DNA of 64,000 nucleotides from Bacteroidia bacterium (GTDB taxonomy: Bacteria > Bacteroidota > Bacteroidia > M30B66), in assembly GCA_965279035.1 (NCBI GenBank), contig OZ257142.1:1888001-1952000 (forward strand), in the 5' to 3' direction. Positions within the stretch are counted from its first letter, which is position 1. Each line of letters begins with the position of its first letter. Of this stretch, positions 1-64,000 are shown piece by piece. A program made the translations under genes and the position numbers. Below the pieces are notes generated by a model, which worked only from the letters and a program-made list of their open reading frames with translations, was not told where the DNA came from and made no database searches.

Positions 1-366
1 GCCCGATAATGGAATGGAAATAATTTCCATGTTATCGTGTGGATGTGTTCCAAACCCTTTTCCTCCTGATACGATATCATCATTCAACACGCGTAACACT
101 CCAAAGTTCATTCGCTCTGGATTATAATACTGTGCAAAACTGAAGGTATGATGTGTGTCGAGCCAGCCATGATCTGCATGTCCACGTGTACTTGCTCTAT
201 GAATCACTGTATTTTTCATGATAATGTGATTTTCAATTGGCAAATGATTGAAGCCAATGTCTTTGGATTGATTATTCAAATTGTTTTTTTCACTTTTCAA
301 AATGCCCATACTATTGAAAAGTGCAGTTCCTAATAAACTCTTTCGAAGGAAATCTTTTCGATTCAT
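1..366 (-). CDS. Pirin family protein (YhhW-like) with N-terminal Tat-like extension; runs off the left edge
   Basis: Manual translation (absent from ORF track): MNRKDFLRKSLLGTALF...IGFNHLP...MKNTVIHRASTRGHADHGWLDTHHTFSFAQYYNPERMNFGVLRVLNDD...GFGTHPHDNMEIISIPLSG. RG.ADHGWL and HPH.NMEI are pirin motifs. A second in-frame ATG lies at 219. Confidence 0.9.
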   Translation of the reverse strand, partial: MNRKDFLRKSLLGTALFNSMGILKSEKNNLNNQSKDIGFNHLPIENHIIMKNTVIHRASTRGHADHGWLDTHHTFSFAQYYNPERMNFGVLRVLNDDIVSGGKGFGTHPHDNMEIISIPLSG

Positions 367-378
367 TTTGAAATTGAT

Positions 379-403
379 TGTATGTACAGCAAATGTATGA
401 ACA
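379..403 (-). promoter_or_regulatory. Pirin promoter -7 box overlapped by two quasi-palindromic operator-like sites
   Basis: TACATTTG on minus (390-397) fits TAnnTTTG. TGTATGTACA (379-388) and TGTATGAACA (394-403) flank or overlap it. Confidence 0.5.
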
Positions 404-501
404 TTTAATTAATTACGGTAAATTGAATGCTAAAATTATGTTAGAATTTTTCAAAGCATTGTTAGTAAGGGAAATAGGGATTTGGCAAATTGATTAATGC
501 A

Positions 502-3252
502 TTATCGCATCAATAATATGGAGCCGTAAAGATGATAAGGTTTGCTTTGTTTATCTCGGGCGTTGAGATTGTATAAATACACACCATCAGGCACCATTTT
601 ACCAGAACTCATTGTTCCGTTCCAGCTACCGTCGGGACTTGTAATTACATAGATTTCTTCACCCCAACGATCAAATATTCGAAGATTTAATTGTGTGATA
701 TGATATCCTACAATTTGAAAAACATCATTAACATGATCTCCATTGGGAGTAAAGCTATTAGGAACAAAAAGTTCGGGCTTTAATTCTACGAGAATTGTAT
801 GTGTTACAGTATCGATACAACCTGATTGATTGCTGCAAACATGATGAATAACTTGCTCCGATTCTTCATTAAACGTAAGAGTTGAATTATCGGGTAAGGT
901 GATTTCAGTTCCATTGAGAAACCAAGAACACTCATCGCTTTCATTTCCTAATGGAACCAGCGTAACATCCATTGGAAGAAGTCCCGTTTCTGGTATTTCC
1001 ATATTGAAAGATGCATTAACGGATATATCTTCTACAGTAACAGTATCTGTATCCGTATTGCAAAATCCAACATGGGTTAATATATAAACTCCTGCTTGTG
1101 TAATGTTTATGGATTGTTGAGTAGATCCAGTAGACCAATGATTACCTGTTGTTGAAGCAGACTGCAATTGCACAACTTTCGGTAGACAAGCTTTAATTAT
1201 AGGATTTCCTAAAATTTCAGCAGTAACTAATCCTTCAGCTATAAAATTTGTAGATGAGGGAGAGCTTATACAGCCATTGTTTTCAGCAGTTACATAATAA
1301 GAACTAGTGGTTGAAGAACTTACTTGATATGTCAATCCATTACCAATCACATTGCTTAATGCAACATCCGAATACCAAGTGATGATTGGTGCATCTGAAA
1401 TTGCCGTAATGACTGGTAGTTGAGTTCCAGCACACCATTGAACTTGAGCTGGTAATGTTGGAGGAACTGGGGTTTGATTTTGTGTAATTACAAAACTTGA
1501 ACTTGTCGATTGGCAACCATTTATTCCTTGAACAGCATAATACGTTGCAGAGCCTGATGGTGGTGTGAATGAATTCCCTGTTCCAACCTGAACATTTAAT
1601 GCGGCATCACTATACCAAGTTACTGAATAACCAACCGAGGCAGTTGTTGTAATTGGAGTGATAGCAGTTCCATTACAAAAAGCATGAGTGCCATTCAGCA
1701 CTAAGGCCGAAGGCTGAGCAACAACCGTAATATCATGGGTTGCTGTGGCTGAACAGCCTGTTGTTCCTACAGTATATGTGATCGATTGTGCTCCATTTAA
1801 TCCGGTTGGGTTGAAGGTATTACCACTTACTCCTGTTCCTGTCCAAATACCACCCGAAGTGCCAGTTAATAAGGTATTTAGATTTAAACTTGGGGAAGAT
1901 GAGCACACATTCGTTGCTGTCCAACTGGCATCAGCTGTAGCGATAACATTGATTGTATGACTCTGAGTAACTACACAATTCCCTGAACCAACAGTATAGG
2001 TAATTGTTTGATTTCCATTCAATCCACTTGGAGAAAACGTATTTCCTGTAACACCATTACCAGTCCATGTTCCACCACTCGTTCCAGTAATTAAATTGTT
2101 GAGGTTAATTGAGGGATCGCTTGCACACATTGAAGATGGATTCAAGGTCCAATCAGCATTGGCACTTGCAACTACAGTCATGTTTTGAGTACTCGAAGCC
2201 AAGCAGGCTCCTGATCCAACAGAATACGTAATAGCAATGGCTCCGTTTAATCCTGAAGGATCGAAGGTATTTCCTGTAGCTCCTGTTCCCGTCCACGTTC
2301 CGCCGGTAGTTCCTGTGATTAAAGTGTTGAGGTTAATTGTTCCTCCTCCTGAACAAACCGATTGAGGAGTCCAGGTTGCATTTCCACCACTTGTAATAGT
2401 GATGGTTTCAGTTTCACTTACAGCATTGGCACAATTGGGTGAGAATGTATAGGTTATATCCACATCGCCCGATAATCCGGAAGGAGAAAAAAGATGTCCT
2501 GTAACTCCTGGTCCTGTCCAAGATCCTCCTGGAGTTCCAGTAACCAATGTATTTAAATCAATACTTGCTGCACCTGAACACATGGGAGCAGGTGGTGTCC
2601 AACTAGGATCATACACGTTGAAAGGTGCATTACAGCCGTTGTTTGAATATGTGGTAACACCGTTTTCATCGAAATTAGCTAAAGCACCATCTCCACCAAC
2701 CAATTGAGAACCGAAGTAGGAAACGGTTTGAGTACAACCAGCTGGACTACTAAAAGTCATGGTGAAATATCGGATTGTGCTTGCTGTATTTGAAAAATTT
2801 CCCCCTGAAAATGTGGAACAATGAAAAATCACATACAGTGTATCCGAAAGTCCAGCAAATGTGGTTGTTGTTGGATCGAAATTAATTCCTGTAATAAGTA
2901 ATACTTTAGAATTTGCGGGTAAAATGCCACCAGTAGGTTCTTTTAAAAATCCGCAATTCTGAATAGTAGCATTCATTTGCGCTACTTTGTTTGCAGTAGC
3001 TGCATTTTGACATATTCCCGACCATGTATTAGACGTCGTTGCCCAAGAAACAGAAAGGGAAGAAGTTGTTAATGGTGATGGTCCTACAAGAAATCGGACA
3101 ATTTCATTCTGCCCTTCTTGAGCACTTGGCCCACATGCATCAGCTTGAATAGCTTGAATACGAAAGCACGAATTGGTTGTCTGTGCCTGCAATGAACAGG
3201 ACAGAAATAGGATGAACAATGAACAGAAAATAATCAGAGGCTGCTTCCTCAT
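502..3252 (-). CDS. T9SS type-B CTD (gliding motility-associated C-terminal domain) surface protein with Ig/PKD-like repeats
   Basis: Signal peptide ending LQAQ; four ~74-aa repeats; C-terminus ELFVPNSFTPNGDHVND...IFDRWG...WNG...DGVYLY...GSILLMR. Confidence 0.85.
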   Translation of the reverse strand: MRKQPLIIFCSLFILFLSCSLQAQTTNSCFRIQAIQADACGPSAQEGQNEIVRFLVGPSPLTTSSLSVSWATTSNTWSGICQNAATANKVAQMNATIQNCGFLKEPTGGILPANSKVLLITGINFDPTTTTFAGLSDTLYVIFHCSTFSGGNFSNTASTIRYFTMTFSSPAGCTQTVSYFGSQLVGGDGALANFDENGVTTYSNNGCNAPFNVYDPSWTPPAPMCSGAASIDLNTLVTGTPGGSWTGPGVTGHLFSPSGLSGDVDITYTFSPNCANAVSETETITITSGGNATWTPQSVCSGGGTINLNTLITGTTGGTWTGTGATGNTFDPSGLNGAIAITYSVGSGACLASSTQNMTVVASANADWTLNPSSMCASDPSINLNNLITGTSGGTWTGNGVTGNTFSPSGLNGNQTITYTVGSGNCVVTQSHTINVIATADASWTATNVCSSSPSLNLNTLLTGTSGGIWTGTGVSGNTFNPTGLNGAQSITYTVGTTGCSATATHDITVVAQPSALVLNGTHAFCNGTAITPITTTASVGYSVTWYSDAALNVQVGTGNSFTPPSGSATYYAVQGINGCQSTSSSFVITQNQTPVPPTLPAQVQWCAGTQLPVITAISDAPIITWYSDVALSNVIGNGLTYQVSSSTTSSYYVTAENNGCISSPSSTNFIAEGLVTAEILGNPIIKACLPKVVQLQSASTTGNHWSTGSTQQSINITQAGVYILTHVGFCNTDTDTVTVEDISVNASFNMEIPETGLLPMDVTLVPLGNESDECSWFLNGTEITLPDNSTLTFNEESEQVIHHVCSNQSGCIDTVTHTILVELKPELFVPNSFTPNGDHVNDVFQIVGYHITQLNLRIFDRWGEEIYVITSPDGSWNGTMSSGKMVPDGVYLYNLNARDKQSKPYHLYGSILLMR
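1712..2608 (-). repeat. Four tandem ~74-aa intragenic repeats
   Basis: Consensus W....C......LN.L.TGT.GG.WTG.G..G..F.P.GL.G...ITY.....C, with two Cys per unit. Confidence 0.85.
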
Positions 3253-3282
3253 TATCTAAAAACGGAACCCTACAAAGTTACA

Positions 3283-3290
3283 CTAGAACC
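3283..3290 (-). promoter_or_regulatory. Bacteroidota sigma70 -7 box
   Basis: TAACTTTG on minus, 30 nt upstream of the 3252 start. Confidence 0.5.
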
Positions 3291-3351
3291 TGAATTTTCC
3301 GTCTTATTATATTGTACTTCGAATGTTAACAATTTGTTCTGTAATCAAGCA

Positions 3352-5511
3352 TCATTGCGCCTTAATAAAACGCGCATTCATATTGCCTGAAGCGCTTCGA
3401 ATGCTTAAGATAAATGATCCTGTTGGAAGGTTTGAAGTATCAATTGTCCAACTCTTTCCTGTCATGATGGTTTTGGTAGAAGTTTCAACCAATCGACCTT
3501 GAAGATCAAACACTTGAACCAAGCATTGTCCATGAATTGCTTCTCCAGTTTTTACAATGTTTAGCTTTTCGTTTGCTGGATTGGGATATACCGAAAGTCC
3601 ATTTTCGAAATCCATTCCGTTTGTTAATCCAAGTGGAGGAATGCTGTCGGAGTTCGGAGCACCTGGTGTTGGATAAAACAACAATTTCCAATTATCAGCA
3701 CCATCTAAATAGCGTCCAAATGTTTTTCCTTCACTCATTGCAGGATATTGCGCTCCATCAATGAGTGTTTCTCCATCAGGAGCAAAAATTCCAACAAAAC
3801 CTCCAGTTTCGGATAAAGTAAAATTCAAATGCAGAGGTCCTTGAACTGTATTTTGATCAGCCCACAAAATCTTAAATGAACCAGGCTCCATCGTCATTTG
3901 AGCCGTAATTTGAGGAAACTGAAACTTGGTTGGATTGCTAATTAAATCTGTGATATAATATCCAGAAAGGTTGACTGTTTGAGTATCTGCATTGTAAATC
4001 TCTATCCAATCGTCCAATTGTCCATTCGGATCGGGGTAATTTGTATTAAATGCATTGAGCTCATTAAGGTAAATCAAAGGAGGAACGTAGCTTGGAATAT
4101 TGTCATTGTCTTTAATCACAATAACAACAGTACTTGTATCTCCAATTTGCAATCCGTTTGACACTTGAATTATCGTAAATGTCACATATTCGTCGGGTTC
4201 AATTTGAGTATCGTTATACGGTGTTACGAGAAAGTCGAGTAGGGGATTTCCAGCTTCTGTTTGTAGTAATAATTGACCATTACTAACAGCTGGTGTTGCG
4301 AAATAATCGTTAAATACACCGGCTCCATTGTTTGCTCCAATAAAAATGAAATAAGATGATGATGGAGTTGGACTGATATTCATTGAAACAGGAACACCAG
4401 CTTGACCTTCGGTGATAGTTAATGTATCTGTCGAAAAATTGATTCTCGAAAAGTTCTGATCAGTACTGATTAATGTTACAGCAATGGCATCTTCGGTTCC
4501 TACGGTTAATCCTCCCGATAAAGCACCAATGACGAAAGTTACGGTTTCATTCGTTTCGGGTAAACCATCTGCCAAGGCTTGAAAAGTAAACGAAGCTGTG
4601 GTTGCGTTTGCTGGGATATCGATGGTTATTGTTCCTGAAATATTGGGTGGATTAGTATTGTAATCACTTGCTGTTATACCAGGAAATTCGAGCACATTGA
4701 GAACCACACTTTGAGGTGAAATTTGAGGTGAACTTATGTCGAGTGTGATGGTTGCTAGTGATCCTCCTTCGATAACACTGGTGCTCGTTTGAGCAAATTC
4801 GATGCTTGAGGCAAATGGTTGAGATGTACTTGAATTCCAGTTTGGCCAAGAACTAACCTGAGCTGGTTGTCCATTATCGAGAAACCAATAATTGATGTTG
4901 TAAATAATGGAAAGCATTTCAGGACCTGTCACATTCAAAGGCGAAATAGATAAATATCCATTATCGATATTGATGGTTGTTATATCCATGAATGCCAATG
5001 CGGTTTGTCCATTTACTAATGGAGCAGGTAAACAGGTACGAAATTCAAAATAGGGAATAGAGTCGCAAGTTGGACGCCATGTATTATTGCTTATTCCGGC
5101 AATGAAAGATGGTTGAGTTGATATTCCAGTATAAGCTAATATTTGTTCTCCTTGTCCCAGCGAATACCAAATTCTACCAGTTGCTGTTCCAGGACCAGTA
5201 ACAGTCATCCCACTTCCATTATCTTGAAGTTGAAAAATAGTTCCAACGGGTAATGCTGAATCAGGACTAGTCCAAACAACTGTTTGTTCGTTGCTGAGCA
5301 AATGAGCGCCTGTCCATTTATTATCAGTGAAACTGATTTGAGTTGCAGGAGGAAGAACTTCGGTAGTTACTAGTGCAAATGCCATTTGAGCATCACCTTG
5401 ATAACCAATAAATGCAACAGCTCCCGGAGAAAGTGTTTGAGCTTTCATTGAAACTCCCAACATGAAGCAATAGAAAACGATGAGCGTAGTAATACGATTT
5501 TTCATGCGCAT
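3352..5511 (-). CDS. T9SS type-A secreted protein: conserved N-domain, 2 Calx-beta-like domains, lamin tail domain (paralog 3)
   Basis: Signal peptide MKAQ; ISFTDNKW/NEQTVVWT N-domain; D...E..E motifs; LTD YLNEL...DDWIEIYN...PTPGAPN; CTD VYPNPANE...FDLQGR. Confidence 0.8.
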   Translation of the reverse strand: MRMKNRITTLIVFYCFMLGVSMKAQTLSPGAVAFIGYQGDAQMAFALVTTEVLPPATQISFTDNKWTGAHLLSNEQTVVWTSPDSALPVGTIFQLQDNGSGMTVTGPGTATGRIWYSLGQGEQILAYTGISTQPSFIAGISNNTWRPTCDSIPYFEFRTCLPAPLVNGQTALAFMDITTINIDNGYLSISPLNVTGPEMLSIIYNINYWFLDNGQPAQVSSWPNWNSSTSQPFASSIEFAQTSTSVIEGGSLATITLDISSPQISPQSVVLNVLEFPGITASDYNTNPPNISGTITIDIPANATTASFTFQALADGLPETNETVTFVIGALSGGLTVGTEDAIAVTLISTDQNFSRINFSTDTLTITEGQAGVPVSMNISPTPSSSYFIFIGANNGAGVFNDYFATPAVSNGQLLLQTEAGNPLLDFLVTPYNDTQIEPDEYVTFTIIQVSNGLQIGDTSTVVIVIKDNDNIPSYVPPLIYLNELNAFNTNYPDPNGQLDDWIEIYNADTQTVNLSGYYITDLISNPTKFQFPQITAQMTMEPGSFKILWADQNTVQGPLHLNFTLSETGGFVGIFAPDGETLIDGAQYPAMSEGKTFGRYLDGADNWKLLFYPTPGAPNSDSIPPLGLTNGMDFENGLSVYPNPANEKLNIVKTGEAIHGQCLVQVFDLQGRLVETSTKTIMTGKSWTIDTSNLPTGSFILSIRSASGNMNARFIKAQ

Positions 5512-5530
5512 GAAATTCTGTTTCTAAAAA

Positions 5531-5538
5531 CAAATGTA
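5531..5538 (-). promoter_or_regulatory. Bacteroidota -7 box
   Basis: TACATTTG on minus, between the terminator and the 5511 start. Confidence 0.55.
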
Positions 5539-5588
5539 CGTCAAAAAGCCTGTAGGGTTGCTTTTCAATTCATTAGGATGGATTCCAT

Positions 5589-5623
5589 AAAAAAACGGCC
5601 TGCTCAAATCGAACAGACCGTTT
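5589..5623 (-). terminator. Rho-independent terminator of the 5642 gene
   Basis: Minus-strand stem AAACGGTCTGTTC/GAGCAGGCCGTTT (two G-U pairs) followed by a T run. Confidence 0.75.
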
Positions 5624-5641
5624 CAAAGTTCATTGAAGAAC

Positions 5642-7768
5642 TTAATGTTTTACAATCAACTTTTTATAAGTACGATCTTTTCCAGAACCAACACGAACAA
5701 GGTAAACTCCCGATGCAAAATTGCTTGTATTGATTTGCAATTGTGTTGAGTTTTGAGGAATAAGTTGATTTAGAATTTGACGACCATTTATATCAAACAC
5801 ATGAATTTGGGAATTTGTAAGTGAGCTTGATAATGAAACTTGAACAAATTCATTTGCTGGATTGGGAAAAAGATTGAATTCAAAAGCAGAAACCGTTTTG
5901 ATTCCAGATGTTGCATTGGAAGCTCCCGGTGTAGTAAAACCGTCTTCGAAAACAGTTAATTCACCATCTACTTCGCTATCATATCCATACGATTGATTTG
6001 GACCTAATTGTTCATAGGTTAAAGAATCAATCAAATCTCCATTTCCAGCATACAATCCAACATATTCTCCTGCTGGAGATAAGGTGAAATTCGTATGCAG
6101 TGGACCTTGAGCAATCGTATTATCAGCCCAAACCAATTTGAAACCACCAGCATTTATTACTGTACTTGCTGATCCTGTAGGAAACTGATATTTATTGGTT
6201 ACAGTTATATCATCAGTAATAAACAATCCTGCTAAATCGGCTGGTGTAGAAGCAGCGTTATAAATCTCAATCCAGTCATCAAATTCGCCATTCTCATCGG
6301 CTATTGTGCCTGTATTGGAAGCCATCACTTCGTTGATGTATAAATCACTTACAACAGGTGCAGCATCATTATCTAATACTGTAATGGTTTGAGTTGCATT
6401 TAAACCAGCTTGAAGATTACTGCTAAAGGATGTCAAACTCAAATTCAAACTCTCTGGAGATTCAATGTCTGTATCATCATTCACATGAAATGTAAAACTA
6501 TAGGTAGTAATTCCGGAAGCCAATGAAACAGCAATGACTCCTGATGCTGCAGCCGGATTTGTAGTATAGTCAGCTGCACTTATTCCATTTTCTGTTAATT
6601 GAATGGAGAATGTCTGTGAACTTGAAATAGCTGGTAAAATTTCCAATTGAACAGTAATGTCTGATTGTCCTTCGGTTATTGTTTGTGTAGTTGAAGTAAA
6701 ACTCACGAAAGAAACTCCGGCAGGTTCAGTGATTTCGAAATTCAAAGTATTACCCGATCCGATAGTAATTCCTGCTGTTGAAGATGAAATCGTTAAGGTT
6801 CCAGATTCGGTTCCTTCGCTTAATCCATCTGCAATAGCAGCTAAGTTTAATGAAATAAAAGTGGAGCCGTTCGGAATTGGAATCGTAACCGAATTAGCAC
6901 TAAATGCTGGTGTAGACTGTAAATCAGCAGAACCTACAATTCCGCTTAAAGTAAGTGTAACGGTTTGTGAACCAAAACTCGCAGGGCTAATGCTAAACGT
7001 TACATTTTGTGAGGATCCTCCTTCGGAGAGACTTAAAAATCCACTTTGGAAATTAATTTCAGAAGGTGCTGGAGTGTCGAATGTAAATGTCCATGCAGGC
7101 CACATTTCAAAACCACTTAGTGTTGGATCATTATCATATTGCCAATTTTCTGGATCCATAATAACCGCTAAAATGTCGGCAACAGGTCCGCTTAGGTCGG
7201 GAGGAAAAAGGTATCCATTATCAGTACCAGTTGAATCTCCAGTGATGGCTAATGCATTGATTCCTTCTTCTAATGGTGCAGGTAAGCAAGTGAAATTAGT
7301 ATTTCCAACACCTGTTGTATTACAAACAGGAAGAAAAATATTGACACTGATAGCAGCCACAAAACTCGGACTTGCACTCGATCCTGTATAAGCTAAAATC
7401 TGATCACCACCAGTAGCCAAACCATTCAATTCGCCAGTTGCAGTTCCCGGACCGGTTACTAGTTCAATATTATGTCCTGCACCAGGAATGGTATCTTCCC
7501 GAAAAATAATGGTAGTACCGATTGGAACACCTCCTACTGGTGCAGTCCAAACAACTGTTTGCTCATTTGTAAATAAAGCAGTTCCACTCCAGCCATTATC
7601 AGTAAAACTGATAGTTGTTCCAGCTGCAATGTCTTGCAAAGTCACAATGGCAAATCCATCAGGGGCATCACATTGCATTGATAGAAATGCAATTCCCCCA
7701 GGTTGAACTTGTGAAAATGCCGTTAATGAAAAGAGGCAAATAATGAAAGAAGATAAAATTGATCTCAT
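5642..7768 (-). CDS. T9SS type-A secreted protein: N-domain, 2 Calx-beta-like domains, LTD (paralog 2)
   Basis: Start moved to MRSILSS (7768) because a -7 box lies at 7784-7791. Motifs PDGFAIVTL..ISFTDNGW; LYINEVMASN...DDWIEIYN; CTD LFPNPANE...KKLIVKH. Confidence 0.8.
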   Translation of the reverse strand: MRSILSSFIICLFSLTAFSQVQPGGIAFLSMQCDAPDGFAIVTLQDIAAGTTISFTDNGWSGTALFTNEQTVVWTAPVGGVPIGTTIIFREDTIPGAGHNIELVTGPGTATGELNGLATGGDQILAYTGSSASPSFVAAISVNIFLPVCNTTGVGNTNFTCLPAPLEEGINALAITGDSTGTDNGYLFPPDLSGPVADILAVIMDPENWQYDNDPTLSGFEMWPAWTFTFDTPAPSEINFQSGFLSLSEGGSSQNVTFSISPASFGSQTVTLTLSGIVGSADLQSTPAFSANSVTIPIPNGSTFISLNLAAIADGLSEGTESGTLTISSSTAGITIGSGNTLNFEITEPAGVSFVSFTSTTQTITEGQSDITVQLEILPAISSSQTFSIQLTENGISAADYTTNPAAASGVIAVSLASGITTYSFTFHVNDDTDIESPESLNLSLTSFSSNLQAGLNATQTITVLDNDAAPVVSDLYINEVMASNTGTIADENGEFDDWIEIYNAASTPADLAGLFITDDITVTNKYQFPTGSASTVINAGGFKLVWADNTIAQGPLHTNFTLSPAGEYVGLYAGNGDLIDSLTYEQLGPNQSYGYDSEVDGELTVFEDGFTTPGASNATSGIKTVSAFEFNLFPNPANEFVQVSLSSSLTNSQIHVFDINGRQILNQLIPQNSTQLQINTSNFASGVYLVRVGSGKDRTYKKLIVKH

Positions 7769-7783
7769 GAATTGAAATTTGTA

Positions 7784-7791
7784 CAAATGTA
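7784..7791 (-). promoter_or_regulatory. Bacteroidota -7 box
   Basis: TACATTTG on minus. Confidence 0.55.
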
Positions 7792-7824
7792 ATGGATTAA
7801 TAAAAACGGGAATCCATTCTCTTT

Positions 7825-9756
7825 TTAGTCGAAAAACACCCAGTTGAAACCGATTTTTAATAAGCGGTCGGGGAGAGGATAATACGGTATAACATTGGCT
7901 TGCATGCCAGCAATTCCGGCATTCACATGTTCCATCATGGCAAATATTCTTGCCCTGCGGATTTTAACACTCACATAAAAATTCGCTTGAATGAGTCCTT
8001 TATTTAGTTTATCATATTGAAGATAAAATAATCCACTTTGAGGCTGATATGCATTCGCTCTGAACAAAGAGCATCCGATTACATCTATTCCTATTCTCCA
8101 TGGAGTTGATTTGCCAATTCGTCCTTCTCTAAAAACACTTTCTTGATATTGGAATTCAGGCAATCGAATCACATTAGTTCCTGAAACTTTTTGATATAAA
8201 ATGCGGCTATATAAGTGCCACTTACGAAGATGAATTTGATTTTCTACTTGAGCAGAAAGCACATTGATTGCAGATGAGAATTGCGCTGGAGCTGCATTTT
8301 GACTCATGTACACCCAGTTTCCAATAAGCTGGTTGCTAACTTTTATTTCGGTATGAAGTTTTGGCAGTTGGATGGTACCATACACTTTGAGCAGATTGAT
8401 TTTCTTAAATGAATTGCTCCAAGTTCCAAAATTCGAAATGAATCGTTGAAGCTGGTAAACAGGTTCTTGACGATAACTTTCAATTCCAGCTTGAATAACA
8501 AAGGTTGATTTCGGTTTCAATAAAATGTTCCCAGCTAGTTGAAGATCACCACTGTTATATCCAGAATAGAAAAGTTCTGTTTCAGCATGAATTTTCAATT
8601 GTGGTCGAAACGTATAATCGAGTTTCCCTCCCAAACTTTGATTTAGTACATGCAGGTTATAGGACTGACCTTGAATGGAATCATTCATCCACACATGTGC
8701 ACTTTGTTGTTTCAAGAAAGCTTTTGCTTCCCAATGCATTTGATGAGCAGTATCCGAAACATTACTCAGTTTAAGTAAAGCAGCTTCACTTTCCCATTGA
8801 CTATTGTAATAATCAAGAAATTTTCTTCCCGAATCTGCAATGCTTGTGTAATAGGTATTTACCGGATTTTCATCATCGTATGAATGCCTGTTGAAATTAT
8901 ATTGAAGCGTATGTTGAATTCTTAGTGAAGCTCCTTTCTTTTCTACTTTATTTGAATCTACATTCGGTCGAAAGAGATCATAGGTTTGTCGCAATAGAAA
9001 ACCATTTCGAAAGACTTTGTTTCGAGCTTTTAACAGATTGATTGGATAAAGCTGTCGGTTATTTACTGTATTCGTTTGGAAAGTAGAATCACCTTCGGCA
9101 GTTATTCCTCCATTTTCGAAAGAAGCTCCTTTGTGATAAACAATGCCTGCAAATGCTTGATATCTTCCTTTTCCTGGACGATACCACGCATGAAATCGCA
9201 AAGCAGAATGAGCTGCTGTTTGTCTCAGATACGTTCCCGCTGAATTTACCCGTTGAAAATCAAGTCCGAAATTGAGGGCTTTTCCAACATTTTGTGTGTG
9301 TCGAATTTTGAAAAATGCTTCCTGCTTTCCTCCTTGCGTATAAGATGCTTCGGTATAAGGCGATTGTGCATCATAAAAACGCATGTCTTTCAAATCGAAA
9401 ACATAAGGCAGAAAAGTTCCAAATCCCCAATTAAATCCTCCATTAAAACGAGGCTGAAAATTCAAATCCTGAATGGCAGTTCCATTATTTCCAAGGGTTG
9501 AATTGATGAATTGGTTTCGATAAACTGGCAAGTAAAACTGGAAACGATCGAGTGAATACGTAATCCGTTGCAACCTGTTTTGTCCCGACTCAGAAATCTC
9601 CAGGCCGCCCATTTCTACACGTGAAGTATCTCGACTAACGCCCGAAGAATCAAAACCCGATTTCATTGATCCATTGCCGGTATTGTTAGTCCCGAATTGA
9701 GCATGGACACACACAGTGCTAAAAAGAAAAATGAAGATGGTCAGCCGTTGAATCAT
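7825..9756 (-). CDS. Bacteroidota putative porin (Porin_10-like beta-barrel)
   Basis: Start MIQRL (9756) gives a signal peptide ending VHAQ. Motifs LGNNG, P.TEASYTQG, HTQNV...NFG...S.G.Y.RQ; C-terminus KIGFNWVFFD. Confidence 0.8.
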   Translation of the reverse strand: MIQRLTIFIFLFSTVCVHAQFGTNNTGNGSMKSGFDSSGVSRDTSRVEMGGLEISESGQNRLQRITYSLDRFQFYLPVYRNQFINSTLGNNGTAIQDLNFQPRFNGGFNWGFGTFLPYVFDLKDMRFYDAQSPYTEASYTQGGKQEAFFKIRHTQNVGKALNFGLDFQRVNSAGTYLRQTAAHSALRFHAWYRPGKGRYQAFAGIVYHKGASFENGGITAEGDSTFQTNTVNNRQLYPINLLKARNKVFRNGFLLRQTYDLFRPNVDSNKVEKKGASLRIQHTLQYNFNRHSYDDENPVNTYYTSIADSGRKFLDYYNSQWESEAALLKLSNVSDTAHQMHWEAKAFLKQQSAHVWMNDSIQGQSYNLHVLNQSLGGKLDYTFRPQLKIHAETELFYSGYNSGDLQLAGNILLKPKSTFVIQAGIESYRQEPVYQLQRFISNFGTWSNSFKKINLLKVYGTIQLPKLHTEIKVSNQLIGNWVYMSQNAAPAQFSSAINVLSAQVENQIHLRKWHLYSRILYQKVSGTNVIRLPEFQYQESVFREGRIGKSTPWRIGIDVIGCSLFRANAYQPQSGLFYLQYDKLNKGLIQANFYVSVKIRRARIFAMMEHVNAGIAGMQANVIPYYPLPDRLLKIGFNWVFFD

Positions 9757-9761
9757 CGCCG

Positions 9762-9769
9762 CAAAAGTA
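9762..9769 (-). promoter_or_regulatory. Bacteroidota -7 box of the porin gene
   Basis: TACTTTTG on minus, 5 nt before ATG 9756. Confidence 0.6.
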
Positions 9770-9835
9770 GCAGATTTCCTGAGCTTGTTAGATAGCCTAT
9801 TGAAATTCAAAAGGCTTGATCGATCGTTTAATTTC

Positions 9836-9863
9836 AAAAAAAATCCCGCCGACGGGCAGGATT
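9836..9863 (-). terminator. Rho-independent terminator ending the small intergenic transcript
   Basis: Minus: AATCCTGCC-cgtc-GGCGGGATT running into a T8 tract. Confidence 0.75.
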
Positions 9864-9895
9864 AAAACCGTGTTGGTCTGTCGACCGGTTTTGCA

Positions 9896-9943
9896 TTACA
9901 GACCGGAGCAAAGGATGTGCGCCGAAGTTCTATAATCAGACAT
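9896..9943 (-). CDS. Putative 15-aa small ORF MSDYRTSAHILCSGL
   Basis: AAAGGAGGT-GTGC-ATG with canonical SD spacing; TAA at 9898-9896. Translation is unproven. Confidence 0.35.
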   Translation of the reverse strand: MSDYRTSAHILCSGL

Positions 9944-10012
9944 GCACACCTCCTTTCGATTCGTTAGTATAGTAGAATGACAAATTAAATGAAAGATTGT
10001 TTGGTGATGGAT

Positions 10013-10049
10013 AAAAAAAAAGAGGCTGCTCTTGTGGAGCAACCTCTTT
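10013..10049 (-). terminator. Rho-independent terminator of the 2822-aa gene
   Basis: Minus: AAAGAGGTTGCTC-cacaa-GAGCAGCCTCTTT plus T run. Confidence 0.8.
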
Positions 10050-10066
10050 CAATAAGAAGTGATATG

Positions 10067-13000
10067 TTAGTGAGCAACTACCACACGAATAGTTCTTGTG
10101 GTTTTGTTATCACGAATTACTGCTAGGTATGTTCCTGCTTTCAAGTCGGAAGTGCTGATTGTTTCTACCGAATTTGTAAGCGTTTTTCTAAGAACCACTT
10201 TGCCAGTGATGTCGGTTAATTCTAACACCGCTTGACGTGAATCAGAACGAAGAATTTTTACCAATTCGTTGGCTGGATTCGGGAAGGCGATGAGTTGATT
10301 TCCGTCCGTTACATTAGCAATTCCTGTTACATCATCTGTAATAGCAATTTCGTAGCTCGAAGTAGAAGTACAACCACCATTGCTGATCGAAAGCGTTACG
10401 GTGTAGATACCTGTTTGCATGTAAGCGTGCGATACATTTGCACCAGCTACCAGGCTTGTTTGATCACCGAAATTCCACGTGTATTCAGCACCAGCAATTT
10501 GAACTGTGCTAAATTCTACGATGGCTTTATCAAGGGAGATGCTCGAAGCAGAACTTGTGATACCGGCATTTTCGAAAGCTTCAAATCCTTGAATATCGAT
10601 CAAAGTAGAGTTGAATTCAGTTCCATCATACGATGTTTCCATTGAGTACGATTGTGGAGCCAAGCCAGTGAAGATGTATTCTGCCATCACTGAATCTTTC
10701 GCCATGACTACTTCGCCTGCGGTGTTTTTGATACGAGCTTGCATTGGGTAGTTCTGGTTAGGATTGCTTAGAATCACTTTTCCTGTGTTTTCGTTAGTAC
10801 AAGAACCAGTTGAAGAATAAGCGAATGGAGCCATGAAATGCAGACGGAAACGTGTTCCAACAAATGCAGGATCGTTGGTAAATGAATAGTTCGAAGAAGC
10901 ATTCATGTTGTGGAATTCACCTGTTTTACGGTCTTCCAAGAACACACGAACTGTTGGATCGAAGTTATCAAATAGGTTGAGGTCGAACGAATAGGTTCCG
11001 GCAGTAGCCATCACCACACCTAAATCAATTACACGAGCAGTGTTAAGAACTGGTAAATACTGAGTAGTAAATTGATCATCACCAAGCATAGTGTATAATT
11101 CAAGTACTTCACTTGAAGGCATTCTTGGAGAATCGAATCCGAAATCAACGCCATCTGTTCCTGTTTCACCAAAACCAACAACGGCATCAAAACTAATTTG
11201 ATTTGGATTGGTTAAACGTAAACGTAGGATTGAATATGGACTATCGTTATCGAGGAACTGAGTTGAGTTACCCGGATAATTTGGAACACGTTGATTGGAG
11301 TTGAAACTAATAGATCCAGCACCGCTTACTTGAGCTAAGAAACCTTGACCAGCACCAATTTCTGCTGAGTTAAATCCTGCAACGATATTACCACTAAGAA
11401 CTCCTAATCCTGACATAACAACATACGAGCTGGAGTTATATGGAATATTTCCTGAGAATGACCATAAGTAAACAGAACCAAGGTTCGCGTTTGTAGCTTT
11501 TAATGAACTGTATGATAATGCAGATGGATAAGGATTTCCAAGCAAGTTAAAGGTGTTTGAACCATTCACTGTAACAGGAATATTTACTGTTCCTTCATTC
11601 GAAGTACCAACAAATTTTACGTTTCCGTTACCTGCATACGTTTGAATATATCCTCTTCCTGGAGTCATTACAGTAGGACTAGTGATTGCAGAACCCCAAG
11701 CTAATTGTGGATTTGTTCCGCTACCAGCAATTTGATTATCATACTGATACACGTTATTTCCGTAATTAGAAGCTAAAACAGAAGTTGTTGCAGCTGTAAC
11801 AGGAGAGCTCCAGTAATTGTATCCACCGTAAAGAGATCCACTACGATTGTAGTTGATATTTCCAGTAACAGTACCACTGTAGTTTTTAGTTAAATCGGCT
11901 GTTGCAACACCGCCGCTAAGTAGTACGGAGTTGTTTTCGAAACTCATATTACCATTACTAGCTACCGATACACCAGCTCTAACAGCTACAACACCGTAGA
12001 AACGAGTGAGTGACAAAACAGCACCAGTATTCAAACCACCTTCGTTAAAGCGAAGTGTACCAGTTCCTAAGAATCGTGGAGCAGTAGTTTGCAAATACGC
12101 ATAGAAACCAGAACGATTGATATAGCTTTTGTATGTAGCACTTGCAGTCAATCTCAATTCAGCACCAGCGTTAATGGTAATGCTTGGAATGTTGTTATTT
12201 CCAATAGAATTGATGAATTCAACTCCGTGAACGTTTTGAGTTCCATTAATCACTGGGTAAACATTGCTAACCAAGGTTGGAATAATAACAGTTGAATTAA
12301 CTGATGGAGTTGTTAATGCCGAAACATCACCGCCTGACCAGTTTGCCGCATTTGTAAAGTTATTATCTGCCGCACCTGTCCAATAAAGACCGTTCGTAAC
12401 AGCCATTTTGATAAACTGAGCAGGAGCTGCATTTCCAGCAGTAGTTCTTGCCAAACGGATATATACAGTAGAACCTGGAGTTAAGCCAGTTGCAGCAGCG
12501 TAAGCCATGTTAGCAGCAGCACCGCCAGAGTTACAAGCAACTTGAGAAAGTCCTGTTGAACATGTAGTAGCAGTGAAAATTTGAACCAATGCACTCGTGA
12601 TGTTTAACGATACAGTTGGATCATTATGTTCTTGAGTAATGACGTGAACCTCACCATTGGCAGGAACTACAGCACGGAACCAAATATCTTTATTAATTCC
12701 AACACAAGCAGCACCTGGACTAGCCGTAGCACCTGTTAAAGAACGAAGAATGTAGTTTGGAGTGCTTGTTACATTAATTAAACCTGCAGGAAGATTTGCC
12801 AAACAGATATCATTCGTAATGGCCGGGTCAACGGTAACTAAAATTGCAGTTGGACTTGTATTACAAGCAATTAAGGTATTGGTTGCTGTTACATTGTATG
12901 TCACCGTAGAGAATGGTGCTGCATACACTGTTAAGATTGGAGTTCCTAAAACATATGGAATTGTAAGAGCAGCATCTGTATATAAATCTGATGCAGGACT

Positions 13001-16000
13001 CCAAGTATAATTTGTATTAGCAAGTGGAGCAGTAACTTCCAACATTCTTGATGGATTTGAAGCATCAATGGTAGTTGAAGTAACATTCGTTACTGGTAAA
13101 GCGGCAGAGGCTGCTACCAAGTTATTGAATGAATTTACAGCTGTTGCTGATACAGCATTTAATGCAGTATTTACGGAAGTACTTAAAGAAATCCAAGGTG
13201 AGCTACCATTGTATAAAGCAAGACCAGCTTCAGGTAAGCTGTTCAATTCGCTAGTCAAGTAGTAATAATTGACAGTTGCATTCAATCCAGTATTAACTGT
13301 TGGAGTAATTGTGAACTTACGTAAAACACTCGAAGAAGAACATCCGATGTCTTGGCTATTTCCAGTATTACGGAGAACAACTGTAGAACCTGGTTGAGCA
13401 CCAGCAGCAGTAATTTCAAGACCCATTCCACCAAATTGTTGAAGGGCATTTGTTAGAACACGTGTTGTTTCAACGTTTCCAAGAACATTGTTGGCATCAG
13501 TTTCTGAAATTGTTGCTGTTGCACTCAAGATGACTTTGTTTGCACCTGTTGTAATTCCACCTAATGAACAATCTAAATTTCCTGTACCAGAAATCTTCAT
13601 ATTACCCGAAGTCAACGTAACACCATTGGAATTGCTGATTGTTACATTGTTGAATGATTCACCTGCAGCGTATGAAGTACTGAATGATTGTGCTCCAGAT
13701 GTTCCATTGAATTCGAAGGTCGAAGTTCCGGAAGCAATCATATCAATTGTGCGCGAATCTGTAAAGTCGCCAGCTATTTTGATTGTATTGCCATTCGGAG
13801 TGAATTTTCCAGTAGAAGTCCCAGCAATTGTAAAGTCACCTTTGATGATTACATTGGCACTTCCACTTGAAGGTTGAACCTGAGTTACAGTTGTTCCACT
13901 AGTTTGAATGCTTAGGTTATTGATAGACGCTTTGATAACAGAAGCTGATCCACCTGAACCATCCTGACGAATATTCGCTGTACCAGTAGCTCCATTTAAA
14001 ATGATAGAACCAGTAAAAGAATAGCTCGCAGTATTTCCAGCACACTCTAAATCTCCACCTATAGTGATTGTGTTTGCATTATCGGCAAATGAAGATGCTC
14101 CAGCATTGGTGTTCAATTTAATATCATCGCTCAATACCAAGTTTGTTGTTGCAGCTAATGATAATGAACCCGTTTTTAAATCGCTACCAGAAGAAATTAA
14201 TGTACCGCTAGTATTGGCAACGTTCATCAACAAACGTCCTGCATTGATTGCATTTCCATTTCCAACCAATTGCTGTGTATTAGAGCCATATGCTTGAAGA
14301 TTCACATACGTATTGTAATTGGTAGAGTAGGTAATGGTTCCGTTTACAGTGATGTCTTTTTTGAAGAATACAACACTGAAAGTTGTAGAAGCATTTACAC
14401 TTGCATTGGTAAATGTGTAATCACCTTCAACGCGATATCCACCAATAATACGTTTAACACCAGCACCAGTAAAGGTTAAGTTACCGTATTGATTGTTTGT
14501 AGATGTTGGAACGGCGATGTCTTGATTGGATAATGAACCGTATACAACCGTAGTGTTTGGCTCAATACCATTCAATGTTGGAACAGTGGCATTGTTTAAG
14601 TTCAATGTTGCTGTACCTTCCAAGCTATCAACTACTCCAACAAAAGAGAATGCATCAGGAATAGTTACAGTACAATTAGTACGGATTAACACTTTTGAAT
14701 TTGATCCTGAAACAGTCCAGTTTGCACCAAGAGTTGCTGTAGTTAAACGGTGTTGAACGATGAACGTTTGGTTTGATGCAGTGAAAGAAGTTGGGTTTGC
14801 ACCAGTTCCATCATTATTAGTCCACCATGAACCTAATTGGTCTAAGTTTCCAGTTGAATCAGAATAAAAAATAGATGGTGTGAAGTTGATTGGAGTAAAA
14901 GTAACATCATCAACTCCTAAACCATCACGAGTTCCAAATGTACCAGTATTATTATGTGTCCAACGAACCCAAGTAGAAGCTCCATTCGCAACAGATGCAG
15001 GTAAAAATACTGTATCCATAATAGCTTGACGATAAGCACCAGCATTTCCATTACGAGGATTATCTGTGGATGTTGTTCCGTAATCAGGTGAGTAAAAATT
15101 TAGAATACTTGAAGATCCCCAAGTTCCAGTTGCTAAGCTTGTTGCTGTAGAACTGTATTCGAATTTCAACTTATCACGTGCAGGAGCACCGCCATTCGAT
15201 GCATTTCCTGTAACACCTCTTCTCCATTGTTCTCCGTTGTAATTCACAATAAGAGCGTTAAAAGTTGTTCCAGTAGAATTTGTGATTTTGAAACCTACTT
15301 TTACATCAGCCAAACCACTAGTAATGGATGAACCTAAGGCACGATCAGATGTTGCTCCAGTTCCAAAACTGTAAGTGTCTCCAGTCGATAAATTACCATC
15401 ACCAGCAGTTAAAATCAAGTTTTGGTTGGTTCCTGTTTCAAGGTAATAAGCACCTGTACTTACTTCGGTACTTGTTCCAGAGACAATTATGTTATTGAAA
15501 TCAGTTGTAGCACTTGGAGTACCAATGACTGTTACAATTACAGCATCATCATTATCAGTGATGGTTACGTTTTGAGTGATTGTAGTTCCAAGATATAAAC
15601 CTGCCGAAGGATTGGAAATGTTGATTGTTGCAGTTTCGGTTCCCTCATTCAAGTTGTCATTTACCACTGTAAATGTGCTTGTTCCAGTTGTTGCTCCAGA
15701 AAGAATTTTAATCTGAATTCCAGCTAAAGTACCATCTCCATCAACCAAGGTATAATCACCTGAAGAAATGGAAGTACCTGTTACCGTTAAATCAACCGTT
15801 TCGTTGCTTGTTAAAGTAGAATTTGAAGTTGCAGTAACTGTTATGGCTGTTGTTCCAACTTCTGTTCCTGCACTTGCACTAACACTTACGTTAACAGTTG
15901 GAAGCAAAGCTCCATTTAAGATTACATATTGAGTGTATCCGGATGTTGTTGTAAGAGTAATGAGTTTGTTATTGTATGAACCAGCAGCAAGATTTGCTTT

Positions 16001-18535
16001 CAAACGAACATACACCGTTGTAAGAGCAACTGAACCTGCTGTTGGATTTAAGTTCAATGAATTGACAAACGTTCCACCTGAAGTTAGGCTAATTTCATAA
16101 TTAGCATCAACATTCAATGCAATTGGATTAACACCTAAGTTAGAACCACTCACTGTGAATGATTGCTCAACCGATGGACCAGTACCAGGACCAGAACCAG
16201 CATAGGTAAATCCATTTAAAATGGTAGATCCAATATTAATTTTTGGAGCGCTTGCTGAAATTGGTGCTAAGGAAATTCCTTTAACTGTGTTTGTTCCAGT
16301 TGCAGTGTATAAAGTAACGTTTGAAGGTGTGTTAACGTTAATAGTTGTATTATAACCGGCTAAGTCAGTTACTTTTATAATACTGTTTGCTGCAGTAGCA
16401 CCACCTCCTGTTGAGAAGAATATTTCAGCTCCAATTCCTAATCGCAAAGCTGTAATTCCAAAACCACCACCAGCTGCTGTATATGATCCATTCGCAGTCC
16501 AAAGACCCGCAACTAATGAATATTTTAATATTCCAGTTGCAGTTACAAAATACATCACATCGTATGTAGTTCCATTCACTCCGGATTGAATCATATAGAA
16601 ATCTATAGGAGTAATACCAGAGGAAGCGAATCCATTTAATGTTGTTGCTGTAATATCTGTTGGAGTAGCAAAACTTACAACTGTATTGGTTGCAGAATTG
16701 GCCATTGAATATACCGTCCCTCCAAAAGCTTTCGCACATCGTTTATTCGCAGCAAAGGTTGGTGTTGTAGCACCTCCATTTGAGAATAATCCTATTTGAT
16801 CAATAATATAATATGCAGAGTTATCAATAGAAGTAGCTCCACGTGTTTGGTTACCTGTTGTACCAGCGTATGTAGCTGGAAGGTTAAATACAAAATTAGA
16901 AGTCAAGGTACCTACACCACGAGGTAAAATAGTATTGATATTACCTGCTGAAGTAGTTGTATTGTGTCCAACAAAACTCAATAATGTACCATCGTTTGTA
17001 GTCGCTAAATAACCCGCCGATGTAGCACTTCCTGTAAAACGTAAAGAATTAGCACCTGAAGTTCCATTGATACTGTATGTATTAATGGCTGATTGAGCAG
17101 CAGTAGTTCTATTAATTTCAACAATAGAAGCAGTTGTATTAGAACTAGTATTATCTGCTATTTGGAATAATGCCAAATTGCTCAATGTGAAATTGATTGC
17201 GGCTGTAACTGTCCCACTTGCAGTAATCGATGAACTTGCTCCACCACCAGCAATACCAATTGTTTGACTAGAATATGTTGCTTGAGCCATTCCTGCTTTC
17301 AAACGCACATAAAAAGGAGTTGAAGCAAGAGTAGCTGATGAATAAGGTATCAAAGCAGTAGCTCCAAAGGTGATATTATCACTTGAAACTTCGAAAGCAG
17401 CTGAGCCTGTTATTGTAATATTGTTAGGCGCACCAGTTAAACTAGCACCAGTTAGATTAAGTGTTTGTGAAGTTGAAGGTCCAGACCCCAATGGATATGT
17501 AAAGCCTGTTAATGAACCAACACTCGGTGTTAAGGTAGGTGATGCAGAAGTAACGGTTCCAGTTGTTGAAACGTTTATTGTTGTTGCTCCACCACCAGCG
17601 AGTGTTACTCCTGTTACTGGTCCATAAGTAGCTGCAGCAAGTCCAGCTTTTAAACGAACATACGTTGTTGTTGATGCTAATGCTCCACCTGAATAAGCAA
17701 CAGTATATGAATTACCACCAGCAGCAGTAATTCCGTCTGAAGAAACTTCGAAATTGGTTGTTCCAGCCACTGTAATGTTTCCAGCTGCAGGACTTAAACT
17801 TGATCCAGTAAATGTATATGACTGCCATGCAGATGGACCAGCTCCTGTATAATTAAGTCCGGTAATAGCAGCAGGTTGAGATATTGTTGGACCTGTTCCA
17901 GTAAGTTTAACATCATCTATACGAATAGCTAATGTTCCAGTTTTTACAAATCGAATTTTTAATCCATTGATTTGAGCACCTGCAGGTAAGGTTAAGGATT
18001 TAGAAAGATACCATCCAACAGTAGCACCTGCAGCTTCATTAAATAAAGCTCCAGAAGTATTGGCAACAACTTGCCATGCAGCACCATCCCAATAATCGAC
18101 AGAAAAAGTTGCATGTGATGCAGCATTTTCTTTACGATAACCAAATTGTAATGTCAAACCAGTATAAATAGAAGCATTGATAGATTCTATCGAAAAACCA
18201 TAAGCACCAGAAGTGGTTGTTTCAAAAATATTTCCTCCACCGGATGCTCCTGTATAACCAGAAGAAACATTTGTTACACGGAGATCTGCTGGATTAGTTT
18301 GAGCTCCGTTAGAATAGGTGAGGTTAGCTCCAGCTCCATTGTTTTGGAAAGTTGCAGGAGCAGTACCGCCAACATAAGCAACAATAGTTGTTGTACCGGC
18401 TGGGGTTCCCATATTCTCCGTGAATATGGTTGTTTGACCGAATCCAAGATTGACTGAAATGATGATCAGCAAGGCTGCCAAAATTCCGCTTGGAAAGTGA
18501 AAAATTCGGGATCGTTTCGTAAGAGTTGATTCCAT
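10067..18535 (-). CDS. Giant (2822 aa) multidomain T9SS type-A surface protein/adhesin
   Basis: Signal peptide GFGQ; three ~110-aa YVRLKA Ig-like repeats; propeller-like region; Calx-beta; SDRALGS/GEQWR domain; beta-helix-like region; YNYWSSPV and NLLGNPYPS modules; PKD (YTWNFGD); CTD AFPNPANE. Confidence 0.85.
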   Translation of the reverse strand: MESTLTKRSRIFHFPSGILAALLIIISVNLGFGQTTIFTENMGTPAGTTTIVAYVGGTAPATFQNNGAGANLTYSNGAQTNPADLRVTNVSSGYTGASGGGNIFETTTSGAYGFSIESINASIYTGLTLQFGYRKENAASHATFSVDYWDGAAWQVVANTSGALFNEAAGATVGWYLSKSLTLPAGAQINGLKIRFVKTGTLAIRIDDVKLTGTGPTISQPAAITGLNYTGAGPSAWQSYTFTGSSLSPAAGNITVAGTTNFEVSSDGITAAGGNSYTVAYSGGALASTTTYVRLKAGLAAATYGPVTGVTLAGGGATTINVSTTGTVTSASPTLTPSVGSLTGFTYPLGSGPSTSQTLNLTGASLTGAPNNITITGSAAFEVSSDNITFGATALIPYSSATLASTPFYVRLKAGMAQATYSSQTIGIAGGGASSSITASGTVTAAINFTLSNLALFQIADNTSSNTTASIVEINRTTAAQSAINTYSINGTSGANSLRFTGSATSAGYLATTNDGTLLSFVGHNTTTSAGNINTILPRGVGTLTSNFVFNLPATYAGTTGNQTRGATSIDNSAYYIIDQIGLFSNGGATTPTFAANKRCAKAFGGTVYSMANSATNTVVSFATPTDITATTLNGFASSGITPIDFYMIQSGVNGTTYDVMYFVTATGILKYSLVAGLWTANGSYTAAGGGFGITALRLGIGAEIFFSTGGGATAANSIIKVTDLAGYNTTINVNTPSNVTLYTATGTNTVKGISLAPISASAPKINIGSTILNGFTYAGSGPGTGPSVEQSFTVSGSNLGVNPIALNVDANYEISLTSGGTFVNSLNLNPTAGSVALTTVYVRLKANLAAGSYNNKLITLTTTSGYTQYVILNGALLPTVNVSVSASAGTEVGTTAITVTATSNSTLTSNETVDLTVTGTSISSGDYTLVDGDGTLAGIQIKILSGATTGTSTFTVVNDNLNEGTETATINISNPSAGLYLGTTITQNVTITDNDDAVIVTVIGTPSATTDFNNIIVSGTSTEVSTGAYYLETGTNQNLILTAGDGNLSTGDTYSFGTGATSDRALGSSITSGLADVKVGFKITNSTGTTFNALIVNYNGEQWRRGVTGNASNGGAPARDKLKFEYSSTATSLATGTWGSSSILNFYSPDYGTTSTDNPRNGNAGAYRQAIMDTVFLPASVANGASTWVRWTHNNTGTFGTRDGLGVDDVTFTPINFTPSIFYSDSTGNLDQLGSWWTNNDGTGANPTSFTASNQTFIVQHRLTTATLGANWTVSGSNSKVLIRTNCTVTIPDAFSFVGVVDSLEGTATLNLNNATVPTLNGIEPNTTVVYGSLSNQDIAVPTSTNNQYGNLTFTGAGVKRIIGGYRVEGDYTFTNASVNASTTFSVVFFKKDITVNGTITYSTNYNTYVNLQAYGSNTQQLVGNGNAINAGRLLMNVANTSGTLISSGSDLKTGSLSLAATTNLVLSDDIKLNTNAGASSFADNANTITIGGDLECAGNTASYSFTGSIILNGATGTANIRQDGSGGSASVIKASINNLSIQTSGTTVTQVQPSSGSANVIIKGDFTIAGTSTGKFTPNGNTIKIAGDFTDSRTIDMIASGTSTFEFNGTSGAQSFSTSYAAGESFNNVTISNSNGVTLTSGNMKISGTGNLDCSLGGITTGANKVILSATATISETDANNVLGNVETTRVLTNALQQFGGMGLEITAAGAQPGSTVVLRNTGNSQDIGCSSSSVLRKFTITPTVNTGLNATVNYYYLTSELNSLPEAGLALYNGSSPWISLSTSVNTALNAVSATAVNSFNNLVAASAALPVTNVTSTTIDASNPSRMLEVTAPLANTNYTWSPASDLYTDAALTIPYVLGTPILTVYAAPFSTVTYNVTATNTLIACNTSPTAILVTVDPAITNDICLANLPAGLINVTSTPNYILRSLTGATASPGAACVGINKDIWFRAVVPANGEVHVITQEHNDPTVSLNITSALVQIFTATTCSTGLSQVACNSGGAAANMAYAAATGLTPGSTVYIRLARTTAGNAAPAQFIKMAVTNGLYWTGAADNNFTNAANWSGGDVSALTTPSVNSTVIIPTLVSNVYPVINGTQNVHGVEFINSIGNNNIPSITINAGAELRLTASATYKSYINRSGFYAYLQTTAPRFLGTGTLRFNEGGLNTGAVLSLTRFYGVVAVRAGVSVASNGNMSFENNSVLLSGGVATADLTKNYSGTVTGNINYNRSGSLYGGYNYWSSPVTAATTSVLASNYGNNVYQYDNQIAGSGTNPQLAWGSAITSPTVMTPGRGYIQTYAGNGNVKFVGTSNEGTVNIPVTVNGSNTFNLLGNPYPSALSYSSLKATNANLGSVYLWSFSGNIPYNSSSYVVMSGLGVLSGNIVAGFNSAEIGAGQGFLAQVSGAGSISFNSNQRVPNYPGNSTQFLDNDSPYSILRLRLTNPNQISFDAVVGFGETGTDGVDFGFDSPRMPSSEVLELYTMLGDDQFTTQYLPVLNTARVIDLGVVMATAGTYSFDLNLFDNFDPTVRVFLEDRKTGEFHNMNASSNYSFTNDPAFVGTRFRLHFMAPFAYSSTGSCTNENTGKVILSNPNQNYPMQARIKNTAGEVVMAKDSVMAEYIFTGLAPQSYSMETSYDGTEFNSTLIDIQGFEAFENAGITSSASSISLDKAIVEFSTVQIAGAEYTWNFGDQTSLVAGANVSHAYMQTGIYTVTLSISNGGCTSTSSYEIAITDDVTGIANVTDGNQLIAFPNPANELVKILRSDSRQAVLELTDITGKVVLRKTLTNSVETISTSDLKAGTYLAVIRDNKTTRTIRVVVAH

Positions 18536-18664
18536 TGGATGTTAGTTAGGAGTTGGTTGTTTTACAGATACAAAAAAACAACAACTGAATGAACTTACTA
18601 ACCATCCTTTGTTACTTAATCTTGGTTCAATTTTAAGTTTTCTGCACAAATTCAGCCTTAAAAA

Positions 18665-18682
18665 TTAACATCAATTTAACAT
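18665..18682. promoter_or_regulatory. 11-bp-period direct repeat, candidate OmpR/PhoB-family operator
   Basis: TTAACAT-caat-TTAACAT upstream of the giant gene. Confidence 0.4.
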
Positions 18683-18760
18683 TAGGGATGTTGTTTTTAA
18701 AGTTTTAAAAGCAGAAAAATCTAAAATCAAATACGAAGAATAAAGTATAAGGTTATTCTT

Positions 18761-20899
18761 TTATTTCCCAACGAAAACAAACTTCTTAAATGCTGTTCCT
18801 TGCTGAGATTGAATGCGTAATTGATAGATTCCTGGGGTAAACGAATCTAAAGGAAAAGTCATTATTGAATTAGCATTTTTGAATGACATGCTTTTCACAT
18901 TTTTACCATCAATCGAAAATAGATCGATTCGAACATCCTGATTTTGGTTGGAAAATGAACGCTGACGGATGCTAATATATTCTGAAGCAGGATTTGGAAA
19001 TAGTTCAAATTGATCAAGTTCTGTGCTTACAATGGCTGATAATTCATTGGAGACGTTAGGCGTTGTCATTCCTTGATCGAACAAAATCCAAGGAGCTCCA
19101 CCATTAATTTGTCTTCCCCAGCTTTGGTCTGTAGTTAAAGCAGGTACACTCACTGAATCGATGATTTGAATGGTGCCGGCAGATTCACTCAGAATGATTT
19201 TCTCACCCGCAGCCGAAATTTTAAAGTTCGTATGCAAAGCTCCTAATTCAACCGAATCATCAGCCCAAACTAATTTATAAGAACCTGCAGGCATAATGGT
19301 TTCCAAACTTCCTGTAGGGAATTGATATTTTGACAAGTTGTTTTCATCATCGCTGATGTATTTACCAGCTAAATCAATCGAATTGAGTGAAGCATTATAT
19401 AACTCAATCCAATCGCTAAACATACCATCGGGCGATGAAATAGTTGCTGAATTGGATGACATCACTTCATTAATGAAAATGGAATTTGTTGGAGGAATCG
19501 GAGTATCGTTATCTTGAATGATGAGATCAAACGCATCTTGAAATCCTGCAATAAATCCTGCACTCGGATTTTCTATGCTCATCGTTAAGGTCTCATTGCC
19601 TTCTATGGATAAATCATCTACCGTTGAAATTGCGATGGTTGTATCTGTTAATCCAGCGGCAAATGCAATAGTAATTATTCCTCCGCTTGGACTTGGTGAA
19701 CACGAATAATCAGCAGAAGTTAATCCAGCTCCTTCGCTTAAATGAACATCAAAACTCCCACTTTGAGAAGCTGCAGGTTCTAAATGAACAATGACTGAAT
19801 AAGAATTTCCTTCGGGAATTTGCATGCTTTCAATTGAAAACTGAATTGTGGAAGCATTATTCAAATCGTTCACAATAAGTAATGTTTGAGATTCGCTTCC
19901 GATCGAAAGTCCTGCACTAATATTATTAATATTCAAGGCACCTGTTTCTTGTCCTTCAGTTATTCCATCTTCATTTGCAGCAATTTGCACAATAAAAGAA
20001 ATGGCTCCAGCTGGAATAGTCACTGGAATTGATGCCCCGCTGAAAGTTGGAGTTGATGTTAAATCGGCTGATGTCAACATTCCAGTAAGCAATAAATTAA
20101 GGGTTTGGATACTAGAAGTTGCTGGGTTGAAATTCAATTGAATTTCTTGATATGGTGCACCTTCGGTCAAGGTAATTTCACTTTGTTCTAAGGTAACTAC
20201 CGATGGAGTTTGTCCAGTAAATGTGAAATTCCAAGCTGGCCAAACTGTATTTCCTGCTATAGCAATATCAACTGATGAGGTCCAGTTTGCTGAGTTGAAG
20301 ATGGCATCGTGAATTTGAGACGCAGTACCATTGAATCCATCGAGATTGAAAAATAAATTTGGAATGATATCTCCTAAGTTGATTGGAGCTTGTGCCGATT
20401 CGCCCAATACGAGGGGAGATGGTAAGCAAGTTATATTGGTATTAGGAGTTCCGGTTACACAAATCGTTTCAAAACTGCTGTTGCTAATAGCTGCAATAAA
20501 GGATGGACTGGAATCCGCACCGGTGTATGCTAAAATTTGTTCACCGGCTGAAGATAAATTGGGTAATTCACCAACAACAGAACCTGGACCTGTGAGGAGT
20601 GAAAGTCCATTGGCAATATTATCATCGGCAATATAAACGATTGCTCCCGCTAACAATACATTCGAAGGACTTGTCCATACGAGGGTTTGTTCATTTGCCC
20701 ATAAGGCAGTTCCGTCCCAGCCATTATCAGTAAAAGAGATGGAAGTGTTAGCTGGTAAATCTTCTAAAGTCACAAATGCAAATCCATCAGGAGCTGAGTT
20801 TTGAAAACCGACAAAAGCAATTCCACCAACATTGGGCACTTGTGCAAAAAAATTGATGAATGTGATAGTTGTAAGAAAAGTAAGTAGCAGTTTTTTCAT
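18761..20899 (-). CDS. T9SS type-A secreted protein: N-domain, 2 Calx-beta-like domains, LTD (paralog 1)
   Basis: Signal peptide FFAQ; PDGFAFVTL..ISFTDNGW; IFINEVMSSN...SDWIELYN...TTPNVSN; CTD LFPNPASE. Confidence 0.8.
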   Translation of the reverse strand: MKKLLLTFLTTITFINFFAQVPNVGGIAFVGFQNSAPDGFAFVTLEDLPANTSISFTDNGWDGTALWANEQTLVWTSPSNVLLAGAIVYIADDNIANGLSLLTGPGSVVGELPNLSSAGEQILAYTGADSSPSFIAAISNSSFETICVTGTPNTNITCLPSPLVLGESAQAPINLGDIIPNLFFNLDGFNGTASQIHDAIFNSANWTSSVDIAIAGNTVWPAWNFTFTGQTPSVVTLEQSEITLTEGAPYQEIQLNFNPATSSIQTLNLLLTGMLTSADLTSTPTFSGASIPVTIPAGAISFIVQIAANEDGITEGQETGALNINNISAGLSIGSESQTLLIVNDLNNASTIQFSIESMQIPEGNSYSVIVHLEPAASQSGSFDVHLSEGAGLTSADYSCSPSPSGGIITIAFAAGLTDTTIAISTVDDLSIEGNETLTMSIENPSAGFIAGFQDAFDLIIQDNDTPIPPTNSIFINEVMSSNSATISSPDGMFSDWIELYNASLNSIDLAGKYISDDENNLSKYQFPTGSLETIMPAGSYKLVWADDSVELGALHTNFKISAAGEKIILSESAGTIQIIDSVSVPALTTDQSWGRQINGGAPWILFDQGMTTPNVSNELSAIVSTELDQFELFPNPASEYISIRQRSFSNQNQDVRIDLFSIDGKNVKSMSFKNANSIMTFPLDSFTPGIYQLRIQSQQGTAFKKFVFVGK

Positions 20900-20947
20900 G
20901 GTATCAAGCTTAATCGAATGGATATCGGTTTATGTACTGAAATGAAT

Positions 20948-22111
20948 CTAAAAAAGGTATTGCCAACCAATTCGGTATTGATTTACCCAATCGGGAGCAT
21001 TGATTGCTTCTGACTGAATAACATGAATGTATTGAGCTTTGATCATCGATCTGAAACCATTGATTTGATATGCCATTGCAGCTGAAATACGTTCATTTGT
21101 ACCAATCAACAAATCGTTTGCATTATAGCTTTCATAACGTCCCGAAAGTATCAAATTTAATGGTCGAATATGATAGTTAAGTTGAGCAGCATATCCTCCG
21201 GCAAATACATTTCCTCCCGTGTTTTTTCTAGAATTTCCGTAGAATAAATAACTCGTTGAATCTTGAGGAGTCATTTTCATTCGGATAATTTCGAACTGAG
21301 CAGAAATTCCATTCCATTGGGCTGCTGCATCAAAACCAAATGATGTTTTTTCTCCATCAATGAGTTTAATTCCATAACCACTAACAGCACCAGCAGGGAA
21401 AAAGGCTCCTTGAGGTAATTTCCTATTCGTATAACGACCACTCAAACCTAAACCAAACATGGGTTTTTTCACATGACGTGTATCAATTTCCTGATAACGA
21501 TATTGAGTTGGCCAACCTACATTCAAACGTCCGGTATATTCCAAGGCTCCGCTAGCATCATTATCACCTTTCAAACTCACTTCACCTAAACCAGTATAAA
21601 TACCGAGATTGATTGAAGCCCGTTGTTTCCAAAAGCTTTTCGAAAGTTCAGCGCCCACATCACGCATACTTGCGAAACTTCCACGTAAAAATTCGGGACG
21701 TTGCCAATAGACAGAACTTGTAAATGGAGTTAAATCGGAACGTGACCAAGAGATTTTTCCATATCCCATGCGGATATCGAACCATTTCAATCCTTTATAC
21801 ATCATCCAAGCATCCATCAATCCGGGGTTTTCTGGATCGTTTGCACCAGCAATGATATCGGCAATATCGAATTGAATTTGATATTCCCAGTTTTTACCTC
21901 TACGACCGTCAATTTGAATTTGAGCATCGCGCAGGTTAAAGCGGTTTTTACTTTTATCTAAAACCCCCGTGGATAAATCTCGGTAATTGTAATAAGTAGA
22001 AAAGCAACCCGAAATTTCTAAGGAATTATCTCCGTTTCCTACAGCCGTTTGAGCGTGTGATTGGAATGAAAATGCCCAAATAAAAACAATCCAAATTCTA
22101 TTTAACTTCAT
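20948..22111 (-). CDS. Phosphate-selective porin (OprO/OprP-like) family protein
   Basis: Start MKLNRIW (22111) with signal peptide SHAQ; FNLRDAQIQIDG...YQIQFD...LMDAW...IRMGYGK...RDVG; C-terminal aromatic WQYLF. Confidence 0.65.
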   Translation of the reverse strand: MKLNRIWIVFIWAFSFQSHAQTAVGNGDNSLEISGCFSTYYNYRDLSTGVLDKSKNRFNLRDAQIQIDGRRGKNWEYQIQFDIADIIAGANDPENPGLMDAWMMYKGLKWFDIRMGYGKISWSRSDLTPFTSSVYWQRPEFLRGSFASMRDVGAELSKSFWKQRASINLGIYTGLGEVSLKGDNDASGALEYTGRLNVGWPTQYRYQEIDTRHVKKPMFGLGLSGRYTNRKLPQGAFFPAGAVSGYGIKLIDGEKTSFGFDAAAQWNGISAQFEIIRMKMTPQDSTSYLFYGNSRKNTGGNVFAGGYAAQLNYHIRPLNLILSGRYESYNANDLLIGTNERISAAMAYQINGFRSMIKAQYIHVIQSEAINAPDWVNQYRIGWQYLF

Positions 22112-22820
22112 ATGAACTTGTTTTTGGATCGTTAAAGAAATACAGTCGATGACCATCATCACTCAAGATTAATAATCGCCCATCAGGTAGAAATGCCAAG
22201 CCTTCTGGATTTAAAACAGGTAATTTATAGCGTTTGATGATTGTTCCTTTTTTCCAATCAGTTAGCCAGAGTTCTGCTTTTTCATCACTCAATAACCAGA
22301 GGGATTTACTATTCCAACAAGCTGAAGAAACATCACCCGGAACATTCCATTGAGTTCTGCTAATCTCTTTGAGATCCTTATCGAGAATGAACATCCAAAC
22401 AGGTTCTTTCTCAGTGAATAGTAAGTATTGATTTTCGTTAGTTTTCGTAATCCCTTCGAAGGATTTATTCCTTCCACCTTCGTAAGGAATATAGTTGGTA
22501 CTAACCAATGAAAAATCACTTATCAGGTATTTTTTGATAAAACGATTACGCTCTTCAACTACATATACATACTGTTCATCAGCATAAACACCTTCAGCAT
22601 CCACCAAATTTGTCGTTGTTGAACGAAGCACTTTTCCATCCCAATCGGTTTCATACAAACCACCATGATCACTCACGATAAATAAGGATTTACCATCAAA
22701 CGAAACAGCCACATCCGAAGGCTCAGGAATCGAAAGAGCGATAGATTTTATTTCCTTAAGTGAGATAATTTCTTGTGCTTCTAAGGAACTAATTAGCAAG
22801 AAAATAAATAGGTATTTCAT
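22098..22820 (-). CDS. SdiA-regulated (YjiK-like) beta-propeller protein, exported
   Basis: Repeated EPSD/DAEGV/FEGIT/NPEGLAF blade motifs, LFIVSD and LWLLSDE; signal peptide LEAQ. Confidence 0.75.
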   Translation of the reverse strand: MKYLFIFLLISSLEAQEIISLKEIKSIALSIPEPSDVAVSFDGKSLFIVSDHGGLYETDWDGKVLRSTTTNLVDAEGVYADEQYVYVVEERNRFIKKYLISDFSLVSTNYIPYEGGRNKSFEGITKTNENQYLLFTEKEPVWMFILDKDLKEISRTQWNVPGDVSSACWNSKSLWLLSDEKAELWLTDWKKGTIIKRYKLPVLNPEGLAFLPDGRLLILSDDGHRLYFFNDPKTSSYEVK

Positions 22821-23380
22821 TGGTTGGGATTTCCAGGAGTAGGGTTGGAGGGATAAATCCAGTTATTAACTCCATCGGGAGTACGTGCATTCGACATATT
22901 ATCTTCGGTTTGTAAACCAAATGAAGTGCTATCAACAACGAAGGAAACGTTATTCACTTTATGATAAAGTGCCACATGTTCACCCGAAGATGATAAACCG
23001 AAATTGGTATGAATCTGTGGTGCTAAACGTATAGAATCATCACAAAAAATCACTAAGAAATCACCAGGGCCGATAGTTCTTTCGGGCAATTCAAATTTTT
23101 CAGGATCGGCTGGATTATCCGAAATAAACCAGGTTCCTTGTTTTAAGGTATATGATTGTGACGCAGAATTATAGAGTTCAATCCAATCACTTGTATTGCC
23201 TAAATCGGTCGTCAATAAAGAACCCTTTGCAAGGACTTCATTTATTTTAATGTAATAAAAAGCATTCGAATCTGATGGTGTGATAATAATTGGATCCTTT
23301 TCAAAAATTCGATCTTTTGTACACGAAACGAAGCTGAAAATGGAAATGAATACGAGTATTGGAAGCGATCTAAATTTCAT
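22817..23380 (-). CDS. Lamin-tail-domain lipoprotein
   Basis: Lipobox FVSC; IKINEV...SDWIELYN...IHTNFGLSSSGE...PTPGNPN; ATGA overlap with the next gene. Confidence 0.8.
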   Translation of the reverse strand: MKFRSLPILVFISIFSFVSCTKDRIFEKDPIIITPSDSNAFYYIKINEVLAKGSLLTTDLGNTSDWIELYNSASQSYTLKQGTWFISDNPADPEKFELPERTIGPGDFLVIFCDDSIRLAPQIHTNFGLSSSGEHVALYHKVNNVSFVVDSTSFGLQTEDNMSNARTPDGVNNWIYPSNPTPGNPNQ

Positions 23381-23387
23381 AGAAAAA

Positions 23388-25607
23388 TTAATGAATGACC
23401 ATTACTTGTTGAGTTTTCGAACGCAATGAATTATTTACGTTAACATAGTATATCCCATCTTTTACATCTGTCAACATCGATAATTGTTGATTCATCCCTT
23501 TGGATAAAACTATACTTCCTCTGTAAACTACTTTTCCTGTTTGATCAATTACCTGAATGCTTGCTTTTTCGTTTTCATTTCCTGAAATCTTTAAATCAGA
23601 AAGACGTGAAACAAGCGAAGGATAAATTGAAAGTGATAGCGAATGATCGATCATATTGATTCCAGCACTCGTATCAGGAACAATCGGATTGGTTAATCGT
23701 GTGAAAGCTCTACGATACCAATCAGCCAATTGCGCATCATGAACTACTAAAGTGTTCTCGTCATTTTTTGTATTGGCATTGTTCGACCAATTGTGAGATC
23801 CAGTCCATACAATCGGATCACTTTCCGAACCTGCATCTACCACAAAAAACTTATGGTGCATGATGACATTGGTATCGGGATTCACTTTTAAATTTGCTCC
23901 TAACGTGCTAAATAAACTAGCATATACTGTTGTCGTTGTTGCATCATCAATATAACATTGTGAATTTACACCTTGAGTAGTTACCGAATCAATCGCTTGA
24001 GCAATTTCGGCTCGTGTAATTAACATCGTAGCAATATGAAGACTATCATCAGCAGTCAAAATGGTTCTTACTAATTGGTCGTTTGTATTATCGCTCGGAC
24101 TGAAATAACATTCAACACGTTTACCACCAATAGTAAATTCATGTGGTGTATTATCTTGTTTAGCTGATCCAAATCGTGAATTCAATGTATCCGGTAAATC
24201 ACCGTTACTTCCCCACATTTCTTCAAATTCTAATTGATAGGTGCGTGCTAAAGTTTGATCTTGAACAATGATTACGTTATTCGGATCTCTATTTATTTGA
24301 CGATCTGTCCAATTGGTGCTGCCTGTCCATACAATTGGTTTTGCTGGATTTGTATGATTGGCATCGATCACGACAAATTTATTATGCATGATGGTATAAC
24401 TACCGCCAGTTGGACTTACTATTTTCGGGATAGCTGGTAGTAAATCATTTACTCCAAAGTTTGTTGGAACCTGATTTCCATCGGAAATGAATCGCACTCT
24501 CACACCACGATTGTAAGCTGCATTTATAGCTGCTGAAATAGAAGAAATGCTCGCATTATCGAAATCGTAAATGGTCAAATCCAAGGTTTCTTCTGCACGA
24601 TTGATATAGGCTACTAGCGAATCGTCGAGTAAGTTTAATTGAGCTAATTGAGGCAGATTAGAACCATTGGCAGTATCAACCGGGTGATTGAAATAGGCTT
24701 TAATCCAACCCAAAGAATTTGATTGTGTGCCAAAAACTTTTATCGGTCCATACGCTGTATTCCCATTTGCTGAAGAAGATACTTGGTAATAATAAATTTG
24801 TCCGGCATCAACAGTAGATAAATCAATTGTATGATTAGAAGTTGGTGTATTATCGACTTCAGATCCTAATTCAAGAGCAGGAGTTAATCCATAATTAACT
24901 ACCGTTGTTCCTGGGATATTCGTTGTCCATGAAAATGTAACATTATTTTGTTGAATGTTACTTAATGTTACAGCAGATGTAATGTTGATTCCATCAGGAG
25001 TGATGAAATCATTCATGTCTCTTGCTAAAACTTGATATATAGTATTGTATTCGGAACAAATTCCAACCAAATCAATCGAACCAACTGGAATTGTTTGTCC
25101 AACTAATGCAGTTCCATTTTTTACATATATAGTAGCTTGTTCAGCTCCATATGAAAAAGTATATGAGGTATTTCCTGTAATAGTACTTCCTCCATCCGAA
25201 AACACAACACCATTTAATCGAACCAACTCACTTTCGAGCGTTTCGTTTAGCTGTGATGGCGTAACCAATTGTGGAGTAGGAAGCGTCGTTTGTCCAAAAG
25301 GGGTTGAAGCCGTTACCGGATTGAGTTCAAACAGTCCGTTAAAATCGACTATCGTTCCGCTCACTTCCACACTGTCGCCTCGATTTAATTGACTAGCAAA
25401 AGAAGTACTGTAGATTGCTAAACCACCTGTTCCATCTTCAATATACCGTATCAAACCCAATTCAGAACCGTTGGTGATTACACCTCGGATTGTTACGTTT
25501 GCGTTAATTCCTTGAAGTCGGGCATCGGCAATTGTTGTCTGACTGTTAACATTGCCGGAAAATAAAATACAAACAGCGAAGAAAAATTGATTGAAAAAGT
25601 AGCGCAT
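23388..25607 (-). CDS. Secreted PLD-superfamily phosphodiesterase/nuclease: 2 OB-fold-like domains, FN3-like domain, 2 HKD domains, T9SS CTD
   Basis: MHNKFVVID...WTGSTNW and MHHKFFVVD...WTGSHNW; N-terminal VTIRGVIT...YIEDGTGG...GDSVEVSG OB pattern; CTD SIYPS...DQTGK...GIYYV. Confidence 0.8.
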   Translation of the reverse strand: MRYFFNQFFFAVCILFSGNVNSQTTIADARLQGINANVTIRGVITNGSELGLIRYIEDGTGGLAIYSTSFASQLNRGDSVEVSGTIVDFNGLFELNPVTASTPFGQTTLPTPQLVTPSQLNETLESELVRLNGVVFSDGGSTITGNTSYTFSYGAEQATIYVKNGTALVGQTIPVGSIDLVGICSEYNTIYQVLARDMNDFITPDGINITSAVTLSNIQQNNVTFSWTTNIPGTTVVNYGLTPALELGSEVDNTPTSNHTIDLSTVDAGQIYYYQVSSSANGNTAYGPIKVFGTQSNSLGWIKAYFNHPVDTANGSNLPQLAQLNLLDDSLVAYINRAEETLDLTIYDFDNASISSISAAINAAYNRGVRVRFISDGNQVPTNFGVNDLLPAIPKIVSPTGGSYTIMHNKFVVIDANHTNPAKPIVWTGSTNWTDRQINRDPNNVIIVQDQTLARTYQLEFEEMWGSNGDLPDTLNSRFGSAKQDNTPHEFTIGGKRVECYFSPSDNTNDQLVRTILTADDSLHIATMLITRAEIAQAIDSVTTQGVNSQCYIDDATTTTVYASLFSTLGANLKVNPDTNVIMHHKFFVVDAGSESDPIVWTGSHNWSNNANTKNDENTLVVHDAQLADWYRRAFTRLTNPIVPDTSAGINMIDHSLSLSIYPSLVSRLSDLKISGNENEKASIQVIDQTGKVVYRGSIVLSKGMNQQLSMLTDVKDGIYYVNVNNSLRSKTQQVMVIH

Positions 25608-25675
25608 ACCTTTGTTATGATTGAGTTCGGAAAAAAGACTCCGATTTACAAAGGTTCGGCTAGGGATTGCAAACT

Positions 25676-25715
25676 AGGTTAAGTGAAAATTAACCTTCTT
25701 TGCTTTTTAGGTTAA
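25676..25715 (-). promoter_or_regulatory. TTAA-core repeats on an 11-bp register upstream of the PLD operon
   Basis: Plus-strand AGGTTAA at 25676 and 25709 (33 bp apart) and AAATTAA at 25687; inverted TTAACCT at 25690. Confidence 0.3.
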
Positions 25716-25739
25716 ATGTGAAATTGGAGAAAATCGATT

Positions 25740-27185
25740 TTACAACTCCTGATCACCAAAAAATCCTGAATGAAAATTCACAAAATACAATCGTTCTTGA
25801 GCACGTGTTGTGGCAGTATATAACCAGCGCAAATAATTTCGATCGAGCAATTCTTCGGTCACATATCCTTGATCAACAAATACACATTTCCATTGTCCAC
25901 CTTGTGCTTTGTGGCACGTTACTGCATAAGAAAATTTCACTTGAAGCGCATTCAAAAATGGATCAGCCTTCATCAATTTCATTCGTGCCGATTTGGTAGG
26001 AACACTGGAATAATCTTCCGCAATCACTTCACGTAGTTTTTTCTGTTCTGGCCATGGCAAACTCGCTTGTTCTATATCTAAGGTGTTCAATAATAAACGG
26101 ACTTCGATATCTGGTTCATCTGGATAATCGATGAGTCGGACTTGTGCATCCGCGAAGCGAAAACCACCTTTTTCGTAGCGTTTTCCTAAGCGTTGAATTT
26201 CCATCGTATCACCATTAGCAATAAATCCTGGTCCGCTCGTTTCGGGAAGCCAATGGTAGTTGTTCTTTACCACCATCAAATGATCACCGCTGCTTATTTC
26301 TTCTTCTTGCCAGCGTATTCGTGCACGGATTTGTTTGTTATAAAGGTTGGCATTTTTGTTTGATCGCGTAATGACTAATACTTCATCTGTACCATATTTA
26401 TTATATGCCGAATTCAAGGCATCTTCCAGCTCCATTCCGCTAATGCGCATCACATCCTGAAATCCTTCCGCCACCAAATTGGGAAAGGTATTCAAGCTCG
26501 CATCCAATTGATTTCGAATCTGTGTCGCATTAAATAAAATCCCACTTTCTAAACGCTGACGCATCACTTCGGTTAATCGACTTTCATCCACATGAAGAAA
26601 ATAATGTTCCCGTAATTCTTTGCTGTCTAACGCTGGACTTTCTTCCAAGCCAACTGGTGGTAACTGTGCTCCATCGCCAATTAAAATCAATCGACATTCA
26701 TTTCCACTCGTTACATATTGAATCAAATCGCCAAGCAGGTTTTGTTCTGTTTCGAAATTTTCTCCACCAATCATCGAAGCTTCATCCACAATGAAAACAG
26801 TGCGACGATGCTTGTTCTGTTGCATGGCGAAGTGCATTCCCAAATCGCCACTTTGTGCAAAGTAGATTTTCTTGTGAATGGTATAAGCTGCTTGTTTGGC
26901 GTAAGCCGATAGTACTTTAGCTGCACGCCCGGTTGGTGCTAATAAAACCGTCCGCAAACTAGTTAAAGGCAGCGTTTTTACTAATGATCGAACTATACTT
27001 GTTTTCCCCGTTCCTGCATACCCTCGAATGACAAAAACACGATTCGCTTCAGGTTTTGATAAAAACTCAGTGAGTTGACGAAATAGCAATGCCTGTCCCT
27101 CGGTTGGAGGGAAGCCGAGGTGCTTTTCTAATAAGCCGATAAAGTCGCTCTTGGTCAATCCGTGGTTTTGGGCTAAACTTGCCAA
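25740..27185 (-). CDS. RecD-like SF1 helicase / ATP-dependent exoDNase family
   Basis: Walker A GYAGTGKT, LAPTGRAA, IVDEASMI, GDGAQLPPV, YAVTCHKAQG, YTATTRA. True start may be TTG 27158 because a TATCTTTG -7 box lies at 27183-27190. Confidence 0.9.
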   Translation of the reverse strand: MASLAQNHGLTKSDFIGLLEKHLGFPPTEGQALLFRQLTEFLSKPEANRVFVIRGYAGTGKTSIVRSLVKTLPLTSLRTVLLAPTGRAAKVLSAYAKQAAYTIHKKIYFAQSGDLGMHFAMQQNKHRRTVFIVDEASMIGGENFETEQNLLGDLIQYVTSGNECRLILIGDGAQLPPVGLEESPALDSKELREHYFLHVDESRLTEVMRQRLESGILFNATQIRNQLDASLNTFPNLVAEGFQDVMRISGMELEDALNSAYNKYGTDEVLVITRSNKNANLYNKQIRARIRWQEEEISSGDHLMVVKNNYHWLPETSGPGFIANGDTMEIQRLGKRYEKGGFRFADAQVRLIDYPDEPDIEVRLLLNTLDIEQASLPWPEQKKLREVIAEDYSSVPTKSARMKLMKADPFLNALQVKFSYAVTCHKAQGGQWKCVFVDQGYVTEELLDRNYLRWLYTATTRAQERLYFVNFHSGFFGDQEL

Positions 27186-27211
27186 AGATAGAGAAGCTCA
27201 TTACTTAAGCG

Positions 27212-28081
27212 ATGTTTCATCCAACTCCACTTGTACAATATGCCGATCCTGCATTTAGTCAGGAACGAACCCGACATTGCCGTTTACGATTACAGGTGTC
27301 TGAGCATGAGTTAAGTCTGGCTGTTTACGATCCATTGGCAGATGCTTTTCCTTTAATTGAACGGTATCCTATTCGTAAAGGATATGCTCAACTAAAACCA
27401 CAGGAAGCACTCGCTCGAATTTTACAGACACATGCTTTAACGCGACTTGAATTTCAATCGGTTGAGGTCATTTTAGTTACTCCCGAGTATACACTTGTTC
27501 CTGCAAGTTTATTCGATTCGAATCAGGCTAGCGATTTTCTTCAACTCAATCATTCCATAAAAAACGAAGATGTTATAAGTTGGGAACGATTCGATACGCA
27601 TGATTTGTATTTCGTGTATGCTTGGCCCAAAAGCTGGCAACAGGTTATTGAAGCTCAATTTCCAAGCGCTCGGATTCGTCACTACACTTCACTGTTAGCG
27701 AGTGGTTTACTTCCCGATTCATTAGGACAAACAATTGTGTTTGTTCACGTTCAGGATTTTAGAGAAGACATTATCGTTATTGCAGATGGAAAACTACTCC
27801 TATTTAATAGTTTTCAATTTCAAAGTCCAGAAGATTTTCTGTATTTCATCATCTTGACTTATGATCGATTGTCGCTGCAACGCGATACAATTCCATTGCG
27901 ACTATTGGGTGAAGTGGAATCGGGATCGGCCATTTATGCCTCCTGTTACAAGTATATACGGGATGTGAATTTTATTCCTCGACGATCGGCAGGTTCAATC
28001 CCCAATCCTGAAGGAGTAACTGAAGCTTTGCCGGCCCATTTTTATTTTAATTTATTACACTTGAGCGATGCGGATTATTAG
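27212..28081 (+). CDS. DUF3822 family protein
   Basis: TLVPASLFD and LLLFNSFQFQSPEDFLYFI motifs; typical position between the helicase and rsmD. Confidence 0.8.
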   Translation: MFHPTPLVQYADPAFSQERTRHCRLRLQVSEHELSLAVYDPLADAFPLIERYPIRKGYAQLKPQEALARILQTHALTRLEFQSVEVILVTPEYTLVPASLFDSNQASDFLQLNHSIKNEDVISWERFDTHDLYFVYAWPKSWQQVIEAQFPSARIRHYTSLLASGLLPDSLGQTIVFVHVQDFREDIIVIADGKLLLFNSFQFQSPEDFLYFIILTYDRLSLQRDTIPLRLLGEVESGSAIYASCYKYIRDVNFIPRRSAGSIPNPEGVTEALPAHFYFNLLHLSDADY

Positions 28082-28622
28082 CGGAAAATGGCGTGGGAAA
28101 ATCATTCAAGCTCCCGAAAACTTGCCAGTTCGACCAACCACCGATATGGCCAAAGAAAGTTTGTTTAATTGGATGCAAACACGCATTGATTTGGAAAACG
28201 CAACGGTGTTTGATCTTTTTTCGGGGACAGGAAATATCACCTATGAATTATTGTCACGAGGCGCTGGAAGAATTGTTTCGGTTGATAAAGATCCGAGCTG
28301 TGTGAAGTTTATCAAGAGGATGAGTGATCAGTTGCAAGCAGGAATTGTCGATGTTTTTCAGGCAGATGCGCGCGTAGCGATAAAACGGGTGCATCAAAAA
28401 TTCAGACTCATCTTTGCTGATCCTCCTTACGAATATCCCGATCACGAAAAGCTGAGTCTTGAAATATTAGAACTTCATCTTCTCGAAGAAGATGGTTGGT
28501 ATATACTTGAGCATCCTGCATCGGTTGTACTTTCGCATATTCCGGGCTATTCCGAAACTCGGCATTATGGGAAAGTCCACTTTTCTTTCTTTCAACAAAC
28601 GCCAATTTTGAAAGTCGTATGA
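28068..28622 (+). CDS. rsmD: 16S rRNA m2G966 methyltransferase
   Basis: MRIISGKWRG, RPTTDMAKESLFN, DLFSGTG, FADPPY. Confidence 0.9.
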   Translation: MRIISGKWRGKIIQAPENLPVRPTTDMAKESLFNWMQTRIDLENATVFDLFSGTGNITYELLSRGAGRIVSVDKDPSCVKFIKRMSDQLQAGIVDVFQADARVAIKRVHQKFRLIFADPPYEYPDHEKLSLEILELHLLEEDGWYILEHPASVVLSHIPGYSETRHYGKVHFSFFQQTPILKVV

Positions 28623-29080
28623 AACGTATTGCTGTATTTCCAGGTTCTTTCGATCCTTTTACAATCGGTCACGAAAGCATTGTTCGACGCGCGCTTGATT
28701 TGTTTGATGAAATCATCATTGCTGTTGGAATCAATTCAACAAAAGCCAATCTTTTTAGTATAGAACAACGCATGGCTTGGATTAAAGCAGTGTTTCAAGA
28801 TAGCAATCAAGTGAAAGTCGACAGTTATGAAGGCTTAACGGTTGAATACTGTAAACGACAAAATGCTCGTTACATACTTCGTGGATTGCGCACTTCGGCC
28901 GATTTTGGATTTGAACGCGGCATTGCACAAGTCAATAAAGCCATGGTGCCGAGTGTGGAAACAATATTCATTTTGGCTTTACCCGAACATTCAGCAATTA
29001 GTTCTACCATTATTCGTGATATCATCCGCAATGGAGGAAATGCACAGCCTTTTGTCCCGAAAGCAGTTCAGTTTGCGTAA
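28619..29080 (+). CDS. coaD: Pantetheine-phosphate adenylyltransferase
   Basis: FPGSFDPFTIGH, RGLR...DF, ISSTIIR. Confidence 0.95.
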   Translation: MKRIAVFPGSFDPFTIGHESIVRRALDLFDEIIIAVGINSTKANLFSIEQRMAWIKAVFQDSNQVKVDSYEGLTVEYCKRQNARYILRGLRTSADFGFERGIAQVNKAMVPSVETIFILALPEHSAISSTIIRDIIRNGGNAQPFVPKAVQFA

Positions 29081-30422
29081 ACTCACCATACTGCTCGCTT
29101 TTGCATTGAGTGGTTTGAATCTTACTGCTCAAAAAGTAGGAGTGCTGGAAGTTCATTTTCCCATCTTTCCAAATTATAAGCTTTCACTGATTTCCTACCC
29201 CGGAATTCAATCATTAAGTATCAATAAAACAATACAACTTGATACCAACGGATTTGCTACGTTTTCTGTTGAAACTTCTTTAGATGCGGCCTATTTTGAA
29301 GTATTTCTGCTCGAAACGGATTGGTATTTCGAGGTGTATATTCCAGCAGGTGATACATTAAGAGTAGGCTTGAATAAACAGAATAATACGGTTGTTTTCC
29401 CAAAAGATCCTGCTTATCGGAATCAGCGAATAGTACAGTTAAATGCTTTTGTTGATGATGAGTTGAATCGATTTTACTCAAGCAAAAGAACAAAAGCCGA
29501 TAAATCCAGATTAGTCCTCTTGGCCGATTCGGCACGAATAGCAACAAAAGAAAGTAAGGATTCCTATTTACGAGTTTGGGCACAATTGGTTTTGGCAGAT
29601 ATGGATGAAGCCTCTGGACTTATTTCCCGCCAGAAATTACTCGTTTCACTCATTCCATATTTATATCCTTCACCCGGAAATCCAGCTTGGATGAAGGCTT
29701 TCAGTCATTTTTTCGATTCCGATTTACTCAATCGAATGGCAAGTAAACAAGGACTTTCATACCGAAACGCCATCGTATCAAATGATTATAATGGACTAAA
29801 GCACTTATATCAAGAAGATTCTTTACTTAAAGGAAATCCCGAATTAACCAATTGGTTGTTGCTAAAAGGCATTTATGATCTTGAGAATATCCATGGTAAT
29901 AAATTGGAGCAATCATACAGTCTACTTTTAAAAATGAAGCTTGATTCGAGTTTGTCTCCATTGATTCAACAAGAAGTGAATCGAATTATAGCTAGCGTTC
30001 AGCCTAAAATCAAAGGAGAACCATTTCCCGATTTAGGCTGTGGAGATCAACCTCAGTGGAATCAAAAGAAATGGAATGGCTTGCCCGTTTTTCTAGCTAT
30101 TTTGCCTAATGATTCTCCCAATTCGCAATTAATTATTCGTCAATTTGCTGCGTACCAAGTCAAGTATGGTAAGGAAATGCATTTTGCAATTCTTCTTCCT
30201 ACGGAGGATGATAAAGAACTCAACTTGCTTCAAACCCAATTTCCCGGATTGAAATTGGGAAGTATGAATACTTGTCGAGAGCAGATTCAGGCCATTCTAC
30301 CCATTCTCAATCGGACAAACTTTATTTTGATAGATCGAGAAGGAAAGGTGTATCAAAATCCAGCCGAAGGACCTGAAACCGATGTAGAATCGGCGTTTTT
30401 GGGATTAATCAAACAACCTTAA
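29073..30422 (+). CDS. Exported protein with C-terminal TlpA/thioredoxin-like fold lacking CxxC
   Basis: Likely TTG start at 29073 (MRKLTILLAF...LTAQ signal). C-terminus GEPFPDL...FILIDREGK resembles TlpA; DSPNS sits where WCxxC is expected. Confidence 0.55.
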   Translation: MRKLTILLAFALSGLNLTAQKVGVLEVHFPIFPNYKLSLISYPGIQSLSINKTIQLDTNGFATFSVETSLDAAYFEVFLLETDWYFEVYIPAGDTLRVGLNKQNNTVVFPKDPAYRNQRIVQLNAFVDDELNRFYSSKRTKADKSRLVLLADSARIATKESKDSYLRVWAQLVLADMDEASGLISRQKLLVSLIPYLYPSPGNPAWMKAFSHFFDSDLLNRMASKQGLSYRNAIVSNDYNGLKHLYQEDSLLKGNPELTNWLLLKGIYDLENIHGNKLEQSYSLLLKMKLDSSLSPLIQQEVNRIIASVQPKIKGEPFPDLGCGDQPQWNQKKWNGLPVFLAILPNDSPNSQLIIRQFAAYQVKYGKEMHFAILLPTEDDKELNLLQTQFPGLKLGSMNTCREQIQAILPILNRTNFILIDREGKVYQNPAEGPETDVESAFLGLIKQP

Positions 30423-31044
30423 GCGATTTTCTAGCTTGAAGTACATCGATGATGGAAGGGTAGGTATTGTCTTCTACTTCTTGCCATTGTTGAGGTGTTT
30501 TCCAAACAGCTTCGGTTATATCTTCTTCCGTTTGAGGAATGGTAGGCCATGCTTTTAAGGTAGTGAACCGATACCATACTGTTTCTTTCAATACGTCTTT
30601 TCCTTTATGAAAATAGGTATGCCAGGTTCTGCATAGTTCACCCATATTGCTTAAATCGGATATGCCTGTTTCTTCTTCAATTTCACGTTGTGCAGCATTG
30701 GGAAGATTCTCATCGGGTTCTACTTTTCCTTTCGGTAAATCCCAACAACCCAATCGAAAAATAAATAATACTTGATGATCGGGCGTTTCTACAATTCCTC
30801 CAGCAGCCATAATAAAGAGATATTCTGATTTCAAGAATGCGAGTCCTTGCTTCATATCGAGAGCTCTCATAGAAAGTTGCTGACATTCATCCGAAGCTGT
30901 TTTCAAGTGATAAATTGCCTCAAACAGCTGTTCTTTAGAGGTTCCTGTATCAATAATTAAATTATTGGCTTGTGGTTGAATGCCTTGCGAATTGTTGAAA
31001 AATAAGGCTTTTCGGTTCAAGTAAACAGCGTATTTTTGCGTCAT
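30409..31044 (-). CDS. NUDIX hydrolase
   Basis: WDLPKGKVEPDENLPNAAQREIEEETG Nudix box; AAGG; PQTEEDI. Confidence 0.9.
   Translation of the reverse strand: MTQKYAVYLNRKALFFNNSQGIQPQANNLIIDTGTSKEQLFEAIYHLKTASDECQQLSMRALDMKQGLAFLKSEYLFIMAAGGIVETPDHQVLFIFRLGCWDLPKGKVEPDENLPNAAQREIEEETGISDLSNMGELCRTWHTYFHKGKDVLKETVWYRFTTLKAWPTIPQTEEDITEAVWKTPQQWQEVEDNTYPSIIDVLQARKSLKVV
31031..31038 (+). promoter_or_regulatory. -7 box of pyrE, embedded antisense in the NUDIX 5' codons
   Basis: TATTTTTG 4 nt before ATG 31043. Confidence 0.5.
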
Positions 31045-31699
31045 GCTTTACAATACTGATACTGCCGCACAGTTGGCAGATTTTCTATTACAAATTAAAG
31101 CCATTAAGCTTCAGCCATCCAAACCATTTATTTGGGCATCAGGATGGAAGTCTCCTATATATTGTGATAATCGTCTCACTCTTTCATTTCCTAAGGTGCG
31201 AACGTTTATTCGTCAAGAGTTGGCAAAAGCAATTTCCGACAAGTTTGAAAAGCCGGATGTGATAGCTGGTGTTGCTACTGGTGGAATTGCGCATGGAGCT
31301 TTGGTAGCACAAGAGCTTGGATTACCTTTTATCTATGTTCGTTCTGCGCCTAAAGGTCATGGAATGGAGAATTTGGTTGAAGGGAAAATTGAACCAGGTC
31401 AAACCGTTGTGGTTGTGGAAGATTTAATTTCTACCGGACAAAGCAGTTTGAAAGTAGTAAAAGCATTGCGCGATGCCGGATGTATTGTGAAAGGACTTGT
31501 TTCTATTTTTGATTATGGGTTTGACGTTGCCGTTGCTGAATTCAAAGAAGAGAAATGTACTTTTTACAGTTTGAGCAATTACGATAGTTTACTTGAACAG
31601 GCTGTCAAAAATAAATATGTTGCCACCGAAGAGATCGAACAACTCCGCAGTTGGAGAGATAATCCGGCTAGTTGGGGTGCAACATTGAAAATCGCCTGA
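31043..31699 (+). CDS. pyrE: Orotate phosphoribosyltransferase
   Basis: WASGWKSPIYCDNR; VVVVEDLISTGQSS PRPP motif. Confidence 0.95.
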   Translation: MLYNTDTAAQLADFLLQIKAIKLQPSKPFIWASGWKSPIYCDNRLTLSFPKVRTFIRQELAKAISDKFEKPDVIAGVATGGIAHGALVAQELGLPFIYVRSAPKGHGMENLVEGKIEPGQTVVVVEDLISTGQSSLKVVKALRDAGCIVKGLVSIFDYGFDVAVAEFKEEKCTFYSLSNYDSLLEQAVKNKYVATEEIEQLRSWRDNPASWGATLKIA

Positions 31700-31704
31700 A
31701 TTGT

Positions 31705-32097
31705 ATGAAACTGGAAACAAGCTGGAAAGCCGTTCAAGCAAGTCCTGAGCAAGTCTTTGCATTTTTATCGGATATGAATAATATGCAAAAGCTAATGCCT
31801 GAGCAAGTTATTAATTGGACTTCAGATGCTGAAGCGTGTCAGTTTACAATAAAAGGAATGGCAGATCTTGGATTAAAGATCATTGAACGAAATGCCAATT
31901 CATCCATCAAAATGAGTTCTCATGGGAAAACACCTTTCCCTTTTACTTTGAATGTTGGAATTCGGCCTCTAGATCAAGTTTCTGAGGCTCAATTGCAATT
32001 TGAAGGGGAGGTTAATCCCTTTTTAAAAATGATGGTAGAGAAACCCTTGAGTAATTTTTTCAACATGCTTTTGGACGGTTTAAGTCGTCAATTCTAA
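31705..32097 (+). CDS. SRPBCC/START-like protein (pyrE-associated)
   Basis: Start MKLETS; VFAFLSDMNN..KLMPE and NPFLKMMVEKPL. Confidence 0.7.
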   Translation: MKLETSWKAVQASPEQVFAFLSDMNNMQKLMPEQVINWTSDAEACQFTIKGMADLGLKIIERNANSSIKMSSHGKTPFPFTLNVGIRPLDQVSEAQLQFEGEVNPFLKMMVEKPLSNFFNMLLDGLSRQF

Positions 32098-32238
32098 GCA
32101 AATACGGGGTTTTAAATAACTTCTGAACAAACAGATCCAAAGAGCAAATATGCATTTGTTAAATTCTGTTAAAATAATCTTTGGTAATTCGGAAAAATCA
32201 GGGCAAATTTGCACCCAACTATATTTTAACCCACACTC

Positions 32239-32715
32239 ATGAAAAACACACTAAAGTTTGCTGCTGTCGCTTTGATCGCAGTATTCGTTGTTGCCTGTTC
32301 AGGCGGAAATGGTCCTGAAACTAACGCAAAAGCATATTTAGATGCTTTGAATGCTGAAGATTTCGACAAAGCAAAAGAATTTGCTACTGAAGACACAAAA
32401 GGAATGCTTGATTTCATGAAGCAAATCGCTACTATGGGCGGTGAGAAGAAAGAAGCAAAAGAGAAAAAAGAAATTAAAGATTTGAAATGTACAGTTGAAG
32501 GTGACACTACAGCTACATGTACTTACATGGCTGGTGACAAAGAAGAAAAACTGAACATGAAAAAATCAGGAGAAAAATGGTTAGTTCATCAACCAAAAGA
32601 AAACCCAATGGGTGGTGGTGAAGAAGGTGGAGCAATGGAAGGTGATGCAGGAACAACAGATACTTCTGCTACTGCACCTGCTGCTGAACCAGCTCCAGCT
32701 GCTGAACAACACTAA
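32239..32715 (+). CDS. DUF4878-like (NTF2-like) lipoprotein
   Basis: Lipobox VVAC; PE..AKAYL.AL...DFDKAK; K..EKWLV; low-complexity tail. Confidence 0.6.
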   Translation: MKNTLKFAAVALIAVFVVACSGGNGPETNAKAYLDALNAEDFDKAKEFATEDTKGMLDFMKQIATMGGEKKEAKEKKEIKDLKCTVEGDTTATCTYMAGDKEEKLNMKKSGEKWLVHQPKENPMGGGEEGGAMEGDAGTTDTSATAPAAEPAPAAEQH

Positions 32716-32735
32716 AATAAAACTTCCGTAACGGC

Positions 32736-33380
32736 ATGCGCAGGTTTCGGAAGATTTTACTTTTTACAATTGCCCTTTTTCTTGTAGGCGTAGGTTTTAT
32801 CTTGTATAAAGCCTTTTGGGATCCTGAAAATACCAAACAGGTATATTATCCCATGAGCCAGCAGGAAAAAGGGCTTTTGCATGAAGGAGATATTATCCTT
32901 CGTCGCGGATATGGAATGTTTTCCGATGGCATTGTTGAAGTTCAAAACAGTCCAGCCGCAGTTTCTCATTGTGCTATGATTATTGGCGAAGCTCCCAAAT
33001 GGCGTGTTGCGCATGCATTATCCAGTTCTGTTGCTTCAATTGATGGAGCACAAGAACAAAGTCTTCAACGTTTTCTTAATGAAAGTGTACCCAATAGCAT
33101 AATCGTAAAACGATTCAAAACAAGTCCCGATACACTAGCTATGATTGTGAATCGGGTTAAGTATTATGCTTCTATTCACAAACCTTTCGATCACAACTTC
33201 GATAAGGTGGATACAACAAAATTTTATTGTACCGAATTATTTCAACATTGCTTTCAAGATATTCTTCACAAAGACATTTTTTCGGGACAATTAGATACCA
33301 ATACAACGGGTATTTATGACCTCAGTACCTTTCAAGATACCTTACTTTTTGAAACAATTATTGATCATCATAAACGCTAA
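32736..33380 (+). CDS. Permuted papain-like NlpC/P60 amidase (YiiX/YebB family)
   Basis: GDIILRRG, SHCAM, PFDHNF, FYCTELF; N-terminal membrane anchor. Confidence 0.8.
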   Translation: MRRFRKILLFTIALFLVGVGFILYKAFWDPENTKQVYYPMSQQEKGLLHEGDIILRRGYGMFSDGIVEVQNSPAAVSHCAMIIGEAPKWRVAHALSSSVASIDGAQEQSLQRFLNESVPNSIIVKRFKTSPDTLAMIVNRVKYYASIHKPFDHNFDKVDTTKFYCTELFQHCFQDILHKDIFSGQLDTNTTGIYDLSTFQDTLLFETIIDHHKR

Positions 33381-33456
33381 TCGTTAAATTTCACACAAAC
33401 CTGCTTTTCATCCGTAGCATTTGTCCTATATTCGAAACCGGAAACAGGAAATGCAC

Positions 33457-34476
33457 ATGAAAAAAGTAATTGCTACCAGTCTTTTATTACTGGGAATGCT
33501 ATCCCTTGATGCTCAGACCGAAGCAGCTATAGCAGCTTACAATCAAGGAATCAGCGAATACAACCTCAAAGATTTTCAATCAGCTGTTGCAAGTTTTGAT
33601 AAGGCAATTCTCGCCGATTCAACCTTTGGAAAAGCTTGGTTCAATCGTGCGGTATGTAAAGTTGACTTGAAGAATTATTCAGGTGCCGTTACTGATTATG
33701 CAAAATCGATGGTTTTAGAAGGAGAAAATGCTAAAACGTCTTACTTTATCGCCCAAGCTCGATTTTTAAATAACGATAAAGAAGGAGCATTAGCAGATTT
33801 TAAGAAAGCAAGTCAATTAGATCCTCAAAATGCAGAAGCTTATTTTTATGCTGGAGGAATTCTTTTCGAAAACGGAGATTATAATGCTGCGGTAGATTTA
33901 TTTACTTCTGCAATTAAAGCTCGTAACGATTATGCCGATGCATACAACGACCGTGGTAGTGCTAAATTAAAACTGGAAGATATTAAAGGAGCTATTGAAG
34001 ATTATCGCATGGCAACTAAAATGAATCCGAAATTAGTAGTTGCTTACAATAATTTGGCAGCTGCGCTCCGTCAATCGGGAGATCTTCAAGGAGCTTTGGT
34101 AGAATTTAATTATTCCATTTTAGCTGACCCTAACATGAGTACTTCTTATGTAAAACGTGGCCGTTTAAAAATGGAAATGAGCGATTTAGAAGGAGCTATG
34201 AGTGATTTTAACAAAGCAATTCAAGTAAATCCCAAAGATCAATACGCACTCAATAATCGAGGTTGTTTGAAAAATAAATTACACGATTATGCAGGAGCAA
34301 TTGCAGATTTAGATCAGGCTATTCGATTAAATCCTTCTTATGGTTATGCTTATTTAAATCGTGGAATTGCAAAAGAAAATATGAGAGATTTAACAGGAGC
34401 TTGCAAAGATTGGTCTGAGGCTGCTCAAAATGGAATTGATGCCGCCAAACAATTTGTAGATACAGAATGCAACTGA
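33457..34476 (+). CDS. Exported tetratricopeptide-repeat protein
   Basis: Signal peptide LDAQ; about nine TPR units (AY.NRG...A..D...AI...P). Confidence 0.85.
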   Translation: MKKVIATSLLLLGMLSLDAQTEAAIAAYNQGISEYNLKDFQSAVASFDKAILADSTFGKAWFNRAVCKVDLKNYSGAVTDYAKSMVLEGENAKTSYFIAQARFLNNDKEGALADFKKASQLDPQNAEAYFYAGGILFENGDYNAAVDLFTSAIKARNDYADAYNDRGSAKLKLEDIKGAIEDYRMATKMNPKLVVAYNNLAAALRQSGDLQGALVEFNYSILADPNMSTSYVKRGRLKMEMSDLEGAMSDFNKAIQVNPKDQYALNNRGCLKNKLHDYAGAIADLDQAIRLNPSYGYAYLNRGIAKENMRDLTGACKDWSEAAQNGIDAAKQFVDTECN

Positions 34477-34484
34477 TTATAGCC

Positions 34485-36560
34485 ATGAAGAAACGTATAC
34501 TCTTTTTTCTTTTTTTGCTACCAGTTATTCTGAGTGCGCAACAAAATGTAGAGTTCACCAAAGCGAATTTTCCCGACAATAAAGCCGGGCTAAAAGAAGC
34601 TCAAAAGAATATCGAAACAGGAGATAGTTATTATCTCGCAGCCGATTATTTGAAATACCTAGCGGTAGATTTTTATGTAAAAGCCAATAATTTCAATCCG
34701 AATAATGCTTTATTAAATTTTCGATTAGGACATTCCTATTTGTTTTCTCCTAATAAATACAAAGCCCTCGATTTTTTAAAGAAAGCATATCAAATGAATC
34801 CGGCTATTGATCCGGAAATCACCTTTTACCTTGGTGAAGCGTATCATTTAAATCATGATTTTGATAATGCCATCAAATTCTACACGCTTTACAAAACAAC
34901 CGCAACAAAAAAACAAGGTTTTGATCCTGATAAACGTATCACAGAATGTAACGAAGGCAAAATTTTAGTTGCCAACCCTGTTCGTGTTATGATTGAGAAT
35001 TTGGGACCTGTTGTTAATTCAAAATATCGTGAATATGCCGCTGTGATTACTGCCGATGAATCGGTGATGTTGTTTACTTCACGTCGTGATAATACTACAG
35101 GGCAAGCGATTGCCGAAGATGGGATGTTTTATGAAGACATCCTTTCAACTACCAAACAAAATAAAGCCTGGACACCTCCTGTTAATCTACCTGCTCCAGT
35201 TAACACGAAACTACACGACGCAACCATTGCCCTTTCGGCCGATGGACAAAAGTTGTTTATCTACACCGATGAAAATGAAGGAGATGTGCTCCTTTCTCGT
35301 CTCGAAGGAGATAAGTGGTCGAAACCAGAACCAGCCGGTGGAAATGCAATCAATACGCGTTATGCAGAAGTGCATGCTTGTTATTCGTACGATGAAAAAT
35401 CGATCTACTTTGTAAGTAATAAACCCGATGATAATTTTGGTGGTTTTGACATTTACGTAACACGCCAAGATGCGAATGGAAAATGGCAAAAGCCCGAAAA
35501 TCTTGGTCCAACAATCAATACTATTTACGACGAAGAAGGAGTGTATATGCATCCCGATGGGAAAACCATGTATTTCAGCTCAAAAGGACATCGTACTATG
35601 GGCAGTTATGATATTTTCCGAAGTGTATTTGAAGATGGAAAATGGTCTGAACCTGAAAATGTAGGTTACCCAATTAACTCAGCAGATAAGGATGCATTTT
35701 TCGTGGTTTCGGCATCAGGAAAACACGGATATTATTCTTCGGCAAGAATGGATGCCATTGGAGAAACTGATATCTACATGATTACGCTTTTAGGACCTGA
35801 AAAAGAACCAGTTCTCAATGTGGAAGATCAATTATTATTGAGTAGAACATTAAAATCAGATCTTCAATCAATTGCTGAAGCTCGAACTGAATTAGTTGTT
35901 GCTGCAAAAGCAGATAAAAATAAATTCCGGTCCGAAGTAACCATCTTAAAAGGAACTGTTGTTGATGCCTTGGATAAACATCCTTTAAATGCCATTATCG
36001 TTATTACTGACAACGAAAAAAATACGATCGTTTCGACGTTTCAAGCGAATTCCAAAACAGGACAATACTTAGTTTCTCTCCCTTCGGGTAAGAATTATGG
36101 AATTGCAGTTACTATGGATGATTATTTATTCCATTCCGAAAATGTTGACTTGCCAAAATCAACAGCTTACCAAGAAATAACCAAGGACATTGAATTAAGT
36201 AAACTCGAGATTGGAAAGAAAATCGTACTCCGAAATATCTTCTATGATTTCGATAAAGCCACACTTCGAACTGGTTCAATGGCAGAGCTTGATCGATTGG
36301 CTAAACTATTAGAACAAAATCCTAAAATCCGTATCGAAATTTCAAGTCACACCGATAATGTTGGTTCGGCTGCTTACAATCAAAAACTATCTACAAACAG
36401 AGCACTTTCTGTTGTCAATTATTTGGTAGATAAAAAAGGCATCAAGAAAGATCGTTTGGAATTTAAAGGATATGGTTTTGACGATCCAATTGCACCGAAT
36501 GATACTGATCAAGGACGACAATTAAATCGACGAACAGAATTCAAGATTCTTTCAAAATAA
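34485..36560 (+). CDS. OmpA-family protein with TPR and PD40 repeats (PorE-like architecture)
   Basis: TPR N-terminus; PD40 (NLGP.VN, YFSS, DIY); IFYDFDKA, SHTDN.G, LNRRTEF. Confidence 0.88.
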   Translation: MKKRILFFLFLLPVILSAQQNVEFTKANFPDNKAGLKEAQKNIETGDSYYLAADYLKYLAVDFYVKANNFNPNNALLNFRLGHSYLFSPNKYKALDFLKKAYQMNPAIDPEITFYLGEAYHLNHDFDNAIKFYTLYKTTATKKQGFDPDKRITECNEGKILVANPVRVMIENLGPVVNSKYREYAAVITADESVMLFTSRRDNTTGQAIAEDGMFYEDILSTTKQNKAWTPPVNLPAPVNTKLHDATIALSADGQKLFIYTDENEGDVLLSRLEGDKWSKPEPAGGNAINTRYAEVHACYSYDEKSIYFVSNKPDDNFGGFDIYVTRQDANGKWQKPENLGPTINTIYDEEGVYMHPDGKTMYFSSKGHRTMGSYDIFRSVFEDGKWSEPENVGYPINSADKDAFFVVSASGKHGYYSSARMDAIGETDIYMITLLGPEKEPVLNVEDQLLLSRTLKSDLQSIAEARTELVVAAKADKNKFRSEVTILKGTVVDALDKHPLNAIIVITDNEKNTIVSTFQANSKTGQYLVSLPSGKNYGIAVTMDDYLFHSENVDLPKSTAYQEITKDIELSKLEIGKKIVLRNIFYDFDKATLRTGSMAELDRLAKLLEQNPKIRIEISSHTDNVGSAAYNQKLSTNRALSVVNYLVDKKGIKKDRLEFKGYGFDDPIAPNDTDQGRQLNRRTEFKILSK

Positions 36561-36575
36561 TTTCAATATTCAATT

Positions 36576-36613
36576 ACCGGGAATGAAGCTGAATCTTTGT
36601 TCCCGGTTTTTTT
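36576..36613 (+). terminator. Rho-independent terminator after the OmpA gene
   Basis: ACCGGGAATGAAG/CTTTGTTCCCGGT stem plus T run, directly before the next ATG. Confidence 0.65.
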
Positions 36614-37276
36614 ATGATTCAAATTCGCGAAACATCCGACGGCAGTCAAACGCTTTTTAGTGAAGAGCTCAATGAAACGTATCATTCAACACATGGTGCT
36701 GTTCAGGAGTCGATGCACGTATTTATTGAAAATGGATACAAACTAAAATCGAAAGAGAAAAATCACATTCATATTCTCGAAATTGGCTTTGGAACTGGCT
36801 TGAACGCATTGCTATGTTTAAGAGAAACAGGTATAAATCCTGAATTGAAAATTGATTATTTGAGTTTGGAACCATTTCCCATATCAGAAGCTATATATTC
36901 ACAACTACACTATGGAAATGCTTTAGAACAAGAGCAATTCCTTCAAATGCATCAGGTTGAATCTGGTAAAAAAATCGACCTAAACAATCAATTCTCATTT
37001 ACACGTTTGGAAATAGGAATTGAGGAATTTATTTCAGAACCAACATTTGATTTGGTTTTTTATGATGCGTTTGGACCACCAACACAACCGGAACTTTGGA
37101 CAACTGATATCATTAAGCGAAGCACTTCTGTACTTGTGGAAAATGGTATTTGGGTTAGCTATTGTGCAAAAGGAGATGTGCGGAGAAGCTTGATTTCGCT
37201 CGGCTTGGAAGTGAAACGCATCCCTGGGCCACCTGGAAAAAGACATATGCTATTTGCCCAAAAAGTAAAGGTGTAA
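36614..37276 (+). CDS. mnmD: tRNA mnm5s2U34 methyltransferase (MnmC methyltransferase domain)
   Basis: TSDGSQTL, YHSTHGA..ES.HVFI, LEIGFGTGLN, YDAFGP..QPELW, GPPGKR. Confidence 0.88.
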   Translation: MIQIRETSDGSQTLFSEELNETYHSTHGAVQESMHVFIENGYKLKSKEKNHIHILEIGFGTGLNALLCLRETGINPELKIDYLSLEPFPISEAIYSQLHYGNALEQEQFLQMHQVESGKKIDLNNQFSFTRLEIGIEEFISEPTFDLVFYDAFGPPTQPELWTTDIIKRSTSVLVENGIWVSYCAKGDVRRSLISLGLEVKRIPGPPGKRHMLFAQKVKV

Positions 37277-37306
37277 ATTCCTAAATTGCAGCACTAAATT
37301 CAAACA

Positions 37307-37768
37307 ATGAAAAAAACGCTCTCAATCTTGATTCTACTCGTTTTCGGTGCAGTTCAAGGAAATGCTCAAAAGGCAGAATATTTTGGTAAGAAAATAAATA
37401 AAGACGGTGCTATTACTACCGAAGAATTTCAAAAACAAATTCAAGGGAAAGATTCACTTCTTGTAAAAATCGAAGCTCCAATTAACGAAGCTTGTCAGAA
37501 AAAAGGTTGCTGGATGAATGTTGATTTAGGTGGTGGAAAAGAAATGATGGTTCGTTTTAAGGATTATGGATTTTTTGTTCCAAAAGATTGTAATGGAAAA
37601 ACAGCCGTTATGAATGGCATAGCTTACAAAGAAGTTGTAAGCGTTGAAATGCTTCGTCATTATGCCGAAGATGCGGGTAAATCGAAAGAAGAAATTATGA
37701 AAATCACTCAACCCGAAACACGTTTATCTTTCGAAGCAGATGGTGTAATTATTTACGCCAAGAAATAA
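37307..37768 (+). CDS. DUF4920 domain protein, exported
   Basis: CQKKGCWM, VRFKDYGFFVP, LRHYAEDAGKS. Confidence 0.85.
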   Translation: MKKTLSILILLVFGAVQGNAQKAEYFGKKINKDGAITTEEFQKQIQGKDSLLVKIEAPINEACQKKGCWMNVDLGGGKEMMVRFKDYGFFVPKDCNGKTAVMNGIAYKEVVSVEMLRHYAEDAGKSKEEIMKITQPETRLSFEADGVIIYAKK

Positions 37769-37772
37769 TTCA

Positions 37773-38168
37773 ATGAAGCGATTTGTCCTTTTTCTTTCGA
37801 TTGTATTTGCTGGATTCATAAGTATTTCGGCTATTCATCAAACACAAAGTCCGCTCAGTAAACTAATGCGTACGATGGCTGATGACATGAAAAAAGCCAG
37901 AGTTACTGTTATTGAAGGAAAAAAGCCAAAGAATTTCGGAAAGCATTATGATAAAATCTACACGGCAAAACCGAGTAGTGAATCGAAAAAAGGAGAGAAT
38001 TTCAAAGAATATGCAACGCTATTTCTTGCTCAAATGGATCGAATGAAAGTAGCTACTGCAGAAGATGCTAAAACCGAATACAATGCTTTAGCAAAGACCT
38101 GCATTCGATGTCACGAAAGCTATTGCCCCGGACCGATTAGCATGTTGCGAAAACTCAATATTCCTTAA
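37773..38168 (+). CDS. Small exported class II (c'-like) cytochrome c
   Basis: Signal peptide; helical body; C-terminal CIRCH followed by CPGP. Confidence 0.65.
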   Translation: MKRFVLFLSIVFAGFISISAIHQTQSPLSKLMRTMADDMKKARVTVIEGKKPKNFGKHYDKIYTAKPSSESKKGENFKEYATLFLAQMDRMKVATAEDAKTEYNALAKTCIRCHESYCPGPISMLRKLNIP

Positions 38169-38173
38169 AATAT

Positions 38174-38209
38174 AAAAGCCCTGAAAGCAATTTTCAGGGC
38201 TTTTTTTTT
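38174..38209. terminator. Bidirectional terminator between the cytochrome gene and dnaX
   Basis: AAAAGCCCTGAAA-gcaat-TTTCAGGGCTTTT perfect inverted repeat plus T run. Confidence 0.85.
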
Positions 38210-39896
38210 AATCAGGTTGAAGTCCCAATTTCTGCCTTAAAATTCCAAAGGAAGGATTTCGTTCTTCCATTGCTTTTAATTTTTCTTCAGCAGTATAAGG
38301 GCGAAATGTTTTTGTTGATTCAGATTTATCTAAAATAAAATCAAGCGAATAATTACGAAGTTCTTTTCTTAAAAAGCCTACTAAATTTGGTTTTTCGAGT
38401 TCGAGTTCACGTAATTGACTATCGTTATGAACTTGATATTTAACTTTATAATTCTCTGCCAATTCAGGTTCACTTAAGGTAAGTGTTCCAAGCATTGCTT
38501 TTCTTCCTTCTACAAGCAATTGATCACAATACGATTTCCAAACTCTTTTTAAATCATTCAATTCGAAATGCTGATTAGGGATTTCTTCGGTCACTGAATG
38601 TGTGACTTCAACCTGTTTTTTTTCTTGATCAGCAGTATTGCCCTTTTTTAAATGTTGATTGATTGAAACCGTCCTCAAAGGAGCATTTCCTCTGAAATTT
38701 AATACTGGTTTCTTTTCTATTTCAGGAACTGGAATGTTTGGAATTACTGGCGTTGATGGAATTGAACTCCTTATTTCAGGATTTTTTTTTTCTTCGGGAG
38801 AAACTTGAATCATACTCAATTGGAGCAATGCCAATTCAATATTCAAACGTTGATTTTTACTCATTCGTAAATTCTGTTCTGTCTTACTTAACAGATCAAG
38901 TGCACGAATTAATTCTACCGGAGAACATTGCTGACTCTGAGTTTGATATCTACTTTTAATTCCAGCACTTACTTCCAAAAGAGGTAGTGTAACAGCATCT
39001 TGACAAACCAATAAATTCCGAAAATGCTCCGCTAATCCTGAAATGAGATTGGATCCTTCAAAACCTTTTTCTAAAACGGTGTTGAATAACAGAAGAGCTT
39101 CAGAATATCTTCCTGCCCATAAATCTTCAGTTAGACGAAAGTAATATTCATAATCTAGGACATTCAAATTTTCGATTGCTCGATCGTAAGTAATGCTGGT
39201 TCCGCCTGAGAAACTAACAATTTGGTCGAACATCGATAAGGCATCACGTAAGCCTCCATCAGCTTTTTGAGCAATGACGTGCAATGCATCCGGATCTGCT
39301 TCAATTTTTTCGCTTTTAGCAACAAAGGCTAAATGGTTTGCGATATCATCAACCTTAATTCGGTTGAACGTAAAAACCTGGCAACGTGAAAGTATCGTTG
39401 GTAAAATTTTATGACGCTCCGTAGTTGCTAGAATGAAAATAGCATGTGCTGGCGGTTCTTCTAGCGTTTTGAGAAAGGCATTGAATGCAGCCGAACTAAG
39501 CATATGAACCTCATCAATAATATAGATGGAATATTTTCCAACTTGAGGTGCAAAGCGAACCTGATCAATCAATGCACGAATATCATCCACCGAATTATTC
39601 GATGCAGCATCTAATTCATGAATATTAAAGGAAGCGTTTTGATTAAAGGAAGTGCAACTCTCACAAGCATTACAGGGTTCTGTATCGGCTGATAAATTGA
39701 AGCAGTTGATGGTTTTAGCTAATATCCTTGCACAGGTCGTTTTTCCAACTCCTCTCGGCCCACAAAAAAGAAATGCTTGAGCTAACTGATTAATTCGAAT
39801 CGCATTCTTTAACGTACTTGTAATAGTCTCTTGTCCAACTACCGAATGAAAGGTGACTGGACGATATTTTCTCGCGGAGACGATGAAGTTTTCCAT
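38208..39896 (-). CDS. dnaX: DNA polymerase III subunit gamma/tau
   Basis: ARKYRP, GPRGVGKTT, ELDAASN, IIDEVHMLS, TILSRC; start MENF (39896) just after a -7 box at 39900-39907. Confidence 0.95.
   Translation of the reverse strand: MENFIVSARKYRPVTFHSVVGQETITSTLKNAIRINQLAQAFLFCGPRGVGKTTCARILAKTINCFNLSADTEPCNACESCTSFNQNASFNIHELDAASNNSVDDIRALIDQVRFAPQVGKYSIYIIDEVHMLSSAAFNAFLKTLEEPPAHAIFILATTERHKILPTILSRCQVFTFNRIKVDDIANHLAFVAKSEKIEADPDALHVIAQKADGGLRDALSMFDQIVSFSGGTSITYDRAIENLNVLDYEYYFRLTEDLWAGRYSEALLLFNTVLEKGFEGSNLISGLAEHFRNLLVCQDAVTLPLLEVSAGIKSRYQTQSQQCSPVELIRALDLLSKTEQNLRMSKNQRLNIELALLQLSMIQVSPEEKKNPEIRSSIPSTPVIPNIPVPEIEKKPVLNFRGNAPLRTVSINQHLKKGNTADQEKKQVEVTHSVTEEIPNQHFELNDLKRVWKSYCDQLLVEGRKAMLGTLTLSEPELAENYKVKYQVHNDSQLRELELEKPNLVGFLRKELRNYSLDFILDKSESTKTFRPYTAEEKLKAMEERNPSFGILRQKLGLQPD
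38771..38791 (-). other. Candidate programmed slippage/frameshift site (A10) in dnaX
   Basis: GAA AAA AAA AAT CCT GAA ATA A; stops follow immediately in both shifted frames. Confidence 0.6.
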
Positions 39897-40080
39897 GTAC
39901 AAATATAACCCGATGGATTCCCTGTTCCGAGGATGTTAACATCTTTTGAAAATATCGCTTTGATGCAGATTTAGCTATAACACAAGAATGAAAAATGGAT
40001 AAAATGTTGAAGTAATTTATATTTGAAATTCAGAAAACAATCAAGCATTCAAATTGTCTCTTAGGAAACAATTCTACATC

Positions 40081-40581
40081 ATGAAAAAAATCCTCGCATT
40101 CGTATTGCCTTTTGGAATTCTATTTTCTTCGTGCGGTGATTCAACGAAGCCTGTTGAAACACCCAAAGCCGATACGAGTTCAGTCAAAACTCCAACTACT
40201 CCCGGAGAGGCAAAAATTACCATTACCGTTACTGGTTCTAGCATGGCTGATATGGCGTATGAACCAACATCGACTTCTGTAAAAGCGGGCGATAACGTAA
40301 CACTCACATTAATTAATACCAACACAATGGAAGGAATGATTCATAATTGGGTGCTGGTAAAATTGGGGACAGGACAAGAAGTAGCAACAGCGGCAATTGC
40401 TGCAGGAATGGATAAAGGATATATTCCCGAAAATCCCAACGTGATTGCGGCATCTCCATTAGCTAAACCTAAAGAAACCGTAAGCTTTACTTTTACAGCT
40501 CCTGCTGCAGGTTCGTATAATTACATCTGCACTTTTCCAGGGCATTTTCCAAAAATGTTGGGGAAATTAATTGTTGAATAA
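40081..40581 (+). CDS. Azurin/auracyanin-like blue copper lipoprotein
   Basis: Lipobox FSSC; type-1 Cu ligands HNWV and CTFPGH...M; -7 box TATATTTG at 40018-40025. Confidence 0.88.
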   Translation: MKKILAFVLPFGILFSSCGDSTKPVETPKADTSSVKTPTTPGEAKITITVTGSSMADMAYEPTSTSVKAGDNVTLTLINTNTMEGMIHNWVLVKLGTGQEVATAAIAAGMDKGYIPENPNVIAASPLAKPKETVSFTFTAPAAGSYNYICTFPGHFPKMLGKLIVE

Positions 40582-40590
40582 AGAAAATTT

Positions 40591-40624
40591 GCGCGGCTTG
40601 AAGCATATTCTTAGCCGCGCTTTT
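40591..40624 (+). terminator. Terminator after the azurin-like gene
   Basis: GCGCGGCT...AGCCGCGC followed by TTTT. Confidence 0.65.
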
Positions 40625-40702
40625 ATCTAATCAACAACAGATCTCTGACAACTTTTTAAATTAATACATTGGATTTATTTCTGACTAGTTACTTTTGGAA
40701 TT

Positions 40703-41026
40703 ATGAATCCGATTAGCAATGTCGTACAACGTTTTCCTGTTCTTGGAAATAAGTATTTTCTAGTCATTGCTGGATTTTTAATTTGGATTTTATTCTTTGA
40801 TTCTAATAGCCTCATATCACAATACGAAGACAGGCAAGTATTGTACGAATTGAAAAAGGAGAAGCGATACTATCAAGAAGAAATTAGTAAAACACAAGAA
40901 CAGCTTAATGAATTGAAAACAGACAACCGTAGCCTCGAGAAATTTGCACGGGAGAAATATAAAATGAAAAAGGATAACGAGGAAATCTGGTTAGTTGTTG
41001 ATAAAACACCTAAGACGAAGGAATAA
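40703..41026 (+). CDS. Septum formation initiator (FtsB/DivIC family)
   Basis: NKY...FLIWILFFD transmembrane segment, coiled coil, LEKFAREKY.MK..NE. Confidence 0.85.
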   Translation: MNPISNVVQRFPVLGNKYFLVIAGFLIWILFFDSNSLISQYEDRQVLYELKKEKRYYQEEISKTQEQLNELKTDNRSLEKFAREKYKMKKDNEEIWLVVDKTPKTKE

Positions 41027-41086
41027 GAAATTCACGATTCATAAGGGAAACGATTTTATTACTTTTGTTCTCCTACCTGAACGCCC

Positions 41087-42898
41087 TTGGAACCTTTGTT
41101 TTCAGAATTTCCCGCTACACATTTTGATGATTGGAAAGCACGTTTGCTGAAAGATCTCAAAGCAGATTCAATCGATCGCATTCTTACTACGCAAATCGAA
41201 GAAATTACTACACCTGTTTACCTTGAACAGGAAAATGCTCCCAAGGCCAATTCCATTGCAGGAAGTCGAATCGCTCATCATCCCGAATTTGCCTTTTCCA
41301 ACGAATGGGAATTTTGTGTGAATGTCGATACTGCCGACCTTGTACTAGCTAATAAACAAGCATTAACAGCACTCGAACATGGAGCTTCAACAGTTCGTTT
41401 TACGGGTCATGAAATCAGCAATCAAGAGGAATTAATTCTCACCTTAAATAAAATCCTCCCCGAAATTGCCCGTATCCATTTCGATTGCGGGGAAGCATCC
41501 GCCTCTTTACTTTTTATGTATCAGGATGAAATTGCTCGTCGCAAACTCGATCCTCTTAGCATTCATGGTTCTGTAAGTCTCGATCCAATTGGTGATTTTG
41601 CATTTTCCGGAACGTTTCCATACAGCAAAGAAGAAAGCATTCAACTGCTTCAAGCCAGTGTCGATTTTGCAAGTACCAATTTACCGCTTTTTAAGACCAT
41701 TTCCGTTCAATCCGCTCGTTGGCATAATGCCGGAGCTTCTGCCGCTCAGGAATTGGCTTTTTCTATTTCAATCCTCAATGAATACCTTATTGAATTAGGA
41801 GCTGATAAAGAAAAAACTGCACGTTCCATGCAATTGAGAATGGCTTCTGGTGCAGAATATTTTCAACAAATTGCCAAATTCAGAAGTATCCGATTGCTTT
41901 GGAATATGCTTCTTCAAGGTCATGGTTTGGATGCGAATAATCTTCCGCTATGGCTTTGTACCGAAACGGCATTACGCAACAAAACGACGTACGATCCCTA
42001 TTTAAATTTGCTCCGATCTACAACCGAAACGATGGCTGCTGTCATTGCTGGTACCGACGAGCATACTGTTCATCCTCACGATTGCTTATTCAAAATTCCG
42101 GATATCGCTTCGCGCAGAATAGCGCTCAATATTCAGCATTTGCTTCACGATGAAAGTAATTTGGATAAAGTATCCGATGCTGCTTCTGGCGCTTATGTGA
42201 TTGAAAAAATGACTTCTGATTTGACCCAACAAGCTTGGGAACTTTTTCTCCAAATTGAAGCAAAAGGTGGTTTTGTTGCAGCCTTACGTTCCGGTTTTAT
42301 TCAAGAATTGATAGTTCGTAATCGAGCACAAATTGAAAACTCAATCCGAATGCGAAAGCGCTCTATCGTTGGCGTTTCGAGTTTTGCCGTTCCTCAATCG
42401 AAAGTACATGTTGAAATTCAATCTCAACGTGATCCACTTTCTAAATTGCCCGAAATTAAAGTGGTTGAAGAGTTTCGCGAAGCAGCCATATTCGAATCAT
42501 TGCGCAGAACATTTACGATGGATGGAAATCCCAATACCTTTTTAGCTGTTTTTGGTGATCCAATAAAACGTGCTGCACGTGCCGGTTTTGCTGCCGAATT
42601 TATTGCCATAGGAGGATTCATTCCCAAAAAAGGTGATGCTCAAGTTACACTCATTGATCAATTACATAGTGATGCTGCCCAATCAGCTCAAGTCATTATT
42701 CTTTGTGCTGCCGATGAAGACTATTTAGTTGCTGTTGAAACGATTCTCAAAGATGGCTGGCCAAGTGTACCTGTCCTCATTGCAGGAAAACCTTCCAACC
42801 AAAAAGAACTAGAAGAATTAGGCGTACACGATTTTATTTTTATTGGTTGCGACGCTGCCAATGTGTTGGGTGGTTTAAGTGAAGAAGTTCTCCATTAA
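41087..42898 (+). CDS. mutA: Methylmalonyl-CoA mutase small (non-catalytic) subunit
   Basis: LFSEFP....W, HNAGA...QELA, IAKFR..R.LW, DPY.NLLRSTTE; lacks DxHxxG; directly upstream of the large subunit. Confidence 0.85.
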   Translation: MEPLFSEFPATHFDDWKARLLKDLKADSIDRILTTQIEEITTPVYLEQENAPKANSIAGSRIAHHPEFAFSNEWEFCVNVDTADLVLANKQALTALEHGASTVRFTGHEISNQEELILTLNKILPEIARIHFDCGEASASLLFMYQDEIARRKLDPLSIHGSVSLDPIGDFAFSGTFPYSKEESIQLLQASVDFASTNLPLFKTISVQSARWHNAGASAAQELAFSISILNEYLIELGADKEKTARSMQLRMASGAEYFQQIAKFRSIRLLWNMLLQGHGLDANNLPLWLCTETALRNKTTYDPYLNLLRSTTETMAAVIAGTDEHTVHPHDCLFKIPDIASRRIALNIQHLLHDESNLDKVSDAASGAYVIEKMTSDLTQQAWELFLQIEAKGGFVAALRSGFIQELIVRNRAQIENSIRMRKRSIVGVSSFAVPQSKVHVEIQSQRDPLSKLPEIKVVEEFREAAIFESLRRTFTMDGNPNTFLAVFGDPIKRAARAGFAAEFIAIGGFIPKKGDAQVTLIDQLHSDAAQSAQVIILCAADEDYLVAVETILKDGWPSVPVLIAGKPSNQKELEELGVHDFIFIGCDAANVLGGLSEEVLH

Positions 42899-42915
42899 TT
42901 TCTAAAAGCTAAATC

Positions 42916-45039
42916 ATGCGCCCCGATTTCTCTCATATACAAATACCCAATCTCATAGCCGATTCTGAAACTGAACGTGATTGGCTTTCTCCTGAAGGAA
43001 TTCCAATCAAGCCCTATTTTCAAGTTTCCGATTTAAACGGCGTCGATCATTTGCATTTTTCTGCCGGATTGCCACCATTTCTGCGCGGTCCGTATTCCAG
43101 CATGTATGTAACTCGTCCTTGGACGATTCGCCAATATGCTGGATTTTCGACTGCCGAAGAAAGCAATGCCTTTTATAAAAAGAATTTAGCTGGTGGACAA
43201 AAAGGGCTTTCTGTTGCGTTCGATTTAGCAACGCACCGAGGATACGACAGTGATCACGAAAGGGTAGAAGGAGATGTTGGAAAAGCAGGTGTGGCGATAG
43301 ATTCGGTAGAGGACATGAAAATCTTGTTTGATCAAATTCCCTTGGATCAGATGAGCGTCTCGATGACCATGAATGGAGCAGTTTTGCCGATTATGGCTTT
43401 TTTCATTGTGGCTGCCGAAGAGCAAGGTGTGAAAGAAGAATTCCTCAGCGGAACCATTCAGAATGATATTTTGAAGGAGTTTATGGTGCGTAATACGTAC
43501 ATCTATCCACCAGCTCCGAGTATGCGCATCATTGCTGATATTTTTGCTTACACAGCTCAGCGCATGCCTAAATTTAACAGCATCAGCATTAGTGGTTATC
43601 ACATGCATGAAGCAGGCGCAACGGCTGATATTGAATTAGCTTACACGCTTAGTGATGGTTTAGAATACATACGCACTGGAATTGAAGCTGGTTTGAAAGT
43701 GGATGAATTCGCGCCACGTCTTTCCTTTTTCTGGGGAATAGGCATGAATCATTTTATGGAAATTGCTAAGATGCGCGCCGGTCGTATGCTTTGGGCAAAA
43801 CTGATTCAATCGTTTGATCCAAATTCGGTGAAATCCTTGATGTTGAGAACACATTGTCAAACGAGTGGCTGGAGCTTAACCGAACAGGATCCGTATAACA
43901 ACGTTGCTCGCACCACGGTTGAAGCATTAGCTGCTGTTTTAGGTGGAACACAAAGCTTACATACCAATGCCCTTGACGAAGCCATCGCATTACCAACAGA
44001 TGCATCGGCACGCATAGCACGAAATACCCAATTGTTTATTCAACAAGAAACTGGTGTAACAAAATTCATCGATCCTTGGGCAGGTTCTTATTACGTTGAA
44101 AAACTCACCGCCGATTTAGCTAGAAAAGCCTGGGAACTTATAGAAGAAGTGGAGAAGTTAGGTGGAATGGCGAAAGCGATTGAAACAGGAATTCCTAAAA
44201 TGCGCATCGAGGAAGCGGCTGCAAAAAAACAAGCAAGAATTGATGCTGGAGCGGAAGTGATTGTTGGTGTAAATCGATATCAGGTAAACGAAGAAACGGA
44301 TTTGGAAATTCGTGAAGTAGATAATACCCAAGTTCGTTTACAGCAACTGGCGAGATTAGCTCAAATCAAAAAAACGAGGAATCAAAAAGCAGTAGATCAA
44401 GCCTTGAATGCCTTGACTACAGCCGCCCAGAACAAATCAGGCAATTTGCTCGAATTGAGCGTAAATGCTGCTCGTGTTAGAGCAACATTAGGTGAAATTT
44501 CTTGGGCTTTAGAAAAAGTATATGGTCGTTATCAAGCTACCATTCGAAGTATTTCTGGTGTATATAATAACGAAGTGAAAAATAATCCTCAACTCGAAAA
44601 AGCACGTCAAATGGCTGATGAATTTTCGGCATTAGCTGGTCGTCGTCCACGTATTTTAGTTGCTAAAATGGGACAAGATGGTCATGATCGCGGTGCGAAA
44701 GTTATAAGTACCGGTTTTGCTGATATTGGGTTTGATGTGGATATTGGACCTTTGTTTCAAACTCCTGCCGAAGTTGCCAAACAAGCACTCGAAAACGATG
44801 TGCATATTTTAGGTGTTTCGTCATTAGCTGGTGGACATAAAACCTTAATTCCACAAGTGATTGAAGAATTAAAAAAAGCATGTCGATCGGATATTTTGGT
44901 TGTTGCTGGCGGTGTAATTCCTCAACAGGATTATGCGTATTTATTTGATGCTGGTGTGGCAGCTGTGTTTGGACCTGGAACAAGCATTCCTATTGCCGCT
45001 CAGGAAGTTTTGAGTATTTTAATTGAGGGATATTCTTAA
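42916..45039 (+). CDS. scpA: Methylmalonyl-CoA mutase large subunit (B12-dependent)
   Basis: [39 protein letters not shown]12-binding motif. Confidence 0.96.
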
Positions 45040-45103
45040 AGAGATTTTTGGATTTTTTCTATCTTAAAATAATTAATAAAATTGTCAGATTAATTCGTTT
45101 GAA

Positions 45104-46399
45104 TTACTCCTTTTTTATGAAAATTCCATGAAATTCATCCGAACGATATTGATAAATTCCTGCTTGTAATTCACGAATATCAATTTTTTCATTTGCATTT
45201 AAATGCCCTGATTTTACACACTTTCCTAAAGAATTATATAAATAATAATTTTGATTTTTCGTTGAATTCATTTGAATAAAATCGCTTGTTGGATTAGGAA
45301 ATAAATTCATTGTATTATTGAATGTTTTTGCATTTTCAATTGCCTGAATTGAACCAAATAGTGATTCGAAATTTTGAGCATATTCATACGATTCCACATT
45401 GCATGAATTCACAGCATCCCAATTGATCGACCAAGTCATCATACCTCCTAAATCGGGATATCCAGCTGTTTGTGTTAAAACATAATTCCCCGGTTGATTT
45501 CCGGTTCCTCTTAAATAATGAATTGCCGATTGTACAATTTCTGTTGAAGTAAATCCACCGCCTGCTGCACTCGAACAAGCTGGTAAACCAACAACTACTT
45601 TGTTCGCTGAAAATCCTGCGAAATTCCCTCCAGAAGTGTTAAATCCTTGAATTAAGGCTTCGCTCATTGCAACAATAAAATCAGCACTAGCTTGCGTATA
45701 AATTCCACCATCAATTCCATATACACTTCCCGAATTATACAATTGAACATGAATGTAATTTATATCATTTCGTAATGCATCTAAAATGGGTAAATATCCA
45801 CCCCAAATTCCACCATATGCCGACATTCCGCCTTGCACATACGCTGTTTCAGGAGCAAACGTCAACATCATGTCATGTGATTTTACACTTAAAAAGTGGG
45901 ATTTAATTTGACGAATTGCTTCAATCAAATTCAAACAATCGGCAGAACTCGGATTAGCAATTGTGCCGCTTGCTAAAATGGAATTTCCATGTTCAATATC
46001 GATATCAATTCCATCAAAAGAATAGGTATCCAACAATGAATTCATCGAATTAATAAATACATCGCGGCTAGCTAAATCAGGAAGTGAAATGCTTGTGTTC
46101 GCTCCTCCAATGCTTAATAACACTTTCTTTCCTAGACCTTGTAAAGCTTGAATTTGTGTGTTGAATGTACTTTCAGAAACTGTTTCAGGAACAAATACCA
46201 TCGTCATATCCGAAGGTGAAACCGGCTCTCCAAAGGAAACACATACAACATCGTAACGAGAATCAATTTGATCCAATGGAATATATGGTGCATTAGCATC
46301 ATTCCAGTTTTGCCAATAACCAATCAATACTGGGTTTTGTGAAAATCCTAAAAAGTGAGAAAGCAAGAGTATTAAGAGTATGGAAAATATCTTTTTCAT
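45104..46399 (-). CDS. GH18 chitinase with T9SS type-A CTD
   Basis: GYWQNW, KVLLSIGGA, FDGIDIDIE (DxDxE), QLYNSG, MTWSINWD; CTD LFPNPT. Confidence 0.9.
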   Translation of the reverse strand: MKKIFSILLILLLSHFLGFSQNPVLIGYWQNWNDANAPYIPLDQIDSRYDVVCVSFGEPVSPSDMTMVFVPETVSESTFNTQIQALQGLGKKVLLSIGGANTSISLPDLASRDVFINSMNSLLDTYSFDGIDIDIEHGNSILASGTIANPSSADCLNLIEAIRQIKSHFLSVKSHDMMLTFAPETAYVQGGMSAYGGIWGGYLPILDALRNDINYIHVQLYNSGSVYGIDGGIYTQASADFIVAMSEALIQGFNTSGGNFAGFSANKVVVGLPACSSAAGGGFTSTEIVQSAIHYLRGTGNQPGNYVLTQTAGYPDLGGMMTWSINWDAVNSCNVESYEYAQNFESLFGSIQAIENAKTFNNTMNLFPNPTSDFIQMNSTKNQNYYLYNSLGKCVKSGHLNANEKIDIRELQAGIYQYRSDEFHGIFIKKE

Positions 46400-46516
46400 A
46401 ATTCAATTTCGTTCATCAAATATATTCCTAAATCAGTGTAATAATTTAATTTCTCCTAGAGTGATGAAGTACATGAATTCATTCTCATTTTCTACCTTCG
46501 CGCATCAATCATTCCC

Positions 46517-49003
46517 TTGATTTTATATCCAAATTCTACCGGACTTCCGGTTGCTGATATCCTTACGGAAGTTCAAGCTTCACTCCAAGTTAAAACATCC
46601 TTGATCGTTTCCGCTCCACCAGGCGCAGGAAAGAGTACGCTTTTGCCTCTCACTTTGATCGATGCTGATTGGTTAAAAGGACAAAAAATTCTCCTGCTCG
46701 AACCGCGTCGCTTAGCTGCTAAAACCATTGCCTCACGCATGGCCGACCTTTGGGGCGATGAACTTGGACAAACTATCGGTTACCGCATTCGTTTCGAAAA
46801 TCGCGTAAGTGCAAACACACGATTGGAAGTTCTTACCGAAGGAATTCTCACACGCATGTTGCAAACCGATAATGCTCTTGAAGGTGTTGGATTGGTGATT
46901 TTTGATGAGTTTCATGAACGGAGTTTGCATGCTGATTTAGCGTTGGCTTTATGTCGTGAAGCACAACAAGTACTTCGTCCCGATTTGAGAATTCTCATCA
47001 TGTCGGCAACGCTTAATTTACCTAAGTTGAGCGAACTTCTGCAAGCTCCAATCATCGAAAGTTTGGGGCGACAATATCCGGTTGAAATTCGGTATGCCGG
47101 CAGTCAAGACGAAACCTTGATTCCCGAATTAACAGCGCGCGTAGTAATTCAAGCCAGTAGAGAACATGAAGGCGATATCTTGGTTTTTCTACCGGGCGAA
47201 GGTGAAATTCGTTCCTGTGCAGAAATTTTAGGTAAATCCCTTTCCGGTTTCGCCATTCATCCATTATACGGACAATTACCTCCGCATGAGCAGTTTCTCG
47301 CCATCATGCCCAATAAACAGGGAAAACGGAAAATCGTACTGGCTACATCTATTGCCGAAACTAGTCTTACCATCGAAGGAATTCGCATTGTTGTAGATTC
47401 TGGCTTTGGAAAAACTTCCCGTTTCGATCCAGCTTCCGGTTTATCAAAACTTCAAACAGTAAAAATTTCGAAAGATTCTGCCGATCAACGCGCTGGTCGT
47501 GCCGGTAGATTAAGTGCTGGCGTTTGTTACCGCATGTGGACACTTGCCGATCATGAACGCCTAGCCGAATACCGAGTTCCCGAAATCTTGGAAGCTGACT
47601 TAACGCCATTGGTGCTCGATATGGCGCATTGGGGCGTGAACGATATTTCGAAATTAACTTGGTTAACTCAACCTCCTAAAGCAGCATTGTCGAGTGGAAA
47701 TGAAACGCTTCATCAATTGGATGCCTTGGAAAATGGGAAGATCACAGCACATGGAAAACAATTGCATCGACTGGCTTGTCACCCACGTATTGCTCACATG
47801 TTGCTCATGGCCAATACTGATCAAGCAAAGCAACTCGCCACCGACATTGCAGCCATTCTCGAAGAACGCGATCCACTCGGTCGTGAATCGGGCATCGATA
47901 TGAATTTGAGAATTGAAGCTTTACGCCGCGATCGGAAACGAAATTCGATAGGAAAACGATTTTCGCGGATTGCTAAAGTGGCAGAATCATATCGGCGCAT
48001 GTTGGATATTGTTGAGAATAATGAAGCAGTTGATCCATTCGAAACCGGATTGTTGCTGGCTTATGCTTATCCGGAGAGAATCGCATCAGCACGTCCTGGA
48101 AACAATGCACAATTTCAACTGGCCAATGGGAAAATAGCTATGGCCGGACACCAAGACGATTTAGCTCATCAACCCTGGCTTGCCATTGCTCACATGGATA
48201 TGCGTGATGGAATGGGGAAGATTTTCTTGGCTGCACCGCTTAATCCACGCGACTTAATGCCACTGGTGAAGGAAAAGGAAATTGTTGTTTGGGATACACG
48301 TAAAGGTGGACTCATTGCGAGTAAAGACTTACGCATTGGAAGTATTGTTCTACAATCAAAGCCGCTTCAACATCCAAATCCTTCGCGTGTGAAAGAAGCA
48401 ATTGTCCATGCTTTACGAAATGAAGGAGAAGCTTTACTCGATTTTACTGAGGAATTTATTCAGCTTCAAAACCGGATACAAAGTTTGAAAATGTGGAATC
48501 CTGAAGAATCTTGGCCGGATGTGAGTACTGCATTTTTACTCGAACAGGTGGATGATTGGTTGTCTTCCTATTTGGGTGATGTGAAGAAGCCAGAAGACTT
48601 GAAAAGAATTCCATTGAAACAAGCTTTACTTCAACATTTGGGTTGGGATTTTCAACAGAAACTTGAACAGCTCGCTCCAAGTAAAATGCAAGTTCCTAGT
48701 GGTTCATCTATCAAAATTGACTATTTACCGAATGGTGCTACACCCATTTTAGCTGTTCGTTTACAGGAATTATTTGGATTGAGCGACACACCTAAAATCA
48801 ATCAAGGAAAAACCTCAGTCGTTTTGCATTTACTTTCTCCCGGATATAAGCCAGTTCAGGTAACTAGCGATTTACGTAGCTTTTGGAATAACACCTATTT
48901 CGAAGTAAAGAAAGAGTTGAAACGACGTTATCCCAAACATGCCTGGCCCGATGATCCTTGGACAGCAATACCTATAGCCAAAGGAAGAAGCACGAAGAAT
49001 TAA
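46517..49003 (+). CDS. hrpB: ATP-dependent helicase HrpB
   Basis: APPGAGKST, EPRRLAA, DEFHER, MSAT, QRAGRAGR, C-terminal RYPKHAWP. Confidence 0.95.
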   Translation: MILYPNSTGLPVADILTEVQASLQVKTSLIVSAPPGAGKSTLLPLTLIDADWLKGQKILLLEPRRLAAKTIASRMADLWGDELGQTIGYRIRFENRVSANTRLEVLTEGILTRMLQTDNALEGVGLVIFDEFHERSLHADLALALCREAQQVLRPDLRILIMSATLNLPKLSELLQAPIIESLGRQYPVEIRYAGSQDETLIPELTARVVIQASREHEGDILVFLPGEGEIRSCAEILGKSLSGFAIHPLYGQLPPHEQFLAIMPNKQGKRKIVLATSIAETSLTIEGIRIVVDSGFGKTSRFDPASGLSKLQTVKISKDSADQRAGRAGRLSAGVCYRMWTLADHERLAEYRVPEILEADLTPLVLDMAHWGVNDISKLTWLTQPPKAALSSGNETLHQLDALENGKITAHGKQLHRLACHPRIAHMLLMANTDQAKQLATDIAAILEERDPLGRESGIDMNLRIEALRRDRKRNSIGKRFSRIAKVAESYRRMLDIVENNEAVDPFETGLLLAYAYPERIASARPGNNAQFQLANGKIAMAGHQDDLAHQPWLAIAHMDMRDGMGKIFLAAPLNPRDLMPLVKEKEIVVWDTRKGGLIASKDLRIGSIVLQSKPLQHPNPSRVKEAIVHALRNEGEALLDFTEEFIQLQNRIQSLKMWNPEESWPDVSTAFLLEQVDDWLSSYLGDVKKPEDLKRIPLKQALLQHLGWDFQQKLEQLAPSKMQVPSGSSIKIDYLPNGATPILAVRLQELFGLSDTPKINQGKTSVVLHLLSPGYKPVQVTSDLRSFWNNTYFEVKKELKRRYPKHAWPDDPWTAIPIAKGRSTKN

Positions 49004-49017
49004 ACATGCTATAAAAA

Positions 49018-49053
49018 CAAAAAAGCACGAAGAATTATTTCCCTCGTGCTTTT
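49018..49053. terminator. Bidirectional terminator between hrpB and the M3 peptidase gene
   Basis: AAAAGCACGA...TCGTGCTTTT inverted repeat. Confidence 0.7.
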
Positions 49054-49071
49054 CGTTGTGTTGATTAAATT

Positions 49072-51243
49072 TTATTTAACCGGAAATCCTCGTTTCCTCA
49101 TCAAGGCTCCCGTTTGAGCATCATGTCCTCGGAATGATTTAAATCCAATTTCAGGATCAATCGTATTTCCAACAGAAAAAACGTATTGAATGAGTCGAGC
49201 AGCAACATTTTTATCATATGGACCTTTACCTTCGATAAACGCTTCGTAAGCATCGGCCGTTAGCACATCCGACCATAAATAGCTGTAATAGCCAGCCGAA
49301 TACCCATCACCCGAAAAGATATGTCCAAATTGAGGTGTACGATGACGCATGACCAATTCTGTTGGCATTCCCAAAGAACCCAAGGTTTGCTTTTCGAATG
49401 CATCAGGATCAATTCCAACAGATGCATCCGCCAAGTGAATTTTCATATCGATCAATGCGCTCGATAAATATTCGGTTGTAGCAAAACCTTCGTTAAATGT
49501 GGAGGCTTTTTCAATGCGTTCTACCAAACTTTTAGGAATAGGTTTTCCTGTTTGATAGTGCAATGCAAACTGAGAAAGCACTTCGGGTGTTCCTAACCAA
49601 TGCTCGAGTAATTGAGAAGGAAATTCAACATAATCGCGCACCACGTTTGTGCCCGATAAAGTTGGATAGGTTACGTTCGAACTTAATCCATGCAATGCAT
49701 GACCGAATTCATGAAATAAGGTACTCGCATCATCCCAAGAAATTAAAACTGGTTCTCCAGGATTTCCTTTTACGAAATTGGAATTATTCGATACGATGGT
49801 CGAGACTTCTTTATCCATGAGTTGTTGCTCACGATAGGCATTCATCCATGCGCCCGAACGCTTGCCTTCACGAGCATACGCATCGAAATACCAAAGCCCA
49901 ATATGTCGTCCTGTTTTTTTGTCTTTCACTTCCCACACGCGCACATCAGGATGGTAAACAGGAACATTTGTTATTGGAGTAAAGCTAAATCCGAAAAGTT
50001 CACCTGCCACCCAAAACATGCCTTCACGAAGCTTTTCCAATTGAAGATATTGCTTCACTTCGTTTTGATCTAAATCATATCGTGCTTTACGAACTTTCTC
50101 TGCGTAATAACGATAATCCCAAGGTTCAATTTTAATTTTCAAACCTTCTTTATCTGCAATGGCTTGCATATCGGCAACTTCTTCTTTTACGCGCGCAACG
50201 GCAGGTGTCCAAACAGATTCCATCAAGTCGATTGCTTTCTGTGGAGTTTTCGCCATGGTATTTTCCAATCTCCAATGTGCATGACTCTGAAATCCTAAAA
50301 GTTTGGCTCTTTCTTGACGCAATTCTAATATCGAAGTAATGATTGCATTGTTATCGTGTTCACCACCATTATCGCCACGATTGATAAACATTCGCCACAC
50401 TTTTTCACGGATTGCTCGATTGTCGGAATAGGTTAAAAATGGATCAACCGAAGAACGCGTATTGCTAATGACCCATTTTGAGTCGAGCAGTTTGGCTTTG
50501 GCTGTATTAGCTGCTCCATCGATCAAGGATTGTGGTAAACCAGCTAATTCTTCTTTGCTGTTTAATACCACTATTTGATCGCTTTCATCAGACAATAAAT
50601 TCTGGCTAAAACGCGTAAATAATCCAGCTAATTCTTGATTAATTTCCGATAATCTTTTTTTCGAAGTAGCATCCAATCTCGCTCCTGCACGAACAAAATT
50701 GTTATAATGCACGAAACATAAACGTTGTTGTTCTGAACTAAGCGATTTTTTTTCGGGTGAATTATATACTGCTTCGATTCGCTTAAAAAGCTTCTCGTTT
50801 TGAGTAATTAAATCACCAAAACCAGCCAATTTAGGTTCGTATTCTGTTTCAACTGCTTGGAATTCGGGTGTACTTAAATTCGATCCCCAAATTCCATAAA
50901 TAATAACTAAACGCGATAATTTCTGACCGCTTCGTTCTAATGCTGCAATCGTGTTTGCAAATGTTGCTGCTTCGGGATTTTGAGCTATTTTATCTATTTC
51001 AGAAAGATTCTCTGCCATAGCTGCTTCGAATGCTGGCTTGAAATCCGAAACTTTTACTTTATCAAAAGGAGGAATTCCTCCATACGGTCCGCTCCAATCG
51101 GCCAATAATGGATTGGTATCTACATTTTTTTCCACAGTATTTTTCTTTGGACTTGATGATTTTAAAGATGCATGATGATCTCCTGTCCCCGCTATGGCAA
51201 TACTTGCGAATAAAACCGCAGCAGGTAAAATGAATTTTTGCAT
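49072..51243 (-). CDS. M3 family metallopeptidase (peptidyl-dipeptidase Dcp-like), exported
   Basis: FHEFGHALH zincin motif, DYVEFPSQ, YSAGYYSYLW; start MQKFILP with signal peptide. Confidence 0.92.
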   Translation of the reverse strand: MQKFILPAAVLFASIAIAGTGDHHASLKSSSPKKNTVEKNVDTNPLLADWSGPYGGIPPFDKVKVSDFKPAFEAAMAENLSEIDKIAQNPEAATFANTIAALERSGQKLSRLVIIYGIWGSNLSTPEFQAVETEYEPKLAGFGDLITQNEKLFKRIEAVYNSPEKKSLSSEQQRLCFVHYNNFVRAGARLDATSKKRLSEINQELAGLFTRFSQNLLSDESDQIVVLNSKEELAGLPQSLIDGAANTAKAKLLDSKWVISNTRSSVDPFLTYSDNRAIREKVWRMFINRGDNGGEHDNNAIITSILELRQERAKLLGFQSHAHWRLENTMAKTPQKAIDLMESVWTPAVARVKEEVADMQAIADKEGLKIKIEPWDYRYYAEKVRKARYDLDQNEVKQYLQLEKLREGMFWVAGELFGFSFTPITNVPVYHPDVRVWEVKDKKTGRHIGLWYFDAYAREGKRSGAWMNAYREQQLMDKEVSTIVSNNSNFVKGNPGEPVLISWDDASTLFHEFGHALHGLSSNVTYPTLSGTNVVRDYVEFPSQLLEHWLGTPEVLSQFALHYQTGKPIPKSLVERIEKASTFNEGFATTEYLSSALIDMKIHLADASVGIDPDAFEKQTLGSLGMPTELVMRHRTPQFGHIFSGDGYSAGYYSYLWSDVLTADAYEAFIEGKGPYDKNVAARLIQYVFSVGNTIDPEIGFKSFRGHDAQTGALMRKRGFPVK

Positions 51244-51338
51244 AGTTCTGTTTTGGAATGGCAAGATGGTGAAAGCATTGGAAACCGTTTCTATTGACGG
51301 ATCGAATTCTAGCAAGTATAGTATTTCAATTGATTCAA

Positions 51339-52586
51339 TTAACGATTATAAACAAATCCTAAAACACTTCCATTTGTTTGAAATCCAATGGGATTTTCAA
51401 TCTGCTTTATTTTCGTTTGATTCAATAACTTGTCAATTGCCTGTATCACCTGAGCAACACCAATTTGCTTCATACATTGATTATCACCAGCACAAGGCGG
51501 CGTCATAAATTCGTGAACACAGGGACTGCAATACACATTCATATAAATGGGAATACACGTTTCCATTTGTCCATATTGATGCGGCGCACAAGGCCCGAAT
51601 AAACCAACTGTTGGCTTTTTAAGTGACAAAGCCATATGTAGAGGACCTGTATCATTAGTGACGACTCCTAAAGCAGAATCAATTAATGCCATTAATTCAT
51701 TTAAATTCAGTTTACCTGACGAATTAATTACACCTAAATCCTGACTGAATTCAGAAGAAATTTGATTTACATAATTTGCTTCTTGTTTATTTCCAATGAG
51801 TACTAATTGTATTTCGGGATGTTTATTTCTGAATTCTTTAATAAGCTGAATAAACGATGCAGAAGGCCATCTGCGCTCTAATCGTAAGTCAGAAGCATTC
51901 GGATTTACAACTAGATATTGTCCATTAAAATTCGACTGAATTGATTTTATTTTTTGTAGAAAATCTGTTTTGTAATTATCCGAAATTGGAGGTGGAATTA
52001 AATTCGAATCGACTTCTTTTAAAGGAAGAATTCGCGCCATTTGCAAATAGATTTCCGATAAAGGCGCTTTTATATTATAATACATTAGATGCGTAAATAA
52101 TCCGGCTCGATAATCTTTATCGCTTTTATAATAACCTAGTCGGTTGGTTGCCGCGCTTAAGGTGCAAAGCAAGGTGCTGTAATTGGAATATATTTCTAAA
52201 TCGATATATACCTGCGGACGAAATTTCCATAAGGAAATAATTGCTTTAAAAGTGGAAATCAAAACATTCGAAAAGCTTTTGTCATCCACTAATATTTCAC
52301 GATCAATACAGCTTTTATAAAAGTGTAGAATCCCCGAATTTGCTTTCGTGCTAACAAAACAAATTTCTGCTTGAGGATAATTTATTCTCAGCGTTTTTAA
52401 TAGGGCAGAAGCTTGAACAATACTGCCCATGCCTTTGAATTTACAAACAACAATGCGGTTAAATGGGCGATCGAGTTGATGATTGATGCGTAATAAAAAA
52501 CCAAGTATACGCACCATTCCATACAAGAGAATGTTCAGTACAGAACCTACCGATTTATCTAATAAAAGCTGAATTCGGGTACGCAT
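51339..52586 (-). CDS. Glycosyltransferase family 9 (heptosyltransferase-like)
   Basis: KFKGMGS, NPNAS...RRWP, VTNDTGPLH.A...PTVGLFGP, CSPC...C...CM. Confidence 0.85.
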   Translation of the reverse strand: MRTRIQLLLDKSVGSVLNILLYGMVRILGFLLRINHQLDRPFNRIVVCKFKGMGSIVQASALLKTLRINYPQAEICFVSTKANSGILHFYKSCIDREILVDDKSFSNVLISTFKAIISLWKFRPQVYIDLEIYSNYSTLLCTLSAATNRLGYYKSDKDYRAGLFTHLMYYNIKAPLSEIYLQMARILPLKEVDSNLIPPPISDNYKTDFLQKIKSIQSNFNGQYLVVNPNASDLRLERRWPSASFIQLIKEFRNKHPEIQLVLIGNKQEANYVNQISSEFSQDLGVINSSGKLNLNELMALIDSALGVVTNDTGPLHMALSLKKPTVGLFGPCAPHQYGQMETCIPIYMNVYCSPCVHEFMTPPCAGDNQCMKQIGVAQVIQAIDKLLNQTKIKQIENPIGFQTNGSVLGFVYNR

Positions 52587-52587
52587 A

Positions 52588-55344
52588 TCAATCGTTCGGG
52601 CGAGCGAATATAACGTGATTTAATTTTAATGAATCTCCCAAGTCGATGCGAACCTTGTTTATATGTGCAAACCACCAACTATAATGAATGGAAGGACGGA
52701 TATAATAATGATTTTCTATTTGTGGGATAACCGTAAAATCAATTCCACCATAATCCGAAGAATCCCACATGAAATACGTTTGTATGCTGTGATCTAATTG
52801 CGCTTCTGATTGAATTTGAAAATCGAGAAATACCGGTTTCCCTTGAATCTGTTTTGGAATTTCTATAATGTAAGATGTATTTTTAGATGGAGCCTTTTCA
52901 ACTTTCAATTCAACCGAATTTAAAATGGCAGGACGCCAAAAAGCAGCTTGTTTTTTCATTGATAAATGTTCCCAAAAACGTTCTTCAAAAATAATCGGTG
53001 GAACTTCTATATTTCCCACTTTCTTTTCTTTCCAAATCTCATAACCATTTCGTTTCTCCCAAGGTTGATAGTGGGTGTAGAAATATTCAGCCATGATACT
53101 ATGACGCAATTCATTGGGAACACCATCTGTTTCGTCCCACCAATTGCGAGGTGCATGACGGAATAAAAGAATGGGTGCTTTATAAGTTTGTAAACGCTCA
53201 ATCCAATCCTTTTGTAGACTCAAGGAATGCACATTTTGCGGACTTTGATAAAAGAATGCCGGTACTTCTTTTTCAGCATAGAAATACAACATGGGCGTAT
53301 TTCCAAAATCGATAAATGTTTCGTCGTTCTTTAAATTCGATCTTAAAAATTCAACCAGTTGAAATAAATCCGTAGGAATTTCGTGTACATTCTGTTCTAA
53401 ACGCGGTACCAAGTGATGTGGCAATGCATGCATATGTATTGGACGATTCATTCCCGCCAATAACAAAGCATTTTCAGGTTGTCTTTGAGGATATCGTAAA
53501 AACAACATTTCAATAAACAATATCCCCAAGAAAGTCATCCAACGTCCCGATTCTTTAAATGGAAGTTTTAACGCAATGCATAAGGGCAAAAGAAAAAAGG
53601 CAAACGAAGAGAGGAAATTGTCTTGATTTTCAGCAAATCCATGACGAACAATCCCACGTGGGATATTCACTAAATAAAAAAGTCCGAGAAATAAGACAAT
53701 CAACCAAGGTAAAAGTTGCTTTGTTGTATTCGATTTATTGAGCAATTCTCGCAATGAAAGAACGATACATCCAATCACTAACAAAGGTAGTACTACGTGT
53801 TGCCAAATAAATGGAATGCTTGTTTGATCGCCCATGTATGACAAACCATACGACTGGGTTGAGGATAAATAATCGAGTGATAATCGAAGACTTTTCAACC
53901 AATCAATATCGCGAAGAATACAAATTAGGAGAAGGATGGATGAAAAAGCACACCCCGAAATAATTGTAGGAATGAGAAAACGCCACCGAATTTTTTTCAA
54001 CCAAAGGCTCAATGCAATGAGAAAGAATAAACAAATACACAGAGCAAATGCTAGATCAGCTCGCCAAGGCATTAATAAGACTGTACTTACACCAAAAGCC
54101 CAGGCATTTTTTGTGTTCGGATTTTTCCATTCACTGATTAAAATCAATAGTGGTATAAATGCAAAAATGTAATACGATGATAATGCTGAATCGGCAAATG
54201 GAAAGAGCGCTACGAAATAAAATGAAAGCAAAGTTTTACGCGTAATTACCTGCAAAAGCTGATAACATAGAATAATCCAAATAATCGATTCGAATAGATC
54301 AAACACTAAAAAATCCAATCCCTGATATCCATAAATGAGCTCATACAAAACCCCGAATCCATAATCAGAAACAAAATGCGATGATGCTTTATTTAGTAAA
54401 GGTATTGATTGAAAAAAATGCATCTCCATCAATGGAGTTGCTCGGTTAGCTAATTCAAATAATTCTTTGGGAGCTGTCCCATAAGGCAAATAAAACGTTT
54501 GAATTCCTAAGCCTATGGCTATAATCAACCAAATACGATTGAACATTTTAGGACGAGTGGAAGGCATCCAGTGTTTGTTACGAATGACCAATTCCAACAC
54601 CAACAAAAAGCTGAGATAGAAAAACGTTAAAAGTGCCGGAGCTACATTCGTTCCAGTTTTTAGTAAAAGAAAATAATGGACTTCGGTAACTACAAAAGGA
54701 CTAAAAACACTGAATGATAAAACAAAAGCCCAACTCATTAATTTCCCTGAATCGAGTGTGAATTTTTGCTCAATCACAGTGAGAATTCCAGTAAAACTCA
54801 AAGTCCATATTAGAAAATGTTGCCATGCTGGAATCGAAACGGGAAGCCACCAAAGGAGATTCAACCATAGGATCAAAGTCCAAGCTGCAGCTAAAGGCGC
54901 CGATAAGGTATGTGCCGATTTTCGAGGTAGTTTGCCACTAATGAAAATTCCAATATGAATCGCAACAAACAACAGTGCAAGAGGAATGAGGGCTGGTACA
55001 AATATGCCAGCAATGACTTGGACACAACCTGCTCTAGAAATACTTGAATTGAAACTAGAATAATCTGATTGAGGTTGGAAAAATGAAAACGAAAATGCCA
55101 CATTGGTCAATATCCAACCGACAGAAAAAGCAACTATGTAATAGTAAATATTGAATACACGGGCCGAAATATCAATGCCTTGCATATTCGCTTCTCCTAC
55201 TTGATTGCCCAAATTGGGTATCATTCCAGGATTCATTTCAGGCAAAAACAATGTACTAAATAGCAACGCATAAAATAATGACGTTGGTGAAAAACGAAAA
55301 ATACGGTCTAGAAATTTGAGCGTTGTTTCCATATGAACAATCAA
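52588..55344 (-). CDS. Large polytopic membrane protein, possibly GT-C-like
   Basis: Many hydrophobic segments plus a soluble C-terminal domain (DETFIDFGNTPMLYF); 1-nt gap to the GT9 gene; start may be 55332. Confidence 0.55.
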   Translation of the reverse strand: MIVHMETTLKFLDRIFRFSPTSLFYALLFSTLFLPEMNPGMIPNLGNQVGEANMQGIDISARVFNIYYYIVAFSVGWILTNVAFSFSFFQPQSDYSSFNSSISRAGCVQVIAGIFVPALIPLALLFVAIHIGIFISGKLPRKSAHTLSAPLAAAWTLILWLNLLWWLPVSIPAWQHFLIWTLSFTGILTVIEQKFTLDSGKLMSWAFVLSFSVFSPFVVTEVHYFLLLKTGTNVAPALLTFFYLSFLLVLELVIRNKHWMPSTRPKMFNRIWLIIAIGLGIQTFYLPYGTAPKELFELANRATPLMEMHFFQSIPLLNKASSHFVSDYGFGVLYELIYGYQGLDFLVFDLFESIIWIILCYQLLQVITRKTLLSFYFVALFPFADSALSSYYIFAFIPLLILISEWKNPNTKNAWAFGVSTVLLMPWRADLAFALCICLFFLIALSLWLKKIRWRFLIPTIISGCAFSSILLLICILRDIDWLKSLRLSLDYLSSTQSYGLSYMGDQTSIPFIWQHVVLPLLVIGCIVLSLRELLNKSNTTKQLLPWLIVLFLGLFYLVNIPRGIVRHGFAENQDNFLSSFAFFLLPLCIALKLPFKESGRWMTFLGILFIEMLFLRYPQRQPENALLLAGMNRPIHMHALPHHLVPRLEQNVHEIPTDLFQLVEFLRSNLKNDETFIDFGNTPMLYFYAEKEVPAFFYQSPQNVHSLSLQKDWIERLQTYKAPILLFRHAPRNWWDETDGVPNELRHSIMAEYFYTHYQPWEKRNGYEIWKEKKVGNIEVPPIIFEERFWEHLSMKKQAAFWRPAILNSVELKVEKAPSKNTSYIIEIPKQIQGKPVFLDFQIQSEAQLDHSIQTYFMWDSSDYGGIDFTVIPQIENHYYIRPSIHYSWWFAHINKVRIDLGDSLKLNHVIFARPND

Positions 55345-55371
55345 CGCAAGCTAATCAACCTTTGTGAATCT

Positions 55372-55980
55372 TCAGAAGGTCTTCTGAATTCCAATTCCTC
55401 CCGGCGATGCATAAAACAATTTCAACAGCTCATTTAATTCTTTCGAACTGCCCGATTCAACGGCATAAAAACTCAAATCAAACAAAAATAAAAACGCTCC
55501 TTGCAACACTAAACTTCGACCATATCCTCGAAATTGATCATGCTTTTTTATACTTGTCACATTGCGCGCTTTTTCCATCAACAATGCTCCTGTGGCAACA
55601 TACGCGATATCAAGTCCAGTATTAAATAAGAGTGATTTTTCCAACTTCATTTGCTTCTCCAACACCGACATAGGCTCTGAACTTGCAAACTCATTTTTTG
55701 CATTCAAATAACCCAAGGAAGCAATCCCCAAATTCACCGTATTCCACAATACGTTCATCTGATAAAAGTAAACGTCTTCGCCCGTCGATTTAGGCCGTAA
55801 TGCCAAGCCACTTGTCATATTGGCTAAAGACCATGATCCTAAAACCACCATCCCTTTTTTCTGATCTTCAATACGTCGTTGATCAAACAAGATTATCAAA
55901 CTATCGCGTTGACCAAAAACAGAAACGCTCTTCAATCCTAAAAAAACAAACAGGATAGAAATCTTAAAGGAAAAAGACAT
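55372..55980 (-). CDS. DUF6992-like exported/membrane protein
   Basis: GMVVLGSW, FYQMN..WN.VN..IA, N.GLD..Y, QGAFL..FD; family name recalled from memory. Confidence 0.55.
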   Translation of the reverse strand: MSFSFKISILFVFLGLKSVSVFGQRDSLIILFDQRRIEDQKKGMVVLGSWSLANMTSGLALRPKSTGEDVYFYQMNVLWNTVNLGIASLGYLNAKNEFASSEPMSVLEKQMKLEKSLLFNTGLDIAYVATGALLMEKARNVTSIKKHDQFRGYGRSLVLQGAFLFLFDLSFYAVESGSSKELNELLKLFYASPGGIGIQKTF

Positions 55981-55982
55981 TC

Positions 55983-57245
55983 CTAGGTTTTTTGTTTTTT
56001 CTTTTTCGCTGCAGGGAAAAGAATATTATTCAATATCAATCGATATCCTGGCGAATTTGGATGCAAGGCTAAATCGGTTGGTGGATCGCCCACCTTATGC
56101 TCATAATCTTCCGGATCGTGCCCACCATAAAACGTCCAGGTTCCTTTTCCATATTCACCATGAATATAGCGAACCTCATTGGCTGCTTTATTTTCGCCCA
56201 TTACCAACACACTGCTCTTCACACTTTTCTTTAAAAATGCGGTGGTTTGCCCCATAAAGCCCTTGATAATTCGTTCATGGTTTTGACATAACATCGTAGG
56301 AACCGGATCCCATTTTGCCGAAAATTCAAACAAAGCAAAATAATCTTCCTTCTCAGGAATACGGCGCGATTGAGTAGCATCGATACTCGAGAATTCGTAC
56401 TCAGCTGGATTTTGACTCAAAATAAAATTCTCAAAAGCAAAACAATTATCTGTGTTGATTTTATTCTGCATATTCGGATCAGCCGGATCGCCATCAAACA
56501 TTTCGGCGCAAATATCAACTCCATCAGCAGCTAAGGCAATATCGTAGCTGTCGGTTGCCGAACACATCGCAAATAAAAATCCTCCGCCTACCGTAAAATC
56601 ACGAATCTTTTTAGCAACCGCTAATTTCAATTCCGAAACCTTGTTAAAACCAAGCTTATGTGCCATGTCCTCGGCACTTTTCTGATTATCAATGTACCAT
56701 TTCTGCGTCCTGTAAGCAGCCCAAAAACGACCATATTGTCCCGTAAAATCTTCATGATGCAAGTGAAGCCAATCGTACAATGGCAACTTATCACTCATTA
56801 TTTCTTCATCGTAAACTATGTCGTACGGAATTTCTGCATACGTTAAAGCCAGTGTTACCGCATCATCCCAAGGTTGTTTGTCTTTAGGCGAATACACAGC
56901 TACTTTGGGCGCTTTTTCCAGTTTTACCGCGTCCATATTCACTTCGGGAGCAGCAATCTCTAGCAATATCGCATTGGCTTGCGCATCAGCAATCGTTTGA
57001 TACGTCACACCACGAATAATGCACTCATTTTCAACCGCCTTCGAATTGCCCACCATGAAACTTCCTCCACGATAATTCACTAGCCAAAATAACTCTAGCT
57101 CATGCTGCAAAATCCAATAAGCAATGCCGTACGATTTCAAATGATTCTGCTGACTTTCATCCATCGGAATCAGGATCGACGCCGATCGCAGGTTTTGGTT
57201 CCCTAAATTCAGGAACAAGAGGAACAACAAGACGATTCGTTTCAT
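55983..57245 (-). CDS. Conserved exported Bacteroidota protein (family often labelled 'asparagine synthetase B'; class I GATase-like features)
   Basis: ILIPMD..Q.NHLKSYG, PWDDAVT, DWLHLHHEDFTGQYG, FAMCSATD, GGHDPEDY; downstream of dnaB. Confidence 0.75.
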   Translation of the reverse strand: MKRIVLLFLLFLNLGNQNLRSASILIPMDESQQNHLKSYGIAYWILQHELELFWLVNYRGGSFMVGNSKAVENECIIRGVTYQTIADAQANAILLEIAAPEVNMDAVKLEKAPKVAVYSPKDKQPWDDAVTLALTYAEIPYDIVYDEEIMSDKLPLYDWLHLHHEDFTGQYGRFWAAYRTQKWYIDNQKSAEDMAHKLGFNKVSELKLAVAKKIRDFTVGGGFLFAMCSATDSYDIALAADGVDICAEMFDGDPADPNMQNKINTDNCFAFENFILSQNPAEYEFSSIDATQSRRIPEKEDYFALFEFSAKWDPVPTMLCQNHERIIKGFMGQTTAFLKKSVKSSVLVMGENKAANEVRYIHGEYGKGTWTFYGGHDPEDYEHKVGDPPTDLALHPNSPGYRLILNNILFPAAKKKKQKT

Positions 57246-57318
57246 ATGAGTGTGCAACGTGAATTGTTGAACGGTATTTTTCAGTATTAGTTCAATTCAA
57301 TAAAAAATGATTCTTTTT

Positions 57319-57497
57319 GGGGCGTAACCTGCTAAAAGCTCCGCACAGCTTCGCATTTATCAGGTCGCGTCTTCCGCTGCTAGTCCTCCTTCGCTTTGAA
57401 TTCTAATTGAAAAACGAAGAGATTTCCATCATCTGTTTTTCAATTTCTGCATTTCATGTGCTCAGTCCGGGCTATTCGCTTCAACCGCTTACGCAAA
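57319..57497 (+). ncRNA. Flavo-1-like structured RNA / repeat element
   Basis: Closing stem GCGTAA (57322-27)/TTACGC (57489-94); hairpin ACCTGCTAAA/TTTATCAGGT; TAGTCC/GGGCTA; AATTGAAAAAC/GTTTTTCAATT. Resembles my recollection of the Flavo-1 consensus. Confidence 0.55.
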
Positions 57498-57593
57498 TCC
57501 GTTTCAAATATACTGAAGCCTTTCAAGTAAATCTACCTGAACAAATCCTCATTTTAACACCATGTTCCAACAATTTCTAACCAATCAATCTCC

Positions 57594-59177
57594 TTAGAAA
57601 GGAACATTGTCTGGATCCCAAGCATCACCACTACCAGTCTTTGGCGACTGATTCATCTTCGATCCAACCGTTATCGTTTCTTGAACTGAACTGTCAAAAT
57701 TGGTATTGGGCGCTAATCCCGATGGTCGATTTGCTCCACCAAAACTAGAATGATTATCATAATCTGTAAACTTCGCTAAATGTCCAATGTATTTCAGTGG
57801 AACCATACCCAAAGCTCCATTCCGATGTTTGGCAATGTGAATTTCTGCTAAGCCATCGGTCGGTGTTCCGTCTTCGTTTTCATTGATGTTATAATATTCC
57901 GGACGGTAAATAAACATAACCATATCAGCATCTTGCTCAATCGCTCCCGATTCACGTAAATCGCTCAATTGCGGCACTTTTGTTCCTCCGCGTTGCTCCA
58001 CATTACGACTCAATTGCGAAAGTGCAATCACCGGAATTTCCAATTCTTTAGCGATGCCTTTTAATGACCGAGAAATCTGTGAAATTTCTTGTTCTCGATT
58101 TCCACCACCACCACGGTTATCTCCACCAGCCGTCATCAATTGCAAATAATCGATAATGATCATTTGAATATCATGGTTTGCTTTCAATCTACGCGCTTTG
58201 GCTCGCAATTCAAATATCGATAGGGCAGGAGTATCATCAATAAACAAGGGAGCTTCGGTCAATTCCCGAATTTTCGAATCCAATTGATGCCATTCGTGTT
58301 GCTGCAAATCACCTTTCTTGAGTTTCTCTCCGGGTAATTCGGCTTCTCCCGAAATCAAACGCATCACCAACTGCACGCTCGACATCTCCAAGGAAAATAC
58401 AGCAATCGGACGTTTAAATGAAACCGCAGCATTTCGAGCTAATGAAAGTACAAAGGCGGTTTTACCCATACCGGGACGAGCAGCTAAAATCACCAAATCG
58501 GATTTTTGCCAACCTGCTGTAAATCGGTCCAAATCCTTAAATCCGGATGGTACTCCACTCAAACCATCTTGTTGTTGTCCGGCTTTTTCAATCTGTTTCT
58601 TCGCCTCGGTAATGAGTTCGCTCATCTTCGAGAAATTCTTCTTGATATTGCCCTCTGCAACAGCAAATAAATTCTTCTCGGCTTTGTCTAATAATTCAAG
58701 CGCATCGGTACTTTCCTCATACGCATCTTTGATAATCTCACTCGAAACACGAATTAACTCACGTTGAATCTGTTTCTGATTTAAAATCCGTGTATGATAT
58801 TCAATATTCGCTGTAGATGCTACTCGATTCGTTAATGAAGTAATGTAAGGTACACCACCAACCATCTCCAATTCACCACGTTTCTTCAACTCTTGAACAA
58901 CCGTCAAAATATCTACCGGCTTCGATGAGGCAAACAACTCGAATATCGCCCCGAAAATACGCTGATGCTCATCTCGGTAAAACGTATCCGTTTGCAAGGA
59001 ATCAATCACATTGGCCAGAGAATCCCGATCCAACATCAAAGCTCCCAAAACAGCTTCTTCCACATCCACCGCTTGTGGAGGCAATTTGCCAATTCCTGCA
59101 TCATATGGATTTACATTGATACCGGGATAAATGCGTTTTTTTCTGTCGGCGTTGGTTTGAGGAGCGTTCTCTTTCAT
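57594..59177 (-). CDS. dnaB: Replicative DNA helicase
   Basis: LPPQA...EEAVLG, AARPGMGKT, FSLEM, IDYLQL, LSQLSR, LRESGAIEQDAD, AKHRNG; no intein. Confidence 0.97.
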   Translation of the reverse strand: MKENAPQTNADRKKRIYPGINVNPYDAGIGKLPPQAVDVEEAVLGALMLDRDSLANVIDSLQTDTFYRDEHQRIFGAIFELFASSKPVDILTVVQELKKRGELEMVGGVPYITSLTNRVASTANIEYHTRILNQKQIQRELIRVSSEIIKDAYEESTDALELLDKAEKNLFAVAEGNIKKNFSKMSELITEAKKQIEKAGQQQDGLSGVPSGFKDLDRFTAGWQKSDLVILAARPGMGKTAFVLSLARNAAVSFKRPIAVFSLEMSSVQLVMRLISGEAELPGEKLKKGDLQQHEWHQLDSKIRELTEAPLFIDDTPALSIFELRAKARRLKANHDIQMIIIDYLQLMTAGGDNRGGGGNREQEISQISRSLKGIAKELEIPVIALSQLSRNVEQRGGTKVPQLSDLRESGAIEQDADMVMFIYRPEYYNINENEDGTPTDGLAEIHIAKHRNGALGMVPLKYIGHLAKFTDYDNHSSFGGANRPSGLAPNTNFDSSVQETITVGSKMNQSPKTGSGDAWDPDNVPF

Positions 59178-59436
59178 CGGACGACAAATATACCATTCGT
59201 CGACGGCTTAAAATAGATTGTTTATAAATCTTCTTTGGCTTTGTATGAGCCACTTAATTCAATAAATGGTTTTTGAAAATCAACGCTTTAATCGAAAAAT
59301 TTTGTTTTCTACTTATATAAATTGCATTCGACTCAAGACGATTAAATAGTAAACTGAACGCAATTTTATCGAAGTACAGAAAATGAAAACTATAAATGTC
59401 AAAATTTGGGACTAGTTCAATTAGCCGTTTATTTTT

Positions 59437-60105
59437 TCATGAATCAAATTTTGAATCATCCCATTCAACACCTTCAGGAAAAAGTTCACCTTTTCGTTTT
59501 ATCATTTCAGTAGCAATCAAAGCACTATTTCCGCCTTGTTCATTCAGTTTTGAAATAATAGTGAGATAACTTTCTTTATCTCTATTTTGACTAAGCTTAA
59601 ATACATTTTCAATTTTAGCTGCTTTTATTTCAAAACCAGCAATTGCGGGCATCATTTTATTTAGAAATTGATCAGGCAGATTATCATAAAATGTCAATGA
59701 TTGTGTATTGCCTTTTTCAAATTTCAAGGTCAGTTTTCGCATAAACATTTTCAATTCTTCATCTGACATAAAACGTATTTGTCCAGCAATGTGAACGCTC
59801 ATATAGTTCCATGTTGATCCAATGTGCGGATTGCTATACCAAGAAGCACTTACATAACAACTCGGTCCTGTAAATACAAGCAATGCATTTGGGTTTTCAG
59901 TAAAAGCTTTGTGATGATCTGTATTTCGCATGATATGTCCTTGCAAAAACAACTCACCATTTCGTTCTTCAAGTATAACAGGTATCTGGGTTGCCACTTG
60001 TTCTCCCAATAAAGTACTACCAGTTAAAAAGGCAAATGGATTTTCTTCTATGAAGTCCAATAGTACCTGTTTGTCTTTTTCTTTGAAGTAGGAAAAATGA
60101 TACAT
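59437..60105 (-). CDS. FMN-binding negative transcriptional regulator (PaiB family)
   Basis: GHIMR, F.GP..YVSASWY, TWNY..VH, FKLSQNR. Confidence 0.85.
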   Translation of the reverse strand: MYHFSYFKEKDKQVLLDFIEENPFAFLTGSTLLGEQVATQIPVILEERNGELFLQGHIMRNTDHHKAFTENPNALLVFTGPSCYVSASWYSNPHIGSTWNYMSVHIAGQIRFMSDEELKMFMRKLTLKFEKGNTQSLTFYDNLPDQFLNKMMPAIAGFEIKAAKIENVFKLSQNRDKESYLTIISKLNEQGGNSALIATEMIKRKGELFPEGVEWDDSKFDS

Positions 60106-60282
60106 TTTCTAATTGATTTTTTTGTCTTGTTTTAAATTATCGCAATTGTTTCGAGTACTAATGAGATTCGTATAAGGTGAATTGAACAATTCGTATTGTC
60201 GAATATAAACGAAAAATAAAAGTTTCAAAAATCAATATCCAAAATTGTATTAGTAGTAGCTACTATTTTTACATTCAAATTT

Positions 60283-61806
60283 TCACTCAATCTTCATCCA
60301 TTTCCTAGATAACCGAATTTGTGTTTTCTCGTTTTGTATTTCAACATAATAAATTCCTGATTTTAGATTAAATAATTCATCAGAAATTACAAATGCTCTT
60401 TTAAAATATAGATTATCGAATATTAATTTTCCCTGACTATCTCGAATGATTAACCTCACTGGCAAAGGTAAATCTGTTTTGAAATTCAATTCATTGGTTC
60501 CAGGATTAGGAAATAGATTAAAACTAAATGTTCCTACTTTTTTAATTCCGGTTTCATCATTAAGCCCTAAACTATCGCAAATAGAGCCATCTATTGGTCC
60601 AAGCAAGTGATTGGCTGAATTGGGTGGAGTATAATTAAAACCATAAAATGGTAACTCATAATAATAGGGAATAAACTCTGAGTTTAAACCAAGTTCATTT
60701 GGTTTTTTTAAAATACTGGCATACGGAACATTTGGTGTTGGGGTATATCCCATGCAGCAGAAACCACCTAACATATGCTTAAGGTTTGGAGTTAAACTAA
60801 ATACCCCCAAACTATCAGTAATTATAGTAACTGCTTGTGTTTCAATATCATATTGAAAATTATCAATAATATCAAAATTAGATTGATTTGTTTTAGTCAT
60901 GTATAATTTTGTACCATCTGAACTGAGACTGAATGGTGTAAAATCTGTAAACCATTCATTAATTACAATATTACTAAAATCATAAGTCTGTAAATTACTT
61001 AGTTCACCAGTACAGCGATCAAAGTCGAAAACTTGCAATTCCCGAATATGCCCACCAAACCAATGAACATATTTACTTCCATCGGCACTGAAAGATGCCC
61101 AGCCGAAGCTAACATAAGATGAATCATCATTCGTATAATAAGGTTCTAAAATGAATGAATTCGGACTAAGCAATCCTTTTAAATATTGATTTTTTTTCTG
61201 GCCAAATTTTAATAACCACCAATCTCTGCCATTTGCATGACGGCATGCATCTATGCCTCCCGGTACAGTTGAAATATTTAAGTTATACCTGGTAGTTTCT
61301 TCGATATTATAACCATTTTCATCAACTTTAATTTTAGTAATTGAAAATAAAGTATCAATCCCAACATTATATGGGTTAGATGAGTTTTGGAAATTGCCAC
61401 TATAACTATTGATTAAGTAGTAGTATTTATTATTTATTCTAGGTTTTAAAAAAATAAAACCACGATAAGCAATAATAACTTCATCAAATGGTAATTGAGT
61501 TAATTCCGTTAAAATATTCCCGCTAGAATCAAATAATGTTTTTCCATTAAAAGCCATAAGAAAATTACCCAAAGAATCGGATATTGTAGCTGATCCAAGC
61601 GAAAATGGTGCAGGAAAATATTTGGTGGTAATACTTTCTAATGAATCATCATTAAACTTCATGATACCTGTACCATTCAATCCATCATTTATGCCATCAC
61701 AACCAAATTCAGGGAAACAAGTTCCCCATATCCAATTATAAGCTTCTTTTTGAGCTATTGTAGATGATGAAATGAAAAGAAAAACTAAAAAAGAATATAC
61801 TCTCAT
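60283..61806 (-). CDS. T9SS type-A secreted protein, probable beta-propeller, very AT-rich
   Basis: Signal peptide TIAQ; YNWIWG; CRHANGRDWW; FDFDRCTGELSN; GSICDSLG; CTD LFPNPG. Confidence 0.75.
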   Translation of the reverse strand: MRVYSFLVFLFISSSTIAQKEAYNWIWGTCFPEFGCDGINDGLNGTGIMKFNDDSLESITTKYFPAPFSLGSATISDSLGNFLMAFNGKTLFDSSGNILTELTQLPFDEVIIAYRGFIFLKPRINNKYYYLINSYSGNFQNSSNPYNVGIDTLFSITKIKVDENGYNIEETTRYNLNISTVPGGIDACRHANGRDWWLLKFGQKKNQYLKGLLSPNSFILEPYYTNDDSSYVSFGWASFSADGSKYVHWFGGHIRELQVFDFDRCTGELSNLQTYDFSNIVINEWFTDFTPFSLSSDGTKLYMTKTNQSNFDIIDNFQYDIETQAVTIITDSLGVFSLTPNLKHMLGGFCCMGYTPTPNVPYASILKKPNELGLNSEFIPYYYELPFYGFNYTPPNSANHLLGPIDGSICDSLGLNDETGIKKVGTFSFNLFPNPGTNELNFKTDLPLPVRLIIRDSQGKLIFDNLYFKRAFVISDELFNLKSGIYYVEIQNEKTQIRLSRKWMKIE

Positions 61807-61971
61807 GTTTAAACTATTTGTTTCATTTTAACCCCTACTATTGAAAATCCTCATGTTTAAAAATTGAAAATAGCCATACTTCGATTTTAATATAACGAAT
61901 GTTTCAGCGAAAATAAAATGTAACATTAACTAAATATAGCCATCCTATTTTACTCTGTTGAATGTTCGTCT

Positions 61972-62421
61972 TTATTGATCTGATTTTAATTTATTGATTA
62001 ATGCATTTGACAAACGGAAATTGGTTGATTGAATTTTTGTAATAATTTCATCTATGTCAGTGATTAATCCTTTTCTACAAGCTAGGATTAAAATTCCAAG
62101 AGATCCTGTGTATTTTAATTTTAATTCATCAGCAAGGCGCCTTGCCTTTAGATCATCTAATATAAGAAGGCTGTTTTCTATTTCTTTTGATAAGGCAATG
62201 GCTGATGCTTCACCTAGATCAACTATTTCAGAATAGGCATTTACATTTTTTGAATTTTCTGGATCTTTTATTTTAATCCAATCAGGAATTCTCTTTTTGA
62301 ATTCTTCTGCAATTTCAGAGGTAATAGTTACTTGCTGAAATAAATCTCTAAGAATAGTTAATTCACCTATTTTATCAAATAGAATAAGACAGGTAGTATC
62401 AGAGATTATTAAGGTCTGCAT
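61972..62421 (-). CDS. DUF3368/PIN-domain putative toxin
   Basis: ISDTTCLI, DLGEASAIAL, LILDD..AR..A, TGSLGIL. Confidence 0.85.
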   Translation of the reverse strand: MQTLIISDTTCLILFDKIGELTILRDLFQQVTITSEIAEEFKKRIPDWIKIKDPENSKNVNAYSEIVDLGEASAIALSKEIENSLLILDDLKARRLADELKLKYTGSLGILILACRKGLITDIDEIITKIQSTNFRLSNALINKLKSDQ

Positions 62422-62641
62422 TACGAGTATCGCGATCTATATCTTCAATAGGATAATTAAAAATGGACACACCAAATGTTCCAAGAATTTCTATAAACTC
62501 ACGTTTGTCATAACCTGCTAGTTGAGCAGCTTGCCCAATTGACAGTTTTCCCATTTCATAGAGCTGAGCAGCCATTGCTGTTACAGCCTCCAAATCAGAA
62601 ATGTTGTAATTCTCAGGAAACTCAATAACTATCCTTTTCAT
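62399..62641 (-). CDS. UPF0175 family putative antitoxin
   Basis: LYEMGKLSIGQAAQLAG....F..IL; 23-nt overlap with the PIN gene. Confidence 0.85.
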   Translation of the reverse strand: MKRIVIEFPENYNISDLEAVTAMAAQLYEMGKLSIGQAAQLAGYDKREFIEILGTFGVSIFNYPIEDIDRDTRNADLNNL

Positions 62642-62875
62642 TCTTGAAAGTTAAGAAAATATTTTGTGATATCTTATTCATCAGTGAATAATACGACGGT
62701 GTTTTTCGATAAGGCTCAGAACAAATTTTCTGAATTCAGAACATAAAAATCATAGAATCTATAAAGAATACGAAATACTTCTAGTTATAAATGCATATTC
62801 CTCAAAGCACGTTTTTTTCAATAAAATAATCAAAAATAAAATGATACGATATGATTCGTTTTGATACGAAATAAC

Positions 62876-63622
62876 TTATTCCTCAAAATAAGCCAGCCTC
62901 ATTTTCCCATCTCGTAATTCCCCATACGAACACCAATGAAACCAATCACCCAAATTGAAATATTTGCAATTGTTGCCCACTGCTAAATCCAAAGGCAAAT
63001 GCCGATGTCCAAAAACGAAATAATTGAGATCTGGATGAAGCAGCAATTGTTCTTTCGAGAAAATCAACAACCACTCATTTTCTTCTCCTAAAAAGACTTC
63101 TTTTTCAGGATTTGCTGCTCTACTTTTTCTCGACCAATAATCAGCCATGCCAATTCCAAAATTCGGATGCAAACGAGCAAATAACCATTGACACACTTTA
63201 CTAGCAAATACTTTCTTTATAAACTTATATCCATAATCACCCGGACCAAGTCCATCACCATGTCCGAGAAATAGTTTCTTCCCTTGAATTTCAGTAATTA
63301 TCGGTTTTCGATGAATAATTAAACCAATTTCTTTTTCCAAATAATCAAAAGCCCACATATCGTGGTTTCCAGTAAAAAAATGGATTTCAATTCCTGAATC
63401 TACTAGCGTAGCGAGCTTTCCTAATAAACGCGTGAAATATTTTGGAACGCTGTATTTGTATTCAAACCAAAAATCAAAAACATCACCCATTAAGTAAATG
63501 CGTTCCGCATCTGGAGCAATCATATCGAGCCAACGAATAATCTTCTTTTCCCGTTCTAAGCTGCGTGCATGATCGGGAATTCCTAAATGAAAATCACTGG
63601 CAAAATAGACCGCCTTCCCCAT
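62876..63622 (-). CDS. lpxH: UDP-2,3-diacylglucosamine diphosphatase
   Basis: FASDFHLG, GDVFDFWFEY, GNHD, HGDGLGPGD, FGHRH, NLGDW. Confidence 0.9.
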   Translation of the reverse strand: MGKAVYFASDFHLGIPDHARSLEREKKIIRWLDMIAPDAERIYLMGDVFDFWFEYKYSVPKYFTRLLGKLATLVDSGIEIHFFTGNHDMWAFDYLEKEIGLIIHRKPIITEIQGKKLFLGHGDGLGPGDYGYKFIKKVFASKVCQWLFARLHPNFGIGMADYWSRKSRAANPEKEVFLGEENEWLLIFSKEQLLLHPDLNYFVFGHRHLPLDLAVGNNCKYFNLGDWFHWCSYGELRDGKMRLAYFEE

Positions 63623-63623
63623 T

Positions 63624-64000
63624 TTATAAATTCGCTTTTCTTAATCCTTGAATCGGGTTAAGCGCACGTAAATTCAATACAAAGCGAATGCGTTCGGCAA
63701 ATGTTACGTGATTCAAATCCATCGTTTTCTGAATTTGATTTGAAATAAGTAAAGGAACGTAGATTTCGAAATTATCGGGTATGAGCGAAACAATCGCCCC
63801 TACATTATAATTCAAAACATCACTATCTGTTTCACCATTTTTATAAGTTCCCAAATCAGCATAGATTTTCAAAGGGATTTTTCCTGGCAAACTTGTTCTA
63901 ATATTCAATGTGGCTAAATATTGATTCGTTTGGCCACGAATGCTATAAATTTTAAATCCACCATCTGTATTCGACATTTGTTGTGCCCACAATCCACTTG
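63624..64000 (-). CDS. C-terminal part of a large protein, probably the barrel-like tail of a Bacteroidota M1-family peptidase; begins beyond the right edge
   Basis: Frame is open to the edge; DGGFK...YADLG...IPDNFEIYVPL...ERIRFVLNL resembles those C-termini (from memory). Confidence 0.45.
   Translation of the reverse strand, partial: SGLWAQQMSNTDGGFKIYSIRGQTNQYLATLNIRTSLPGKIPLKIYADLGTYKNGETDSDVLNYNVGAIVSLIPDNFEIYVPLLISNQIQKTMDLNHVTFAERIRFVLNLRALNPIQGLRKANL

Follow-up and report, generated by a model that had tools for sequence, protein, structure and literature searches.

Does a short stretch between two genes of a Bacteroidia genome encode an RNA built to meet the 3' end of 16S rRNA, in a lineage poor in Shine-Dalgarno (SD) sequences, and if so, what could such an RNA be for? 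The sections of the published work drawn on here describe ribosomes of the Bacteroidia that bury their anti-SD (ASD) under the proteins bS21, bS18 and bS6 (PMC9976891, PMC13000453, PMC13000457, PMC7797042, PMC9723584). According to the same sections, rpsU of F. johnsoniae and of many of its relatives carries an SD of 9-13 bp, which is used solely by ribosomes lacking or releasing bS21, the 13-bp rpsU helix clashing with that protein (PMC9976891, PMC13000453, PMC13000457). When 200 Flavobacteriales were screened, a genome had as a rule one SD gene, and the authors of the screen consider SD control in that group to be limited to rpsU; as the relevant section describes it, the screen ran gene by gene, so that an unannotated frame of 15 codons could escape it (PMC9976891).

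The locus considered here lies in a window of 64,000 nt, by which we mean the whole stretch of DNA that was analysed. An earlier note on this DNA, made from the sequence alone, had placed a promoter box, an extended SD, a short frame, two stems and a terminator on the minus strand, and every one of its coordinates for these features was found in the sequence as given.

Layout and surroundings of the element

The features on which the argument draws are the following, all on the minus strand.

9981-9988, minus: weakly indicated candidate -7 promoter box, TTAATTTG, from the sequence
9966, minus: TAAC, start of the compact unit 9966-9836
9930-9966, minus: near-invariant 5' block of 37 nt, TAACNAANNGAAAGGAGGTGTGCATGTCTRATTATAG, from alignments A1 and A3
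9946-9957, minus: extended SD of 12 nt, GAAAGGAGGTGT, complement of the 16S 3' tail
9896-9943, minus: ATG (9943-9941), 15 sense codons (MSDYRTSAHILCSGL) and stop (9898-9896), from the sequence
9910-9922, minus: internal anti-SD, GCGCACATCCTTT, forming the 5' strand and loop of P2 and able to pair with the SD
9895-9936, minus: hairpin P1/P2 of the SD-free fold (P1, 9936-9929 with 9902-9895; P2, 9925-9918 with 9910-9903; loop CATCCTT, 9917-9911)
9864-9892, minus: hairpin P3 (AAAACC GGTC ... GACC ... GGTTTT), from predicted folds
9836-9863, minus: intrinsic terminator (stem 9863-9842, T8 run 9843-9836)

Between the GGAGG core and the ATG lie 5 nt, TGTGC, which end in the GC dinucleotide at 9945-9944 (minus). 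The Bacteroidetes -7 consensus is TAnnTTTG, and the box at 9988-9981 departs from it at one position, which agrees with its earlier description as near-consensus. Relatives of the element carry T[TC]AA[AG]TTG at this place, a perfect TAnnTTTG box (TATTTTTG) is present in the related genome G015 only and at a different distance, and the distance from box to TAAC varies among the copies. The bin 10000-9961, which holds the box of the window, is only 69% identical to the related genome G006. The candidate promoter, poorly conserved as it is, forms the weakest part of the case.

Upstream of the element, a gene for a 2822-aa PKD/T9SS protein ends at 10067 (minus) and has its own terminator (10050-10018), whereas downstream follows a Porin_10 gene (7825-9756, minus) with a perfect -7-type box, TACTTTTG, five nt before its ATG (window 9754-9769, minus). 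This box is kept 5-6 nt before the porin ATG in all the relatives seen (L001 3988-4004, L002 1262-1278, L011, L012 and L023), a position that suggests a leaderless or nearly leaderless porin mRNA. Porin and element are flanked by surface proteins sorted by the T9SS, namely the upstream protein already mentioned (10067-18535, minus; PKD and Por_Secre_tail) and a 714-aa ORF (5642-7786, minus; LTD and Por_Secre_tail), the product of which is likely to be shorter and to start at a downstream ATG. On L023, a contig with a copy of the element, a DDE transposase gene (6760-7656, minus; DDE_Tnp_1_3) lies directly upstream in place of the T9SS protein gene.

Complementarity to the 16S tail, conservation and distribution

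The 16S genes of two carriers of the element, G010 and G015, end in ACACCTCCTTTCT, or ...GGAACACCTCCTTT followed by CT when written in the pairing register, and this tail, which does not differ between the two carriers whose 16S is known, complements the element perfectly over 12-13 nt: 12 consecutive nucleotides pair with either tail, and G010 extends this to 13 by an A in front of GAAAGG. The 16S ending given in the earlier note is thus the actual one in two carriers of the same order, which are relatives of the window and not its own genome. To judge by the T1 oligo quoted in PMC13000453, F. johnsoniae has a tail of identical sequence. With these tails, the duplex of SD and 16S amounts to -21.4 kcal/mol over its 12 consecutive pairs (ViennaRNA), compared with only -2.5 to -2.7 kcal/mol for the initiation regions of rpsU within this order. 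For the SD duplexes of rpsU, the part of the literature used here gives -14 to -21 kcal/mol, computed with a different program (PMC9976891).

Such a site is exceptional in its surroundings. The exact 12-mer GAAAGGAGGTGT occurs a single time in the window, the chance expectation for a 12-mer with at most one mismatch being 0.19 per window. When the 19 nt before each ATG (-22 to -4) were compared with the complement of the 16S tail for 2402 ATG triplets on both strands, at least 9 nt of tail complement were found before this ATG alone, even though the span of the census shortens the element's own match from 12 to 11 nt; the runner-up ATGs have 8. The 46 long ORFs of the window show 6 nt at most and no GGAGG core in any match, and the earlier statement that no comparable SD precedes the other genes of the window therefore holds, with an SD before none of the 46. 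In five genomes of the same order, the core 11-mer AAAGGAGGTGT has 12 exact matches, four of which belong to the element, two to the 16S gene read backwards and six to the inside of open frames; reversed-pattern controls gave similar background counts.

A separate match was seen in G088, which belongs to another order: an exact 19-nt copy of AGAAAGGAGGTGTGCATGTC-like sequence (L018, G088:C56:11048-11066, minus; E 0.006) that is followed by a frame of just 7 codons, with no hairpins similar to those of the element, and is probably there by chance.

When compared with G006, the element stands out as an island. Identity is 95-98% per 40-nt bin from 9960 to 9841, as against 50-72% in the flanking gene ends and spacers and 68% for the adjacent porin at the protein level. 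The order T9SS protein, element, porin is kept on both sides in G006 and G004, and this two-sided synteny argues for purifying selection on the island in these genomes rather than for recent transfer. The copy on L023 adjoins a porin that is 55% identical to that of the window. Within the element, the 37-nt block, with which the conserved island begins and which takes in the SD, the AUG and 14 nt at the beginning of the frame, is invariant at 33 of its 37 positions in seven aligned sequences of five types (L021, close to G006, was left out), an apparent invariance that is inflated by the fact that the searches required part of this block. As judged from these alignments, the part of the element that has changed least perfectly complements the 16S tail of relatives, and the element as a whole is very probably a functional RNA.

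Homologues are few. A DNA search over 150 relatives of one porin-matched genome returned nine genomes at E <= 0.01, and four of them hold real matches: G006 (93% over 152 nt), G004 (91%), G015 (79% over 131 nt) and G010 (92% over 37 nt). The remaining matches span 19-34 nt and mostly concern the terminator end of the query. The element is present in 4 of the 24 species genomes that make up both the order and the family of G006, in a single copy in each. A covariance model, R1, scored the four carriers at 105-164 bits and everything else at 26 bits or less; seven of these low-scoring matches were looked at, and each consisted of a gene's 3' end together with a terminator. Allowing as many as 3 mismatches, a 24-mer search of 401 genomes sampled across the phylum came out empty, and model R2, built on the 5' block and P1/P2, recovered G006 and G010 only among 150 genomes sampled from the class. 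The scan of one metagenome added three contigs, namely L021, which is near G006, and L022 and L023, which represent new types, so that the homologue set consists of eight sequences of five types. A contig search based on the porin yielded just two loci, L001 and L002, the porins of which are 65% identical and both of which are without the element. Rfam 15 gave no match in the window at gathering thresholds and nothing beyond noise at E up to 10, the top sub-threshold match being anti-hemB with 19.6 bits against a threshold of 49.5. The distribution, in a small order of uncultured freshwater Bacteroidia, is thus narrow and patchy, and a wider spread might be expected of an important ribosome-control device. 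The literature searched contains nothing on a small ORF or sRNA with an extended SD outside rpsU in the Bacteroidia.

Since rpsU is the gene to which such SDs are ascribed, its state in the order is of particular relevance. Genes for bS21 were identified in 19 of the 24 genomes, and none of the 19 primary copies has an SD, the tail complement being 5 nt at most and the GGAGG core absent. Among 29 rpsU genes scanned across the class, two have at least 8 nt of tail complement: that of G032 (L091), from another order, has a perfect 12-nt extended SD, AGAAAGGAGGTG, and is the only such case in the 29, and that of G038 has 8 nt without a GGAGG core. As G032 was recovered as a positive control, the scan is able to detect extended SDs, and beyond the groups that the literature names there is nothing unusual about an rpsU lacking an SD. 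The bS21 of G010 has 9i5v and 7jil as its best PDB matches, with 62 of 64 residues of 9i5v matching in the alignment and the KAIY motif kept. Its sequence is that of the Bacteroidia type, and from this similarity of bS21 we infer that the ASD may be sequestered in the order as well.

Two further rpsU regions deserve mention in their own right. In G035 (L112), the sequence upstream of rpsU reads GAAAGGGGGTGA, which may be a variant SD or point to a variant ASD. G012 has, besides a primary rpsU without an SD, a second, divergent bS21 gene (MLIIDSKDCENI...; L075, G012:C104:2658-2816, minus) on a short contig; this gene is preceded by AAAGGAGGT and may be phage-derived or a contaminant.

The element itself precedes no bS21 gene, its frame encoding MSDYRTSAHILCSGL and rpsU lying elsewhere, which leaves it outside an autoregulatory loop of the rpsU kind. 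By sequence, its 12 consecutive pairs with the 16S tails of relatives are those that define an extended SD of the rpsU type; although it answers to this definition, it is not filed under the rpsU-type family because it is not attached to rpsU.

Folding of the element RNA and access to its SD

The idea that the SD is hidden came from a pairing of 12 out of 13 positions within the element, and this pairing is borne out: GCGCACATCCTTT faces AAAGGAGGTGTGC with one G-U pair and one G-A mismatch. The minimum-energy fold of the element RNA (-43.3 kcal/mol, z = -2.0; RNAfold) contains the corresponding helix between SD and anti-SD. When the SD is forced to be single-stranded, every sequence of the set folds into a hairpin beginning 8 nt inside the frame. 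In this hairpin, P1 pairs AUUAUAG(A) with (U)CURUAAU, and P2 has a sequence of its own per type, for instance UCGGCGCA:UGCUCCGG in the window, ACUGCGCA:UGCGUAGU in G015, GGGCGC:GCGCCC in L023 and GAGUUGC:GCAGCUC in G010. In alignment A2, 89.7% of the cells of P1/P2 are paired, compared with 28-51% when the partners are slid, and in four pairs both partners have changed, a number that 6 of 500 shuffles attain; these covariation statistics are thin, with 8 sequences of 5 types only. In the MAFFT alignment, P2 of G010 lies one column out of register and is scored as broken. P3 is variable or expanded in the other types (inner stem GGUC:GACC, GGCC:GGUC or GCACAC:GUGUGC), and the terminator is common to all homologues, with a conserved ATCC...GGAT base.

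Which of the two folds has been kept in evolution can be judged from the sites that vary among the window, G006 and G004. All seven are unpaired in the model made of P1/P2, P3 and the terminator, in which 58 of 126 positions are unpaired, whereas just four of the seven are unpaired in the minimum-energy model with the helix between SD and anti-SD. For this reason, the SD-free fold is the one that evolution has kept. The covariation and the variable sites together thus turn against the hidden-SD hairpin of the earlier note as the conserved fold.

This does not make the internal anti-SD an accident. The best duplex of the 14-nt SD block with the downstream RNA was compared with that in 1000 dinucleotide shuffles, and in the window it reaches -16.6 kcal/mol, a value attained by 0.9% of the 1000 shuffles. 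The fractions of shuffles at or below the native value are as follows.

window: 0.009
L022: 0.041
G015: 0.081
L023: 0.099
G010: 0.022

G010 has the partner of its SD in another place, downstream of P3 at ...GCGCCUUCU. A homologous GCGCACA segment is common to four of the five types, and the five values are therefore not independent of each other. As regards the masking of the SD, then, one part of the claim survives, since the internal anti-SD beats the shuffles in each type, but the other does not, because the accessibility of GGAGG is no different from that in shuffles: with the downstream sequence shuffled, the fraction at or below native is 0.41-0.70 in six sequences and 0.08 in G010. Taken together, the predictions suggest that the internal anti-SD is probably under selection and competes with P2, which would give two alternative states; for the window RNA, the predicted energies of the two states differ by about 7 kcal/mol at 37 C and by 12 kcal/mol at 4 C. 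That the anti-SD gates the SD is not established by these models, in which accessibility is no lower than in shuffled sequences.

Possible functions and known systems

The reading that we prefer, and to which we assign a probability of about 0.5, is that the element RNA is bound as a ligand by ribosomes whose 16S tail is exposed. The element would be a small RNA gene in its own right, about 125-140 nt long and amounting to a mini-mRNA, the core of which would be a ribosome-docking module from -23 to +14. This module would consist of the 12-13-nt SD, the 5-nt spacer, the AUG and the frame's initial 14 nt, and would roughly coincide with the stretch contacted by a bound 30S, if our footprint comparison is right. 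30S or 70S particles with an exposed tail, either bS21-free or immature, would specifically bind to the element RNA and initiate on it, and the anti-SD could mask the SD in alternation with P1/P2, so that access would be gated. The output would be ribosome capture or translation itself, the RNA acting as a sensor of, or a sink for, ribosomes with a free tail, and an N-terminal nonapeptide may be part of it as well. Capture or translation is the likelier output than a folded protein because the peptide is not conserved beyond about nine residues. Transcription, ribosome binding, dependence on bS21 and a downstream effect are all steps that we infer.

A more far-reaching version would make of the RNA a regulated ribosome decoy or quality-control probe. 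Once unmasked, the 12-13-bp helix would capture 30S or 70S with a free tail and park them on the start codon in front of the hairpin; if the rpsU complex is a guide, it may even displace bS21 from replete ribosomes, and would in this manner set the pool of bS21-free ribosomes or flag immature 30S. We regard this version as tentative and, on balance, rather unlikely; if it were true, it would represent a second, trans-acting use of the idle anti-SD of the Bacteroidia where rpsU escapes SD control.

The short frame invites a simpler explanation, according to which the element is an ordinary small-protein gene, its product being a peptide of 15-29 aa with an MSDY[RS]xx[AC]H N-terminus and the long SD merely securing translation. 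The frame is open from the same conserved AUG in all eight homologues and stands at a canonical distance from the SD, and residues 1-5 and His9 are common to all five types, even to G010 with its otherwise different P2. However, the remainder of the peptide is not conserved and the length of the frame varies (15, 15, 21, 17 or 29 codons in the five types), so that the conservation of the ORF, a point on which the earlier note had asked for evidence, extends to the start of the peptide and to the openness of the frame but neither beyond residue 9 nor to its length. Moreover, L022 keeps the RNA sequence while being frameshifted with respect to the window after codon 11, and the three substitutions in the frame between the window and G006 are all nonsynonymous (D3N, T6I and S13T). 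Synonymous changes are absent from codons 1-5 in all five types, from which a constraint at the nucleotide level follows, although part of this is ascertainment, the block having been required by the searches; finally, the frame sits within the covarying hairpin. With this evidence, a peptide as the purpose of the element seems unlikely.

We consider it just as unlikely that the element is a trans-acting sRNA, with a G-rich, single-stranded 5' seed that pairs with C/U-rich sites in mRNAs and a resemblance to an SD and an AUG that are both incidental. The layout would suit an sRNA, given the conserved single-stranded 5' part, the hairpins and the intrinsic terminator, and so would the genomic context, which is independent in three of the five types. 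Nevertheless, coincidence would have to account for a block that exactly complements the 16S tail over 12-13 nt and is then followed by an AUG at SD spacing, and in G015 the 11-mer recurs in the 16S gene only. Significant pairing with rpsU mRNA was not found either, as the element RNA paired with its carrier's own rpsU mRNA no better than shuffles did (0.53 and 1.0).

A third possibility is that the element acts in cis as a leader peptide or attenuator that controls the downstream Porin_10 gene through read-through of the terminator. Short ORF, alternative hairpins and terminator are all present, and in two of the five types, one represented by the window, G006, G004 and L021 and the other by L023, a same-strand Porin_10 gene lies 80-130 nt downstream. 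In the other three types, by contrast, a convergent gene comes next, namely bioD in G010, pgi in G015 and a methionine aminotransferase gene in L022, neighbours without a common functional theme, the upstream genes being mutually unrelated as well. In addition, the porins of L001 and L002, which are without the element, keep their own TACTTTTG box 5-6 nt before the ATG, and the position of the stop relative to the hairpins varies. The convergent genes and the porin's own box in loci without the element lead us to regard the element as stand-alone and not as a conserved porin leader, in line with what the earlier note had proposed on this point, and make attenuation of the porin a very improbable function. 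Least credible of all, to the point of being negligible, is a type I toxin-like mRNA, as had been suggested at first, or some other remnant of a selfish or mobile kind: the short ORF, the maskable SD, the patchy distribution and the transposase next to the L023 copy would fit, but the peptide is short, polar and neither hydrophobic nor membrane-like, its length (15-29 aa) and frame are not conserved, the element is single-copy and has no match in viral contigs, and the synteny of type A is conserved on both sides.

If the element is the ribosome ligand that we propose, its significance would lie in several directions. It is a natural, conserved extended SD off rpsU, in an order with an SD-less rpsU. 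Should ribosomes bind to it, those with an exposed tail, be they bS21-free or immature, would have a second dedicated ligand, and there would be a further reason why Bacteroidia without SDs almost universally conserve the anti-SD.

Among known systems, the closest relative is the extended SD of rpsU in F. johnsoniae and other Bacteroidia, which, as described in the sections drawn on here, likewise has a perfect complement of 12-13 nt to the tail in a lineage poor in SDs (PMC9976891, PMC13000453, PMC13000457). The spacing from core to AUG is 5 nt in the element, compared with about 10 nt in rpsU as deduced from the G-11/G-15 numbering in the portion of the report used (PMC13000453). The two also resemble each other in the range of duplex energies, in being the sole such site in the genomes checked and in the AUG that follows. 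They differ in that the element heads a non-conserved frame of 15-29 codons on what is predicted to be its own terminated transcript, instead of rpsU, and in that it possesses, in addition, an anti-SD of its own and, from +8 onwards, a conserved hairpin.

In STAB-SD and similar 5' ribosome-binding stabilisers of the Bacillota, an SD near the 5' end protects a long downstream mRNA. The element would share with them the location of the SD near the 5' end and a role that consists in binding ribosomes and not in producing protein; in contrast, its terminator follows about 110 nt further on, and three of its five types are without a co-directional downstream gene.

The leader-peptide attenuators, such as the erm and cat leaders, make use of alternative hairpins that involve SD and anti-SD. 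A short ORF behind a strong SD, helices that exclude each other and a terminator are common to these leaders and to the element, which differs from them in that it has no conserved regulated gene downstream and in that the end of its ORF is not fixed relative to the helices.
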